From an uncultured Actinomycetes bacterium (GTDB taxonomy: Bacteria; Actinomycetota; Thermoleophilia; UBA2241): 64,000 nt of DNA. The stretch is taken from contig CAVPVX010000007.1 of NCBI GenBank assembly GCA_963709345.1, positions 713,447-777,446 of the forward strand, written 5' to 3'. The notes beneath the pieces are model-generated. The model was not told the DNA's origin, searched no databases, and was given only the letters and a program-made list of their open reading frames with translations. This document shows, piece after piece, positions 1 through 64,000 of the stretch; position 1 is the stretch's first letter, and each line of letters starts with the position of its first letter. The translations under genes were made by a program, and so were the position numbers.

Positions 1-828
1 TCGGGGACGCGCGCGAGCTCGCCGATGACGGCGGCGCGCCGGTAGAACTCGCTCAGCCCCTCCCGGTACTCGGGCGTGAAACCGAACTTGAGCTTGTCGA
101 AATAGTCCATGAGGTACGCCTGGCTGAAATCGTAGACCTGGGCGGCCGCGGCGGCGGTGGCCCCGGGAGCCGCCGCGCACGCGTCGCGCGACGCGAGAAG
201 CGCAGCGCCGACCGCAGCCGCCGCCTCGGGGCGCGCCTCCACGAAGTCCCGGCGCGCGGCGCACACCGCGTACACCATCGGCAGGCCCGTGACGCTCTTC
301 CACTCGGCGCCGAGGTCGAAGTGGTGCGGGTAGGCCTCCACGCGCAGCAGGTGCAGCGCCTCGTCGCCGATCAGGAGCAGCGCGTCGAAGTCCTCGAGGA
401 CCTCCGACAACGGGCCGCGGCGCGGCGCGAACTCCGGATCGATTCCCCACTCGCGGCAGAGCACCTTGAGCAGGCAGATGGAGGTCGCGCTCTTCTCCGT
501 CAGCGCGACTCTGCGGATGCGCGCGAGCGGGGTGCGCGCGAACAGCTGGATGGAGTCCACGGCGCCGAACGAACTGATGGAGATGTGCGGCAGCAGAACC
601 TGCTCCTCGGCGTTGCGGGCGAAGGCGATGGAGGATGACAGCGTGACGTCGATGGTCCCGTCGACCAGCATGTCGTTGAGCGCCGCGGGATAGCCCTCGA
701 CGATCTCGGCGCCGACGCCGCGGGCGGAGAGCTCGCCGCTGAAGTGGTGGTAGAGCGGAAAACAGTTGACGAACTCGATGCGCCCAACGCGCACGGGAGC
801 GTCGACCGGCGCACCTGCGGCGGCCGGC

Positions 829-839
<11 letters not shown>
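1..839 (-). CDS. mqnA: Chorismate dehydratase (futalosine pathway), 3' end outside window
   Basis: Manual translation: VRVGRIEFVNCFPLY..LLIGDEAL..DLGAEW..TGLPMVYAV; ATG at 839 overlaps mqnE end; absent from ORF track because truncated. Confidence 0.85.
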
Positions 840-1950
<1,111 letters not shown>

Positions 1951-1969
1951 GGAATGGACTCCAGGTTCG

Positions 1970-2950
1970 TCAGCTGTAGCGGTCGACTACCTGCGCCGCC
2001 ACCTGGCCGAGCAGGTCGCGCTCGACGGTGTCGGGGCAGGAAGCAAGGACCGACCGGGCCTCTTCAATGTACCGCAAAGCGGTGGCCCGGGCACGCTCGA
2101 GGGCGCCGCACTCGGCCACCGCGCGCAGGACGGCCGCCACGTCTTCGTCCGTGGCCGGCATCGCCAGGAGTCCCGCCAGCTCGGGCCGAGCCTCGAGAGC
2201 GTAGATGAGCGGCAGCGTGATCGTGCCGCCCCGCACGTCGGTCCCCGGGCGCTTGCCGGTGTTCGCCTCGTCACCCTCGCAGTCGAGGATGTCGTCGAAG
2301 ACCTGGAAGGCCAGGCCCATGAGGCGGCCGAACTCGCCGACGGCGGCCACCGCGAGCGGCCCGGCCGCCGAGAGCATGGCGCCCAGCGAGCACGCGGCGG
2401 CGAACAGGTCGGCCGTCTTGCGTTCGCAGCGCCGCCCGTACGCCGACTCGTCGACGGCGGTGTCGAAGGCCTCGGCGCGCTGCAGCACCTCGCCTTCGCT
2501 GAGGCCGACGGCGGTCGCACTCAGGATGTCCACGGCCGCCGGCTCGCCGGCGCCGACGAGCTCGGAGAAGGCGCGGGCGAGCAGGTAGTTCCCGGCGGAC
2601 ACCGCCGTCGACGCGCCGTAGCGGTGCGCCACCGTGGGCCGCCCCCGCCGCACCTCGGCCTGGTCGAGCACGTCGTCGTGCACAAGTGTCGCCATGTGCA
2701 GAAGCTCGACCGCCGCGGCTCCGCGGAGCACGGACTCACCCAGCGGGACACTCCGGCGCGCGCACAGGAGCACGAGCAGCGGCCGCATGCGCTTGCCTCC
2801 GGCTTCCAGTGTGGTCGCGCACGCCTTGCCGAGCGGACCCGGGTACTGCCCGGTCACGGTCGCGAGCCGCGCCTCGACGAGTTCGAGACCGCGCGCGTAG
2901 CGGCGCCGCTGAGCGGCCGAGCGCCACGAGAGGGCGGGGCGAGGCTTCAC
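1970..2950 (-). CDS. Polyprenyl diphosphate synthase
   Basis: GGKRMRP, LVHDDVLD (FARM), FQVFDDILD (SARM); GTG start overlaps upstream stop. Confidence 0.9.
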   Translation of the reverse strand: MKPRPALSWRSAAQRRRYARGLELVEARLATVTGQYPGPLGKACATTLEAGGKRMRPLLVLLCARRSVPLGESVLRGAAAVELLHMATLVHDDVLDQAEVRRGRPTVAHRYGASTAVSAGNYLLARAFSELVGAGEPAAVDILSATAVGLSEGEVLQRAEAFDTAVDESAYGRRCERKTADLFAAACSLGAMLSAAGPLAVAAVGEFGRLMGLAFQVFDDILDCEGDEANTGKRPGTDVRGGTITLPLIYALEARPELAGLLAMPATDEDVAAVLRAVAECGALERARATALRYIEEARSVLASCPDTVERDLLGQVAAQVVDRYS

Positions 2951-3735
2951 CTCGGCGCCTCGCCCACGTGCAGAGCCACGGCGCCGAACCCGAGGCGACG
3001 GAAGCGCACGTTGCGCAGCCCGGCGGCCGCCATGATCGCCGCCAGTCCCTCGGCGCGCGGGAAGGCGGCGACCGATGCGGGAAGATACGCGTACGCCGCC
3101 CGATCGCCGGTCACGACCCGGCCGAGAAGCGGGACGACCATGCCCATCCAGACTTGGTGGAAGCGCCGGCCGGGGCCGGCCGGCGCTTGCGTCGACTCGA
3201 GGCATACCACACGGCCTCCCGGGCGCGTGACGCGGGCCATCTCACGAAAGGCCCGCGCGACGTCCGGGACGTTGCGGACCCCCCAGCCCACCGTGACGGC
3301 CGCAAAGCTGTCGTCGTCGAAGGGCAGGTCGAGCAGGTCTCCGACGACGAAGGCGGCGGGCGCGGGCCTGCCGCGGCGCTCCCGCGCCGCGGCCTTCTCC
3401 CGCGCCCGGTCGACCATGGCCGCGGTGAAGTCGAGGCCGGTGACCGCGCAACCCGGACACGCGTCGAGCAGGCTGAACGTGAGATCGCCGGTGCCGCAGC
3501 ACGCGTCGAGGACCGAGTCGCCGGAAGAGACCTGGGACTGGAGAGCTGCCGTCCGCCGCCACCGGCGATCGAGACCCGCGGTCATGAGCCGGTTCATGAC
3601 GTCGTACCGTGCCGCGATGCCGCCGAACATCGCCTCGATCCGGCCGGGATCGCGATCCATCGGCAGACCGCCCGTGCCGGCCGGCGCGGGCCGGCCTCCT
3701 GAGCCGGGCTCGTCGACCGGCTCGTCCACCGGCAT
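2947..3735 (-). CDS. ubiE: Demethylmenaquinone methyltransferase (UbiE/MenG)
   Basis: MFGGIAARYDVMNRLMTAGLDRRWR, VLDACCGTGD, AYAYLPASV. Confidence 0.92.
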   Translation of the reverse strand: MPVDEPVDEPGSGGRPAPAGTGGLPMDRDPGRIEAMFGGIAARYDVMNRLMTAGLDRRWRRTAALQSQVSSGDSVLDACCGTGDLTFSLLDACPGCAVTGLDFTAAMVDRAREKAAARERRGRPAPAAFVVGDLLDLPFDDDSFAAVTVGWGVRNVPDVARAFREMARVTRPGGRVVCLESTQAPAGPGRRFHQVWMGMVVPLLGRVVTGDRAAYAYLPASVAAFPRAEGLAAIMAAAGLRNVRFRRLGFGAVALHVGEAPR

Positions 3736-4346
3736 CAGCGCCGGCCCCCGTCCCACGGCGGGAAGAGGGTCTGGGCGAAACCGAGGGCGCTCATCACCTT
3801 GCCGGCGATGTGATCGACCGCGTCCTGCAGCGACTGCGGCCGCGTGTAGAAGCCGGGCATGGCCGGGACCACGACGGCGCCGGCCTCGGCCAGTTCGAGC
3901 AGCCGGCGCAGGTGGATCTGCGTGAGCGGTGTCTCGCGCGGTACGAGCACCAGCGGTCGCCGCTCTTTGAGGGCGACGTCTCCGACGCGGTGCATGAGCG
4001 TGCGCGTCGTACCCAGCGCAAGGTGTGCGGCCGTCGACATCGAGCACGGGCACACGACGGCGGCGTCGGGGAAGCTGCTGCCGCTCGCCGCCGGCGCCGC
4101 GAGGTCGTCGGGCGCGTACACCTCCGCGGTGGCGCCGGCGCGCTCGAGAAAGGCCGCAGTGACCGCCTCACGTCCCTCGGCGGGCAGCTCGAGTTCGTGC
4201 TGAAGAACGAGCACGCCGCTCTCCGAGACGCTGAGCTGCATGGCGCAGCCGGCCTCTGCCAGCGCCTGCACGAGACGCAGCGCGTAGGGCGCGCCGCTGG
4301 CGCCGCTCACGCCGACGAAGACGCTCTGTGGAGGGCGACCGGTCAT
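3735..4346 (-). CDS. ubiX: Flavin prenyltransferase
   Basis: VGVSGASGAPYA, PCSMST, LKERRPLVLVPRETP, PAMPGFY. Confidence 0.93.
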   Translation of the reverse strand: MTGRPPQSVFVGVSGASGAPYALRLVQALAEAGCAMQLSVSESGVLVLQHELELPAEGREAVTAAFLERAGATAEVYAPDDLAAPAASGSSFPDAAVVCPCSMSTAAHLALGTTRTLMHRVGDVALKERRPLVLVPRETPLTQIHLRRLLELAEAGAVVVPAMPGFYTRPQSLQDAVDHIAGKVMSALGFAQTLFPPWDGGRR

Positions 4347-5000
4347 GTCTCACGCTCCGTACGCCGGCGCCCGCAGCCGGCTGTTGCCTCAGGGATCGAT
4401 GCCCCCTGCGTGTCACTGACCACCGTAGCAGCCCTTTGCCCGGTGCCGCCGTTGCCGTGGCGCGATACGGAGCGGTGGCACCGCACGCAGGTGCTCTTGG
4501 GGACGCGCTTCCGCGCCTTGTGGAACGTGCCGGCTTGACACGACCAGCAGGTGTCGTCGGGGTAGCTCCGGAAGTCGGTATGGCATGCGCTGCAGGTGGC
4601 GTCGGTGGGTGCCCCGCCGCTGTGGCAACTGCACCCGGCAGCGCCTTCGTGGCCCCACGCCCCGAGCGGCCGCTCTTGCTTGTAGTGATCGACGGGCGGC
4701 GACCCCGCGAAGACCACCTTGTCGAACGGCCAGTTCTCGGGCTTGAGGTGAGCGCTGAAGAAGTGGGGGAAGATGAAGATCACGCTGATGAGTGTGATGT
4801 ACGCAGCGTGGAAAGACCAGGCCGGCAGCGACGAGCGCGGGCTCCGTCGCCTTGCACGACGCGCAGTACGTGGGTGTATCGGTGACCCAGACGGGGATGA
4901 CCACGACGACCGCGAGCACGGCGATGAAGCCGATGGCGGCGGCGGCGGAGACCCACGGCGACCGGTACCACGGACGCGGCCTCGGCTCATAGCGGCAACG
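4343..5000 (-). pseudogene. Mosaic or frameshifted multiheme cytochrome c remnant
   Basis: TM helix plus YCASCK in one frame; HFFSAHLKPENWPFDKVVF and CSACH, CWSCQ, CVRCH in another. Confidence 0.5.
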
Positions 5001-5164
5001 CGGGCGGCCCTAAGGCAAGATCGCGGACCTCTCTGGCTCAAGGCTCTGACAGTGCGGCCGGGCGATAGAGTCCCCACTCTTCGGTCCGGCAGACCGGATC
5101 GTGCCATCCCGGGTATACGGCGGCGAGTGCTTGTTGCCTTGATCCGCCGCCGCGGCGCCGCGCC

Positions 5165-6043
5165 TCAGTGCACCGTCACGGACAGGATGACCACGGCGCC
5201 GTAGAGCAGGCCGACGGCGCCGTTGACGGTCATGAAGCCCATGCCGACCTCGCGGAGGCCCCGCCGGGCGATATCGACGTGCGACCAGGCGAGGATCGCC
5301 GCGACCAGCGCCAGGCCGCACCAGTACACCCAGCCGAGCCCTGCGAGCGCGCCGACGGCGGCGAGCAGCGCCACGGTGGCGATGTGTGAAGCAGCAGCGG
5401 CCAGGATCGCGCCGCGCTCGCCGGCGGCGACGGGCAGCGAGTGCAGGCCGTGAGCGCGGTCGAACTCGAGGTCGAAGACCGCGTACAGCACATCGAACCC
5501 CCCGACCCAGAGCCCGACGGCGAAGAACAGCAGCCAGGCCTCCGCGGCGACCGAGCCCGTGACCGCCACCCACGCGGCCGCCGGCGCCAGCCCGAGGGTG
5601 AGGCCGAGGAAGTAGTGGCAGAACCAGGTGAAGCGCTTGGTGTACGGATACAGGACGAACGCCGCCAGCGGGATCGGCCAGAGGTAGCGGCACGGCGCGG
5701 AGAGGTTGATGGCGGCGACCACGAGCAGAGCCACGGAGACGGCGGTGAACAGCCAGACCTCGCGCCGGGCGAGGCGCCCCGTGGGCAGCTCGCGCTCCGC
5801 GGTCCGCGGGTTGCGCGCGTCGATGCCGGCGTCGATGAGGCGGTTGAGCGCCATCGCCGCGCTGCGCGCGCCGACCATCGCCACGGTGATCCAGAGGAGC
5901 TGACTCCAGGTCGGCGCCCCGTCCGCGGCCAGGAAGGCGCCGGCATAAGCGAACGGCAGGGCGTAGACGCTGTGCTCGATCTTGACGAGCCGGGCGAAGA
6001 GCGTGGGCCTGGAGACGCGGCCGGCGTCGCCGGAGGACGACAC
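5165..6043 (-). CDS. UbiA-family polyprenyltransferase (MqnP-like)
   Basis: LVKIEHSVYALPF, NRLIDAGIDARNPRT, YPYTKRF, GFDVLYA; start approximate. Confidence 0.9.
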   Translation of the reverse strand: MSSSGDAGRVSRPTLFARLVKIEHSVYALPFAYAGAFLAADGAPTWSQLLWITVAMVGARSAAMALNRLIDAGIDARNPRTAERELPTGRLARREVWLFTAVSVALLVVAAINLSAPCRYLWPIPLAAFVLYPYTKRFTWFCHYFLGLTLGLAPAAAWVAVTGSVAAEAWLLFFAVGLWVGGFDVLYAVFDLEFDRAHGLHSLPVAAGERGAILAAAASHIATVALLAAVGALAGLGWVYWCGLALVAAILAWSHVDIARRGLREVGMGFMTVNGAVGLLYGAVVILSVTVH

Positions 6044-6050
6044 CCGAGGG

Positions 6051-6281
6051 TCAGACGCCGGGCGCGGCGGGCTTGCCTGCCGCCTTGTCGGCGGACTCGG
6101 CCTCGGGCTTCTCGGCCGGTGTCGAGGCGGGTGCGCTCGCGTCCGCATCGACCACGCCCGCCGCCACGACGGTGGGCGACGTGATCCCCAGGTACGCGCT
6201 GATCGTCCAGCAGACGATGGCGATCGCCCAGTTGGCGAGCGACAGGATCAGCAGGTGGCGATGGATGTTCCCGTGAAACAC
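6051..6281 (-). CDS. Small single-TM hypothetical protein
   Basis: GAGGAGG RBS before GTG; hydrophobic helix followed by low-complexity tail. Confidence 0.55.
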   Translation of the reverse strand: MFHGNIHRHLLILSLANWAIAIVCWTISAYLGITSPTVVAAGVVDADASAPASTPAEKPEAESADKAAGKPAAPGV

Positions 6282-6385
6282 GGCCGCCTCCTCACGTTGC
6301 CCGTGGCTTCGTCACGACGGCCCCAGTCTAGAAGCGCGTCGCTCCTGCGTAAAGCGTCGCGGGGAGACGCCGTTCGCGGGCGGCC

Positions 6386-7828
6386 TCACGTGAACGGCAG
6401 CCCGAGCTCGGCCCAGCGGGCGTCCACGCGGGCGACGACCTCCGGGCTCATACCCAGCTCGTCGGGCCAGTCGCGGGTGTGACCCTCCTCGGGCCAGGTC
6501 CTGGTCGCGTCGATACCCATCTTGGCTCCGTAGCGCGCCAGCGTGCTGGAGTGGTCGAGCACGTCGAGCGGGCCGTCGACCACGACGCAATCGCGGGCCG
6601 GGTCGACGTTGTTGAACACCCGCCAGGTGACGTCGCTGTAGTCGTGGACGTCCACGTGCTCGTCGACGACCACGACGAACTTGGTGAACATCATCTGCCC
6701 CATGCCCCACACGGCGTTCATGATCTTGCGTGCCTGACCGGGATACTCCTTGCGGATGCTGATGATGGCGCAGTCGTGGAAGACGCCCTCGATCGGCAGG
6801 TCCATGTCGACGATCTCGGGCTGGACCAGCTGCAACAGCGGGAGGAAGAGGCGCTCTGTCGCCTTCCCGAGGTACGCGTCCTCCATCGGCGGCTTGCCGA
6901 CGATGGTGGCCGGATAGATGGGGTCGCGGCGATGGCTCATGGCGGTGAGATGGAAGACCGGGTACTGGTCGGCCAGCGAGTAGTAGCCGGTGTGGTCGCC
7001 GAACGGCCCCTCGAGCCGCGTCTCTCCCTTCTCGACGTAGCCCTCGAGGACGATCTCGGCGTCGGCCGGCACCTGCAGGTCGACCGTCTGGCAAGGGGCC
7101 ATGTCGACCGGCTCGCCGCGCAGGAAGCCGGCGAACATGAACTCGCTGATGCCCGGCGGGAGCGGCGCCGTGGCGGCGTACGTGACGGCCGGGTCGGTGC
7201 CGAGGGCCACCGCCACCTCCATGCGGTCGCCCGCCTCGCGGAAGTTGGCCGCGCCGTCGTGGTGGACGTGGATGTGCATGCCGGTGGTCCGGCCGTCGAA
7301 GACCTGCAGACGGTACATGCCGGCGTTCTGGCGGCCTTGGCGGTCCTTGGTGACGACGATCGGCAGGGTGATGAAGGGGCCGCCGTCGCCGGGCCAGGTG
7401 GTGAGCACCGGCAGGCGCGCAAGGTCCGGCGGGTCGACGACGACCTCGCGCCAGGCGGCCTTCTTGCCGTACCTGGGCCCGTAGGAGGCGAGTTCCTTGA
7501 GCTGGCCGAGCGCCTTGACCTTGCCGACGAGGCCGCTCGGCACCTGCAACTCGAGCAGGCCGCCGATGCGCTCTGCGATGTCGTCGAGCGGTGCGCCGAG
7601 CGCCAGCTCGAGACGCCTGTACGAGCCGAGCTGATTCATGAGAACGGGCACGGCCGGGCCGGCTCCGCCCGCCGGCCGCTTGGGCTGCTCGAAGAGCAAC
7701 GCGGGGCCGTGGGCCTTGCTGGCCCGGTCGGCGATCTCGGCCATCTCGAGGTATGGGTCGACCTCCGGACGCACGCGGGCGAGCTCGCCCTCGCGTTCCA
7801 GCAGACTGATGAAGGCGCGCAGGTTCAC
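6386..7828 (-). CDS. ubiD: UbiD-family menaquinone-pathway decarboxylase (MqnL-like)
   Basis: WPGDGGPFIT, NAGMYR, EGPFGDHTGYY, GKPPMED; GGAGG RBS before GTG 7828. Confidence 0.92.
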   Translation of the reverse strand: MNLRAFISLLEREGELARVRPEVDPYLEMAEIADRASKAHGPALLFEQPKRPAGGAGPAVPVLMNQLGSYRRLELALGAPLDDIAERIGGLLELQVPSGLVGKVKALGQLKELASYGPRYGKKAAWREVVVDPPDLARLPVLTTWPGDGGPFITLPIVVTKDRQGRQNAGMYRLQVFDGRTTGMHIHVHHDGAANFREAGDRMEVAVALGTDPAVTYAATAPLPPGISEFMFAGFLRGEPVDMAPCQTVDLQVPADAEIVLEGYVEKGETRLEGPFGDHTGYYSLADQYPVFHLTAMSHRRDPIYPATIVGKPPMEDAYLGKATERLFLPLLQLVQPEIVDMDLPIEGVFHDCAIISIRKEYPGQARKIMNAVWGMGQMMFTKFVVVVDEHVDVHDYSDVTWRVFNNVDPARDCVVVDGPLDVLDHSSTLARYGAKMGIDATRTWPEEGHTRDWPDELGMSPEVVARVDARWAELGLPFT

Positions 7829-7830
7829 GG

Positions 7831-8454
7831 TCACCTCCCGATGTCGGTGGTGGGGGTCGGGTCGGCGGTGGCCGGCCCAGCGACGGTATCGAGCGCGCGG
7901 AGCAGCGGCGAGGCGTCGGCGAGGCCGAGACGGCCGGCCGCCCGCGTGACGGCGGCGGGAACGTCCGCCTGGCGCGACCCTCCGAGGGCCGCGTCCACCT
8001 CGTCGAACAGCGCGGCGACCGCGGCGGGCTCGGCGCCGGCGTGCTGCGCCGCCAGCCCGCCCATCGTGTACGCCCACAAGGCGTCGTCGTCGGCGAACGG
8101 AGCCCGGCTGCCGCGAAGGTACGAGCAGGCGGCCATGAGCCGTGCCAGCAGGCCGACGGCGTCGATGTCGCCGCGCGCGGCGATACCGCGCAGGCCGCGC
8201 GCGTAGAAGTAGTCGCCGGCGAGCAGCCGTGCCGCAAGGTTATCCGCCTCCAGCGAAACCGCGCGGCTCTCACGGTAGTGGAGCAAGTACCCCTCGTAGA
8301 TGAGCTCGATGGCGACGGCGAAGCCCGGGTCGATGCCGGCATCCAGCGTGGTGTACAGCACGCCCCACCGGGGCTCGGGCGGCACGGAGAGGGGCGGGCC
8401 GAACTTCTCCCCGGCGTCGATCAGCGCCGCCGCCACGCCGGGAGCGATGTCCAT
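7831..8454 (-). CDS. Hypothetical protein, resembles heptaprenyl synthase component I
   Basis: IELIYEGYLLHY and LLAGDYFY motifs; inside the quinone operon. Confidence 0.55.
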   Translation of the reverse strand: MDIAPGVAAALIDAGEKFGPPLSVPPEPRWGVLYTTLDAGIDPGFAVAIELIYEGYLLHYRESRAVSLEADNLAARLLAGDYFYARGLRGIAARGDIDAVGLLARLMAACSYLRGSRAPFADDDALWAYTMGGLAAQHAGAEPAAVAALFDEVDAALGGSRQADVPAAVTRAAGRLGLADASPLLRALDTVAGPATADPTPTTDIGR

Positions 8455-8456
8455 CG

Positions 8457-9107
8457 TCAGTCCTGTTCCCTGTCGAGGTAGAACGTCAACGACATCAGCT
8501 CGCTGGAGAGGTCGACCTGGCGCACAAGCACGCCCTCGGGCGTGGGAACCTTGACCGGCGCGAAGTTGAGGATCGCCCGCACGCCGGCCGCGGCCAGCCG
8601 CTGGATCGTGGCCTCGGCCTCGGTCGCGGGCACCGTGACCATGGCGATGTCGACCTTTTCGCGACGGCAGAACTCGTCAAGCTCCGTGATGCTGCGCACG
8701 CGTCCGTCGTCGCCCGCCGCGTACCGGGCGCCGATGACGGTGGCAGAGCTGTCGAAGATGCCCGCCACGCGAAAGCCCTGCTCGCCGAAGCCGCGGTACC
8801 GAGCGAGGGCGCGGCCCAGCTGCCCGGCGCCGATGATGACCACGTTCCATGTGTGATCGAGGCCGAGGCAGCGGGTGATCTCGTCGACCAGCAGCGGCAC
8901 CTCGTAGCCCACGCCGCGTGTGCCGAACTCGCCGAAGTACGAGAAGTCCTTGCGGATCTGCGCGGCGTTCAGGTCGATCATCTCCGCGAGGTCCTTGGAT
9001 GAGACGCGGTCGACACCCCTGGCGCGCAGCTCGCGCAGCTTGCGCAGGTACAGCGCCAGCCGGGGGACGGTGACGCTGGGGACGTCGTTCTTGTCGACGT
9101 TGCGCAC
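8457..9107 (-). CDS. rex: Redox-sensing transcriptional repressor Rex
   Basis: RLALYLR, QIRKDFSYFGEFGTRGVGY, IIGAGQLG, ILNFAP. Confidence 0.95.
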   Translation of the reverse strand: MRNVDKNDVPSVTVPRLALYLRKLRELRARGVDRVSSKDLAEMIDLNAAQIRKDFSYFGEFGTRGVGYEVPLLVDEITRCLGLDHTWNVVIIGAGQLGRALARYRGFGEQGFRVAGIFDSSATVIGARYAAGDDGRVRSITELDEFCRREKVDIAMVTVPATEAEATIQRLAAAGVRAILNFAPVKVPTPEGVLVRQVDLSSELMSLTFYLDREQD

Positions 9108-9109
9108 GG

Positions 9110-10402
9110 TCAGGCCTCCGCCGCGATGAACCACTCGCACGCCGCCGCGGCGGCGTGCTCGAGGTCGGCATCGGTGAGCGCCAGCGAGATCATCGCCGCC
9201 TCGAACTGCGACGGGGCGAGGTAGACGCCGCGCTCGAGCATGTGACGCCAGTAGGAGGCGAAGGCCGCGGTGTCGGCGGCCTTCGCCTCGGCGAAGCTGC
9301 GCACCGGCCCTTCACAGAAGAACACGGTGAGCATCGGGCCGACGCGGTTGATGGTCACCGCGCGGCCGGCGGCCTCCGCCGCGGTGCGCAGACCGTCGAC
9401 GGCCCGGGCGGCGAGCGCCTCGAGGCGCTCGTAGGTGTTCGGTTCGCCGAGCACGCGCAGCGTGGCGGCTCCGGCCGCCATCGCCAAAGGGTTCCCCGAG
9501 AGAGTGCCCGCCTGGTAGGTGGAGCCGAGCGGCGCGACCGTCTCCATGATCTCACGGCGGCCGCCGAAGGCGCCAACCGGGAGACCGCCGCCGATGATCT
9601 TGCCGAGTGTCGTGAGGTCGGGGGTCACGCCGAAGCGCTCCTGGGCGCCACCCCAGGCGACGCGAAAGCCGGTGATGACCTCGTCGAAGACGAGCACGGC
9701 CCCGTACTCGGTGCAGAGATCGCGGCAGGCCTCCAGGAAGCCCGGCTCCGGCGGCACCACGCCCATGTTGCCGGCCACCGGCTCCACGATGAGAGCGGCG
9801 ATCTCCTCGCCGCGCGCCGCGAACAGGTCCGTGAGCGCGGCGACGTCGTTGTACTCCACGAGCAGCGTATCGGCGGTCGTGCTCCTCGTGACTCCCGGGC
9901 TGTCGGGCAGCGCCAGCGTGAGCGCCCCGCTGCCGGCGGCGGCCAGGAACCCGTCGGAGTGCCCGTGGTAGCAGCCGATGAACTTGACGATCTTCTCGCG
10001 GCCGGTGAAGCCGCGGGCGACGCGCACGGCGCTCATCGTCGCCTCGGTCCCGGAGTTGACCATGCGCACGAGCTCGACGGAGGGCACCGCCTCGCAGATG
10101 AGGCGTGCCAGCTCGACCTCCAGCTCCGTGGGCGCGCCGTAGCTGGTGCCACGGTCCACCTGCTCCTTGAGCCGGCCGACCACCTCGGGGTGCCCCCAGC
10201 CGAGGATCATCGGACCCCACGACGAGACGAAGTCGACGAACTCGTTGCCGTCGGCGTCCCAGATGTGCGCGCCCTCGGCCCGGGCCATGAAGAGAGGGTG
10301 CGGCACGCCGACGCCCTTCATGGCGCGGACCGGCGAGTTGACCCCGCCCGGGATGTAGAGCTGCGCCTCGGCAAAGAGACGAGCGGAGGTTTCGGTGTTC
10401 AC
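9110..10402 (-). CDS. hemL: Glutamate-1-semialdehyde 2,1-aminomutase
   Basis: PGGVNSPVR, SGTEATM, FDEVITGFR, LGKIIGGGLP, QAGTLSGNP. Confidence 0.96.
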   Translation of the reverse strand: MNTETSARLFAEAQLYIPGGVNSPVRAMKGVGVPHPLFMARAEGAHIWDADGNEFVDFVSSWGPMILGWGHPEVVGRLKEQVDRGTSYGAPTELEVELARLICEAVPSVELVRMVNSGTEATMSAVRVARGFTGREKIVKFIGCYHGHSDGFLAAAGSGALTLALPDSPGVTRSTTADTLLVEYNDVAALTDLFAARGEEIAALIVEPVAGNMGVVPPEPGFLEACRDLCTEYGAVLVFDEVITGFRVAWGGAQERFGVTPDLTTLGKIIGGGLPVGAFGGRREIMETVAPLGSTYQAGTLSGNPLAMAAGAATLRVLGEPNTYERLEALAARAVDGLRTAAEAAGRAVTINRVGPMLTVFFCEGPVRSFAEAKAADTAAFASYWRHMLERGVYLAPSQFEAAMISLALTDADLEHAAAAACEWFIAAEA

Positions 10403-10515
10403 TCGGGTCCTCCCTGAGCGTGAGAAAGCCTGTGCGAGACTGTGGACTATACTACGTGCCTCGGGGCTGCCTGTGCCTCGGGGCACAATGTACCCGATAT
10501 TCGCGAGGGGGCAGC

Positions 10516-10956
10516 ATGACCGTGACGATTCGCCACGCCGGTCCCGGCGACGAGCCCGCCGTCGTCGATCTGGTCCAGGAGATGGCCGTCGCCGAAGACT
10601 ACCCGACGACGGTCGACGAGCACTACGTGCGCCACTTTCTCGCGTCGCCGGTCAGCGGCGTGCTGCTGGCCCTCGACGACGGCGCGCCCGTCGGTCTGCT
10701 CAGCTACGCCGTAGTGCCGGAGCTCTTCCACGCGGCCGACTCCGCCCTCATCGAGACGCTCATCGTGACGGAGGGCCGGCGAGGCGAGGGCATCGGGCGG
10801 CAGCTCGTCGAGACGGCGGTCCGCCTTTTCCGCGAGGCCGGTTGCGCCGAGGCCTCGGTGAGCACCGGCGCCGACAACGCGGTCGCCCAGAAGCTGTACT
10901 GCGATGCAGGGCTGACGGAGGCGTCGGTGCTCCTGGAGGCTCATTTCAGAGACTGA
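10516..10956 (+). CDS. GNAT acetyltransferase
   Basis: LIVTEGRRGEGIGRQL acetyl-CoA motif, NAVAQKLY. Confidence 0.85.
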   Translation: MTVTIRHAGPGDEPAVVDLVQEMAVAEDYPTTVDEHYVRHFLASPVSGVLLALDDGAPVGLLSYAVVPELFHAADSALIETLIVTEGRRGEGIGRQLVETAVRLFREAGCAEASVSTGADNAVAQKLYCDAGLTEASVLLEAHFRD

Positions 10957-10968
10957 CTGCACCAAGTC

Positions 10969-10997
10969 TTACCCTCGACTCGAACGTTAGACTTATC
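10969..10997. repeat. AT-rich intergenic motif, copy 1
   Basis: ttaccctcgactcgaacgttagacttatc matches 24474-24502 at 22/29. Confidence 0.45.
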
Positions 10998-11055
10998 GAG
11001 CAAGGCATCCGGTCTTTCCGCTCGTGGCCGGACCTGAAGGCGCCGGAGGGCGCGG

Positions 11056-12192
11056 TCAGCCGCTCGCCGGCGCACACCAGCCCTTGGGCACGTAGGCGCA
11101 GTAGGGCTCCTCGGCCATGTAGTCGCCGGTCGCCTCGTAGGCCCGCGCGCGGCAGCCGCCGCAGACCTTCTTGTACTCGCACACGCCGCACTTGCCCTTG
11201 AGCCCGTCGAAGTCGCGCAGCTCGTTGAAGAGCGGCGAGTCGCGCCAGACCTCGGGGAACGGCTGCTCGAGCACGTTGCCGGCGACCTTGTCGAAGTAGC
11301 CGCAGCCCTGCACGTCGCCGACGTGGCTGATGAAGCAGAAGCCGATGCCGGCGAGGCAGCCGCGGCTGAGCGTGTTCATGCCGCCATGACTGTGCGGGTG
11401 CACCTCGATCTTGCGGCCCTGCGCCTTGGCGCGCTGGCGCATGACGCGCCAGTAGTGCGGCACGTCGGTCGGCTTCATGAACAGATCGCTCTCCTGCTGC
11501 GCGTCATACATCCACTCGAGCGCGCGCTCGTACTCCTCCGGCGGCAGCTCCTGCTCCTCGAGCTCCTTGCCGCGTCCGGTGGGCACCAGCATGAACGGGT
11601 GGAAGCTGACGGCGCCGAGGTCGTCGGCGAGTTGCAGGAGGGCCGGAAGGTGGTGCACGTTCAGTTTCGTGATCGTCGAGTTGATCTGCACCTCTACGCC
11701 GGCGTCGAGACACGTGCGCACTCCGCGCACGGCGCCGTCGAAGGCGCCGGGGACGCCGCGGAACTCGTCGTGCTCCGCGCCGTTCGGGAAGTCGATCGAG
11801 ATGCTGACGCGGGCGATGCCGACGTCGTGCATGCGCCGCGCGACCTCGGGAGTGATCAGGGTCCCGTTCGGCGACATCACCGTGCGCAGGCCCTTGCCGA
11901 CGGCACGCTCGGCGATGTCGAAGACGTCGGGGCGCATGAGCGGGTCGCCGCCGGTGAGGATCAGGATGGGGTTCGCGAACGAGGCGATCTGGTCGACCAG
12001 CGTGAAGGCCTGTTCGGTGGTGAGCTCGCCGGGGTACGGCCCGTGCACGGCGCTGGCGCGGCAGTGTTTGCAGGCGAGGTTGCAGCTGCGCGTGACCTCC
12101 CAGGCGATGACGCGCGGGGGCGCGCCGCCGCCCCCGGCGTCGCCGGGCTGCAGATCCGCGCCGTGAGGGTTTTCAGCATGTGGATGGTGCAA
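11056..12192 (-). CDS. ahbD: Radical SAM/SPASM heme synthase, AhbD-like
   Basis: WEVTRSCNLACKHC, PHYWRVMRQ, GCLAG, SPASM CGVCEYKKVCGGCRARA; between hemB and hemL. Confidence 0.75.
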   Translation of the reverse strand: MHHPHAENPHGADLQPGDAGGGGAPPRVIAWEVTRSCNLACKHCRASAVHGPYPGELTTEQAFTLVDQIASFANPILILTGGDPLMRPDVFDIAERAVGKGLRTVMSPNGTLITPEVARRMHDVGIARVSISIDFPNGAEHDEFRGVPGAFDGAVRGVRTCLDAGVEVQINSTITKLNVHHLPALLQLADDLGAVSFHPFMLVPTGRGKELEEQELPPEEYERALEWMYDAQQESDLFMKPTDVPHYWRVMRQRAKAQGRKIEVHPHSHGGMNTLSRGCLAGIGFCFISHVGDVQGCGYFDKVAGNVLEQPFPEVWRDSPLFNELRDFDGLKGKCGVCEYKKVCGGCRARAYEATGDYMAEEPYCAYVPKGWCAPASG

Positions 12193-12303
12193 ACCGGACT
12201 CAGTGTGCCAGAGACGTCGGGGCGGCGCAACGCGTGCCTGCCGCTCCGCCTTTCGCCCCGGCGGACCGGGCCGGACCTGCCGCTCGGCGTCCGGCCCGAG
12301 CGG

Positions 12304-13275
12304 TCACGCCAGCCAGACGGCGATGTCCTTGGCGTGGTAGGTGATGATGAGGTCCGCGCCGGCGCGCTTGATGCCGGTGACGGCCTCCATGACGGCGCGC
12401 TGCTCGTCGATCCAGCCGTTGGCCGCCGCCGCCTTGATCATCGAGTACTCGCCGCTGACGTTGTAGGCGGCGAGCGGGAACTTCGTCTCCTGCTTCACGG
12501 CGTGGATGACATCGAGGTACGGCAGCGCCGGCTTGACCATGACGATGTCGGCGCCTTCTTCGATATCGAGCAGCGCCTCGCGCACGGCCTCCTCGCCGTT
12601 GGCCGGGTCCATCTGGTAGGTCTTCCGGTCGCCGAACGCCGGCGCCGATTCGGCCGCCTCGCGGAACGGCCCGTAGAAGGCCGAGGCGAATTTGCTCGAG
12701 TACGACATGATGATCGTATCGGTGAGACCGTCGTCGTCGAGCGCGTTGCGGATCGCGGCTACGCGGCCGTCCATCATGTCGCTGGGCGCGACGATGTCGG
12801 CGCCGCTCTCGGCGTGGGTGATCGCCATCTTGGCGAGCAGCTCGAGCGTGACGTCGTTGACGATCTCGCCCTCCTGGATGACACCGCAGTGGCCGTGGTC
12901 CATGTACTCGCACAGGCAGACGTCGGTGATCACGACCAGATCGGGGAACTCGTCCTTGATGGCGCGCACCGCCATCTGGATCACACCCTCCGAGTCGTAG
13001 GCGCCGCTGGCGGCCGAGTCCTTGTGCGACGGGATGCCGAAGAGCAACACGGCGGGGATCCCAAGGCGGACGATCTCGCGCACCTCGGGCAGGAGGTTGC
13101 CGATCGAGAGCTGGAAGCAGCCGGGCATCGACGAGATCGGCGTCTTGAGATTCTCACCGGCGATCACGAACAGCGGGTAGATGAGGTCCTCGATGTGGAG
13201 CTTGGTCTCACGGACCATGGAGCGGATCGCCGGCGTGCGGCGCAGGCGCCTCATGCGGTAGCTGGGGTAGTACAT
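12304..13275 (-). CDS. hemB: Porphobilinogen synthase
   Basis: [43 protein letters not shown]. Confidence 0.97.
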
Positions 13276-13418
13276 GTGGAGGAGTCCTTTCTTCGTGCGG
13301 GCGCAAACGGGGCCCGCCTGCGCCCGCAATCTTCGCGCGCGCGGCCGGTGATGACAAGCGTGGTACGGCGCGAAGCGGCGGACAGCGCGGCGGCGGCGCC
13401 CTGCGGGCCCGCCGCGCC

Positions 13419-14696
13419 TCAGCCCGCAGGCGACGCGGCCGCCAGCTCCAGCGCCGCGCGGACCACCCTGGTGACCGACTCGCGGTCGCGGAGATGGCAG
13501 GACAGCACGGGAATCGACGCGCCGAGTCCAAGCGCCCTCGCGATCTGTTTCGGCGTCAGCTCGTCGTCGGCCATCGAGACGTAGGTGGCGACGACGAAGG
13601 GGACGTCGCCCATGCTCTTGACGAAGCTCAGGTCCGCCTTCGTGGCGCGCAGGCTGTCGGCGTCGTTGGCGTTGGCGAGGATCACCCAGGCGGAGCTCTC
13701 GCCGGCGAGACGCCGCCACGCCTGCTCCGGGCAGGACGAGGCGGCGGTGAAGACCAGCGCGTCACCGGCGGACGACCCTGCCCCGCGCTCGTCGCCGTTC
13801 TCGGCCGCGGGCAGCTGGCCGGCGACCACGGGAATCTCCATCTCTTTGTCGTCGATGAGCTCCACGCGCAGCTGCTTGACGACGTTCGAGTCGGTGAGCG
13901 TGTTCAGGAAGACCTCGTTGTAGAGGTCGATCGGTCCGCGCACGGCCACGCTGAGCCCCTTGCCGATGCCCTCGATCACCGGTTCGCTCACGGTGATGAG
14001 CCCGCTCGAGTAGAGCCCGTGGATGACCTTGGCGCCGCGAAAGCGGTCGAGGCCGGAGTCGCGCAGGACGACGTTGATGTCGGCGCGCCCGTCGATGCGC
14101 ACGACGACGCGCCACTCCTCGGCGGTCAGCCTGAGCTCGCCATCCTCCTCCACGCGGTCGCTGGTGGAGAGGTGCGGCACGCGCTCGAGCGAGCCGAGGT
14201 GCTCGAAGATGAGCGCCCACTCGTCGATGCGGCGGCAGCCCTCCATCACAACCGTCTCGACGCTCATCTCGACGAGGATGTCCTCCTGGGCGATGCTGTC
14301 GTCGACACCGAACTCGAACTCCCCGTCGGACCAGCTGAAGAAGTTGAAGGCGGCGTCCTGGATCTGCTCCCGCACCGCCTGCTCCAGCGTGGCGCGGTCG
14401 ATGCGCCCCTTCTCGAGGAGGATCCCACCGATGCGTGCGCCCTCCCCGGCCTTCTTCTGCGCGGCGAGCGCCTGCTTGAGCTGGTCGCCGGTGATCGCAC
14501 CCGCCTTGACGAGCCGCTCGCCGAGCGGCAGCTGCTGCGGCACCGAGAACGCGTAGCAGATCATCCCGTTGCGGAAGAAGATCTTGCCCCACTCGCCTTC
14601 CCGGCGGATGGTGAGCGAACCGCTCTTGGCGCTCATCTTCACGAGCTGGAAGATGTTGGGGAGACTGAACTCCTGCAGGTTGCCCTGGAGCAGCAC
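13419..14696 (-). CDS. DUF4388/PATAN-like protein with degenerate small-GTPase-like C-terminal domain
   Basis: [39 protein letters not shown]; C-term [18 protein letters not shown]. Confidence 0.75.
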
Positions 14697-14793
14697 GACA
14701 CGCCTTTCGTGAGGGATGACCGCGGGCGCGCGTGGATCCGCGCACGGCGCGCGTCTCGTAACCTACATCGGCAACGGCACCGACGACTTGAGG

Positions 14794-16235
14794 CTACGTC
14801 GCGGCGTCGCCGGCGGGCGCCGGGCGGGCGCCGTCGGGGCCGCGCGGCGTCACGCCGGGATCGCGGGTGGGACCCTCGGGACCGCGGTGCGAGCCGCCGA
14901 CCTCGACGGCTTCGCCGAGGGCGTCGCCCGCGGCCGGGCCGTCCGGCAGACACACCGGCGCTTCGCAGCAGCCCCCGAGCAGGCGGCTGCGCCGCAGCGC
15001 GAGTGTGGCGCCGGCGGCGGTCGCAAGAGCGGCGACGCCGCCGACCGCGACCGCCCAGCGCACGCCAAACCCGCGCACCAGCAGCCCGGTGACCGGCCCG
15101 CCGATAGGCGTGCTGCCGAGGAAGACCATCGACCAGAGCGCCATCACGCGGCCGCGCATGGCGCCCTCCGCGTTGACCTGCAGCAGCGCGTTGGTCGTGC
15201 TGACGAACAGCACGCCGGCGCCGCCGAGCAGCACCAGCAGCGCAAGGGCGAAGTAGAACCCCGGCGCCACGGCAAGCGCTACCGTGACGACGCCGAACGC
15301 GAAGGTGCTGGCCATGAGCAGACCGACGAGAAGGCTGCCCTCGGCTCGCCATGAGCAGGGCGCCGGCGAGCGCCCCGACGCCCATGGCCGCGGAGAGCGC
15401 GCCGTAGGCGCCGCCGCCGCGGCCGAACACGTCCTTGGTGAGCAGCGGGAGGATCACGGAGTAGTTGTAGGCGAGCGTGCTCACCACGGCCATCATGAGC
15501 AGCGGCACGCGCAGGGACGGCGTGCTCCACGCGTAGCGCAGCCCGGCGCGGACCTGGCCCGGCAGGCGGCGCACCGGCTTGCTGCCCTGCAGATCCCCCG
15601 TGCGCATCACCAGGAGCGCCACGATCACGGCGCCGAACGACACCGCGTTGATGAAGAAGCACGGCGACACCCCGACGCCGGCGATGAGCAGGCCGCCGAT
15701 CGCCGGCCCGACGATGCGCGACGCGTTGATGATCACCGCGTTGAGCCCCACCGCGTTGGCGAGGTCGTCGGGGCCCACCATCTCGTAGACGAAGCTCTGG
15801 CGCGAGGGCATGTCCATGGCCACGGCGGCGCCCGTCAGGCCGGCGAGCACCCAGATCATCCATACGGTAACGACGTCGGTGACCGTGAGCACGCCGAGGA
15901 TGAGTGCAAAGACCGCCGCCACGGACTGAGTGACGATGAGCAGCTTGCGCTTGTCCACGCGGTCGGCGAGCACTCCGGCCCAGGCGCCGAGCACCAGCAC
16001 CGGCCCGAACTGAAGACCGACGGTGATCCCGAGGTCGACGCCGCTGCCGGTGAGCTGGAGGACCAGCCATCCCTGGGCGACGGACTGCATCCAGGTGCCG
16101 CTCATCGACACCACCTGGCTGATGAAGAACAGCCGGTAGTTGTAGATGCGCAGGGAGCGGAAGGTGCGGCGCAGCAGAGCCGGGCCGTCGCTCCGCCGCG
16201 GCCGCCCCGGCGTCTGCCCGGCGCGTGTCGCTCAC
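14794..16235 (-). pseudogene. MFS transporter with two frameshifts
   Basis: FRSLRIYNYRLFF..SGTWMQ..GVLADRVDKRK; frame changes near 16200 and 15330; C-term MRGRVMALW in ORF 14794-15315. Confidence 0.8.
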
Positions 16236-16266
16236 CTGCCCGCAGGCGCCCGGGAGACCGGCATCG

Positions 16267-16515
16267 TCACCCGCGCCGGAGGTACACGAGGTCCGCGCGC
16301 GAGACGACCTTGATCCCCGTGCCGGACGCCGCCGCCGCCTTGCGCAACCCGAGGGCCAGCGCCTGCGGCTTGCGCCCCGGCATCTCGACCAGGACCGAGG
16401 GCAGTCCCGAGGCGACGAAGTCCGCGACCGCCTCGGCGTAGACGCCGGAGCCGCGGCCACGCCGCGGCGGCACCTCGGCGGGGACGAGCTTGTAGGGCTT
16501 CGCGGTGCGGGACAT
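16267..16515 (-). CDS. Small basic hypothetical protein (82 aa)
   Basis: GGAGG RBS, ATG 16515; MSRTAKPYKLVPAEVPPRRGRGSGVY. Confidence 0.65.
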   Translation of the reverse strand: MSRTAKPYKLVPAEVPPRRGRGSGVYAEAVADFVASGLPSVLVEMPGRKPQALALGLRKAAAASGTGIKVVSRADLVYLRRG

Positions 16516-16672
16516 GGACGGCACCTCCAGTGGGCGTCTTCCGGCCGTCGCGCGGCCATGCGACGTGCCGGTTGAGTCTACGTCAGACCGCTTGCGGGAA
16601 CAGCGTCGGGTGAGGAGACCTGCCGGGCGGGCGCGGCGGAGCGCCCGGCCCGCCCCACCGAAGGAGTCGCCG

Positions 16673-17056
16673 ATGACCCTCAAGAACGAGACGCTGGTTC
16701 CCCTCTTCGCCGAGGCGAAGGCGCTGCTGACGCCCTACGCGGAGGATTTCACGGCGCGCCGCGACGAGCCCGGGTACTACGACCTCTGGTCCGAGAAGGA
16801 CGTCGTGGTCGCCGGGCGAAAGCGCAAGGATGTCTTCTTCGCCGGGCTCGCCATCCGGAAGAGCTACGTCGGCTTCTACTTCATGCCGCTCTACGCCGAC
16901 GAAGACCTGGCGAGCGTCTTCGGCCCCGAGTTGGTGGCAACGCTCAAGGGCAAGTCGTGCTTTCACATCAAGGTGCTGACGCCCGAGCTGAAGGAGCAGA
17001 TCGCGGACGCACTCGCCGCGGGCTATCGCCTGTACGAGGAGCGCGACTGGGTGTGA
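16673..17056 (+). CDS. DUF1801-like protein
   Basis: [22 protein letters not shown]; AAGGAG RBS. Confidence 0.75.
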
Positions 17057-17205
17057 CCGCGGCGCCGCGGACCGCTCACAGGGGGCTCCGGGCCCCGAAC
17101 CCCGGCCTTGACGCGGCGGCGCCACCGACGAACGATGAGGCGGTGAACGCGAGCGCGGCGGCGGCGCAGCCGCTCCGCCGATGCAGGAGCCCGGAAGGGG
17201 ACGCC

Positions 17206-18203
17206 ATGAAGAAGCTCATCAACCGGCCGGAGGACGTCGTCAGGGAGGAGCTCGCGGGCATCGCTCTGGCGCACGCCGGCAAGCTCCGCGTCCATACCGA
17301 TCCGCACTACATCGTGCGCGCCGACGCGCCCGTGGGGGGCAAGGTGGCGATCGTCTCGGGAGGCGGCTCCGGACACGAGCCCATGCACGGCGGCTTCGTC
17401 GGGCCGGGCATGCTCGACGCCGCCTGCCCCGGCGAAGTGTTCACGTCACCGACGCCCGACCCCATCCTGGAGGCGACGAAGGCCGTCGACGGCGGCGCCG
17501 GCGTGCTCCACATCGTCAAGAACTACACCGGCGACGTCATGAACTTCGAGATGGCCGCCGAACTGGCTGTGGCTGAGGGGATCACCGTCGAGCAGGTCGT
17601 GGTGGACGACGACGTCGCCGTTCGGGACAGCCTGTACACGGCCGGGCGGCGCGGCGTCGGGGCGACGGTGCTGGCCGAGAGGATCTGCGGAGCGGCGGCC
17701 GAGGCGGGCCGGCCCCTCGCAGAAGTGGCCGGCCTCGCGCGCACCGTCAACGCGTCCGCGCGAAGCATGGGCGTGGCCCTCACGTCGTGCACCACGCCCA
17801 TGGCCGGCAAGCCCACCTTTGAGCTCGGCGACGACGAGATCGAGTTCGGCGTCGGCATCCACGGCGAGCCGGGGCGCGAACGGCGCGCGCCGGCCCCGGC
17901 CCGCGACATCGTCGACGCGCTGGCCACGGCGATCGTCGACGATCTGCCGTTCGCGCGGGGGGACCACGTCCTGGCCTTCGTCAACGGCATGGGGGGCACG
18001 CCGCTCATGGAGTTGTACGTGGTGTTCAACGAACTGCACCGATTCCTCGAGGGGCGGGGTATCACGATCGCGCGCAGCCTCGTCGGCTCGTACATGACGG
18101 CGCTCGACATGGCCGGCTGCTCGCTCACGTTGCTGCGTCTCGACGACGAGCTCACGGCGCTCTGGGACGCGCCGGTTGACACACCGGGGCTGCGGTGGGG
18201 CGC

Positions 18204-18207
<4 letters not shown>
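17206..18207 (+). CDS. dhaK: Dihydroxyacetone kinase subunit K
   Basis: [29 protein letters not shown]. Confidence 0.96.
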
Positions 18208-18902
<695 letters not shown>

Positions 18903-18904
18903 CC

Positions 18905-21478
18905 GTGATCGGGCTCGTCCTCGTCAGCCACAGCGCGAAGCTCGCCGAGGGCGTGGCCGAGCTGGCCGCTCAGATGGCCGGCCCGGAGGTCCGGATCGCG
19001 GTCGCCGGCGGCTTGGACCAGCCCGGGCGACCCCTCGGCACCGACGCCACTCTCGTGGCGCGAGCCATCGACGAAGCGTGGTCCGATAACGGAGTGCTGG
19101 TACTCATGGATCTCGGCAGCGCAGTGCTCTCCGCCGAACTGGCGCTGGAACTGCTCCCCGGGGAGCGCCGGGACCGCGTGCTGCTCACGGAGGCGCCGCT
19201 CGTCGAGGGCGCCGTCGCCGCGGCGGTCGCCGCCGGCCTCGGCGAACCCCTGAGCGCGGTCGCCGAAGAGGCGCGCGGCGGGCTGGCGGCGAAGGCGGAG
19301 CACCTCGCTCCGGAGGCGGATCGGGACGCTGCTTCGGCGGCGACGTCGAACGCCGCCCCGGGCAGGCCGCCGACCGGCCGCGAGACCGCGGACGCTCCTG
19401 CGCCGGCCCTGCGCATCACGGTCCGTAACCGCCTCGGCCTCCATGCCAGACCGGCGGCCCTGCTGGTCCGGACGGCCGCCGGCTTCGACGCCGACATGAC
19501 TGTGGCGAACGCATCCGCGGCGCGCAGTCCCGTGAGCGCACGCAGCCTCAGCGCGGTCGCCACGCTCGGCGTCCGCCAGGGCGACGAGATCGTCGTGACG
19601 GCCTCGGGGCCGCAGGCCGGTGAGGCCCTCGTGGCCGTACGCCGGCTGGCCGACGACGCGTTTGGAGAACCGCGCGAGGCGACGCCTCCGGAGGCCGCCC
19701 CGGACCACGCGACGCCTGGTCCCCAAGCGCCGTCCGTTGCCGGGGTTGAAGGGGCTTCGCCGCCACCCCCGGGCACGGTGCTCCGCGGCCTGGCCGCCTC
19801 GCCGGGCGTGGCCGTCGGCGCGGCGAAGCTCCTTCGGCCCGCGCCCGCCACCATCGCGGACCTGCCCGCCGGAGATCCCGAGACGGAGCTGGAGGCGCTG
19901 GAGCGCGCTCTGACGGCCACCGCCGCCGATATCCGGCGAACGAGAGCGTCGCTGGCCGGCCGCGCCGGCGAACGCGACGCCGCCATCTTCGACGCTCACC
20001 TCCTCTTCCTGGAGGACGACGCGCTGCTCGCGCCCGCACGCGACGCCATCGCGCGTGGCCACCTCGCGGCGGCGCGCGCCTGGGCCGACGCCGTATCCGC
20101 GGCTGCGGCGGCTTGGTACGCGCTGGACGACCCATACCAGCGGGCGCGCGCCGCCGACCTGCGGAGCGTCGGCGAACAGGTCCTGCGCCACCTCGCGGGA
20201 GGCGCCTCCGCCGCGTCCCACGGCGACGGTATCGTCGTCGCCGCCGACTTCACGCCGGCCGAGACCGCCGCCCTCGACCGATCCGCTGTGCGCGGCATCG
20301 CCTGCGCCTTGGGGGGACCCACCGCTCACAGCGCGATACTGGCGCGGTCATTCGGAATCCCGGCAGTCGTCGGCTGCGGCGCGGAGCTCCTCGCCGTGGA
20401 GGACGGCACGCTCCTCCTGCTCGACGGCGAAGCCGGGACGGTGATCGTGGACCCGCCGGTCGACGCGGTCCGGACGGCCGAAGCCCGGCAGGCCGCCTGT
20501 GAGCGGCGGAGGGCCGGCGCACAGGCGCAGGCACACCTCCCCGCCGCCACGCGTGACGGCCTCGTCGTGCCCGTGGCGGCGAACATCGCCACAGCCGGTG
20601 ACGCCCCGGCTGCCGTCGCCGCCGGAGCCGACGGCGTCGGCCTGCTGCGCACCGAGTTCCTCTTCCTCCAGACCGGCCACCCCCCGGACGAGGACGAGCA
20701 GGAGCGGGCCTACCGCGCGGTGGCGGAGGCGCTCGCGGGCCGGCCGCTCACCATCCGCACGCTCGACGCCGGCGCCGACAAGCCACTGCCCTACCTCTCT
20801 CTCGCGCGCGAAGCCAACCCCTTCCTGGGGGTCAGGGGCCTGCGCCTCGGGCTCCGCCACCCCGAGTTCCTGCTCACCCAGCTTCGCGCGATCCTCCGCG
20901 TCGCTGCCGACCACCCCGTACGTATCATGTTCCCGATGGTCTCGACGGTGGAGGAGCTGCTGCGAGCCCGGGGACTGCTGGACGAGGCGCGGTCGTCACT
21001 CGGCGCCGGCCGTGTCGCCGCGACCGATGGCCTCGAGGTCGGCATCATGGTCGAGGTGCCGGCGGCCGCCCTGACCGCTGAGGCTTTCGCTCCGCACGTC
21101 GACTTCTTCTCGGTGGGCACGAACGACCTGACCCAGTACACGCTCGCCGCGGAGCGGGGCAACGCCGGTCTGGCGACGCTCGCCGACCCGCTGCATCCGG
21201 CTGTGCTCCGGTTGATCGACGTCACGGCGCGGGCGGGCGCGAACGGCGGCGCGTGGGTCTCGGTGTGCGGAGAGATCGCCGGAGAGCCGGCGGCGATCCC
21301 GCTGCTGCTGGGACTCGGCGTCGCCGAACTCTCGATGGCGCCGGCCCGGATCCCGCTCGCGAAGGAGGCGGTCCGAACGACGGACGCGGGCGCGGCGCGG
21401 CGGCTCGCCGGGAGCGCCCTGGCCGCCGCATCGGCCGCCGACGTTCGGCAGCTCTGCGGCGCCCCCCCGAACGACTAG
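18905..21478 (+). CDS. dhaM: DhaM EIIA-HPr-Enzyme I fusion
   Basis: IGLVLVSHS (EIIA), GLHARPA (HPr), PTAHSAILAR, GLLRTEFLF, SVGTNDLTQY, VCGE (EI). Confidence 0.92.
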   Translation: MIGLVLVSHSAKLAEGVAELAAQMAGPEVRIAVAGGLDQPGRPLGTDATLVARAIDEAWSDNGVLVLMDLGSAVLSAELALELLPGERRDRVLLTEAPLVEGAVAAAVAAGLGEPLSAVAEEARGGLAAKAEHLAPEADRDAASAATSNAAPGRPPTGRETADAPAPALRITVRNRLGLHARPAALLVRTAAGFDADMTVANASAARSPVSARSLSAVATLGVRQGDEIVVTASGPQAGEALVAVRRLADDAFGEPREATPPEAAPDHATPGPQAPSVAGVEGASPPPPGTVLRGLAASPGVAVGAAKLLRPAPATIADLPAGDPETELEALERALTATAADIRRTRASLAGRAGERDAAIFDAHLLFLEDDALLAPARDAIARGHLAAARAWADAVSAAAAAWYALDDPYQRARAADLRSVGEQVLRHLAGGASAASHGDGIVVAADFTPAETAALDRSAVRGIACALGGPTAHSAILARSFGIPAVVGCGAELLAVEDGTLLLLDGEAGTVIVDPPVDAVRTAEARQAACERRRAGAQAQAHLPAATRDGLVVPVAANIATAGDAPAAVAAGADGVGLLRTEFLFLQTGHPPDEDEQERAYRAVAEALAGRPLTIRTLDAGADKPLPYLSLAREANPFLGVRGLRLGLRHPEFLLTQLRAILRVAADHPVRIMFPMVSTVEELLRARGLLDEARSSLGAGRVAATDGLEVGIMVEVPAAALTAEAFAPHVDFFSVGTNDLTQYTLAAERGNAGLATLADPLHPAVLRLIDVTARAGANGGAWVSVCGEIAGEPAAIPLLLGLGVAELSMAPARIPLAKEAVRTTDAGAARRLAGSALAAASAADVRQLCGAPPND

Positions 21479-21533
21479 CCGCGCCGGCGCGAGTCCCGCT
21501 CACGAACCCGCACAGCAGCGACGTGCCGCTCCG

Positions 21534-23063
21534 TCACAGTCCCTTCTCGGCCGTCAGCCGCCCGGACTTCACGGCCCGGGTGAACGCCTCGTAGTCGCGC
21601 TCGTTCTGGTCCGCGTACGCGACCGAGAAGCCGGCGATCGCCCGGTCGAAGGCATCGCCTGTGCCCAGATACGCGGCGATCGCGACCCTGTCGCCCAGGC
21701 GCGCGTGCGCCCTGGCCAGGGTCGCGCCACACAGCCGCGCGTACAGCGTCAGCCCCGGAGCGCGCATCGTCTCGACATCGACGCTGCCCTTCCAGTCGTG
21801 CAGCTGGCGCACGTAGAAGTCGTGCATCCGGCCGTCCAGACCCTTGAAGCGCAGCCAGCCGAGGAAGACGTCGCTGGCCGCCTGCATCAGGCGCTGTCCC
21901 TCGACCACGCGCTGGCCGTGGTTGCGGTACTCGCTCCTGCCCACGAACCGCTCCAGAACCGAAGCCTGCGCCTCCTTCGCCTGCAGGAACAGCGGGGCCT
22001 GCTTCTGGCGCCCGCTCATGAGGAGGATCCACGCCCGCGTCCCGACGCTACCGACGCCCACGACCTTGCGCGCCGTGTCGACGTAACGGAACTCCTCGAT
22101 CGGGTGGTGTCGCTGCGCCAGCGAGTGCCGGTACGACCGGACCAGCCCGCGCATCCATTTCTCCTTGGCCTGGCGGGTCGTCCCCGGGGGAAGCAGCTCC
22201 GCGAGCGGGACGATGAGCGGCGGGTCGGCGATGATGCGCAGCTGACCATCGACCTCCCCGGTCAATCTGGAGAGCGAACGGGTGTGGACGCGCCTCCTGG
22301 CCTTGGCCAGGTCCCGCTCCGCAGCACGCGCCTCGCGCTTGCCGATGCGCCCCTCGCGCACCTCCCGGCCGATCCACGACGTGATCTCCTCGGCGGTCAG
22401 GTGCGCGTACCAGGCGTCCAGCGCGCCCATGTCCGCGGCCCGGCGCATGGCGTCGCGGTACTCGTACACGCCGCCGGTGACCACGGCTCGCCGGTCGGCG
22501 GCCGACAAGCCGAGGTGGCGACCGGCGATCTCGAAGCTGGCCGCCAGGCGCTTGACGTCCCACTCCCACGGGCCGGGGAGCGTCTCGTCGAAGTCGTTGA
22601 TGTCGAACAGCATCTGACGCTCCGGCGACGCGAAGAGGCCGAAGTTCGAGAGGTGCGCGTCGCCGCAGAGCTGCACCTCGAAGCCGGAGTCAGGCGTGCC
22701 GGCCAGGTCGGACGCCATGATCAGCGCGGCGCCGCGATAGAAGGCGAACGGAGAGACCAGCATGCGACCGTGGCGGATGGGGACGAGCTCGGGGACCCGG
22801 CCCTCCGCCTGCTGCTCGAGCAGCGCGACGGAGTCCGGCCGGCCCGGGGCCGCCGCCCAGTGCGCATGGCTCGAGCGCGGCACCGTGCGGCGCGCCGCCT
22901 TGCCCTTGGCCACCCACTCCTCGGGACTCAGCAGCACGGACTCCCGCCGTGCGGCGGGCGACGGGCCGGATCGAGTCCCGGAGCCGCGCCGGGGGGGCGC
23001 CGCCGCGCCGCCGCGCGACCCACTCACTCCCGAAGCGGCGGACTTGCCTGATCTCGCCGCCAT
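21534..23063 (-). CDS. DUF2252 family protein
   Basis: SPFAFYRGAA, CGDAHLSNFG, DINDFDE, KVVGVGSVG, LARAHAR. Confidence 0.9.
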   Translation of the reverse strand: MAARSGKSAASGVSGSRGGAAAPPRRGSGTRSGPSPAARRESVLLSPEEWVAKGKAARRTVPRSSHAHWAAAPGRPDSVALLEQQAEGRVPELVPIRHGRMLVSPFAFYRGAALIMASDLAGTPDSGFEVQLCGDAHLSNFGLFASPERQMLFDINDFDETLPGPWEWDVKRLAASFEIAGRHLGLSAADRRAVVTGGVYEYRDAMRRAADMGALDAWYAHLTAEEITSWIGREVREGRIGKREARAAERDLAKARRRVHTRSLSRLTGEVDGQLRIIADPPLIVPLAELLPPGTTRQAKEKWMRGLVRSYRHSLAQRHHPIEEFRYVDTARKVVGVGSVGTRAWILLMSGRQKQAPLFLQAKEAQASVLERFVGRSEYRNHGQRVVEGQRLMQAASDVFLGWLRFKGLDGRMHDFYVRQLHDWKGSVDVETMRAPGLTLYARLCGATLARAHARLGDRVAIAAYLGTGDAFDRAIAGFSVAYADQNERDYEAFTRAVKSGRLTAEKGL

Positions 23064-23200
23064 GGTCGCCTCCTCTCCTCGCCACGCCGGATGACCCAGT
23101 CTAGCGGCTGCCCGGCGCGCCAGATAGGGAGCGACCACCAGGGCGACGTCGGGCGACGAGCCCGGAGGAGGCCGTGCACTCCGGTCAGTCGCGCACGCCC

Positions 23201-24367
23201 TCAGGAGCGCGCGAATGCGGCGCCGTAGATCTCCTCGTAGGCGGCGACACTCAGCTCGCGCGGGTTGCCGATCGTCTGCGGGTCGTCGAAGGCGATGCGC
23301 GCCAGCATCGGGATCTCGCCGTCCGAGAAGCCGAGGTCGGTCATGCTGGGGATGCCGACGGCGTCGGTGAGCCGGTCGATCTCGCGCGCGCCGGCCTGGG
23401 CGGCCGCGAGCGGATCCAGGCCCGAGACGTCCACCCCGAGCCCTCGCGCGAGGCGCGCGTAGCGGGCAGGGTCCGCCGGGGCGTTGAACGCGCAGACGGG
23501 CCCGAGCAGCCGCGCCGTGAGGGCGCCGTGCGAGCAGTCGTGCACGCCGCCGGCGGACTGGCTCATGGCGTGCGCCGCGCCGGCGCTCTCGGTGCCGTAG
23601 GCCATGCCGCCGAGCGTCGCCGCGTGGGCCATGCCGGTGCGAGCCGTCAGGTCGGAGCCGTCGGCCACGGCCTTCTCCAGCCAGGCGGCGACGAGCTCCA
23701 CCGACTCCAGAGCGACCGCGTCGTTCAAGAACTGGTGGTAGTCACACGTGTAGCACTCCACGGCGTGAGCGAGCGCGTCCATCCCGGTGGCGGCGGTGAT
23801 CGCCGGCGGCATGCCGAGCATCAGTTCGGGGTCGATGACGGCGGCGTGAGCGGCGATGAGGGCGGTGCCGCCGACGTTGAACTTGATCCTGCGGCCGGTG
23901 TCGGCGACCACCGCCCAGAGCGTGACCTCGCTGCCGGTGCCGGCGGTCGTCGGTACGGTGACGAGTGGCGGGATGCGTCGCGTGATGGGCTCGCGGCCCC
24001 ACTCGTACCGCGCGATCGACCCTCCGTGCCGGGCGACGACCCCGACGGACTTGGCGGTGTCCATCGGCGAGCCGCCGCCGATGGCCACGAGCCCGTCGCA
24101 CGCCTCGTCCGCGTAGAGGCGCGCCGCGCGGTCGATGAGGTCGATATCCGGGTTGGGCCGCACCTCGTCGAACACGACCGCGTCGGGAAGCCGCTCCAGG
24201 GCCCTCGACGCCAGGCCGGCCGCGATGACGCCGGCGTCGGTCACGACCAGAGGCCGGCTCACGCCGAGGCCCTCCACCACCTCGCCGAGGCAGGCGATCG
24301 CCCCCGGCCCGTGGACGAGCCGTGTCGGCGTCTCGATGGTCCGCACGGCTTCGACCTCGACGTTCAT
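23201..24367 (-). CDS. Iron-containing alcohol dehydrogenase
   Basis: GGGSPMDTAK, PTTAGTGSE, GMDALAHAVE, AHAMS. Confidence 0.92.
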   Translation of the reverse strand: MNVEVEAVRTIETPTRLVHGPGAIACLGEVVEGLGVSRPLVVTDAGVIAAGLASRALERLPDAVVFDEVRPNPDIDLIDRAARLYADEACDGLVAIGGGSPMDTAKSVGVVARHGGSIARYEWGREPITRRIPPLVTVPTTAGTGSEVTLWAVVADTGRRIKFNVGGTALIAAHAAVIDPELMLGMPPAITAATGMDALAHAVECYTCDYHQFLNDAVALESVELVAAWLEKAVADGSDLTARTGMAHAATLGGMAYGTESAGAAHAMSQSAGGVHDCSHGALTARLLGPVCAFNAPADPARYARLARGLGVDVSGLDPLAAAQAGAREIDRLTDAVGIPSMTDLGFSDGEIPMLARIAFDDPQTIGNPRELSVAAYEEIYGAAFARS

Positions 24368-24473
24368 CCCCGTCGCCTCCCGCAGTCGCGTTCTCCGATG
24401 GCAGCGCTCGCCGTCGATCCTAGCGCGACGGACGGGCAGGCGCCGGCGAGGGGAGCGCGGATCACGCAGACTC

Positions 24474-24502
24474 TAACTCTCGACTTGAGACTTATACTTA
24501 TC
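24474..24502. repeat. AT-rich intergenic motif, copy 2 (divergent promoter region)
   Basis: taactctcgacttgagacttatacttatc, similar to 10969-10997. Confidence 0.45.
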
Positions 24503-24628
24503 TCCTCAAGGCCTTTCCGTGACCTCCGGCTTGAAGCTCCACGCGGTTGGTGCGAGGCTTGCCCCGGTGCCGCGCGACGGCGACGCGTCGCTGCACCGGC
24601 CCGCGACCCTCGGACGGCTGGAGAGACC

Positions 24629-25264
24629 ATGGCGATCCTGCTCGACTCGGCTTCTGTGGACGATGCGGCTGCGGCCGCCGAGCTCGGCTTCGTCCATGGC
24701 ATCACCACGAACCCGGCGCTCATGGCGCGAGAGACGACGAAGCCGCTCGCGCACCTCGAGCGCCTGCTGGGCGCCTTCCCCACCGGCCCTGTCTGCTACC
24801 AGCCGACGCGCACGTCGTGCGACGAGATGGGCGAAGAGACGCGAGCCGCGGCGGCGCTCGCGCCCGGCCGGGTCGTCGCCAAGCTGCCGGCCACGCTCGA
24901 AGGGATCAGACTGGCGGCGGCGCTCCACAAGGAGGACATCCGCAGCGCCCTCACCGCCGTCTACTCGCCGGCGCAGGCGCTGCTCGCGCACGAAGCCGGC
25001 TGCCTGTGGGTGATCCCGTACGTCGACCGCGCCGCCCGGCACTCGGCCGGCGCGGTCGTCATCGAGCTGGCGGCGATCCTGGAGCAACTCGACAGCAGCA
25101 CTCGCGTCCTGGCCGCGAGCCTCAAGACGGCGCCGCAGGTCGTGGAGGCCGTCCTCGACGGCGCGCACGACATCACCGCGCCCCTCGACGTCATCCGCGG
25201 CCTCCCTGCGCACCCGCTCACCGAGTCCGCCGTGCGTGAGTTCGCGGCGCACTGGAAGACCTGA
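24629..25264 (+). CDS. Transaldolase/fructose-6-phosphate aldolase family
   Basis: LLDSA, GITTNP, VVAKLP Schiff-base Lys, PYVDR, VLAASLK. Confidence 0.9.
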   Translation: MAILLDSASVDDAAAAAELGFVHGITTNPALMARETTKPLAHLERLLGAFPTGPVCYQPTRTSCDEMGEETRAAAALAPGRVVAKLPATLEGIRLAAALHKEDIRSALTAVYSPAQALLAHEAGCLWVIPYVDRAARHSAGAVVIELAAILEQLDSSTRVLAASLKTAPQVVEAVLDGAHDITAPLDVIRGLPAHPLTESAVREFAAHWKT

Positions 25265-25305
25265 GCACACCGGGCGCCGCACGCGACGAAGAGGAGCGCC
25301 GCTCG

Positions 25306-25767
25306 ATGACCGACGAGATGCGCCTGCGACCGGTGGGCGTCGTACGGACCCCGAAGAGCAGGGAGGGGCTCTCGGTCATCGACGTGGCTCCCGACCTCGA
25401 AGGCGTCCTCGACGGGATCGAGGACTTCTCCCATCTCCTGGTGCTGTACTGGGCTCACCTTCGCACGCGCCGCGACCCCCCGGTGGTCAGGACGCATCCA
25501 TTCGGGGACGCGGACCTACCCTTGACGGGCATCTTCGCCACGCGGAGCCCGGCGCGGCCGAATCCCGTGTTGGCCGACGTCGTCCGGCTCGTGAAGCGCG
25601 ACGGCAACACCCTCACCGTGGCCGGCCTCGATGCGCTGGAGGGCACGCCTGTGATCGACATCAAGCCGTCGACCGGCGGCGACCACCCCGCCGAGGGCGT
25701 ACGCGTGGCCCCCTGGCTGGACCGTCGCTACCCCGACTCCGGGCGGCGGGAAGAGGGAGCGGGGTAG
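25306..25767 (+). CDS. tsaA: TrmO/TsaA-family SAM-binding protein
   Basis: GIFATRSPARPNP, GLDALEGTPVIDIKP. Confidence 0.88.
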   Translation: MTDEMRLRPVGVVRTPKSREGLSVIDVAPDLEGVLDGIEDFSHLLVLYWAHLRTRRDPPVVRTHPFGDADLPLTGIFATRSPARPNPVLADVVRLVKRDGNTLTVAGLDALEGTPVIDIKPSTGGDHPAEGVRVAPWLDRRYPDSGRREEGAG

Positions 25768-25925
25768 TCCGGACGCGACAGCGCACGGCGGGCGCGCGAG
25801 GACTTGCGGCGAGAGAGCGCAGCAGCAGCCCCGCGCCGGCGCGGGGCGTGAAGCACGCGAGGCCGGATGATAGCCTGACGCAGGCAGGGTCATCCGGCAG
25901 ACGCGGCGACGGAGGACGAGCGGAC

Positions 25926-27224
25926 ATGGCATCGATGCACCGCACGCGAGCGCGAACGACCGTCATCCTGACGAGTCTGGCGCTCGCCCTCCTGCTCCTC
26001 GCTCCGGCCGGGGCTGCAGCAGGCCTCAAGGCGAGGATCGACGCGGCCCTGCAACGGCACGGCATGTCCGGGTCGGGCACCTCCGTCGCCGTGTACGACC
26101 TCACCTCCAAACGCTATCTCTACTCACTGCGCTGGGACGTGCTCCGCCTGCCGGCATCCAACCAGAAACTGGTGACCTCGGCGGCGGCGCTCGCCACCTG
26201 GCCGGCCACGCATCGCTTCAGCACGCAGCTGTTCATCGACGGGGCGGCGCCCGACGACGAGGGCGTGGTCCGCGGAAACGTCTACCTGCGCGGCCTCGGC
26301 GATCCGAGCCTCTCCACCACCGCGTTCCAAACGCGCCGGCTCCACTTCCGCACGTCCAACGTGCGCGACTTCGTCACCCGCCTGCGGGCCCTGGGGGTCA
26401 AACGGATCACCGGGCGCGTCGTCGCCGATGACGGCTACTTCGACCGCGCTCGCATCGTCTCGACCTGGCGGCCCAGCGTGCTCGGCTACTGCGGCCCGCT
26501 CTCGGCGCTCACCTTGAACACGAGTGTGGGCGCCGACGGCCGGTACGTGCGCGACCCGTCGCTGTGGGCGGCGAACAAGCTCACGAAGCTCCTGCGCGCC
26601 GCGGGCGTGCGAGTCGTGCTCGCCGCCGCGCGCGGGGTCGTGCCCGCGACGGCGACGCTCGTCCACACGGAGCGCTCCGCGACTCTGAGGCGCCTCCTGG
26701 CGGCGATGAACAAGCCGAGCGACAACTTCTTCGCCGAGCAGTTGCTCAAGGGGGTCGGGGCGAGTTCCTCCGGCGCCGGCACGCCCGCCGGCGGCGCGGG
26801 AACGACCGCCGCCGGCGCCGCCGCGGCCAGGCACTACCTGACCGGCGCCGGCATCACCAAAGGATTCCGCATCCGCGACGGCTCGGGGCTGAGCTACCAG
26901 AACAAGCTCAGCGCCCACACGGTGGTCAAGATCCTCGGCGCGGCGGCACGGCGCGCCGACTTCCCGGCCTTCCGGACGTCGCTCGCCGTCGCCGGCGTGG
27001 ACGGCACGCTCCGGCAGCGGATGCGCGGGACGGTCGCGGCGGGCAACGTGCGCGCCAAGACGGGTACGCTGGCCGCGGCGAGCAGCCTCTCGGGCTACGT
27101 CACCTCCGCGAACCGGCATGCACTCACCTTCGCCATCCTCATGAACGGGAGCTCCTTGCCGGTGACACGAGCGCAGGCCGCGCAGGATGCGATCGCCGTC
27201 GTCCTGGCTCGCTCAAAGCCTTGA
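25926..27224 (+). CDS. dacB: D-Ala-D-Ala carboxypeptidase/endopeptidase (peptidase S13)
   Basis: Signal peptide; PASNQK (SxxK), SDN, KTG motifs; DGSGLS. Confidence 0.92.
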   Translation: MASMHRTRARTTVILTSLALALLLLAPAGAAAGLKARIDAALQRHGMSGSGTSVAVYDLTSKRYLYSLRWDVLRLPASNQKLVTSAAALATWPATHRFSTQLFIDGAAPDDEGVVRGNVYLRGLGDPSLSTTAFQTRRLHFRTSNVRDFVTRLRALGVKRITGRVVADDGYFDRARIVSTWRPSVLGYCGPLSALTLNTSVGADGRYVRDPSLWAANKLTKLLRAAGVRVVLAAARGVVPATATLVHTERSATLRRLLAAMNKPSDNFFAEQLLKGVGASSSGAGTPAGGAGTTAAGAAAARHYLTGAGITKGFRIRDGSGLSYQNKLSAHTVVKILGAAARRADFPAFRTSLAVAGVDGTLRQRMRGTVAAGNVRAKTGTLAAASSLSGYVTSANRHALTFAILMNGSSLPVTRAQAAQDAIAVVLARSKP

Positions 27225-27242
27225 CGGAGGCGAGCGCGCCGC

Positions 27243-27605
27243 TCAGCGCAGTTCGCGCTCGGCGACCACCTCACGCTTGAGCACGCTCACGAGCCGCTGA
27301 AGCGCGGCAAAGACGTTGTCGCGGATGTCGCCGGCCACCAGGACCTTCATGATGTCGTCGCCCACGGCCAGCGTGCCCTCATTGACCCAGGCCCGCACGG
27401 CGACGACCCCCGGCCAGCTCCGGGCTTCGGCCAGCGCCTGCTCGAGCCGCGCCCGGTCGGTGTGCAACTCCATGCCGGCGACCGGCTCACCCGAGCGCGA
27501 GGAGCCTCTCACGATCCCCTGGTGCACCAGCAGCATGCCGATGCCGGCGGCCTCCGGGCGGGACTTGGCCTCGACGATCCAGTCGTTCACGTCGGGGGCG
27601 TCCAC
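27243..27605 (-). CDS. moaE: MoaE-like protein
   Basis: IGMLLVHQGIVR..WVNEGTLAVGDDIMKVLVAGDIR. Confidence 0.75.
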   Translation of the reverse strand: MDAPDVNDWIVEAKSRPEAAGIGMLLVHQGIVRGSSRSGEPVAGMELHTDRARLEQALAEARSWPGVVAVRAWVNEGTLAVGDDIMKVLVAGDIRDNVFAALQRLVSVLKREVVAERELR

Positions 27606-27607
27606 GC

Positions 27608-28051
27608 CTAGACCTGGTTGTAGAAGCGCTGCTCGTGAAGCGCGCCGGGGGCGTCGCTCGAGAGTTCGGCGCCGTCGGGCGCCAGGAGCACGACGCGCTC
27701 GCCGATGAACTGCAGCCGGGCGTCGAGTGCGTAGGCCAAGCCGCTGCAGAAGTCGACCAGGCGCTTGGCGACGTCGGGCCCGCAGTGCTGCAGATCGACG
27801 ACCACGGGGTTGCCCGAGCGCAGACCCGCGGCGATACGCTGCGCGTCGTCGAACTCCTTCGGTGCGACCAGGGCGAAGTCGAGGCGCGGCGCGCGCACGA
27901 GGGCGAGCGGACGCGGCGCCTCGTCGTACCGGCGGCGCTCGGCCGGCCCTTCCGAGCCATCGTCTTCGTTCTCGTCGTAGTACTCGTCGTAGTCATCGTA
28001 CGCGGCGCCGAACTGCTCGACCACCGCGCGAAACGATCCTGCCAGGCTCAT
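27608..28051 (-). CDS. sepF: Cell division protein SepF
   Basis: FDDAQRIA..PVVVDL..KRLVDFCSGLAYAL..VLLAP. Confidence 0.9.
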   Translation of the reverse strand: MSLAGSFRAVVEQFGAAYDDYDEYYDENEDDGSEGPAERRRYDEAPRPLALVRAPRLDFALVAPKEFDDAQRIAAGLRSGNPVVVDLQHCGPDVAKRLVDFCSGLAYALDARLQFIGERVVLLAPDGAELSSDAPGALHEQRFYNQV

Positions 28052-28138
28052 CGACCCTCCGGCCTCCCGTCGCGCCGGGGCACGCCTGAAGTACGCGCGA
28101 CTCGGGAGGACTCATCCGCTGTGCCGGAGCGTGCCCGT

Positions 28139-28396
28139 CTACTTCTTCGCCGCCGGACCCGCCCGCGCCTGCACGACCGAAGGCCAAGATCTCCCTGGTC
28201 CGCCTTCGACGGCCCGCGCCTCCCGCCAGTGGCGACGGCAGGCCGGAGCCGGCCGCCACTCGCCCGGCTCCGTCTGCACTGGGACCCAGGTCACGTCCGG
28301 GTCTCCGGACTCGGGCAGCGGCAGTCCGCAGTCGCGGCCGTGCTGCACCTCGTGCTCGTCGCCTTCACTGACGAACGCGAACCGTGTCTCTTCCAC
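28139..28396 (-). CDS. Small hypothetical protein
   Basis: Strong AAGGAGG RBS before GTG 28396; no recognisable family. Confidence 0.45.
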   Translation of the reverse strand: MEETRFAFVSEGDEHEVQHGRDCGLPLPESGDPDVTWVPVQTEPGEWRPAPACRRHWREARAVEGGPGRSWPSVVQARAGPAAKK

Positions 28397-28754
28397 GGCT
28401 CCTCCTTCCGGAGCCATCCGGCCACACCGGGCCGGCCGCACGCCTTTCACTGTAGGTCGCGTACGGGCGCGTGACACGTAGCGTGGTCGCCTGCGGGTGC
28501 CTCATCGCGGAAGGGCGGATCCTCCGGCGGCCGGGAGACGATCCCATCGGTGCAAGCCACCTGCCGTACGCGCATGTACGCACTCCACCTTCGGAACGTC
28601 TGAAGACCAAGGGTGGCGGACGGTGTGGCCGTCCGTATACACTCCCGACAACGAAGCCGCCGGCGGCGCTCGATGCGCCAGGCGCGGAATACGATTCCGG
28701 ACCGGACAGGCTGCGGCGTGCCGCGCGGCAGCGAGCGACACACGGGAGGCGCCC

Positions 28755-29261
28755 ATGAAAAAGGCCCTCACCCTCGCCTTCATCACCACCGCACTGGCCC
28801 TGCTCCTCCTCCCCGCGGCATCACTGGCCGCGATCACTCCCACCAAGGCCGAGAGAACCGTCATCAAGCTCGTGAACAAGGAACGCGCCAAGCAGGGGCT
28901 GGCGGCGGTCCGTTTCAACGCCGCCCTGACCCGCGCCGCACGCGCCCATGCTCGCGAGATGGCGCGGCGCCAAGTGCTCACCCACCGCAGCGCCAACGGC
29001 GCCACGATCGCCGGACGCGCCGTCGCGAACGGCTACAAGCGCAGCAGGTACCGCTACTGGACCGTCGGCGAGAACGTCGCCAGCGCCCGCTCCGGGACGC
29101 CCTTCGCGACGCCGGCCGGCGCAGTATGCCTCTGGTCGCGCGCCAGCACACACCGCCAGATCATGCTGCGCGGCGTGTACCGCAACATCGGCGTCGGTGT
29201 GGCCACCGCGGCGAACGGGACTCGCTACTTCACCATCGACCTGGGACGCCGCACGCGCTGA
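28755..29261 (+). CDS. Secreted CAP/SCP domain protein
   Basis: Signal peptide; LVNKERAKQGL, AARAHAREM, GENVA, HRQIML..IGVG. Confidence 0.9.
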   Translation: MKKALTLAFITTALALLLLPAASLAAITPTKAERTVIKLVNKERAKQGLAAVRFNAALTRAARAHAREMARRQVLTHRSANGATIAGRAVANGYKRSRYRYWTVGENVASARSGTPFATPAGAVCLWSRASTHRQIMLRGVYRNIGVGVATAANGTRYFTIDLGRRTR

Positions 29262-29325
29262 GACCGAGCGCGGAACCGCGAGAGACGGGCGGCACGCGGG
29301 GCGGCAAGACCGGCAGGCCGCTCGC

Positions 29326-30435
29326 CTAGAAGCGGCCGCCTGTCCAGGCGCCGGCGATCGACTCGTAGCGCACCACGGCTCCCGTGTGCGGCGCATGGAT
29401 CATCTGCCCGCCGCCCACGTAGATTCCGACGTGCCGGCTGAAGCTGCTGCTGCCGAAGAACACGAGATCGCCCGGCCTGAGGACTCCGAGCGCGACGGGC
29501 GCGCTCGCCTGCTGCTGCAGGGTCGCGCCGTGCGCAAGGCCGACGCCCACCTGGGCGTAGCAGTACATCGTGAGGCCTGAGCAATCGAAGCCGCTCGGGC
29601 TCGCGCCGCCCCAGACGTAGGGAACGCCGAGATAGCGCTGCGCGATCGCGACCACGGCCGGATGGCCGGCGCCAGCCGGCCGCGAGCCGCCGCTGGAAGA
29701 ACTGCCGCTCGAGCCGGATGAGGAGGAACCGTCGTCCGACGAAGTCGAGGCCACGGCATCGGCGGCGGCCGTTTCGGCGGCAGCCTCCGCGGCGGCCGCT
29801 CTGGCGGCTGCCGCCTCCCTCGCCTCGAGCTCCGCGATCTCGCCCTCGAGGCCGCTCGCCACGCCTTGGAGCCGGGACTGAAGAGCGACGACCTCGTCCC
29901 TTGTCTCCCTGCGCCGGTCGACCAGCTTCTCGGCGGCCCTCCGGTCCAGCACAAGCGCGAGACGGCGATCGCGGACCTCGCGGCGGCGCGCCGCCGCGGC
30001 GGCCGTAGCGGCGGCATCGCTCTCTCCGACACGCGCCATCATCGAGACCTGTACGACGAGGTCGTTGAAGCTGTGCGACGAGAGCGCGACGTCGATGAAG
30101 CTCACGTCAGGCGCCATGTAGAGCTGGCGGGCACGCGCCGCGAGTTGCTCGGTGGCCTCGCTCAGCTCGCGCTCCGCGACCGTGAGCAGCGCCCGGTTGC
30201 GCTCCATCTTGGCCCGCGCCTCGCGCAGCCGGCCGGTCGCCTCGTTGTACTGCTCGACGGCGACGTCCGCGCGTTCGTGGATGGCGTCGAGCTCCGCCTT
30301 GACGGCCTGGAGACGAGCCTCCTTGACCGAGAGGGGCGAGGCCTGGGCCGAAGAGCAGACGCCGGCAAGCGACGCAAGAACGGCGATGCCGGCCACGCCG
30401 AGGAGGCAGGCCCAGCGTTTGGCGCACATCTGCAT
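29326..30435 (-). CDS. NlpC/P60 peptidoglycan endopeptidase with coiled coil
   Basis: Signal peptide, coiled coil, PYVWGGASPSGFDCSGL, HVGIY, MIHAP. Confidence 0.93.
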   Translation of the reverse strand: MQMCAKRWACLLGVAGIAVLASLAGVCSSAQASPLSVKEARLQAVKAELDAIHERADVAVEQYNEATGRLREARAKMERNRALLTVAERELSEATEQLAARARQLYMAPDVSFIDVALSSHSFNDLVVQVSMMARVGESDAAATAAAAARRREVRDRRLALVLDRRAAEKLVDRRRETRDEVVALQSRLQGVASGLEGEIAELEAREAAAARAAAAEAAAETAAADAVASTSSDDGSSSSGSSGSSSSGGSRPAGAGHPAVVAIAQRYLGVPYVWGGASPSGFDCSGLTMYCYAQVGVGLAHGATLQQQASAPVALGVLRPGDLVFFGSSSFSRHVGIYVGGGQMIHAPHTGAVVRYESIAGAWTGGRF

Positions 30436-30476
30436 CGCCTCCTTGGCGGCGCGGCTGGGGCTGCGGCCCGCCTCTC

Positions 30477-30561
30477 ACGGCAGACTCGCAGAGCCGGCCA
30501 TCGATCACCGGGCAGATGACCGTCTTCCCCGCGACCGTGCCGATACCTGCGCGTCTGCCGT
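30477..30561 (-). promoter_or_regulatory. Candidate structured 5' leader of the NlpC/P60 gene
   Basis: 15-bp inverted repeat (30477-30491 / 30547-30561, one mismatch) enclosing a second stem (30495-30502 / 30515-30522). Confidence 0.35.
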
Positions 30562-30792
30562 CTTCGCGCACCCATTCCGATCACCGCCACCGTGCTCGTC
30601 GCTGTCGCCTTGACATGCGCGCGGACTGGCAGGCCATGGGCGCAAGGGACGCGTGCGCCGCCACCGAGGTGCGACCCGTCACACGACGGGGCGGCTTCCC
30701 GGAACCCGAACGCCGGTCCTGCGCCACAAGGGTTTCCCACAGCCACGCGGCGGGGACGTGTACCTAGTCTGTCCGCGAAGAGGAGGTGCCTG

Positions 30793-31485
30793 GTGGAAGC
30801 GGTGACGGTCGATCTCAAGCTGGAGCAGCAGGCCTCGCTGGCGAGGCCGCGACACGCCTACTCCTCCGTGGCGCAGCTGTTCTTTCGCTCCATGGATGTG
30901 CTTGCAGGCGATGAGACGACCCTTGCCAAGGCGAAGCTCATCGAGGCGCTCGCCTCGATCCCGTACCGGGCCTGGGAGAACCGCCAGTACCGGCGTCTCA
31001 CGAGGCACTATGCAGACGAGGCGCTCGTGCGGCAGGCAGGCGCCATCATGAGCTGGGGTCGCGAGGCGCAGGACAACGAGTACATGCACCTGCTCGTCAT
31101 CAACGAGAAGCTCAAGGAAGACGCCGCGAAGGACCCGATCTACCTGACGACGCCGCTCCCATCCCTGGCGGTCGGGTCCTATGCCCTGCTCTCGCGGACG
31201 CTGGCGCGCGCCGCCATCCGCCAGGCGTTTCTCTTCAACGCCGAGTTCGAAGACCACGCCGAGCACTACTACGCGGAGCTGGTGGATCAGCACCCGGAGT
31301 GGGAGGACCAGCCCGTCACCAGCGGACTGGTGCGAGAGTACGGGTCCTTCCGCTCCTGGGCGGATGTGTTCCGCCGCGTCGGTCTCGACGAGCGCGACCA
31401 CAGAAACGCCAGCTTCGCCTTCGCCGGCAGACCCGAGTTCATCGTCAGGTACGCAGGGATGCCGGCGGCTCCCGGCCCGGCCTGA
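30793..31485 (+). CDS. Alternative oxidase/PTOX-like diiron protein
   Basis: IEALASIP, NEYMHL, EFEDHAEHYY, DERDH ligand motifs; GAGGAGG RBS. Confidence 0.75.
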   Translation: MEAVTVDLKLEQQASLARPRHAYSSVAQLFFRSMDVLAGDETTLAKAKLIEALASIPYRAWENRQYRRLTRHYADEALVRQAGAIMSWGREAQDNEYMHLLVINEKLKEDAAKDPIYLTTPLPSLAVGSYALLSRTLARAAIRQAFLFNAEFEDHAEHYYAELVDQHPEWEDQPVTSGLVREYGSFRSWADVFRRVGLDERDHRNASFAFAGRPEFIVRYAGMPAAPGPA

Positions 31486-31767
31486 CCGGCTGGAGGCGCC
31501 GCACGCGCTCCTCTGCCGGGTCGCCCCACACACGACCCGCACGAGCGTCGCGAGAGCCTCGTCAGGGCCGCGTCCGGACCTCCACCGACCACGCCTTGGC
31601 GGTCCCGGGAGTGGCGAGCAGCACGTGCTGCCGTCCAGACCGCCGATGCCCTGCTCGGGCGCGCCACGATCAATGCAGCCGACTCGGCCTTCGCGCCGGC
31701 CTCAGCGGTGATGGGCTCGCCTGCCACGAGGAAGGCGACTACCCCAGCGGTCGCCGCGCCGTGAGGC

Positions 31768-32622
31768 TCAGCCCACCGTGACCCACGTCAGAGCCGCAAC
31801 GCCGACGAGGATCACCACCACGCCGGCCAGCTGCAGCCGCGTCAATCGCTCGTGCAGAAACACGTAGGCGGCCACGCTGGCGACGACGGCGAACTGAGAC
31901 CCGAGGACGGCCGCGATGGCGACCGAGTCACGCGCGCCGACGGCGAAGCTGACAAACCCGAGCACCTCGGCGAGCCCGGTGAACACCACCAGAGGGAGCG
32001 CCGAACGAGAGAGCCTGAGCCGCCGCGACAGCGCCAGCGGGATGGTCACGACGGCCACGCCGACGAGGCGCGGCGGCAGCACCGCCCAGCCGACGGGGAG
32101 CGACGCGCTGAGATGCCCCGTCGCGAAGATGCCGACGCCGAACGACAGCGCCGCCAGCGCCGCCAGCCAGAAGGCGCCCGATCCCGACGTGCGCTGGTCG
32201 AGCGTCGGCTCATCGGGGGCCGCTCCCGCCAGCACGATGCCCAGCGCCACCATCGCCAGAAGCACGGCCGGAGCGACGCCGAGCGCCTCGCCGGTCGCCA
32301 GGGCCAGCACCGCCGCGATGGCGCCCTCGGTAGAGGCCACCGGCGTCACGATGCCGACCTTGCCGCGCCGCAGCGCCGTGTACGCCAGGAGCAGCCCCAC
32401 GACGTTGCCGAGACCCGACACGAGCATCCACGCCATGTCGGCAGCGCCGAGGGAGCCGGGCCTCGGCTCGACCGCGATCACGGCGAGGTTCGCGATCAGC
32501 CCGATGAGCATCACCCACGCCACGACGGACCAGGCGCCGATCATGCGGCTGGAGCGGGCGGAGCAGAACGTGCCCAGCCCCCACGCCACGGCGGCCCCAA
32601 GCCCTCCCAGGAGGGCGATCAC
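31768..32622 (-). CDS. EamA/DMT transporter
   Basis: About 10 hydrophobic segments in two repeats; FLHERLTRLQLAG. Confidence 0.88.
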   Translation of the reverse strand: MIALLGGLGAAVAWGLGTFCSARSSRMIGAWSVVAWVMLIGLIANLAVIAVEPRPGSLGAADMAWMLVSGLGNVVGLLLAYTALRRGKVGIVTPVASTEGAIAAVLALATGEALGVAPAVLLAMVALGIVLAGAAPDEPTLDQRTSGSGAFWLAALAALSFGVGIFATGHLSASLPVGWAVLPPRLVGVAVVTIPLALSRRLRLSRSALPLVVFTGLAEVLGFVSFAVGARDSVAIAAVLGSQFAVVASVAAYVFLHERLTRLQLAGVVVILVGVAALTWVTVG

Positions 32623-33045
32623 GCGTCAGCGTCTGATAGGGACGCAGCGACGGCGCGAGAGACGATGACCTCGCGATCCACCACGCCCTCCTTCCTGCGC
32701 TCCCGGACCACCTTGGCCGATCCGCCCGAGCTGCCTCCATCCCGAGGATCATGGGCCGCCACACAGCTGGATGAAGAGAGCGCGTCCGGTAGACGCCCGT
32801 ATGCCTCGACAGCCCACCCGAGTCCGCCCTGCGGGATGCCGACGGACGCGAGGATACTACGTTGTTCGGCAGCGTCTGCGTCGGCGACGGCCGGTGCGAA
32901 CTCGAGCGCGGGAGGCACGACAGACGAGAAGGCACTCATCGGCGAGGCCGCCAAAGTGAGCGGCGGCGAGGACGAGATGGAGGTCGGCGTCCCGATGCTC
33001 GTCGTCGAGACGGTGTAGGTCAGGCGCCGCGGCGGGCCGGGTGCG

Positions 33046-33339
33046 TCAGCCTCTGCGGCCCCGGGGCCGGCGGCGCGGGCGCTGCACGCCCGGCGGCCGC
33101 GCCTTGTCCCACTCCTCGGGGTGGCCGTGGTCGCGCCGGTTCATGTGCGCGAACAGGTCGCTGCGGCGCGGGAAGGCCTCGCCGCAGGTCGCGCAGCGAA
33201 ACGTGATCGGCGTGCCGAGCCGCGCCTCTCCGCAGTCGTCGTGAGCCAGGCACATGTGCGTGTCGAGCTCGCGCTTCGACCTGAGGGCAGCGCTGCAGAG
33301 AGCGCAGACGAAGGTCTTTGGAGGGGCGATCGCGGGCAC
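33046..33339 (-). CDS. Tandem C2H2 zinc-finger protein
   Basis: FVCALCSAALRSKRELDTHMCLAH and FRCATCGEAFPRRSDLFAHMNRRDH; GAGGAAGG RBS. Confidence 0.75.
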   Translation of the reverse strand: MPAIAPPKTFVCALCSAALRSKRELDTHMCLAHDDCGEARLGTPITFRCATCGEAFPRRSDLFAHMNRRDHGHPEEWDKARPPGVQRPRRRPRGRRG

Positions 33340-33738
33340 CCGGCACCTTCCTCTCGACGACCTGACCGCAACGTGGCACTGCTGCTCCCGTCAGATCGCG
33401 ACGGCACGGTGGTTCTGACAGCTTGTTCCCTCTATTCCCCGATTCGAGAAATACAGCACCCCGCATCGGCCATGTCAGCGCCGCGCCTCGATCGCCGCCC
33501 GATCAGTTCGCACGCTTCCCAGAGCACGAACAGCGCCCCGGCCGGCGCACGCGACGACACCCCGGCCGAAGGACGGCGGCAAGCCGGCGGACCTGTGCCC
33601 GCTCGGACGATGCCGATAGTGGGTTGTGGAACACTATTCGTGCTCCCATACTCGTGTGCAGGGCCCGACGCGCCCTGGTGGCGCCGCCGGCGCGGCGGAC
33701 CGGCGCGGCCTCGGGCGGAATGCGGCACGGGCGATCAC

Positions 33739-34845
33739 ATGGTCTCAGTCCGGTACGCGGGCACGCTCGCCCGCTTCATCCACAGAACCACGCTGTCTCC
33801 CGGCCGCCGCTGGTGGATCGGCGGAGCGGCCGTCCTCACCCTCGCGGCCGCGGCCCTCGGGGGCGACGACCTGGCCCGCATGGGCCGCTCCTTCGCCGGC
33901 GCCGACTGGCGATGGGCCGCAGTGGCCGGCGCGCTCACTCTGGCCTCGCTCGTGCTCCGCAGTCTCGTGCTCCAGACCATCGTCGGCGCTATCGGCGACG
34001 TTCGCGCCCGGTTCGGCGAGGCCTTCTCGGCCACGAGCATCGGCCAGCTGGCCAACTCGCTCGTCCCCGTGCGCGTCGGCACCGTACTCTCTCCCTACGT
34101 GCTGTACGTGCTTCTGCGCCGGCGTGGCGCTCACTTGCCGTTCGCCACGTCGTTGGGCGTCACGCTCACGGAGCGGATGTTCGCCATCGCCACCTTTCTG
34201 GTGATGGCGCTCCTCTTCCTCTCGACTCTGTCCACGCCGGCGTGGGCGACCAACACGCTGCTGGTGAGCGCCGCCCTCATCGCCGTGCCGGTCATCGGAG
34301 GCATCGTCCTCGATGTGCGGCGCGAGAAGGTCGCGGAGGCGTGCGCGCATGGCGGCCCGCGCGTCAGGCGCATGGGCCGCTGGCTGCCGCAGCTCATCCA
34401 GAGCCAGCGCATCTGGGGCAGGCCCCTGGCGGCGCTGGCCGTCTCGGGCACCCAGATCCTGGCCTGGATCGCCCAGCTGGCCGCCGCGTTCGCCATGCTC
34501 CAGGCATTCCATCTTGGGGCGGCCGGGCTGCGCGGGGCCGCCCTCGTCGTCGTCCTCACGAACCTGATCAGCCTCGTCCCGGCGACGCCGGGGAACGTGG
34601 GCACCTTCCAGGTGGCCGCGGTCGCGGCGCTGGCGACGTACGGCGTGGCCGCCGGCCCGGCCCTGGCCTACGCGCTCGGCCTGCAGGCCCTGCAGCTCGT
34701 CGTGGGGGTCGTCGCCGGGCTCGGGGCGCTCAGCGTACAGGACATGACGCTCGCCGACATCGCCGGCCGCAGCCGCCAGGCAGCCGCTGCGCTCCGGACC
34801 CCCGAGCCGAGCGTCTCCGTCGCGGAAGGCCCCGCCGGAGGCTGA
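33739..34845 (+). CDS. Lysylphosphatidylglycerol synthase TM-region (flippase-like) protein
   Basis: IGQLANSLVPVRVG, ERMF, VPATPGNVGTFQ. Confidence 0.82.
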   Translation: MVSVRYAGTLARFIHRTTLSPGRRWWIGGAAVLTLAAAALGGDDLARMGRSFAGADWRWAAVAGALTLASLVLRSLVLQTIVGAIGDVRARFGEAFSATSIGQLANSLVPVRVGTVLSPYVLYVLLRRRGAHLPFATSLGVTLTERMFAIATFLVMALLFLSTLSTPAWATNTLLVSAALIAVPVIGGIVLDVRREKVAEACAHGGPRVRRMGRWLPQLIQSQRIWGRPLAALAVSGTQILAWIAQLAAAFAMLQAFHLGAAGLRGAALVVVLTNLISLVPATPGNVGTFQVAAVAALATYGVAAGPALAYALGLQALQLVVGVVAGLGALSVQDMTLADIAGRSRQAAAALRTPEPSVSVAEGPAGG

Positions 34846-34901
34846 GCCGGCCGTGCGGACACGCTCGGCCGCGGCCCGACGGACGGAGCGGCGGCGGTCG
34901 C

Positions 34902-35201
34902 TCAGCCCGTCGTCCCGGAGCGGCGCCTGAAGAGCATCGCCGCGACGACCACCGAGACGACAACCGCGCCGGCGACGGGCACGGCGACGGCGACCTTGCC
35001 CCTGGCCGCCGCGGCGCGCCGCCGGCCGGCGTCCAGCGCCTCGTCGAGGTCGCGGCGCAGCGCGGTGAACGACTGCTCCAGCCCGTCGCGCTCCTTCTCG
35101 ATGTCGGCCAGTATCTGCCCGCGCGGGCGCGCAGGCGCCGTGGCCTCTTCGGCCGGCGGCGCCACGGCCTCGGCGTCGGCGCCTGGGGTCTCGGTTCTCA
35201 T
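34902..35201 (-). CDS. DUF3618-like small membrane protein
   Basis: ILADIEKERDGL plus C-terminal TM helix; coupled to the holin-family gene. Confidence 0.6.
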   Translation of the reverse strand: MRTETPGADAEAVAPPAEEATAPARPRGQILADIEKERDGLEQSFTALRRDLDEALDAGRRRAAAARGKVAVAVPVAGAVVVSVVVAAMLFRRRSGTTG

Positions 35202-35719
35202 GCTTCCTCCCGTCCCGTGTCCGATCGCGGCGCGGACGCCGGCGCGCCGGGGGTCGCTTCCCGCCCGGCGCCGGGCGCCGCCGCCGGCGGCCTCCGCCCC
35301 GGCATGACCCCGGCGCGGACGCCGGCAGTCGTGCCGCGCGCGTGCGCCTTGATGAGCGCGGCCGTCGCCTGCGCCTCCGCCAGGGCGTTGTCGGGCGGCA
35401 CCTCCTGGAGCTTCTGGATCTGGCTGCGGCCGACCAGCACGAGGATCGTGATGACGAGGACGAGCGACAGCGTCACGATCAGCAGTGACAGCCACAGCGG
35501 CAGGACGAGCGCCAGGGCGACGGCGATCGTCGCCAGGGCGAAGCCGACGGCATACAGAGCGATCAGACCGGCGCCGGCGAAGACGCCGACCGCCGTCCCG
35601 AGCTGAAGCCCCTTGACCTTGAGCTCACTGCGCAGCAGCTCGAGGTGGAGCTGCGCGAGCCGCCGCCCTCGCGTACGGATGTCGTTGACCGACTCGGCCA
35701 GGCGCTGCTGCGACTGCAT
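35198..35719 (-). CDS. Actinobacterial phage-holin-family (YhjD-like) membrane protein
   Basis: HLELLRSEL followed by two TM helices, LPLWLSLLIV. Confidence 0.75.
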   Translation of the reverse strand: MQSQQRLAESVNDIRTRGRRLAQLHLELLRSELKVKGLQLGTAVGVFAGAGLIALYAVGFALATIAVALALVLPLWLSLLIVTLSLVLVITILVLVGRSQIQKLQEVPPDNALAEAQATAALIKAHARGTTAGVRAGVMPGRRPPAAAPGAGREATPGAPASAPRSDTGREEA

Positions 35720-35957
35720 CCCCCCACCTCCCCTGGTGCATCACCGAGGCCGGGCCGGCCCGGCGGCTACGCGAGCAGTATAGGGCCACTGTGACAACGC
35801 GCAACGGTCCTGGCGCCGGCGAAAGGCGCCCGCCCCGTCCAGTCCTTCCACGCGGCCCGGCGGTCCGCCCGGCGGGAGGCTCGAGCGACCTCCGCGCGGT
35901 AGAGTGGACCCAACCAACGTCGGCGGACTTGAAGTGGACACCGAAGGGAGTGAGCCC

Positions 35958-37427
35958 ATGAAGCGCAATCTCCAGGCGGGCGTGCGGCGCAACGCCGGCG
36001 CTCGCTTTGAGGTCTTCAGCGAAGCGGACCTCGACGACATCCATCGCGCCACACTGGAGGTGCTCGAGCGCACCGGTGTGTTCGTGGAGAGTGACGACGC
36101 GCTCGACGTGTACGCCGACGGCGGCTGCCGCGTCGATCGCGAGACCAAGACCGTGAGGTTCCCGCCGCACATCATCGAGGACGCCATCCGCTCGTCACCG
36201 AGCAGCGTGCGGCTCTGCGGGCGGGTGCCGGAGAACGACATCATGCTCGAGGGCGGCCGGGTCGGCTTCACCAACTTCAGCGCCGGCATCATGGTCCTCG
36301 ACCCGCGGACCGACGAGCACCGCCAGTCCACCGGGCAGGACGTCGCGGATCTCGCACGCATGACCGATTACCTCAGCGAGATCGACACGTACGAGCACTC
36401 CGTCGAGAGCCGCGAGTCGTCGCAGGACACGCTGGCCGTGCGCGACGCGGCCATCGGCCTCGCGAACACGACCAAGTGCGTCGGCACCGGGGCGCTCTCG
36501 ACGGACGACGTCGAGGCCATCGTGCGCATGGGCGCCGCCGTGGCCGGCGGCGAGGACAAGCTCCGCGAGCGGCCGCTCGTCTACTTCTGCGAGTGCCCCG
36601 TCAGCCCGCTGAAGCTCACGCGCGACGCGGCCGAGGTCATCATGGGCGCCGCCCGCCACGGCCTCCCGAACAACGTCATCTCCATGGCGATGTCCGGCGC
36701 GACCTCCCCGGTCACCTTGGCCGGCACGCTCGTCACGCACAACTGCGAGGTGCTCTCGAGCATCACCCTCGCGCAGCTCACCGAGCGTGGGGCGCCCAGC
36801 ATCTACGGCTCGTCGACGACGACCATGGACCTGCGGCTCGCGACGGCCTCCGTGGGCTCGCCCGAGCTCGGCTTGCTCAGCGCCGGCGTGGCCCAGCTCG
36901 CACAGCGCTACCTGCTGCCGAGCTTCGTGGCCGGGTTGTAGGCAGACTCCAAGCTCGGTGACGTGCAGACCGGTCACGAGAAGACGATGACCGCCCTCAT
37001 GGCAGCGTTGGCAGGCGCCAACCTGATCTACGGGGCGGGAATGACCGAGTCGGGCGTCACCTTCGATTACGCGCAGTACGTGCTCGACAACGAGATCGCG
37101 ACCATGGTCAAGCGCGCGGTCGGCGGCATTCCCGTCAGCGACGAGGATCTGGCCGTCGACGACATCCACAAGGTCGGGTCGTTCGGCCACTATCTGGGCC
37201 TCCCGGCGACCCGCAAGCGCGGGCGCGAGCTCAGCCAGCCCAAGCTTCTTGACCGCCGCGGTCGCGAAGGTTGGGAGGCCACGGGCTCCGTGGACGCCTA
37301 CTCCGCCGCCAAGGAGGCGGCGAAGCAGATCCTCGAAGAGTACCGGCCGGAGCCGCTCTCGAGCGACGTCGCCGACGAGATCCAGGCGATCCTGCACGAA
37401 ACGGAGGAGCGGCGCGGCGTCTCGTGA
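35958..37427 (+). CDS. mttB: Trimethylamine:corrinoid methyltransferase, pyrrolysine-containing (in-frame TAG 36939-36941)
   Basis: ORFs 35904-36941 and 36963-37427 are in frame; junction PSFVAGL-[TAG]-ADSKLGDVQTGHEKT matches the MttB Pyl motif; 489 aa with TAG at codon 328. Confidence 0.9.
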
Positions 37428-37445
37428 CGTCACGGGCGGCGGGGT

Positions 37446-38462
37446 CTACCCCCCGCCGCCCACCGCGGTCTCGAAGTCGATGCGCGTCTCGGGGACGACC
37501 TCGAGCGTGATGGGCATGTCGAACACGCGGCCGCGCAGCGCCTCCTGCAGCGGTTGTGACGACGGAAGACCGCCCTGGCCGGCCACGACGATCCGCAGAC
37601 GGTCGTCGACGACCTCCACAGACACGAGCCGGAAGTCGCTCCCCTCCAGCCACGCAGTGGCGGCCTCGGTCGAGCGCTGGTCGATCAACGTGTTGATGAT
37701 CGACGACAAGCTCGTCGCCGCCAGCGGGACGATGATGAGGACGCCCAGCACGATCGCGAGCGCGAGCGCGGTCACCCTGGCGCGCTTCGACTGCTCGGCG
37801 AGGTAGGCGCGCGGATACCCCATGATCCAGAACATGAACGCCCCGGTCAGCAGGATGGCGAGGTAGTTGGTGACGAACAGCAGCAGGCTGCCCAGAGCGA
37901 GGTCGTAGTTCTTCGTCGCGAGCAAGACGCCGACGTTGGAAAGTGGAGGCACCAGAGAGATCGCGATGGCCACGCCCGGCAGCGTGTCGGAGACGTCCTT
38001 GCGCCCGGTCGCGAAGGCGCCGGCGAGCCCGGTGGCCAGCGCGGCCAGCAGATCGATCAGTCGCGGTGAAGTGCGGCTCATGATCTGGGAGTTCGCCTCG
38101 ACGTCGATGATGGAGCTGAAGCCGCGCGTGAGCGCGAAGCCCACCGCGACCGCCGTGCCGATGCCGAGGAGGGAGATCGTGAGCGACCGGCCGATCGCCC
38201 GCCGGTCTCCCAGGCTCACACTGAACGCCAGCCCCATGATGGGGAGCATCAACGGCGCGACGATCATCGCGCCGATCACCGTGGCGACGGAGTCGGCGAG
38301 CAGGCCGTACGTGGCGATCGCCGAGGCCAGCACGAGGAGCATGAAGAAGCGCCAGATCTTGCGCCTCTGCTCGGGCTGCTCGAACAGCAGCACGTCCCTC
38401 ACGCGCCGCAGCTCTCCGTCGTCGACCCTGCCACCGTGGAAGAACTCGTTGAACGCGCTCAC
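37446..38462 (-). CDS. DUF389 membrane protein
   Basis: ATVIGAMIVAPLM, SRTSPRLIDL, LPGVAIAISLVPPL. Confidence 0.9.
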   Translation of the reverse strand: MSAFNEFFHGGRVDDGELRRVRDVLLFEQPEQRRKIWRFFMLLVLASAIATYGLLADSVATVIGAMIVAPLMLPIMGLAFSVSLGDRRAIGRSLTISLLGIGTAVAVGFALTRGFSSIIDVEANSQIMSRTSPRLIDLLAALATGLAGAFATGRKDVSDTLPGVAIAISLVPPLSNVGVLLATKNYDLALGSLLLFVTNYLAILLTGAFMFWIMGYPRAYLAEQSKRARVTALALAIVLGVLIIVPLAATSLSSIINTLIDQRSTEAATAWLEGSDFRLVSVEVVDDRLRIVVAGQGGLPSSQPLQEALRGRVFDMPITLEVVPETRIDFETAVGGGG

Positions 38463-38748
38463 GTCGCCCCCTCGTCTCAGCCGGCGCGTCCGGCGTGTCC
38501 GGACTCCGGCGCCTTCGCCACTGCGGCGACATGTTCGCACAGACGCGTCGATTATGGGAGGCGAAGGACTCCTGGAGCGGAGTGCCCGGGTGGGCACAGC
38601 AAAGCACCAGATCGCACGTCCGCGGCCACGTGAGAGCGCCCGGGACAGGGCGGCAGGGGGCGGGTGTGACATGGAGTCGGAGTTGCGCTCAAGGCCGCAG
38701 CGGCGAGCAGCCTCGCCGCCCGGCGCACTGCGGCGCGCCGGGGCGCGG

Positions 38749-39837
38749 TCAGGCGGCGCCGGTCGTCAGCCTCGCCTCGAGCGCCGGGAACGCCCCCACC
38801 ACCATGTCGACGAGCCGGTCCGTCGGCCGCGTCAGCGCGTCAGTGGCCGGGACGCCGAGCTCGAGCTCGTAGAGGATGATCGCGGCGCTGACCTCGGCGT
38901 CGGTCATGTCCTCATGGTTGATGGTGAGGCCGATGACCGGCGTGCCGGCGAACGCCCGCAGGAGGGCGATCTCACTCGCCGCGGTCGGCGTCGGCACCAG
39001 GGGGAAGTCGCCCAGCATCTTGCGCGCCGGCGCGTGCTGCAGGATGACCGCGTCGGGCCGGGCGCCTCTGAGGATGAAGGTCGACGACAGGTAGGCGGGA
39101 TGACTCAGCGCGCCCTGCCCCTCGATGACGATCACGTCGGGGTGCTCGGCCTCGAACGCTTCCACCACCGTGGCCTCCACTTCGCCCGAGCAGTACTGGC
39201 ACGGGATGGCGTCGAGCGCGACCCCGTAGCGCGCGCCCTGGATGAGCCCGGTCTGGCCGGTGCCGACCATGACCGCCTTGATCCCGCGCTCATTGAGCGC
39301 ACGCGTCAGGACGACGGCGGTCGTGCGCTTACCGACGGCGCCGTCGGTGCCGAGCACGGCGACGCGCGGGCAGGCCACCTCGTCGATGGCGCCGGTGAAC
39401 ATGCGCAGGTCTCTCTTCGCGCGCGGGCGGCGCACGTCGAGGATCCGCACGCCGTGCGTCGCCGCAGCCGCCGCGAACTCCGCGTCGTCGTTCAGGAACT
39501 CGTGCAGGCCGTTGACGATGTGCATGCCGCGGCGCATCGCATCGAGCACGACATCGCGCTGGTGAGCAGAGAGCAGGCCGCTGAGCGGCGCCACGCCGAG
39601 GATGAAGTAGTCGGGAACGCGACCCGCGAGCGCGATGGCGTCCACGAGGTCGGCACAGATGGGAATTCCGTTCGGAGCGTCGTCGAGAAACGCTCCGGCG
39701 TCGAGACCCGCCTTGGCGCTGTCGATCACCGAGAGGATCTCGTACTTCTCGGAATGACGGACCAAGCCGTTGGCGGTCTTGCCGTCGGGGGTGCCGAAGA
39801 ACCCTTCGGAGTACACGACCGCGGTCTTGCTCATCAT
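38749..39837 (-). CDS. DUF1611 family protein (DgcN-like)
   Basis: GKTANGLVR, NGLH, GTDGAVGKRTT, TGQTG, IEGQGALSHPAY. Confidence 0.9.
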   Translation of the reverse strand: MMSKTAVVYSEGFFGTPDGKTANGLVRHSEKYEILSVIDSAKAGLDAGAFLDDAPNGIPICADLVDAIALAGRVPDYFILGVAPLSGLLSAHQRDVVLDAMRRGMHIVNGLHEFLNDDAEFAAAAATHGVRILDVRRPRAKRDLRMFTGAIDEVACPRVAVLGTDGAVGKRTTAVVLTRALNERGIKAVMVGTGQTGLIQGARYGVALDAIPCQYCSGEVEATVVEAFEAEHPDVIVIEGQGALSHPAYLSSTFILRGARPDAVILQHAPARKMLGDFPLVPTPTAASEIALLRAFAGTPVIGLTINHEDMTDAEVSAAIILYELELGVPATDALTRPTDRLVDMVVGAFPALEARLTTGAA

Positions 39838-40574
39838 GAGGAACCTCCGGGCTCTGGTCGTCTGCCGCCGTCGAACCGCGGCGTGTGCTCGAGGAGCCCG
39901 GAGACGTCGAGACCCTGATGGAACGTGCCGACGTCCCGGCGCTCGAAGAGGCGGCCGCGGCCGGTGACGACCGCGGACTCGCCGCTGACGCGCAGCCACG
40001 CGCCCTCGTACAGCGCCAGCACGGCGCAGTCGTTCTCCTCGAGGAACTCCGCGATCCGCTCTTCCCGGGTCTCTCCCATGAAGGTCGAAGACGGGTCGGC
40101 GTCGATGTAGTGGAGGTTGATCTGGAAGGGCACCAGGCCGAGCGCCGCGAAGCTCGGCGGCAGACAGATGGGCATGTCGTTGGTGGTGCGGATGGTCGGG
40201 CAGGCGACGTTCGTGCCGGCGGAGGCGCCGACGTAGCGCGTCGCGCCCTCACGAACCCGGGCGCCGAGCTTGTCGATCACGCCGAGGCGATAGAGGGAGT
40301 CGAGCAGCCGGAAGGTGTTGCCACCGCCCATCAGTACGACTTCGGCTTCGAGGATCGCCCGGTCCGGCGCGCCCGAGCGATGGGCGGACACCGCCTCGAT
40401 GCCGATCGATGCGAGCGCCGCGCCGGCCCTGTCGGCGTAGTCGTCCCAGTCCGCGAGCGCGTACGGGATGAACGTGACCACAGCGCCGGCCGAGACGCCG
40501 ACCAAGGCCTCGGCGGCATGGGAGAACATCGTGCCGCCGTGGTTGGTGGAGTTGGAGAGCAGGAGCAACTCCAT
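39834..40574 (-). CDS. pepE: Dipeptidase E
   Basis: LLLLSNS, GGGNTF, GASAG, IRTTNDMPI, FQINLHY, GETREERI. Confidence 0.9.
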   Translation of the reverse strand: MELLLLSNSTNHGGTMFSHAAEALVGVSAGAVVTFIPYALADWDDYADRAGAALASIGIEAVSAHRSGAPDRAILEAEVVLMGGGNTFRLLDSLYRLGVIDKLGARVREGATRYVGASAGTNVACPTIRTTNDMPICLPPSFAALGLVPFQINLHYIDADPSSTFMGETREERIAEFLEENDCAVLALYEGAWLRVSGESAVVTGRGRLFERRDVGTFHQGLDVSGLLEHTPRFDGGRRPEPGGSS

Positions 40575-40687
40575 GTGCGCCCTTCTGGTCGGCCGGCCCG
40601 TGAGGCGCTCATGAGCAAGCTGTTGACGGCGCGAGTGGGCTGGGCGGCCCTGCGGCTACCCAGCCCACGGCGTTCGCCGGAGAGCGT

Positions 40688-40891
40688 CTAGAGAGCGGTC
40701 ACCTGCGTCGCCTCGGCCTTGCCCTTCTGGCCGGTGGCTTCCGTGAAGGACACGGCCTGACCCTCGGCGAGGTTCTTCACGCCGTCGCCCTGGATCTCGG
40801 AGATGTGGACGAACAGGTCGTCGCCGCTCTCACGCTCGATGAAGCCGTACCCTTTGTCTGCGTTGAACCACTTGACTTTGCCTTCTGCCAT
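40688..40891 (-). CDS. cspA: Cold-shock protein
   Basis: [25 protein letters not shown]. Confidence 0.95.
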
Positions 40892-41015
40892 TTCAGTCTC
40901 ATCCTCTCGCACCACCGGGGCACAAACACAAAAAGCGACCCGACCTTCACCGCCAGAGTGCGGTGTGTCACGTCGCATTCCCGCGAGCCGGGACGGCTCG
41001 CCTGAGTGAAGTATA
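40892..41015 (-). promoter_or_regulatory. csp promoter and long structured 5' UTR
   Basis: TATACT -10 box at 41010-41015; hairpin 40983-41001; about 110-nt leader. Confidence 0.5.
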
Positions 41016-41020
41016 GCCCT

Positions 41021-41929
41021 TTACCGCTCGCTCGGGCCGTCGGTCGCCGTTGACCTCCGGAGAAAGCGCACGGCCTGGAGCGCCGCGACCTGGCCCTCGC
41101 CGACGGCCTTGGCCGTCTGGTAGGGCTCTCCCGTGCAGTCCCCCGCCGCGAAGACCCCGGGCACGGCGGTCTCCATGTGCCTGCCGACGGTCACATGGCG
41201 ACCGTCGGAGTCCAGGCCGTCGAGAAGGGTCCGGGGGGAGACGCCGTTGCGGTAGATGAACACGGCGTCGACCTCCAGATCCTCGGCGGGCAGCGTCACC
41301 ACCATGCCGCCGTCGGCGCGCGCCAGCCGCGTCGGGCGCGCTCCGGTCAGCACGCGCACGCCCTCCGGAAGACGGTTGTCACCCTTGTACAGAGGCAGGT
41401 AGGTGACGTCGACCGCGTAGTCCTCCGCCAGCGCCGACGCTTCTTCCTCGCCCTCGGGGGCGTAGCTGATGAAGGCCGCGCGGCGCCCCGCGAACAGCCT
41501 GCCGTCGCAGGTGACGCAGTAACACACGCCCTGACCGACGAGCTCCTCTTCCCCCTCGATCTCGGCTTCGCGGTACACGCCGGTGGCGAGCACCACGGCG
41601 CGCGCGTGGTACATCTCGCGCTCGCTGAAGACGGCGAACCCGTCCGCGTCTGGGACGATCTTCGAGGCCTTCTGCTCGATGAGCGGCACGTCGAACTCGG
41701 CGAGGTGACGCCGGAACGCCTCCGCCAGCTCCTCCCCGCTCGCGGCGGCGAACCCGAGGTAGTTGGCGACCGAGTGCGCCTTGCGGATCAGGCCCGACGG
41801 CGCCTGCCCGGCCATCACGGCCACGGTGCGCTTGCGGTTGGCCACGTTGACGGCGGCGGAGATGCCCGCCGGCCCCGATCCCACCACAATGACGTCGTAC
41901 TTCACCGACTTGGCCGCGGAGTCTTCCAC
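41021..41929 (-). CDS. Thioredoxin reductase-like NAD(P)/FAD oxidoreductase
   Basis: GSGPAG, LATG, YCVTCDG, GVFAAGD. Confidence 0.88.
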   Translation of the reverse strand: MEDSAAKSVKYDVIVVGSGPAGISAAVNVANRKRTVAVMAGQAPSGLIRKAHSVANYLGFAAASGEELAEAFRRHLAEFDVPLIEQKASKIVPDADGFAVFSEREMYHARAVVLATGVYREAEIEGEEELVGQGVCYCVTCDGRLFAGRRAAFISYAPEGEEEASALAEDYAVDVTYLPLYKGDNRLPEGVRVLTGARPTRLARADGGMVVTLPAEDLEVDAVFIYRNGVSPRTLLDGLDSDGRHVTVGRHMETAVPGVFAAGDCTGEPYQTAKAVGEGQVAALQAVRFLRRSTATDGPSER

Positions 41930-42052
41930 CTCAGTCCCTTCGTTCAGTCGTCCCAGCCCGGTGGGCCGGAACTCGCCTCAACGAGAGACTCCCCCCGACG
42001 GCATCCCCGAAAACGGGTGCGCCGGGGAGAAGATGGCAGGCGGCCCGATGCG

Positions 42053-42592
42053 TCAGTGGCGAGGAGCGTCGTCGCCCAGGGCGCGGCGCAGGCTCTCCCG
42101 ACGCTTGCTCAGCGCCTCGCGGTGCCCCTTGATCCCACGATCCGTACAGTCGAGAAGGCCGAGCGACGCCGCGCACTCGATCTCCTCCAGCGCCTCCGCC
42201 GGCAGCCCCGCGCGCTTGAGCAGGAGACTCAGACGGTCGAAGCCGAGCAGCAGGTCGCGGCGCACACCCTCGTGATCCAAGGGGTCGGCTGCCGCCTCCA
42301 GCACGCCGACGATCGCATCCCGATACAACGCCGCCGCGCGGGCGGGGTCGCTCTTCTCACACTCGCGGGCGTCGCTCATCAGCAGCGAGGCATCCTCAGA
42401 GACGGGCGCTGAGTGGTCGCCACGGCCGTCCCGGCCGGCGACCTGCCCGGCCACATTCGCGCCGCCCTGCGCGGCAGGCGCTTCGGTCACCGCCGAGGCC
42501 GTGCTCACCGGCGAGCCGACGCGCGTCCCGCACACCGTGCAGAAGGTCGCCGTTTCACCGATGGACAAGCCGCAGTGCTCGCACGCTCGCAT
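42053..42592 (-). CDS. Zinc-ribbon plus helical-domain protein
   Basis: CEHCG..FCTVCG N-terminus; GAGGGG RBS. Confidence 0.7.
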   Translation of the reverse strand: MRACEHCGLSIGETATFCTVCGTRVGSPVSTASAVTEAPAAQGGANVAGQVAGRDGRGDHSAPVSEDASLLMSDARECEKSDPARAAALYRDAIVGVLEAAADPLDHEGVRRDLLLGFDRLSLLLKRAGLPAEALEEIECAASLGLLDCTDRGIKGHREALSKRRESLRRALGDDAPRH

Positions 42593-42718
42593 CGCCCCTC
42601 CCCGACCGTGTCGCTCCTGCCTACTATCGGCAGAAAACAGGCAAGCCGTAGCACGCGGCCGATCCCGCCGCTCGCGCCCGCAAGCTCCTCCGCCCGGCGC
42701 CGGCCCGGCGGCAACGCC

Positions 42719-43417
42719 TCAGCCTTCGCCGGCGCCCCAGAAGGGCGCGTGGCGCCGGCGGCAGAACTCGCGGTAGTCGCCGAGGAACTCGAAGTCGGCG
42801 TAGTCGATGCTCGCGACGCGGCCGCGGTGCAGCACGAGCTGCGGGTTCGCCTCGTTGAGCTGTGAGACGAGCGCGGCCTCGGCTGCGCTCAGTGGGCCCA
42901 GCACGGCGCCGAGGTGGAGCGCCCACACGGATGAGGCGTCCGGCTCGAACTCGGGCGGCAGGAAGATGTTGTCGAAGACCGCCGCGCCGCCCTCGTACCG
43001 GTACTCCGCCTGCGCGGAACCGTCGGCGGCCGTGGCCGGCGCGACCGGGATCACCGTGTGCGAGAGCAACCAGTTCGAGACCGACGACACGTGCCGCGAG
43101 TGCCCCGGCAGCGACTCGGCGGCGAGCTGCCAGTGGTAACCGGAGGCGTTGCAGCGCAGCACGTGCTCGCGCTCGATGGTCGCCTCCGCGCCCGCCTGCG
43201 CCATCCAGCCGGTGAAGTCGGCCAAGCCGTGGAACGGCGTGTCCGTGGCTTCGAAGATGGCGAGCACCGGCGCGTAGTCGGCGACCTCGTCCGGCGCGAG
43301 GCCGCGCAGGTACTCGAACACGCGCCGCTCCTCCTCCGCCGTCACCGGGCAGGGGCAGCTCAGCACGATCCTGAGCGCCAGCTCGAGCGCCTCGCCTCTG
43401 ATCCTCATCCTCGTCAC
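42719..43417 (-). CDS. Hypothetical protein
   Basis: Coding-like composition, GGAGAG RBS, no recognised family. Confidence 0.65.
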   Translation of the reverse strand: MTRMRIRGEALELALRIVLSCPCPVTAEEERRVFEYLRGLAPDEVADYAPVLAIFEATDTPFHGLADFTGWMAQAGAEATIEREHVLRCNASGYHWQLAAESLPGHSRHVSSVSNWLLSHTVIPVAPATAADGSAQAEYRYEGGAAVFDNIFLPPEFEPDASSVWALHLGAVLGPLSAAEAALVSQLNEANPQLVLHRGRVASIDYADFEFLGDYREFCRRRHAPFWGAGEG

Positions 43418-43694
43418 TCTCCAGTCTCTGTGGCCGGCGCGTCGGCGCCGCGATGATCGATCGTCGAGAGCGCGTCCACCGGCATCGGAACCGGGGAGTG
43501 GCGGATGCGCTCGATGGTCGCGGCTCTCACGCGGAGCCTGCCCCGGGGGCGTCGGCAGGACGGGGCCGAACGGGGTGATCGGCGACCGCCGCCAGGAGCG
43601 TGCGGCGGGAGGCGCTCACCGGCGGCGCCGGTCGCGGGTCGCCGTGCGCGGCTTGGTCATCGCAGCGGCGCAGAAGAACACCTTGACCTACGCG

Positions 43695-44003
43695 TCAGCC
43701 CCGACCGCGCCGCCCACCCCGCTTGTCGCTGCCGCCGGCGACGGAGGCCGTATACGGCAGCAACGCCATCTCGCGGGCCACCTTGATGGCCGTCGCGACC
43801 TGGCGCTGGTGGCGCCGGCAAGCGCCGGTGACGCGGCGGGTCTTGATCTTGCCGCGATCGCTCACGAAGCGGCGAAGGGCCGCCACGTCCTTGTAGTCGA
43901 CCTCGTCGACTTTGTCCTTACAGAACGAGCAGTAGCGACGACGTGCGGGGTCGATGGGACGACCTTTCCTGGGCGTCCGTGGTTGAGCTTTGCTCTTCGG
44001 CAT
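43695..44003 (-). CDS. rpsR: 30S ribosomal protein S18 (Zn-binding type), standalone copy
   Basis: [39 protein letters not shown]. Confidence 0.95.
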
Positions 44004-44029
44004 TCATTTCCCTTCTAAGGCCGTGCCTG

Positions 44030-44061
44030 CGTGTCTGCGCTCTCCGAACAGCGCAGACACG
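44030..44061. promoter_or_regulatory. Perfect 12-bp inverted repeat upstream of rpsR
   Basis: cgtgtctgcgct-N8-agcgcagacacg. Confidence 0.45.
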
Positions 44062-44223
44062 AGACTATCACCTGCATCCGACTGACTCACGCCGCGTAGC
44101 CTATCGTCTCCCGTCGTGATCCCGTCGTTGTCAGGCGCCTCGTCGGCCGACTGTCGGCGGTCTTGCCGATTCGGAAGAGACGCGAAACGCGACGCCGCGG
44201 AGGTGCACTGTGCAGCAGCACAG

Positions 44224-44254
44224 TGGTGCCCGCGGCTGGAATCGAACCAGCGAC
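44224..44254 (-). repeat. 3' fragment of tRNA-Arg (att site)
   Basis: 29/31 identical to tRNA 3' end 52488-52518, includes T-loop and CCA. Confidence 0.88.
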
Positions 44255-44595
44255 CACGGTCAGGAGGCTGTCCGCATCCGACTTCCAGAGTCGCGCGACC
44301 CCCGTGTAGACCAAGGCGAGGCTCTCCCACCCTGTGAACTCGTGCGCACGTTCCTTTCTTTGCAGTCTCTGCAAGCGCACCGATCACGGCCGGTGACAGA
44401 CGGCCTCTGGCGAGCTGCCGCTGGCCTCGGGGCTCACACGGCACCGTACCCCTGGTCACCGACCTACCGTCTGAGGCCTTTGCTCGTTGCGGTCCCCCGC
44501 AGAAGCGACAGCACCATGTCTACGAATCGCGACCAGTCACCGGGCCCATCGAGAAAGACGGCGTGGTCACCACCGAACGTGCCGGTCGGCCGACC

Positions 44596-45375
44596 TCAGC
44601 CGACGGCTCCGGATGTCTCAGGAAGCGTGCTGCCGCCGTCGATGAAGAACGCCTGCCCGGTGACGTACTCCGCCTCGTCGGAGGCCAGGTAGGCAGCCAG
44701 ATGACCGATCTCCTCGGGCCGGCCGAGCCGGCCCATGGGGATCGTCGCGGCCATGAGATCGACGGTCGCCTGGACGGCCTCGGGCGACGTGCCGTGCGCG
44801 AGACTCTCGACCATGGGCGTGCGGAAGACGCCGGGGCAGATCATGTTCACATTGATGCGCGCGCCAGCGAACTCCACGGCCAGCGCCTTGGTGAATCCCC
44901 AGATCCCCGCCTTCGTCAGGCCGTAGGCCGTCTCGCCCGGGTCCGCCACCTGGGTCCCCGTGACCGAGGAGAGATTGACGATCTTCCCGCACTGGTGCTT
45001 CAGCATGTGCGGCAGCACGGCCTGACAGCAGTTCCACGTGCCCTTGAGGTTCGTGTCGATGTGCAGGTCCCTGATCTCGTCGGACATCTCGAGGAAGGGC
45101 ACGACGCGCAGGATGCCCGCGTTGTTGACGAGGATGTCGACGCGGCCGAACTGGGTCACGACGTCGTCGACCGCCGCGCGCAAGGCTACGCCGTCTCTGA
45201 TGTCCACGATGAATGCGGCGGCGCCTCCGACTTCTCGCGTCGCTGCGAGAACCTCGTCGTCGACGTCGAACAGACTGACCGCCGCGCCTTCGCGTGCCAG
45301 GATCCGCGCGATGCCCAGCCCGATGCCCATCGCGGCGCCCGTGACGATGGCGGTCTTGTTCTCAAGCCTCCCCAT
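44596..45375 (-). CDS. SDR oxidoreductase (UcpA-like)
   Basis: TGAAMGIG, NNAG, VADPGETAYGLTK, IDGGSTLPET. Confidence 0.9.
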   Translation of the reverse strand: MGRLENKTAIVTGAAMGIGLGIARILAREGAAVSLFDVDDEVLAATREVGGAAAFIVDIRDGVALRAAVDDVVTQFGRVDILVNNAGILRVVPFLEMSDEIRDLHIDTNLKGTWNCCQAVLPHMLKHQCGKIVNLSSVTGTQVADPGETAYGLTKAGIWGFTKALAVEFAGARINVNMICPGVFRTPMVESLAHGTSPEAVQATVDLMAATIPMGRLGRPEEIGHLAAYLASDEAEYVTGQAFFIDGGSTLPETSGAVG

Positions 45376-45862
45376 GATCAACACTCCCCGCCCGGCCTAA
45401 GCGGATGGTCCACATATCCCACGCTCCGCCTTCCCATTCGACCTGCCGTTCAAGCTTCATCCCGAGGCGCGCCGCCACTCGCCTGGAGCGCTCGTTCTGC
45501 GTCTTGATGAGCGCGCACAACCGGCGCAACCCGAGGCTTGTCGAATGGGCGAGGACGCCTTGCGCGGCTTCTGTCGCGTACCCATTCCCCCACATGTCAC
45601 TGCGCAAGTCCCAGTTGAGTTCCGGCAGCCTCTCGCCTTCGATCTCTCTCATCACCAAGCCGCAATCCCCGATGACGCGCCCGGTCGACCTCAGTACGAC
45701 GGCGCACTCACCCATCCCGTCGCTGCGGTAGCGCCGTAGCGCGTCCTCCAGCCACATCCCTGCCTGCTCCCGCGTCATGGTGTCGGGTTCAGTCCACATG
45801 ACCTGTGGATCGCCGAAGACCTCGGCGATCTCGTCGAGATCGCCCATTCTGAACCCGCGCAC
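45362..45862 (-). CDS. RimJ/RimL-type GNAT acetyltransferase
   Basis: IGDCG, WGNGYATEAA, NERSRRVAARLGM; frame extends upstream (IETARVTVR), so start uncertain. Confidence 0.82.
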   Translation of the reverse strand: MRGFRMGDLDEIAEVFGDPQVMWTEPDTMTREQAGMWLEDALRRYRSDGMGECAVVLRSTGRVIGDCGLVMREIEGERLPELNWDLRSDMWGNGYATEAAQGVLAHSTSLGLRRLCALIKTQNERSRRVAARLGMKLERQVEWEGGAWDMWTIRLGRAGSVDHGEA

Positions 45863-46384
45863 GGTGACGCGGGCCGTCTCTATGCAAGAATCCGCGGTCA
45901 GAACGGCTTGCGCCGGCAGGTCGGCGTTCTGCTTCCAGTTGGAATCGATATCGGCTTCGCCTCCAGTCGACTCGTCGTCGCTGCCAAGGCAGACGACATC
46001 GCCCCGACGTCCGCATCAGGCCCGCAGGAAAGGGCTCCCACGACGGTTCTGCGGCGCCCCCTCGGCCGGCGCCTCGAAGAAGGCCATCGGTCGGTCGAAA
46101 CATGCGGCGCCACCGGAGTCTGAGCCTAGCGGATGCATCCGCGGGAGCGCAATACCATGCCTGCGCAACACGAAGCCGACACTGGTCTTGATGACGTGCG
46201 CCAGCCAGGACGACTCAAGGTGAAGCGCCTTCGGTTCCGCCGTCGACTTGGGGCCGGCGCCCGAGGAAGTCGCCATGCGGGGCCCAAGCCAGGCGGCCGG
46301 CACTCATGTTCATCGCGGTCTTGAACGGACACGCAGCGGGCATACCGAGGAGACGCCACTGCCACCAAACAGGAAGGAGCCATC

Positions 46385-46966
46385 GTGAAGAAGTCGCTCG
46401 GAGCTGAGACCCTGCTCTACCCCACGCCCGTGATGGTGGTCGGCAGCTACGATACCGAGGGGCGGGCGAACGTGATGACGGCCGCCTGGGGCGGCGTCGC
46501 CTGCTCCAAGCCGCCCTGCCTCTGCATCTCTCTGCGGGCGGCGACTGCCAGCCACGCGAACATCATGGCGCGCAAAGCGTTCACGATCAGCCTGCCGAGC
46601 CGCATCCAGGCAGCCGAGGCCGACTACTTCGGGATCGTTTCGGGACGCAAGGTCGACAAGTTCGCTGCCACGGGCCTCACGGCTGTGGACGGCGAGTTCG
46701 TCGATGCGCCCTACGTGGCCGAGTTTCCGCTCAACATCGAGTGCGAGCTCAGCGAAGTGCACGAGCTCGGCCTGCACACCCAATTCATCGGCCTCGTCAA
46801 GGACGTCAAGGTCGAGGAGAGCTGCCAGGACGCAGAGGGGCGTCTCGATGTGCGCAGACTCGATCCCATCGCCTTCGGTATTCCGGAAAGCTACTTCGCG
46901 CTGGGCGAGCTGCTCGGCCCGGCCTACTCGATCGGCAAGGTCTTCAAGGCCACCACGGGCGGCTGA
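46385..46966 (+). CDS. Flavin reductase/flavoredoxin family
   Basis: YPTPVMVVGSY, NVMTAAWGG, ADYFGIVSGR, GLHTQFIG. Confidence 0.9.
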   Translation: MKKSLGAETLLYPTPVMVVGSYDTEGRANVMTAAWGGVACSKPPCLCISLRAATASHANIMARKAFTISLPSRIQAAEADYFGIVSGRKVDKFAATGLTAVDGEFVDAPYVAEFPLNIECELSEVHELGLHTQFIGLVKDVKVEESCQDAEGRLDVRRLDPIAFGIPESYFALGELLGPAYSIGKVFKATTGG

Positions 46967-47128
46967 GCACCAGCGCACGTCGCCCGAGACGATGCGAGCA
47001 TCTGAACGGTAGAGGCCACGGGGTCGACCACTCATCGCGAGGCGGCGGGCGCAGTATGCGGCGGTCAGGGGTATAGGCTGACTTGTCACGCATCCGTGCG
47101 TCGCGCACCGTTACGACAGGGAGGCCTC

Positions 47129-48070
47129 GTGGCACACACAGACATCTTCCCAGGCCAATGGCAGCCGCAGGTGGTACTCATGGCGGCGCTCGAGGTCGGT
47201 CTCATCGAAGCGCTCCTCGACCGGCCCTGGCCGCCGGCGGAGCTGGCGAAGGAGCTCGCTCTGGACGAGCGCGCCACGCTCCGCGTGACCGCTGCCCTCG
47301 TCGATGCCGGCTACCTCGAACAGCACAGCGATGGCGTGGTCGTGGCGCCTGAGGTTCGCGCTCTCCTGGATCCCGGTGACGACGCCTTCGTCGGCGACCG
47401 GCTGCTGCACGTCCACGGCCTGCTCGAGCGTTGGGCGCAGCTACCCGAGGTCCTGCGCTACGGCCGTCCGGCGCGCTCTGAGAGCACACCGGAGTCCCTG
47501 GTGGCGTTCATCGGCTCCATGCGCGTCGGAGCTCGCGATCGCGCCAAGCCGCTGGCCGACCTTCTCGCGACACTGTTCCCGGGCACCAAGACCGTGCTCG
47601 ACATCGGCGGTGGACCGGGCACGCAGGCGCTTGCCTTCCGAGGGCACGGCTGGGAGGTGACGGTGCTCGACTTCCCCGAGGTGATCGACCTCATGGCAGA
47701 GGACCTCGGGCAGGCCGGCATCGCCGCCATCAAGGCTGACGCGACGCAAGGCGTGCCCGCCGGGGACTTCGACCTCGTCCACTGCGGCAACCTCTTCCAC
47801 TCCATGTCGCGCGAGGAATGTGCATTCGTCGCAGGTGGCGCCGCCACCGCCCTCGCTCCCGGCGGCGCCCTGGCCATCTTCGATTTTCTCCGTGGCAGGG
47901 GGCTGCGTTCGTCGCTCTTCGCGGTGAACATGCTCGTGGCCACGAGCGCCGGGGACGTCTACGCCGAGGAGGACTACCGGCGCTGGTGCGAGGCTGCCGG
48001 ACTTCGGGACTTCGCTGTGCGCGAGGTGGACGGGCAATCGCAGTGCCTGCTCACCGCCACCAAGCCCTGA
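47129..48070 (+). CDS. SAM-dependent O-methyltransferase
   Basis: N-terminal dimerisation/wHTH region, VLDIGGGPG, LAPGG. Confidence 0.85.
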   Translation: MAHTDIFPGQWQPQVVLMAALEVGLIEALLDRPWPPAELAKELALDERATLRVTAALVDAGYLEQHSDGVVVAPEVRALLDPGDDAFVGDRLLHVHGLLERWAQLPEVLRYGRPARSESTPESLVAFIGSMRVGARDRAKPLADLLATLFPGTKTVLDIGGGPGTQALAFRGHGWEVTVLDFPEVIDLMAEDLGQAGIAAIKADATQGVPAGDFDLVHCGNLFHSMSREECAFVAGGAATALAPGGALAIFDFLRGRGLRSSLFAVNMLVATSAGDVYAEEDYRRWCEAAGLRDFAVREVDGQSQCLLTATKP

Positions 48071-48262
48071 CGCGCAGGTGCGTACGGCGAACGAAGGTCG
48101 CAGACAGACCTGCAGCAACGTCGCAAGAGACCGCGCGGCGCGGCGCTCCTTCGCGACGGGACGGCTGGCACACAGGCCACGCGAACCTGGTGGGGCGCGG
48201 AATACGCCGCACAGGGCCTTCGCGCCGACGGCCTGCCGCCGCGGCAGCGATGTTCGCCGGAC

Positions 48263-49477
48263 TCAACTCTCCGGTGGCCGGCCACCCGGCCGCGGCGCCG
48301 ATCCCGGCCGCTCCCGGTAGGGCGCGAGGTCGCCGCCGGCGCGGCGCAGCGCCCGGGAACCGTACCGCGCTCGCACGGCGTCGATGGCCTCGTCGCAGGC
48401 GCGCTCACGCCCCGAGTCGCCGAGGCCGAGCTCGAGGGCCTCGCCGCAGAGGCCGCTGAGCGTGATGCCGACGAGGCGCAGGGGTCGACCGGGCACGTGC
48501 AGCTCGCCCAGCAGAGCGAGGGCCGCGTCGTAGATCACGGTGGTGGTACTCGTGGGCCTGGCCAGGGTGCACTGCCGGCTCCGCGTTCGGAACGACTGAT
48601 CGCGCAGCTTCAGGGTCAGCGTGCGGCAGGCGTAGCCCTCCCGGCGCAGCTCACTCGACGTGCGGTCGGCGAGGTCGAGCACCGTCGCCGCCAGCAGCTC
48701 GGGGTCGGCGGTGTCGGCGGCAAAGGTCACCTCGTGGCCGAGTGACTTGGGCGCCGCGCGTGCGGCGTGCACGGCCTCGTCGCTGCCCCCGAAGGCAAGG
48801 TCCTTGAGAGAGGCGGCGGCCCCGGCGCTGAATGCGCTCTCGAGCAGAGACGGTTCGGCGTCCTGCAGCCGGCCGATCGTGCTGATGCCAAGGGAGCCGA
48901 GGCGCCGGGCGGTCACCGGGCCGATGCCCGAGACCGCACCGACCAGCATCGTGCGCAGGCGGCCGCGCACGTCCGCCTCGGTGAGCGTCGTGAGGCCGGC
49001 GGGCTTCTCCAGTTCGGCGGCCAGCTTGGCCAGCGTGCGCGTGGGGCCGATGCCGATCGAGCAGGAGAGGCCGAGCTCAGCGCGCGTGAGGGCCTGGACC
49101 CTCGCGGCGATCACTTGCGGGGAGCCGAAGAGGCGGCGTGAGCCGGTCACGTCCAGGAAGGCCTCGTCTATGGAGACCGGCTCGACGAGGTCGGTGAAGC
49201 GCCCGTAGAGCGCGAGCAGCTGCGCTTGCGCCGCCTTGTAGGCAGCCATGTCGACGGGCAGGAAGACGGCCTGCGGGCAAAGGCGCAGGGCCCTTGCCAT
49301 CGGCATCGCCGTGCGCACGCCGCAGGTGCGGGCTTCGTAGGAGCAGGTGCTCACCACGCCGCGGCTCTCGGCGGAGCCGCCGACGACCACCGGGCGCCCG
49401 ACGAGTTCGGGCCGGCGCGCCTGCTCCACCGAGGCGAAGAAGGCGTCCATGTCGATGAGCAGGAGAGAGCGGGTCAT
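48263..49477 (-). CDS. dinB: DNA polymerase IV
   Basis: IDMDAFFASVE, CSYEAR, SIDEAFLD, LAKLA..KPAG. Confidence 0.93.
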   Translation of the reverse strand: MTRSLLLIDMDAFFASVEQARRPELVGRPVVVGGSAESRGVVSTCSYEARTCGVRTAMPMARALRLCPQAVFLPVDMAAYKAAQAQLLALYGRFTDLVEPVSIDEAFLDVTGSRRLFGSPQVIAARVQALTRAELGLSCSIGIGPTRTLAKLAAELEKPAGLTTLTEADVRGRLRTMLVGAVSGIGPVTARRLGSLGISTIGRLQDAEPSLLESAFSAGAAASLKDLAFGGSDEAVHAARAAPKSLGHEVTFAADTADPELLAATVLDLADRTSSELRREGYACRTLTLKLRDQSFRTRSRQCTLARPTSTTTVIYDAALALLGELHVPGRPLRLVGITLSGLCGEALELGLGDSGRERACDEAIDAVRARYGSRALRRAGGDLAPYRERPGSAPRPGGRPPES

Positions 49478-49760
49478 TGACGCTCATCCTGATGCGCGCG
49501 GCCGGCCGTGTCGAGAGGGCCTGCAGCGCACAGGTCATCCAGCTATCTCCCGCCACAAAGCACCGCGCCTACGCAGCGACTTCACGACGGCCGCCGACCG
49601 GCCGCCGACGCAGCAGTCATGAGCTTCCTCACCAGTGCGAGGCGTTCACGGCGCTTGAGAGCCTCGGCGTGTCGTCAAATGGCTTCACGCCGACTGCCTG
49701 CAGCCCTTGTCGCTGGTAGGCTGCAGGGATTCGAGGCCGCCAGGACCGCCAACGGGGAGG

Positions 49761-49949
49761 ATGAACGACGTGGAACCACTGCAGGTGACGTTGCGACGCG
49801 CCAAGGAGACCAAGAACACCGTGCGCTACGAGGAGCCGGAGAGCGATCAGCCTCAGGTGATCGGCACACTGTACATGCAGAAGTGGGCTGTGCACCGCCT
49901 CGAGGACCCAGAGACGATCGCGGTCACCGTTACCCCTACCCAGGAATGA
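49761..49949 (+). CDS. Small hypothetical protein (62 aa)
   Basis: KETKNTVRYEE..IGTLYMQK; coupled to next gene by ATGA overlap. Confidence 0.65.
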   Translation: MNDVEPLQVTLRRAKETKNTVRYEEPESDQPQVIGTLYMQKWAVHRLEDPETIAVTVTPTQE

Positions 49950-50254
49950 ACGCCGAGGAGCCCGCAGCCGAGAGTCAGGTCGGTCTGCAGTTCTCGCTCT
50001 ACCCGCTACGCCAGGAACACCTCAGGCCGGCGATCAGCGCCGCCCTTCAGGCAACCACCACGGCCGGCCTTGAGGCCCACGTGGGCCAGCTGAGCAGCTT
50101 TGCCGCGGGCGACGAGGACGCCGTCTTCGCCGGCGTGCGCGCAGCGTTTGACGCCGCCAAGTCGTTCGGACCCACGGTGATGGTCGTCACGCTTTCGAGC
50201 GGGCTACCGAGTGAAGCGACGGTCGCGGACATTCAGAGCACCACCGAAGCTTGA
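49946..50254 (+). CDS. YkoF/thiamine-binding-like protein
   Basis: QFSLYPLRQ..GDEDAVF..VMVVTLS. Confidence 0.7.
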   Translation: MNAEEPAAESQVGLQFSLYPLRQEHLRPAISAALQATTTAGLEAHVGQLSSFAAGDEDAVFAGVRAAFDAAKSFGPTVMVVTLSSGLPSEATVADIQSTTEA

Positions 50255-50419
50255 GCGCCGACTGCGCCCTCTCCGGCGCAGCTTCGCCATCTGTTCGGGA
50301 GCGCCCTGAGCGTGCCGCTGCGCGGCGTACTCGGCAGCGCGCCGGGTCGCCAGCAGGGCGCGTCGCGCGAGGCGGCGCAGTTCGGCGTCTTTGGCGCCGG
50401 CCTCTGCCGCGCTGAGGTG

Positions 50420-50722
50420 CGCGAGGGCTTCCGCGAGCGGCGCTCGTAGCGCGGCGCGGCGGCGGGCGCCGCGAGTGCCTTGCGGATCGCCTGGCGCGAC
50501 CAGCCGGTGCGCCGCGCGGTCTCGCGGATCGACCAGCCGTCATGGGCGCGCAGCTTGATGAACTCGACGTCGACCATCCTCAGCACTTGCCTTCCTCCTG
50601 CTCCCGTCGCGAGCGTCCCTTGAGAGCGGGAACCCGACCGACGGTACAGGCACGGTTGGGGTGGTCAGCTTTTCGGTGATCGAAACACCCTCAGGTGGTC
50701 AGCATTTAGGCTAGCGAACGCA
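50420..50722 (-). mobile_element. IS21-family remnant (left end plus truncated istA)
   Basis: GWSIRETARRTGWSRQAIRKAL HTH; end starts TG at 50722 with two aaa.gctgaccacc repeats. Confidence 0.7.
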
Positions 50723-50967
50723 CTTGCCGGATGCGGCAACACATCGGGCTCGCAGGGGGCAGACGATGGGCAAGCAGGAACGACGCAACCGGCCGAGCGG
50801 GAATACGACCTCGATGAGACCGGCAAGGCGGCGGCGGACCTGCTGGGCGGAGAGGGCGCGGCCGAAGGACGGGGCATCGACGTGGCCCTTTGCAGGAGCG
50901 TCAGAGGCGCAGGTGCCGCACTTCGGTCTTGAACTCAGGCGTCACCGCGAACCGGTGCGATGCCTCG

Positions 50968-51411
50968 TCACGACTTACCCCAGCCGGGCAACTGACTGGC
51001 TTGCTTCACCCATGCGGCGAACTGCTCCTCGTCGAACTGGTCGTCCTCGTAGATGTTGAGGTAGCGCACGTTCTCGTCTTTGGACTCGCCCGGAGGGACG
51101 GGGTCCAGCGACGAACCGGTGAAGAAGGCCACTTTCACGTACTTCGCGAAGCAATGGAAGTTGAGGAACCAGCCCTGCCCTTCCATGCCGTAGAACGGCG
51201 AATTCCAGCGCACCGCCTTTCGCACGTCCGGGACGGCTCGCACGACGATCGAGTCCAGGTGACGTCCGACGTCGCTCTTCCAGCCCGGCATGGCCTTGAT
51301 GTAGGCCTGTACGGGAGCGTCGCCGTCGGCCTTCGCGATCTGAGGATTGCCGCCTGAGAGGAGGACCGGCTCCGCTGCCTCTCCGGACTTCCTGGTCACC
51401 TTGCCCGCCAT
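50968..51411 (-). CDS. DUF1801 protein
   Basis: LLSGGNPQIAK.DGDAPVQAYI.AMPGWK, KAVRWNSPFYG. Confidence 0.88.
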   Translation of the reverse strand: MAGKVTRKSGEAAEPVLLSGGNPQIAKADGDAPVQAYIKAMPGWKSDVGRHLDSIVVRAVPDVRKAVRWNSPFYGMEGQGWFLNFHCFAKYVKVAFFTGSSLDPVPPGESKDENVRYLNIYEDDQFDEEQFAAWVKQASQLPGWGKS

Positions 51412-51558
51412 TGCGCATACTCCTGACCCATAGGTTCACCGACGCCCTGATGATTGCCCCGGCGGATGCTTCAGTACGCCTACCGCACCGCGGATAAGCT
51501 GCGAGCGTCGCGGCCCCGCGTTGCTGCGGCGCTTTGGCGAGCCGGCTTGATCCGCTTG

Positions 51559-51914
51559 TTAGTCTGCGTCTCCCACCTCGGCCAGGAGCGCCTCGCACTC
51601 GGCGCGCAGCACTGGCACGTCGTCGCGGGCGATCAGCCAGACGATGCGGTCGTCGACGTGCAGATAGGCGTGCGTGAGCTGGTTGCGGAAGTCGACGATG
51701 CGGCGACCGTTCGTGATGCGCGCGAACAGCTGCGGGCTCGGTGCGCGAGAGCACGGCGACCGCCTCGCCGATGATGGTGAACTCGCGCTCGACGGCCGAG
51801 CGCAGCATGCGCGTCGCGTGGTACTCGTCGAACTCCACGCCGGAGAGCACCGACGTCGATGGCGTCGCAGGCCTCGATGACATCGCGCAGATAGGCCGGC
51901 GCGTCACGCTGCAT
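51559..51914 (-). pseudogene. HEPN (DUF86/HepT-like) RNase toxin with two frameshifts
   Basis: AYLRDVIEAC / SAVEREFTIIGEA / FRNQLTHAY (Rx4H) lie in three frames. Confidence 0.8.
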
Positions 51915-52212
51915 AGAGGAGCTGCTTGGTACGCTCGATCTCGCGCGCCACGTAGCGGTTGCGGACGGCGTCGACCATGAGCAGGTCGACCTCCGTGCCG
52001 AGCAGGGCGCGGAGATCGTCGAGGAGGCCGAAGTAGGCGTCGACCAGGGCGTACCCCTCATGCGGGCCGAACTCGACGAGCAGGTCGATGTCGCTCTCGC
52101 CGGGGCGGAAGTCGTCGCGCAGGGCGGAGCCGAAGACCTCGAGGCGCGCGACGCCGTGCCGGGCGCACAGCTCGGCGATCGCCTCACGCTTGTCCTGCAG
52201 CACGTCGACCAC
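51904..52212 (-). CDS. Minimal nucleotidyltransferase (MNT) antitoxin
   Basis: LEVFGSALRDDFRPGESDIDLLVEF; overlaps HEPN start. Confidence 0.88.
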   Translation of the reverse strand: MVDVLQDKREAIAELCARHGVARLEVFGSALRDDFRPGESDIDLLVEFGPHEGYALVDAYFGLLDDLRALLGTEVDLLMVDAVRNRYVAREIERTKQLLYAA

Positions 52213-52487
52213 GACGACCACCTCCGACCGCCATGCTACCCGGGTGCGCCGCGGCTGGCCACAGTGGACGACCGCCGACGCCCCGCCTGAAGACAGACCA
52301 ACAAGGCTTCTGCAGTCTGCGAAAGACGCCCGCCTCCGCGTCGCCACGCTGCCCCAGTGATGCCGCGTGGTCGAGTGTCACGTCTCGTGATGTCGCGTCT
52401 CGTCGGCAGAATGTCGGCAGTCTTGCCGATTCGGAAGGCGTGCTGCCGAAACGCCGCACCACGAAAGCGCACTGTGCAGCATCAAAG

Positions 52488-52563
52488 TGGCGCCCCCGGC
52501 TGGAATCGAACCAGCGACACCAGGTTTAGGAAACCTGTGCTCTATCCACTGAGCTACGAGGGC
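52488..52563 (-). tRNA. tRNA-Arg(CCT)
   Basis: GCCCTCG..CAGGT-TTCCTAA-ACCTG..GCTGG-TTCGATT-CCAGC-CGGGGGC-G-CCA; 76-nt cloverleaf. Confidence 0.95.
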
Positions 52564-52828
52564 ATTGTGCCGATTTGCAGGGGTTTTTCCTCTGCGACAG
52601 CCGGACCAGAATACCAGAGTTGCGAAAAGGTTGCGAAATCTGCAGGAAACCTGCGGCGAGGCGGCCGAAGGCGGCCGGCAGAACGGCTGAACCCGCGAGC
52701 CGAGAGTGCCTACGGGAGGGGTCAGTTGCGGCGGCTTGCGAGCGCCAGGTACGGGCGCGAAGGTTGGGCGTCGGTGCCCCGGGTAGGCTCTGGTGCAGTC
52801 TGACGAGGCGAGGAGCGGAGTCGGGTCC

Positions 52829-53515
52829 ATGAGCACAAAACCAGAGCAGCAGTCCATCGCGGACCGGGAAGCGCACTTCCTCCCACTCGACCGCTTCAAC
52901 GCCTTCTCCGACGGCGTCTTCGCGATCGCCATCACGCTGCTGGTGCTTGAGATAGCCATCCCGCATGCGGGCGAAAGCGTGTTGCCGGCGCTGCGCGAGC
53001 AGTGGCCCGAGTTCCTCGGCTACTTCATCAGCTTCGCCTTCATCGGCGGCATCTGGATATCGCACTCCGGCGTGACCAAGTTCATGAAGCACGGAGACAC
53101 GGAGTCGTTCACACTGAACCTCTTGCTCCTGCTCCTCGTCGGCCTGCTGCCCTTCAGCACGGCGCTCATGGTCACGCACCTGAAGGGCGCCGACGCCGAG
53201 GTCTCCGTCCTGCTCTACGGCGTCAACCTGCTGCTCGCCTCGCTCGTGCTCAGCCTGCTCATCCGCTACCTCGCGCGCGAGCCCTCGCTGCTCGTCGACC
53301 AGGTCGCGGAGGGCACCCTGCGGCGCATCACCCGTCGGCGCTGGACCGCGCTCGGGCTGAACCTGCTCGCGATCGCCGTGGCGCTCATCGCCCCCAAGGT
53401 CGCCGTCGGCCTCTACCTCGTCGAGACCACGCTGCTCCTGGTCATCCCGTTCCTCGGTCTGCGCCGGCACCGGCATCAGCCGAGACCGGCCGGAAGCGGC
53501 GGTCGGAGCAGGTGA
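52829..53515 (+). CDS. TMEM175 (DUF1211) potassium channel family
   Basis: RFNAFSDGVFAIAITLLVLEI signature. Confidence 0.9.
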   Translation: MSTKPEQQSIADREAHFLPLDRFNAFSDGVFAIAITLLVLEIAIPHAGESVLPALREQWPEFLGYFISFAFIGGIWISHSGVTKFMKHGDTESFTLNLLLLLLVGLLPFSTALMVTHLKGADAEVSVLLYGVNLLLASLVLSLLIRYLAREPSLLVDQVAEGTLRRITRRRWTALGLNLLAIAVALIAPKVAVGLYLVETTLLLVIPFLGLRRHRHQPRPAGSGGRSR

Positions 53516-53534
53516 TCCAAGGACGCTGGAAGGA

Positions 53535-54836
53535 CTAGCCGCGACGGCTTGCGAGCGCGATGACGTTGTCGGGCGCGGGCTGCGCATCCTCGGCCGCCTT
53601 CGTCTCAGCCTGCTCGAGGGCGGCCCTCGTCACCTCGTCGAGCCCTGCCACCGCCTTCGCCCGCGCGGCGGTGGTGAGGCGCACGTAGTGCCGCAGCGTG
53701 GTCGCCGGGTCGGAGTGCCCGAGCCACTCCTGCGCCTGCTTGACCCCGTAGGTCTCGTAGACCCAGGTGCCGAACGAGTCTCTGAGCCCGTGGATCGGAA
53801 GGTGCGGGTCGATCTTCTGGCGAGCGACCCAGTTCCACCACTGGCTCTTGAGGGTCGAGGGCGCCATCTGGGTGCCGTCCTTCTTGGGGACCACGCGGCC
53901 GGCCTCGTTCCAGGCCGGGCCCTGGGCCAGGCGGTACTCCTTCTGGGCGGCGAGCCAGACGCGCAGCTCGTCGCAGGCCGCGGCGGGCAGCGGCACGGTC
54001 CGCGCCTTGCCGTTCTTGGGCGGGTACTCGAGCAGCGTGCCGTCCTCGTCCTCTTCGACGGTGCGGGACACGGTGACGAAGCCGCGCTCGAGGTCGAGGT
54101 CGCTCCAAAGCAGGCCCGCGATCTCACCGACGCGCAGGCCGGAGAAGCCGGCGAGCACGCCGGCGGCGTGGACCTGCAGGCCGCGCGCCTTGATCACCGT
54201 GCTCGCGATCTCCTCCATGCTCCAGACCGGGCGCGTCTTCGGGCGCAGGGCGGGCGGGTTCTTGACGCGCAGCGCCGGGTTCACGAGCAGCAGCTCCTCC
54301 TCGAGCGCCCAGTTGTAGGCGGTCTTGAGCATCGCGTGGTGGTGGGCGACGGTGGTCTCGGCCAGCGGCTTCGCCTTCTTGCTCCCCCGCAGCTTCGCGG
54401 CGTAGTAGGTCGAGAGCTGCGCGCGGGTCAGCTTGCCGGCGAGCACCTGGCCGAGCGCGGGGTCCACGTGGATCCGGCGGATGCGGCGGTAGGAGTTGTA
54501 GCTGGCGACGCGCATCTCGCCGCGGGTCGCCTCGAGCCAGCGGTCGAGGAGCTCCGATAGCTGAAGACGATCGGGGTCCATGGTGCGGTGCGACTCTAGC
54601 TCGGCGATCCATGTCTCCAGCAGTCGCTCGGCGGCCTTCTTGCCCTTGGCCTCGACCACCTTGGTCGTCTTCGGGTAGCGCTGCTTCTGCCGGCCCTTCG
54701 AGTCGAGGACGGGCTGCCCGTCCCTGTCGAACGCAGGCTCGGAGGGCAGGTTCACCCACAGCTGCCAGCGGCCGCGCACGGGGACGCCGTTCTTCTTGAC
54801 CGGGTAGACGAAGCCGGTGAGGCGGAAGGGGTCCAT
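53535..54836 (-). CDS. Tyrosine integrase
   Basis: GLRVGE (R), PKNG (K), HGLR, LGHS, TLRHY (Y); N-terminal arm-binding and SAM-like region. Confidence 0.93.
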   Translation of the reverse strand: MDPFRLTGFVYPVKKNGVPVRGRWQLWVNLPSEPAFDRDGQPVLDSKGRQKQRYPKTTKVVEAKGKKAAERLLETWIAELESHRTMDPDRLQLSELLDRWLEATRGEMRVASYNSYRRIRRIHVDPALGQVLAGKLTRAQLSTYYAAKLRGSKKAKPLAETTVAHHHAMLKTAYNWALEEELLLVNPALRVKNPPALRPKTRPVWSMEEIASTVIKARGLQVHAAGVLAGFSGLRVGEIAGLLWSDLDLERGFVTVSRTVEEDEDGTLLEYPPKNGKARTVPLPAAACDELRVWLAAQKEYRLAQGPAWNEAGRVVPKKDGTQMAPSTLKSQWWNWVARQKIDPHLPIHGLRDSFGTWVYETYGVKQAQEWLGHSDPATTLRHYVRLTTAARAKAVAGLDEVTRAALEQAETKAAEDAQPAPDNVIALASRRG

Positions 54837-55130
54837 GCCGGCACACTATCGCGCGGGTCGGTGGGAATCAGCGCCGCAGAGGCGCGCCCGCGCGTCATAG
54901 GCAGTCTGCCTTTCGCGCACTCCTAGCCTCGTGGTAGCGTGCATATGCAGAAGGGGCCGTCTGCATTTGGTGCTTATGCAGACTGTCTAGTCCTTGTTGG
55001 GCGGATGGAGGTTCGTGGTGGTCGGCGAGAATGACTGGGTCCCGTCGGCCGGCGTGTTGAGGCCCTCCGCCACCGCAAGCGCATCCACGCATTCCTCATC
55101 GGGCGCCTCGAAGAGCAGGAGAGTAGGCGG

Positions 55131-55574
55131 ATGACCCAGCCAGAAGGAATGTGGAGAAAGACGTCAGTACTGGCCGCAGGGGGAGGACTGGGATTCTGGC
55201 TGGCCAACTTCGCGATCTCCCTGACTCCCATCGCGGCGGACTACAGAGCTGCTCTCTCGATTTCCTACGTGCCAATGCTTCTTCAAGCTCTTCTTGGTGG
55301 TTTGATCCTCGGTTGCTGCGTCGGCTACGCTCTGCTGCGCTTCTTCGACAAGATCCCGACGAAGACTCCGATTCTGAAGGCCGTACTCCTGAGCTTGATC
55401 GTCCTAGTCCTTGTCACAGTGCTCGTCGAGGTTCCCGCGAAGTTCCTCACGACAACGAGTGATGCGTGGCGCTACTTCCTCATCGCCGCACTGTTCAACG
55501 TACTGAGGATCCTGGCTCTGGGAGTGGCCGTCGGCTCTCTCTACGACAGGGTCAACGGGCGTGTGACAAGGTGA
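55131..55574 (+). CDS. Hypothetical 4-TM membrane protein
   Basis: Four hydrophobic segments; lower GC than flanks. Confidence 0.7.
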   Translation: MTQPEGMWRKTSVLAAGGGLGFWLANFAISLTPIAADYRAALSISYVPMLLQALLGGLILGCCVGYALLRFFDKIPTKTPILKAVLLSLIVLVLVTVLVEVPAKFLTTTSDAWRYFLIAALFNVLRILALGVAVGSLYDRVNGRVTR

Positions 55575-55626
55575 GCGCGGTGCGCCCGCCGAGTCGGCGT
55601 GCCGTATCTACGTAGGGGGGGACCGG

Positions 55627-56340
55627 ATGCCTACCGGTACGATCGATCGCTTGTCGCGGGACAAGATTGCCAGAATCGCGGGCGGCTTCTACCTTGCGTT
55701 CGTCCTGGCATCCGTGCTTGCCGGCTTGCTTGGGCACATCGGGATGGGTGGAGTCGACCAGGTCTACGAGTCGATCGTCACGCATACCTGGTCCTTCCGG
55801 CTCGCTCTTGTTGTCGCGCTGATGTCGGCCTTCCTCTTCCTCATGGCCGCCTGGGGTCTCTACGTTCTTCTGCGACCGGTCGACCAGCACCTGGCGTTGC
55901 TCTTCCTCCTGCTCAACGCGGTCGGTGTGGCCATCCAGTGCGCGAGCATGTTCCCGCTCATATCGGCGTTGCTGCAGGGAGACGCGGCCGGCCACATGCA
56001 GGCCTACTCGGCGGCGCAGCTGGAGGGGCTGGCGTACTTGTCCATCGGCGTCTACAAGACCGGTTTCATCACGGCCCAGCTGTTCTTCGGCACCTGGCTG
56101 TTCCCGCTCGGCTACCTGGTCTACAAGTCTGAGTTCCTTCCCAGGTTCCTGGGCGTCATTCTGATGCTTGACGGCATCGGCGTCCTGATCTGGTTCCTTC
56201 AGGCTCTGCTGCTGCCGGCCTACCCAGCGATCAGTTACCCGGCATGGGCCCTGGGCTTCATCGCGGAAGTCGGACTGGCATTGTGGCTCCTCGTCAAGGG
56301 CGTGAAGGTCGTCGACGCCGAAATGGCCCAGCCGGGCTGA
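55627..56340 (+). CDS. DUF4386 membrane protein
   Basis: ARIAGGFYL, LYVLLRPV, FFGTWLFPLGYLVYKS..LPRFLG. Confidence 0.85.
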   Translation: MPTGTIDRLSRDKIARIAGGFYLAFVLASVLAGLLGHIGMGGVDQVYESIVTHTWSFRLALVVALMSAFLFLMAAWGLYVLLRPVDQHLALLFLLLNAVGVAIQCASMFPLISALLQGDAAGHMQAYSAAQLEGLAYLSIGVYKTGFITAQLFFGTWLFPLGYLVYKSEFLPRFLGVILMLDGIGVLIWFLQALLLPAYPAISYPAWALGFIAEVGLALWLLVKGVKVVDAEMAQPG

Positions 56341-56508
56341 TCGGAGTCCTCCGACGTTGCCAACTCCCCAGCAGCCCGCACCGCCCAACAAGGGCATCGA
56401 GCAGAACGCCACACGGTAGACTGACCTGAGAGGGTATGCGCGTCTGCTCATGCCCAACACGTTGGACGGACGGATTCGGACCACTGCGAACGCACGAACC
56501 GGAGACCC

Positions 56509-57490
56509 ATGAGAGCAGTAGTGTGCACGGACTACGGACCACCGGATGTTCTTCAACTCAGAGACGTGGCGAAGCCCGTTCCGAAGGACAATGAAGTGCT
56601 GGTTCGAATCCGCGCCACGACGGTGAGCGCGGCCGATTGCGAGCTGCGGAGATTCGACTTCGCCCCTCTGGATTTGGGTGCCCATGCGGCTGGCGTTCGG
56701 CATCCGCAGGCCAAGACAATCCGTGCTCGGGCAGGAGCTTGCCGGTGACATCGAGTCGGTGGGCAAAGATGTCAGGTCGTTCAGGAAGGGCGACCGGGTC
56801 TTCGCGGCGACGGGCATCGGGCTGGGAGCCTACGCGGAGTACATCTGCCTGCGCGAGAACCCCCAGACCGGGGCGATCGCGACGATGCCGGCGAACCTGA
56901 GCTACGAGGAGGCTGCGGCCGTACCCTACGGGGGAGGCGAGGCCTTGGAGTTCCTGCGGAAGGCGAACGTCCGGAGCGGACAGAGGGTCCTGGTCAACGG
57001 AGCGGGAGGGAGCTTCGGCACGTTCGCGGTCCAACTCGCCAAGGTCCTCGGGGCTCACGTGACCGCGGTGGACAGCGCGCCGAAGCTGGAGATGCTGCGC
57101 ACGATCGGCGCGGATCGCGTCATCGACTACTCCCAGGAGGACTTCACCGACGGCTCTGAGACCTACGACGTCATCTTCGACGTGGTCCGCGACACACCGT
57201 CCGGTCGCATGGTGAGGTCACTGACCGAGAACGGATGCCTGCTCATGGCCAATCCGGGTTTCTTGCAGATCGTTCGCGCCAGGTGGGCGTCGAGGGGGAG
57301 CAAGAAGCGGGTGTCGTTCGCGGCATCGAGCGGAACGAGCGAGGACCTGGCCTACCTGCGAGGCTTGGTCGAAGCGGGGAAGCTGCGCCCGGTCATCGAC
57401 CGGCGCTTTCCGCTGGAGCAGATGGTCGAGGCTCACCGGTACGCCGAGACCGGGCAGAAGTTGGGGAACATCGTTGTCATCGTTGCGTAG
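56509..57490 (+). pseudogene. NAD(P)-dependent alcohol dehydrogenase/quinone oxidoreductase, frameshift near 56665
   Basis: MRAVVCTDYGPPDVL..EVLVRI, then GQELAG..VLVNGAGGSFG..PVIDRRF in a second frame. Confidence 0.82.
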
Positions 57491-57553
57491 TTGCGGCCGC
57501 GATCGCCAGCCTCCTCGGGGGTGCTGGGCGGGCACTCAACCTGAGGAGACACC

Positions 57554-58526
57554 ATGAGGGCAGTCATCCAGACCGGCTACGGTTCAGCGGACGTGATGGA
57601 GCTCAGGGAGATCGAGAAGCCCACGCCGGGGGACGGTGAGGTGCTCGTCCGCGTACTGGCGGCCTCGCTTGCCGCTGGCGAGTACTACGGGATGAGGGGC
57701 AAGCCGTTCCCGATACGGATGTACATCGGGTTCCCTCAGGCCCAAGAAGGACTTTGTCGTCGGCCTCGATTGCGCGGGAGTCGTTGAAGCAGTCGGCAAG
57801 GATGTGACCCGTTTCCAGCCTGGTGACGAGGTGTACGGCCAGTGCCGCGGCTCGTGCGCCGAGTATGCGGTCGCCAAGGAGGGCGGTCTCGCGCCCAAGC
57901 CAGCGAACCTCTCGTTCGAGCAGGCCGCGGCCGTACCCACATCCGCCTGCACCGCTCTCCAGGGCCTCCGCGACCACGGCAAGGTCGCGGCCAGGGCAGA
58001 AGGTGCTCATCAACGGCGCGTCGGGGGGTGTGGGGCCTTTTGCCGTCCAGATCGCCAAGGCCCTCGGCGCCGAGGTGACCGCTGTCTGCAGCACGAGGAA
58101 CGTGGAGATGGTCCAGTCTATCGGCGCGGACCACGTCATCGACTACACCCAGGAGGACTTCACACAGGGCGGGCCGCGCTACGACGTGATCATGGACAAC
58201 GTCGCCAGTCACTCGTTGTCGGCCACGCGCCGCGCGCTCACGCCGGACGGGGTCCTCATCCCGAGCAGCGGTCACGCCGGCATGGGCTGGATCATCGCCG
58301 CAGCACTGACTGCGGTCTTCGTGCGTCAGCAGGGCAAGCCCCTTCGTCGCTTCCACCAACAGTGCGGATCTGGCTGTGCTCGCGGAACTCATCGAGGCCG
58401 GCAAGGTCACTCCGGTCATCGATCGAACGTATCCGCTGAGCGATGCTGCCAGACGCCTTCCGGTATCTGGACGAAGGTCACGCTCGCGGGAAGGTCGTCA
58501 TCACCGTGGAGGATGAGAGCGCCTAG
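57554..58526 (+). pseudogene. Second NAD(P)-dependent ADH paralogue with multiple frameshifts
   Basis: MRAVIQTGYGS.., VGLDCAGVVEAVG, VLINGASGGVG, PVIDRTYPL, GHARGKVVI spread over several frames. Confidence 0.82.
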
Positions 58527-58774
58527 CGCCGATCACCTTGGGGGGAGGCGGTCGAACCATGATGGATGTGAGGATCACGCTCTCGGGACTACGGGTGGTT
58601 CCGCACTGAGTAGGTGACGGGGCGGGCGCCGTCCAACAACGGCATCCAGCAGACTCGGCGCGCGGGGAGGCAGACTCAGCTGAGGACGCTGCGGGCGCGC
58701 CTCGCAGCTGATGCCGAACAACGTTGGGCACACAGCGTGTCATCGTGGACGGGAGGCGTCTTGGAGCATCCAGC

Positions 58775-58966
58775 ATGAGCAAGGGGCTCAGGCTCTGGGC
58801 CCTTCTGGCCGCTGCGGTCGTCCTCGGAGTCTGCGTGGTCGGCATCGTTCTAGTAGACGCCTCGCTGGGCCTGGGCCGGGTCGCTGTCCTCTTCTTGGCA
58901 GCGGGCGCCGTGGTTTGCGCGGCCCTCGTGGTCCTGGCGATTGCGGCGTCACCGAGATCCCGATGA
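58775..58966 (+). CDS. Small 2-TM protein
   Basis: MSKGLRLWALLAAAVV..; two hydrophobic helices. Confidence 0.45.
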   Translation: MSKGLRLWALLAAAVVLGVCVVGIVLVDASLGLGRVAVLFLAAGAVVCAALVVLAIAASPRSR

Positions 58967-59267
58967 TGGACCGTGGGGCGCGGCTGGTGCCCAACAAGCG
59001 GAGCTGACTCGCCGCGGCGCCGGCGGCCTCACGAGAAGCCGGCGCGCTCGCAGCCTTTCCGGGATGCGTTCTGAGAGCGAGAATCGGCCAGCTGACGGGG
59101 TCCGGTGGGCCAGCGAGTGACGCCGCCGGCTAATCCAGGCAAGTTGCGAAAAAGCTGCCAATTCTGCAGGGAACTGCAGGCTCGACCTCGAGCGGCAGGC
59201 ATCCTCATCGAGCAGGATTGACCCGTCTTGGCCTCGGATGGACCCGACTTGGCCCGCAGGCTGCGGA

Positions 59268-59360
59268 TTTAGGAAACCTGTGCTCTATCCACTGAGCTAC
59301 GAGGGCATTGTGCCGATTTACAGGGGTTTTTCCTCTGCGACAGCCGGACCAGAATACCAG
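59268..59360 (-). repeat. tRNA-Arg 5' half plus 54-bp leader (att copy)
   Basis: 92/93 identical to 52525-52617; identity ends at the 3' edge of the anticodon loop. Confidence 0.92.
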
Positions 59361-59483
59361 GCTGCAAAATCCGCAGGAATACCGCGACGGACATACCCAA
59401 GATCATCGGCGCGCGCTGCGGCGCGCTCGGTGGCTTCCCGCGCAATCTCATCGGGGCCTCAGAGCCTTCAGACCCCGGACTTG

Positions 59484-59523
59484 CGGCTCCGGCCGCCGTC
59501 CCTAAGGACGGCGGCCGGAGCCG
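59484..59523. terminator. Perfect 18-bp hairpin with CTAA loop
   Basis: cggctccggccgccgtcc-ctaa-ggacggcggccggagccg downstream of the ester cyclase gene; no U tract. Confidence 0.55.
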
Positions 59524-59600
59524 GGCGATGCGAACTCTGAGCCGACAAGCTGATCGGCAGTTGACCACCCGCAGCCGTCGTTCACTCCGCGCCTTCGTGC

Positions 59601-60086
59601 TCACCCCATCTGCGCCGGCGTGCCGGTGGCGACGCGGCGAACGTCAGCGCCCGAGGAAGAGTTCGTGCCTGGCGGCTCTGCCAGCCCGAGCTGGAAGAGC
59701 GCACCGAGTCGATCAGGGACGCCCCAGTGCTCCGCCAGGAGTCCGTCCTCGATGCGAACGACGTCGATGACATCGATACGGATCCGGCGACCGGTCGGTG
59801 CATGACCCATGAAGCGACCGTCGTTCGTCCCGGTGCCGGTCATGCGCAGCCAGACGGTGTCGCCGCTGACGGCGAGATCGTCGATGGTGAGATGAAAGTC
59901 GGAGAAGGCGCGTCGCAGCGAGGAGATGACCGCTTTGGTGCCCTCGGCTCCGGGAGCGTGGTCGGGTCCGAAGTTCTGATGCTCGACCATGCTGGGGGAG
60001 GTGAGTTCGTCGGCGACGCTGAGGTCGCCCTGGTTGAAGCCCTCCTCGATGAGGCGGCGGGCGGTTGTCTCTGGGCTGGAAGCCAT
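59601..60086 (-). CDS. SnoaL-like ester cyclase
   Basis: AFSDFHLTIDDL..GDTVW..GTGTNDGRFMG..PTGR..EHWG. Confidence 0.88.
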   Translation of the reverse strand: MASSPETTARRLIEEGFNQGDLSVADELTSPSMVEHQNFGPDHAPGAEGTKAVISSLRRAFSDFHLTIDDLAVSGDTVWLRMTGTGTNDGRFMGHAPTGRRIRIDVIDVVRIEDGLLAEHWGVPDRLGALFQLGLAEPPGTNSSSGADVRRVATGTPAQMG

Positions 60087-60103
60087 GGTGTCCTCCATTT
60101 ACA

Positions 60104-60118
60104 TACAGTTTTACTGTA
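60104..60118. promoter_or_regulatory. Probable TetR operator
   Basis: Palindrome tacagt-ttt-actgta between divergent tetR and cyclase genes. Confidence 0.6.
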
Positions 60119-60135
60119 GTTGATACTGTGTTACT

Positions 60136-60804
60136 ATGCCCACTGTGTCGGGAAACGAACATCGGCCTCGCCCCTATCGCTCCGAGCTCCGCCGCGCCCA
60201 GGCTGAGCAGACCCGTGCCCTCGTGCTCGATGCCGCCGCCGGCCTGTTCGAGGAGCGCGGGTACGAAGGCACGAGCATCGCGGCGATCGCCGAGACGGCT
60301 CGCGTGTCGGCCGAAACCGTCTATGCACGCTTCGGGACCAAGCGCGCCGTGCTCGGCGAGCTCGTCCGCCGCGCGGTCCGCGGCGACGACCAGGCACCCG
60401 TGCCCGAACAAGCGGGTCCGCGAGCGATCGCCGCCGTCACCGACCAGCACGAGCAGCTGCGGCTGTTCGCCGCCGACATCTCCCTCCGCCTCGAACGCGC
60501 GGCGCCGCTCGTCACGATCGTCGGGGGCGTCGCGCGATCCGACCCCGAGCTGGCGGACCTCCTCGCCGCGCTGCACGCCGACCGGCTGAAGAACCTCCGC
60601 AGCCTCGTCGACGCCCTTGCTGTCAACGGGCCGCTCCGGCTCGAGAAGGACGAGGCCGTCGACACGGTCTGGGCGCTGACGAGCCCCGAACTGCACCAGC
60701 TCCTCATCCGCGTTCGGGGCTGGACAAGGCAGCGCCACCGCGACTGGCTCGCCACGAGTCTCGCCGAGCTTCTGCTGCCGCAGGTCAGTCCAGGCAGGGC
60801 ATGA
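60136..60804 (+). CDS. TetR/AcrR regulator
   Basis: RPYRSELRRAQAEQTR, TSIAAIAETARVSAETVYARFGTK. Confidence 0.92.
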   Translation: MPTVSGNEHRPRPYRSELRRAQAEQTRALVLDAAAGLFEERGYEGTSIAAIAETARVSAETVYARFGTKRAVLGELVRRAVRGDDQAPVPEQAGPRAIAAVTDQHEQLRLFAADISLRLERAAPLVTIVGGVARSDPELADLLAALHADRLKNLRSLVDALAVNGPLRLEKDEAVDTVWALTSPELHQLLIRVRGWTRQRHRDWLATSLAELLLPQVSPGRA

Positions 60805-60852
60805 GGGCGTCGCCACGCGACCCGCTTTGCGGGTTGCCCACGCACGGGGAAG

Positions 60853-61475
60853 TCAGCGACGGCGGCTTGCGAGCGCGACGACGTTGTCGCGGCGCGGCCG
60901 GGCGTCGTCGAGGATCTTCTCCTCGGCGCCCTCGAGGGCGGCTCTCGTGACCTCGTCCAGACCCACCACCGCCTTCGCCCGCGCCGCCGTGGTGAGGCGC
61001 ACGTAGTGCCTGAGCGTGGTCGCCGGGTCGGAGTGCCCGAGCCACTCCTGCGCCTGCTTGACCCCGTAGTCTCGTAGACCCAGGTACCGAACGAGTCGCG
61101 CAGGCCGTGGATCGGGAGGTGCGGGTCGGTCTTCTGGCGCGCGACCCAGTTCCACCACTGGCTCTTGAGGGTCGAGGGCGCCATCTGGGTGCCGTCCTTC
61201 TTGGGGACGACCCTCCCCGCCTCGTTCCAGGCCGGGCCCTGGGCCAGGCGGTACTCCTTCTGCGCAGCGAGCCAGACGCGCAGCTCGTCGCAGGCAGCGG
61301 CCGGCAGCGGCACGGTACGCGCCTTGCCGTTCTTCGGCGGGTACTCGAGCAGCGTGCCGTCCTCGTCCTCCTCGATGGTGCGGCAGACGGTGACGAAGCC
61401 GCGCGTGAGATCGAGGTCGGACCAGAGCAGTCCCGCGACCTCCCCGACCCCGAGCCCCGAGAACCCCCAGCCGTG
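60853..61475 (-). pseudogene. Truncated paralogue of the 53.5-54.8 kb integrase
   Basis: Near-identical C-terminal half; catalytic GLRVGE changed to GLGVGE; frameshift near 61068; N-terminus absent. Confidence 0.88.
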
Positions 61476-61678
61476 GCGGGCCGGCCCTTCGCTAGGGGTG
61501 GGATGTAGCCACAACTCCCGCCGGAGTGCCGGCCGCAGCGGCCGGGGTGATGTGCACGTTGGCTCAAGATACGTCGTAACTTCTGATGGATAGCGCATGC
61601 AGTAGAGTATTCATTGACGTATTGCCATGCGCAGTGTACATTGTCTGCGGATTTCGGTGTCTCTGATGGGGGGCCAAA

Positions 61679-62123
61679 GTGCTGATGAAGGAAGACAACC
61701 TGGAGCTCGTGCGTCAGCTCAAGGACGGGCGCAGGTCGTACCGTGAGATCGCCCGAGAACTCTCCCTGTCCGAGAACACCGTCCGTTCGCGCGCGAAGGC
61801 TCTGCTGGACCACGGGGGCATGGAGATCACAGCGCTCGTCGACCCCGGGGAGCTGCCTCAGCACCAGCTCGTCTACGTCGGGCGTCAGCCTGGACACCAT
61901 GGACTTCATGGGCAAGGCGAAGGAGTTCGGCGAGCTGCGCGGCGTGATCTCCGTGGCGGCCGTCACCGGGCGCTTCCACCTGATCCTGCAGGTGCTCTTC
62001 GCGCCCGACTTCGGCCTCCTCGAGTTCTTCCGGGACGAGGTCAGCACCATCGAGCATGTGAGCTACTGCGAGACGTTCGTCGTCTTCGGCAGCGAGAATC
62101 TCCACGTGCCCTACGTTCACTGA
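61679..62123 (+). pseudogene. Lrp/AsnC regulator, frameshift near 61880
   Basis: DGRRSYREIARELSLSENTVRSR HTH; AAVTGRFHLILQV domain in a second frame. Confidence 0.82.
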
Positions 62124-62167
62124 TTCATGACTCGAGGAGAGGCAAGCATGCACGCGAGGGCATCGCG

Positions 62168-62827
62168 ATGACTGGGAGTCCCAGCGCCATCGAGCGCATC
62201 CGTGCGGCATTTGCGGGTGGGGAGTTCGACGAGGTAAGGCCTTTGATCCAGCGGGGGCTGGACGAAGGCGCGGACCCCGGCGCTCTCTTGGACGACGGCA
62301 TGATCCCGGGGCTCCGGGAGGTCGGCGAGCAGTTCCAGCGCTCTGAGGTGTATCTGCCCGAGATGATGATGGCAGCCGACGCTTGGCAGGAGGGCATGGA
62401 CCTCCTGGGCCCGCTGCTCGCCGCCCAGGGGCGAGGGGGCGAGGCCAAGGCCAAGGTCGTCCTCGGCTCGGTCAAGGGCGACGTGCACTCCCTCGGCAAG
62501 AGCATCGTGGCGACGATGCTGCAGACGGCGGGCTTCGAGGTGATCGACCTCGGCTGCGACGTGCCTGCGGCCGGGTTCGTCGAGGCGGCCGAGAAGGCGA
62601 AGGCGGACATCATCGCCCTCTCGGCGCTCATGACCACGACGATGGCGCAGCAGCAGGACGTCATCCAGTACCTGGAGGCCCGGGGAAGCAGGGCCGACTA
62701 CTACGTGATGGTGGGCGGAGGCCCGACGACCGCCGGATGGGCCGAGGAGATCGGCGCCGACGGCTACGGGCGGACGGCGGCCGATGCCGTGGACCTCGCG
62801 CTCGCGTATGTTGAGGCCGGCCGATGA
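62168..62827 (+). CDS. Methyltransferase cognate corrinoid protein (MtmC/MttC-like)
   Basis: GLREVGEQF..YLPEMM cap, VKGDVHSLGK (DxHxxG), SALMTTT, MVGGGP, IGADGY. Confidence 0.93.
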   Translation: MTGSPSAIERIRAAFAGGEFDEVRPLIQRGLDEGADPGALLDDGMIPGLREVGEQFQRSEVYLPEMMMAADAWQEGMDLLGPLLAAQGRGGEAKAKVVLGSVKGDVHSLGKSIVATMLQTAGFEVIDLGCDVPAAGFVEAAEKAKADIIALSALMTTTMAQQQDVIQYLEARGSRADYYVMVGGGPTTAGWAEEIGADGYGRTAADAVDLALAYVEAGR

Positions 62828-64000
62828 TCTCCTTCGAGGACGTCGTCGACCGCGCAATGACCGGCCCTCTGGTGCCGGAGAGGGACTACGACCTCAAGGT
62901 CTTCGTTCCCGCGCTGCGCCGGATCCTGAAGAAGTACGAGATCCGCTACGACCCGCAGGTCGTCGTGCCGTCCGACGACGAGTTCGCCGATCGGCTGTTC
63001 CGGGCCGGCCTGGAGTTCTACCAGGAGGTCGGCACGTACTGCGTGGACACCAGCCGCATCATCCAGTTCACCGAAGAGGAGATCCGGGAGGCGCTGGCCA
63101 CGGCCCCGCAGGGACCCGTGTTCGGCGAGGGCAAGGACGCCAAGGCGTACCCGTCCCGGCGGCCCGAGAGCGAGATCCCGCCCTGGTGCTACGTGGGGGC
63201 GGGCGGCACTCCCGTCTCGAGCGAAGAGGTGTTCGAGGCCTTCGTGCAGGCCACCGGCGAGATCCCCCTGGGCGACGGCGTCACGGCGCCCGCGCTGGCC
63301 AACTACCACGGGTCGATGGTCCGCGCCGGCACGCCCCTGGAGATCCTGGCCTGCATCAAGAGCACTGTTCTCACGCGCGAGGGTCTGCGGCGAGCCGGCC
63401 GGCCGGGCATGCCCGTGCAGAACTCCATCGCCACGGCCGTGTCGGACGCGGGCAAGATCGCCGGCAGCGCCTTCGGCATGCGGCCGTCGGACGGCTGGAA
63501 CATCGGGCCGCTGGCCGAGATGAAGGCCAGCTGGGAACGACTGAACGAGGTCGCCTACGTCATCAGCCTGGGCGGGCATGTGGTCGCGGAGACGTGCCCC
63601 ATGGTCGGCGGCTACTGCGGTGGTCCGGAGGGCATGGCCGTGGCCAATGTCGCCTATCACCTCCACTCGATGCTCGTCTTCCGCGGCTCGATCCAGCTGA
63701 ACTTCTCCATCGACATGCGCACCTCGAGCAGCACGAGCAGGGAAGTCATCTGGGGCATGAGCGCCAGCGCACAGGCGATCTCGAGGAACAGCCACTTCCC
63801 GCTGCAGATCTCGGCGCTCACGGCCTCCGGCCCCGGCGCCGAGATGCAGCCCTACGAGGCCGCGGCGCCGATCATCGCGCACGTCGTCTCGGGCAGCTCG
63901 GTCGGTCCCACCGGCGGCTCGCCGGGCAACTCCGTGATGGATCACATCACGCCCATGAACGGGCGCTGGTCCTCGCTGGTCGCCCACTCCGTGCTGGGGA
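62824..64000 (+). CDS. mtmB: Monomethylamine methyltransferase (MtmB) family, non-Pyl, 3' end outside window
   Basis: Manual translation: DRAMTGP..GTYCVDTSRII..AGTPLE..AGRPGMPVQ..GGYCGGPEG; open to window end. Confidence 0.82.
   Translation, partial: MISFEDVVDRAMTGPLVPERDYDLKVFVPALRRILKKYEIRYDPQVVVPSDDEFADRLFRAGLEFYQEVGTYCVDTSRIIQFTEEEIREALATAPQGPVFGEGKDAKAYPSRRPESEIPPWCYVGAGGTPVSSEEVFEAFVQATGEIPLGDGVTAPALANYHGSMVRAGTPLEILACIKSTVLTREGLRRAGRPGMPVQNSIATAVSDAGKIAGSAFGMRPSDGWNIGPLAEMKASWERLNEVAYVISLGGHVVAETCPMVGGYCGGPEGMAVANVAYHLHSMLVFRGSIQLNFSIDMRTSSSTSREVIWGMSASAQAISRNSHFPLQISALTASGPGAEMQPYEAAAPIIAHVVSGSSVGPTGGSPGNSVMDHITPMNGRWSSLVAHSVLG

Follow-up and report, generated by a model that had tools for sequence, protein, structure and literature searches.

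A trimethylamine methyltransferase gene of a Thermoleophilia bacterium, probably read through an amber codon at the pyrrolysine site

We note that an mttB gene in a 64,000-nucleotide stretch of a Thermoleophilia genome (the window, C7:713447-777446; the assembly has 11 contigs totalling 3.11 Mb, 69% GC, and is 98.06% complete and 1.45% contaminated) is interrupted by a single in-frame TAG at the position where the trimethylamine methyltransferase of Methanosarcina barkeri carries pyrrolysine (Pyl), that this TAG is conserved and followed by sequence under purifying selection, and that the same genome holds the genes of a pyrrolysine machinery. We consider it very probable that the gene encodes a full-length, pyrrolysine-dependent trimethylamine:corrinoid methyltransferase (MttB). 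A first-pass annotation, made from the letters of the window, had guessed at an actinobacterial host, and the closest records do bear Thermoleophilia or Actinomycetota MAG titles. The features discussed below are collected in Table 1.

Table 1. Positions of the mttB gene, its amber codon and 3' RNA features in the window, and of the pyrrolysine genes on contig C11
Feature	Position	Strand	Details
mttB, Pyl-type trimethylamine:corrinoid methyltransferase	35958-37427	+	489 codons including the in-frame TAG; PF06253
UAG codon 328, putatively read as pyrrolysine	36939-36941	+	column of X334 in 7xcl_A
Rfam RF02510 PYLIS_3 ("pyrrolysine insertion sequence mttB")	36939-37038	+	begins on the TAG; 75.9 bits against a gathering threshold of 38, E=1.2e-15
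6-bp hairpin GUUGGC-AGGC-GCCAAC	37007-37022	+	+69 to +84 from the T of TAG; RNAalifold, 26 sequences
pylB	C11:11672-12883		427 bits (cut-off 348); intact
pylC	C11:12741-14087		280 bits summed (cut-off 248); passes solely when summed
pylD	C11:14133-14939		212 bits (cut-off 150); intact
tRNA-Pyl(cta)	C11:14991-15063		ARAGORN; anticodon CUA
pylSn	C11:16156-16485		PylS_Nterm, 122 bits (cut-off 51)
pylSc	C11:18402-19259	-	PylS_Cterm, 318 bits (cut-off 178)

The first-pass annotation had joined two open reading frames into one gene split by a lone TAG and had placed that codon at the pyrrolysine site, and both readings stand. Translation of the gene meets one internal stop, at codon 328, before the TGA terminator (37425-37427), and the two pieces given by the open reading frame listing (35904-36941 and 36963-37427) lie in the same frame; the DNA around the amber codon reads GCC GGG TTG TAG GCA GAC TCC AAG. 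The read-through protein matches the Pfam family MTTB (PF06253) from residue 11 to 479 (E=1.5e-96, profile positions 25-492 of 500), and its top solved relatives are the M. barkeri structures 7xcm (E=3e-115) and 7xcl/7xcn (2e-114), aligned over query residues 2-484. Codon 328 aligns to the X at position 334 of the 7xcl chain (Pyl-334), within lpsyvagsXsdakvpddqaghektmt; like M. barkeri MttB (7XCL, 7XCM, 7XCN), the window gene thus has its Pyl/UAG within the motif VAGxOxDxKxxDxQxGHEKT (VAGxXxDxKxxDxQxGHEKT with the Pyl written as X). The ATG at 35958 as the start agrees with this alignment, in which query residue 2 corresponds to chain residue 3. The non-Pyl members of the MttB superfamily (MtgB, 2QNE, 9YCE) share the Pfam family and the fold with the window gene, and alignment to both kinds separates them: the window protein scores 386-388 bits against 7xcl/7xcm and 213 bits against the non-Pyl glycine betaine enzyme (2qne/9yce).

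The gene is one of many in its family. PF06253 has 64 matches in the genome, about 34 of them full-length; seven intact mttB copies, the window's included, and two frame-broken copies carry one TAG each, and in the eight TAG paralogues that were aligned all TAGs fall in one column, within a motif missing from the TAG-free paralogues. Some 25 further MttB paralogues are without a TAG, have varied residues at the Pyl column and have no GHEKT motif. The MtbB family (PF09505) is represented by 10 full-length genes with one TAG apiece and by one frame-broken copy, while both MtmB homologues of the genome are stop-free, the one inside the window having Gln at the Pyl-202 position. Hence the 3.1 Mb hold 17 intact amber methyltransferase genes beside the roughly 25 non-Pyl paralogues. 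Some nine MttB/MtbB loci are broken over more than one frame, from which it follows that either decay has set in within part of the family or indels are frequent in the assembly. Contig C8 resembles the end of C1, and some copies may be assembly redundancy. A few MttB matches also contain an in-frame TGA; selenocysteine was considered for these and rejected, as all such codons lie in the first residues, where the HMM overshoots past the start.

Going by homology, the substrate of the window enzyme would be trimethylamine, and the enzyme, by analogy with M. barkeri MttB, would transfer a methyl group from it to a small corrinoid protein of the MttC type, at the Co(I). The reduced state of the corrinoid would be maintained by a single RACo/RamA-type activase, and a methylcorrinoid methyltransferase would take the methyl group further. 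Unlike in M. barkeri, there is no mttC or mttP beside the window mttB, whose neighbours are genes for an LPG synthase, an actinobacterial holin-X, DUF389 and DUF1611 proteins and a peptidase S51. In a scan of 19 neighbouring ORFs neither a corrinoid protein nor an MT2 or activase turned up within some 6 kb of mttB, and with no corrinoid protein adjoining it, one of the approximately nine copies elsewhere would therefore have to serve. There are 24 B12-binding matches in the genome, nine of which (85-103 bits, MttC-type) adjoin other methyltransferase genes, together with one RACo/RamA-type activase with a 2Fe-2S domain and four URO-D matches; the methyltransferase islands include TetR and AsnC regulators. 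Searches of the genome for an MtrH-type methyltransferase, acetyl-CoA synthase (CdhC/ACS) and heme-copper oxidase (COX1) found none.

The surroundings of the gene also bear on its substrate. Among 37 related loci, obtained from a scan of the genome contigs of other genomes, the neighbourhood of the window mttB is common to four (L056-L059) and weakly to a fifth (L065). More distant orthologues are mostly standalone, with neighbours such as ABC transporters, an integrase and F420 oxidoreductases, the sole orthologue with a corrinoid protein and another MTTB nearby being L069. Alternatively, then, the gene might encode a Pyl-dependent enzyme with another substrate, the seven paralogues being split among methylated amines and this standalone copy serving one other than trimethylamine. 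Such a division of labour would suit the divergence of the seven intact Pyl-type copies (52-67% identity), the varied, non-methylotrophic contexts of the orthologue group among relatives, and the fact that the best match in a congener (G021) is just 62% identical to the window mttB; it fits poorly with the Pyl-site motif, xDSKxxDxQxGHEKT, which is retained as in M. barkeri MttB. To our knowledge every characterised Pyl-containing MttB acts on trimethylamine, which likewise counts against a different substrate. We regard a substrate other than trimethylamine as unlikely, and favour a trimethylamine methyltransferase.

The claim of the first-pass annotation that the organism encodes pyrrolysine is borne out on contig C11, where pylB, pylC, pylD, the gene for tRNA-Pyl, pylSn and pylSc were all found, the protein genes having been scored against curated NCBIfam cut-offs. 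The tRNA folds into a cloverleaf with a 7-bp acceptor stem, a 4-bp D stem, a 5-nt D loop and an encoded G-CCA end, and its anticodon arm is predicted to have a 7-bp stem with a CUCUAAA loop; the 5-nt D loop, the long anticodon stem and the like are traits that we take to be typical of tRNA-Pyl. The pyl genes are interspersed with a Germane/Gmad2 gene, a radical-SAM gene and a gene for an MttC-type corrinoid protein, the last at C11:17681-18316. In 15 congeners pylC and pylSc share a contig and face each other at a distance of 3-7 kb, the arrangement seen in this genome. With this set, PylB, PylC and PylD would make pyrrolysine from lysine, the split synthetase PylSn plus PylSc would charge tRNA-Pyl (CUA) with it, and the charged tRNA would read UAG 328 and so place pyrrolysine at the counterpart of M. 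barkeri Pyl-334.

One component departs from its relatives. In comparison with four of four congeners, pylC here has one extra base, outside any homopolymer, which leaves the last 65 or so residues in the +1 frame. The Pyl system might accordingly be broken in this strain, in which case the amber genes would not be made full-length and would be starting to decay, and the approximately nine frame-split methyltransferase loci could be seen in the same light. Against such a loss, seven mttB and ten mtbB genes are intact except for the TAG, and the other five pyl components are in order, with open frames in pylB, pylD, pylSn and pylSc and the tRNA-Pyl present. Furthermore, a 264-nt environmental contig from a public sequencing run (X1; depth 2.4) that spans the pylC junction with a single mismatch is without the extra base, at 13877, and there the frame is restored. 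The contigs compared with the pyl cassette came from the four public sequencing runs that share most of its sampled words; the shared fraction was at most 0.19 in any run listed, and none of those runs was of RNA. A broken system seems to us very unlikely, and the pylC frameshift is probably a consensus error or a change private to the strain; a working pyrrolysine system is our preferred reading.

In this genome TAG is also a common stop. A crude gene set, made up of the 2115 ORFs that reach 100 codons and show a coding-type GC3 pattern and amounting to 75% of the genome, ends in TGA in 74.9% of cases, in TAG in 21.2% (448) and in TAA in 3.9%, and RF1 is present (483 bits). A genome-wide reassignment of TAG was therefore rejected. 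TAG terminates about one fifth of genes and RF1 is kept, and UAG is ambiguous in this cell. For the same two reasons, insertion of pyrrolysine would either compete with termination or follow the timing of pyl expression. There was no sign in the gene set that a backup stop lies nearer behind TAG than behind TGA (median 54.5 versus 51 codons), and the base following the stop does not distinguish TAG stops. With 17 amber genes, TAG ending about one fifth of genes and RF1 kept, this lineage represents a natural case for the study of life with an ambiguous codon.

A GC3-based screen for further read-through TAG genes returned 49 candidates besides mttB and mtbB, all 49 of which have an in-frame start 0-49 codons 3' of the TAG. 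The rate of candidates at TAG (65/448, known genes included) was similar to that at TGA (138/1585) and TAA (13/82). One candidate was dropped as two genes, AFOR plus a ferredoxin, and a Pfam scan of the remaining 48, with TAG translated as K, found no domain spanning the TAG in 47. The 48th, a hemerythrin-domain gene (C7:522771-524312), was rejected as a Pyl gene: its TAG site is free of a stop in all 28 congeners in which a match exists, and GAG stands there in 7/7 loci, which makes it a private GAG-to-TAG change. As 47 candidates have no domain over the TAG and the 48th is private, the amber genes found are those of mttB and mtbB only.

The amber codon of mttB is conserved among relatives. 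Exactly one stop, a TAG, occurs at the homologous column in 35 of the 37 related loci, and the two exceptions are technical, L090 ending with its contig before the site and L092 consisting of misjoined tblastn segments. Among the 35 loci are some, 40-53% identical, from records that bear the titles Desulfobacterales, Desulfohalobiaceae, Peptococcaceae, Clostridia and Methanomethylophilaceae. Close relatives had been named by the first-pass annotation as the place where a sense codon might turn up, and none does: in a codon alignment with 19 orthologues (75-94% identity, dS 0.18-0.72) the TAG is present in 19/19. The dN/dS in these 19 comparisons is 0.12-0.29 upstream of the TAG and 0.16-0.59 downstream of it; purifying selection persists beyond the TAG, somewhat relaxed. 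That the TAG is instead a nonsense codon in a pseudogene, or an assembly error, leaving a 327-residue truncated protein or none, is scarcely credible, for although standard annotation would split mttB, a private nonsense TAG exists elsewhere in the genome (the hemerythrin-domain gene above) and several MttB copies are frame-broken, the position of the TAG is precisely that of the Pyl column, across phyla and in the eight aligned paralogues, the part 3' of it runs without a further stop to the terminal TGA, downstream dN/dS stays below 0.6 in all 19 comparisons and the pyl machinery is present, and the conservation data already contradict such a reading. Annotation pipelines will split all of these amber genes.

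We also considered whether the mRNA carries a signal for reading the codon. The PYLIS_3 model matches from the TAG onward, and elsewhere in the genome Rfam matches above gathering are found for PYLIS_3 in six further Pyl-type mttB genes and for PYLIS_2 in six mtbB genes. In the window 3 of the 8 PYLIS_3 pairs are non-standard and the matched segment codes for the peptide that is conserved best, and for these reasons the score mostly reflects coding conservation. The PYLIS_3 fold was not recovered by RNAalifold from 26 sequences, which gave another structure with a covariation term of just -0.79 kcal/mol.

The helix that RNAalifold brings out is the hairpin further downstream (Table 1). Its bases pair in 98.7% of 156 cells (26 sequences), as compared to 19-56% when the partner is slid. 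The hairpin codes for (A)LAGAN through GCG TTG GCA GGN GCC AAC, and two of these codons are rare genome-wide, TTG accounting for 3.9% of Leu and GCA for 4.9% of Ala; both occur in 8/8 paralogues. The pattern TTGGC-N4-GCCAA has 11 sites in the whole genome, eight of which lie inside Pyl-type mttB genes. A metagenome scan with the Pyl-site pattern yielded at least 122 stretches, from which 79 unique sequences were analysed; among the matches listed, all six pairs are formed in at least 42 of the 79 and five pairs in at least 10, and the helix is missing from clades with other motifs. The 46 unique high-GC3 sequences among the matches listed combine TTG with AAY in 40 cases and with any other codon in none, CTG with AGC or GGC in five and CTG with AAT in one, although the five switches to CTG with AGC/GGC may be one or two events, as the relatives are not independent. 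In the same 46 of the matches listed, the A of the loop (codon GCA) is kept in 45, and the fourth loop base varies freely.

These patterns lead us to entertain, as a tentative and on balance doubtful proposal, that selection maintains the hairpin as an RNA element in the Pyl-type mttB mRNAs of a large and mostly bacterial clade, where it would act in cis on the handling of UAG and be held in place by otherwise rare codons and by a switch of the Leu codon that makes up for changes in the paired Asn codon. It might influence how efficiently the UAG is read through or what becomes of the mRNA if translation ends there, or a factor might bind to it; by our own reasoning, a helix at +69 is too distant to touch the ribosome that decodes the UAG. 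In the RF02510 consensus the hairpin at +69 to +84 is weakly formed, a consensus that presumably derives from Methanosarcina-type sequences. The source paper of the PYLIS models (PMC3639795), in its statement on the mttB region, reports no sign of a common structure there, and the hairpin at +69 may be a new detail. If it is functional, the question of cis-elements for Pyl insertion in mttB would be reopened.

Pyrrolysine systems of bacteria include those of Desulfitobacterium hafniense and Acetohalobium arabaticum. As in the present genome, bacterial systems have pylBCD and pylT, a TAG that also serves as a stop, and separate pylSn and pylSc genes, the last in all bacteria according to the text of PMC9630628. 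They differ from the present one in gene order, which here is pylB-pylC-pylD-pylT with pylSn at a further 1.1 kb and pylSc, on the opposite strand, at 3.3 kb, in the unrelated genes and the corrinoid protein that interrupt the cluster here, and in that the phylum here is Actinomycetota. Compared to M. barkeri, the host is a bacterium of 69% GC with TAG as a common stop, and PylSn and PylSc are separate parts of the synthetase.

Insertion of Pyl at the UAG of MttB is a known mechanism, and it is known in Actinobacteria too. Guo et al. (2022, PMC9630628) state that PylRS genes occur in 81 bacterial genomes, two of Actinobacteria among them, with PylSn and PylSc always separate. In the relevant part of their report, Ellenbogen et al. 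(2023, PMC10805028) describe Actinobacteriota MAGs from Stordalen Mire that express Pyl-encoding mttB and mtbB, Pyl genes being recognised by their truncation; these MAGs belong to the same phylum and have the same two amber gene families as our genome. The deltaproteobacterial symbiont of Olavius algarvensis, as presented by Zhang and Gladyshev (2007, PMC1976440), has a large pyrroproteome and selenocysteine too; many Pyl methyltransferase genes and a tRNA-Sec are likewise present here, whereas the phylum differs and the Pyl genes found here are mttB and mtbB only. A literature search for pyrrolysine in Thermoleophilia found nothing on the topic. With our analysis the short list of Actinomycetota known for the 22nd amino acid gains a genome that is nearly complete and well documented, and in soils and peat this lineage is a candidate for a bacterial methylamine sink.

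The first-pass annotation had called the trait unusual outside methanogens and a few anaerobic bacterial lineages. Rarity within the phylum holds, PylS passing the cut-off in 2 of 401 sampled phylum genomes, this one included; as for novelty, the trait was already published for Actinobacteria. Within the genus it is widespread, with PylS over the cut-off in 23 of 24 same-genus genomes as compared to 1 of 16 others of the class, and with PylC over the cut-off in 25 of the 30 genomes searched; in the genus the Pyl trait is not a stray gene. A congener that is 98% complete (G387) has no PylS, and its two MttB homologues are both stop-free, while a genome of another family (G032) has PylS and a TAG-type mttB 6 kb from its pylSc. 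A clean pattern is broken by G003 (93% complete), with three TAG-type mttB genes, yet with no PylS or PylC found. The record of one related locus, L090, is titled "isolate bog_752", and the text of PMC10805028 names a genus Bog-752.

Table. Locations of the features discussed, in window coordinates or on contigs (C) of the source genome
Feature	Location	Strand	Remarks
mttB hairpin, GUUGGC-AGGC-GCCAAC	window 37007-37022		69-84 nt 3' of Pyl codon
DUF389 gene	window 37446-38672	minus	
MttC-type corrinoid protein gene	window 62453-62791		followed by MtmB homologue
MtmB homologue	window 62839-63993		PF05369, 248 bits; continues past contig end
Second MtmB homologue	C2:391900-393261		stop-free
tRNA-Sec(tca)	C1:120215-120312	minus	ARAGORN call; outside window
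Extra base in pylC (L014)	C11:13877		outside window
DUF1858-DUF438-Hemerythrin-PAS_10 gene (L265)	C7:522771-524312		outside window
Frame-split MttB/MtbB	C2:330290-333210		
Frame-split MttB/MtbB	C10:8783-10127		
Frame-split MttB/MtbB	C10:13844-15245		
Frame-split MttB/MtbB	C1:449578-454078		
Frame-split MttB/MtbB	C8:11655-13051		
Frame-split MttB/MtbB	C5:8-803		
Frame-split MttB/MtbB	C7:338111-339503		
Frame-split MttB/MtbB	C2:435077-436970		
Frame-split MttB/MtbB	C11:176097-177473		

Downstream of the Pyl codon of mttB we note a 6-bp hairpin. In this genome all eight mttB genes of the Pyl type maintain it with the rare codons TTG and GCA, and the same rare-codon-based hairpin is present in most of the bacterial-type Pyl-mttB sequences among the metagenome matches listed. 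Where the paired Asn codon of the stem is changed to AGC or GGC, the Leu codon goes from TTG to CTG. The consensus structure of Rfam PYLIS_3 does not include this 6-bp hairpin.

The convergent DUF389 gene terminates with TAG approximately 20 nt past the mttB stop, an instance of TAG used as an ordinary stop next to a Pyl gene. Two MtmB homologues are non-Pyl members of the MtmB family; the copy in the window has no in-frame stop as far as the contig reaches, and carries Gln at the position of Pyl-202 of M. barkeri MtmB.

About nine MttB or MtbB loci in the genome are broken across reading frames, which reflects either the decay of paralogues in an expanded family or an indel-prone assembly. 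The genome's pylC has one extra base relative to all four congeners (other genomes of the genus) compared, leaving its last ~65 residues frame-shifted; a single near-identical environmental contig lacks this base. In the hemerythrin-domain gene codon 210 is TAG, against GAG in 7 of 7 congeners, and residues ~345-440 form an Arg/Gly/Pro-rich stretch resembling an out-of-frame segment. Either the gene is broken or the consensus sequence is poor here, and a private TAG of this type might be partially suppressed in a Pyl-decoding cell.

Because ARAGORN calls a tRNA-Sec(tca) as well, this bacterium probably employs the 21st amino acid in addition to the 22nd.
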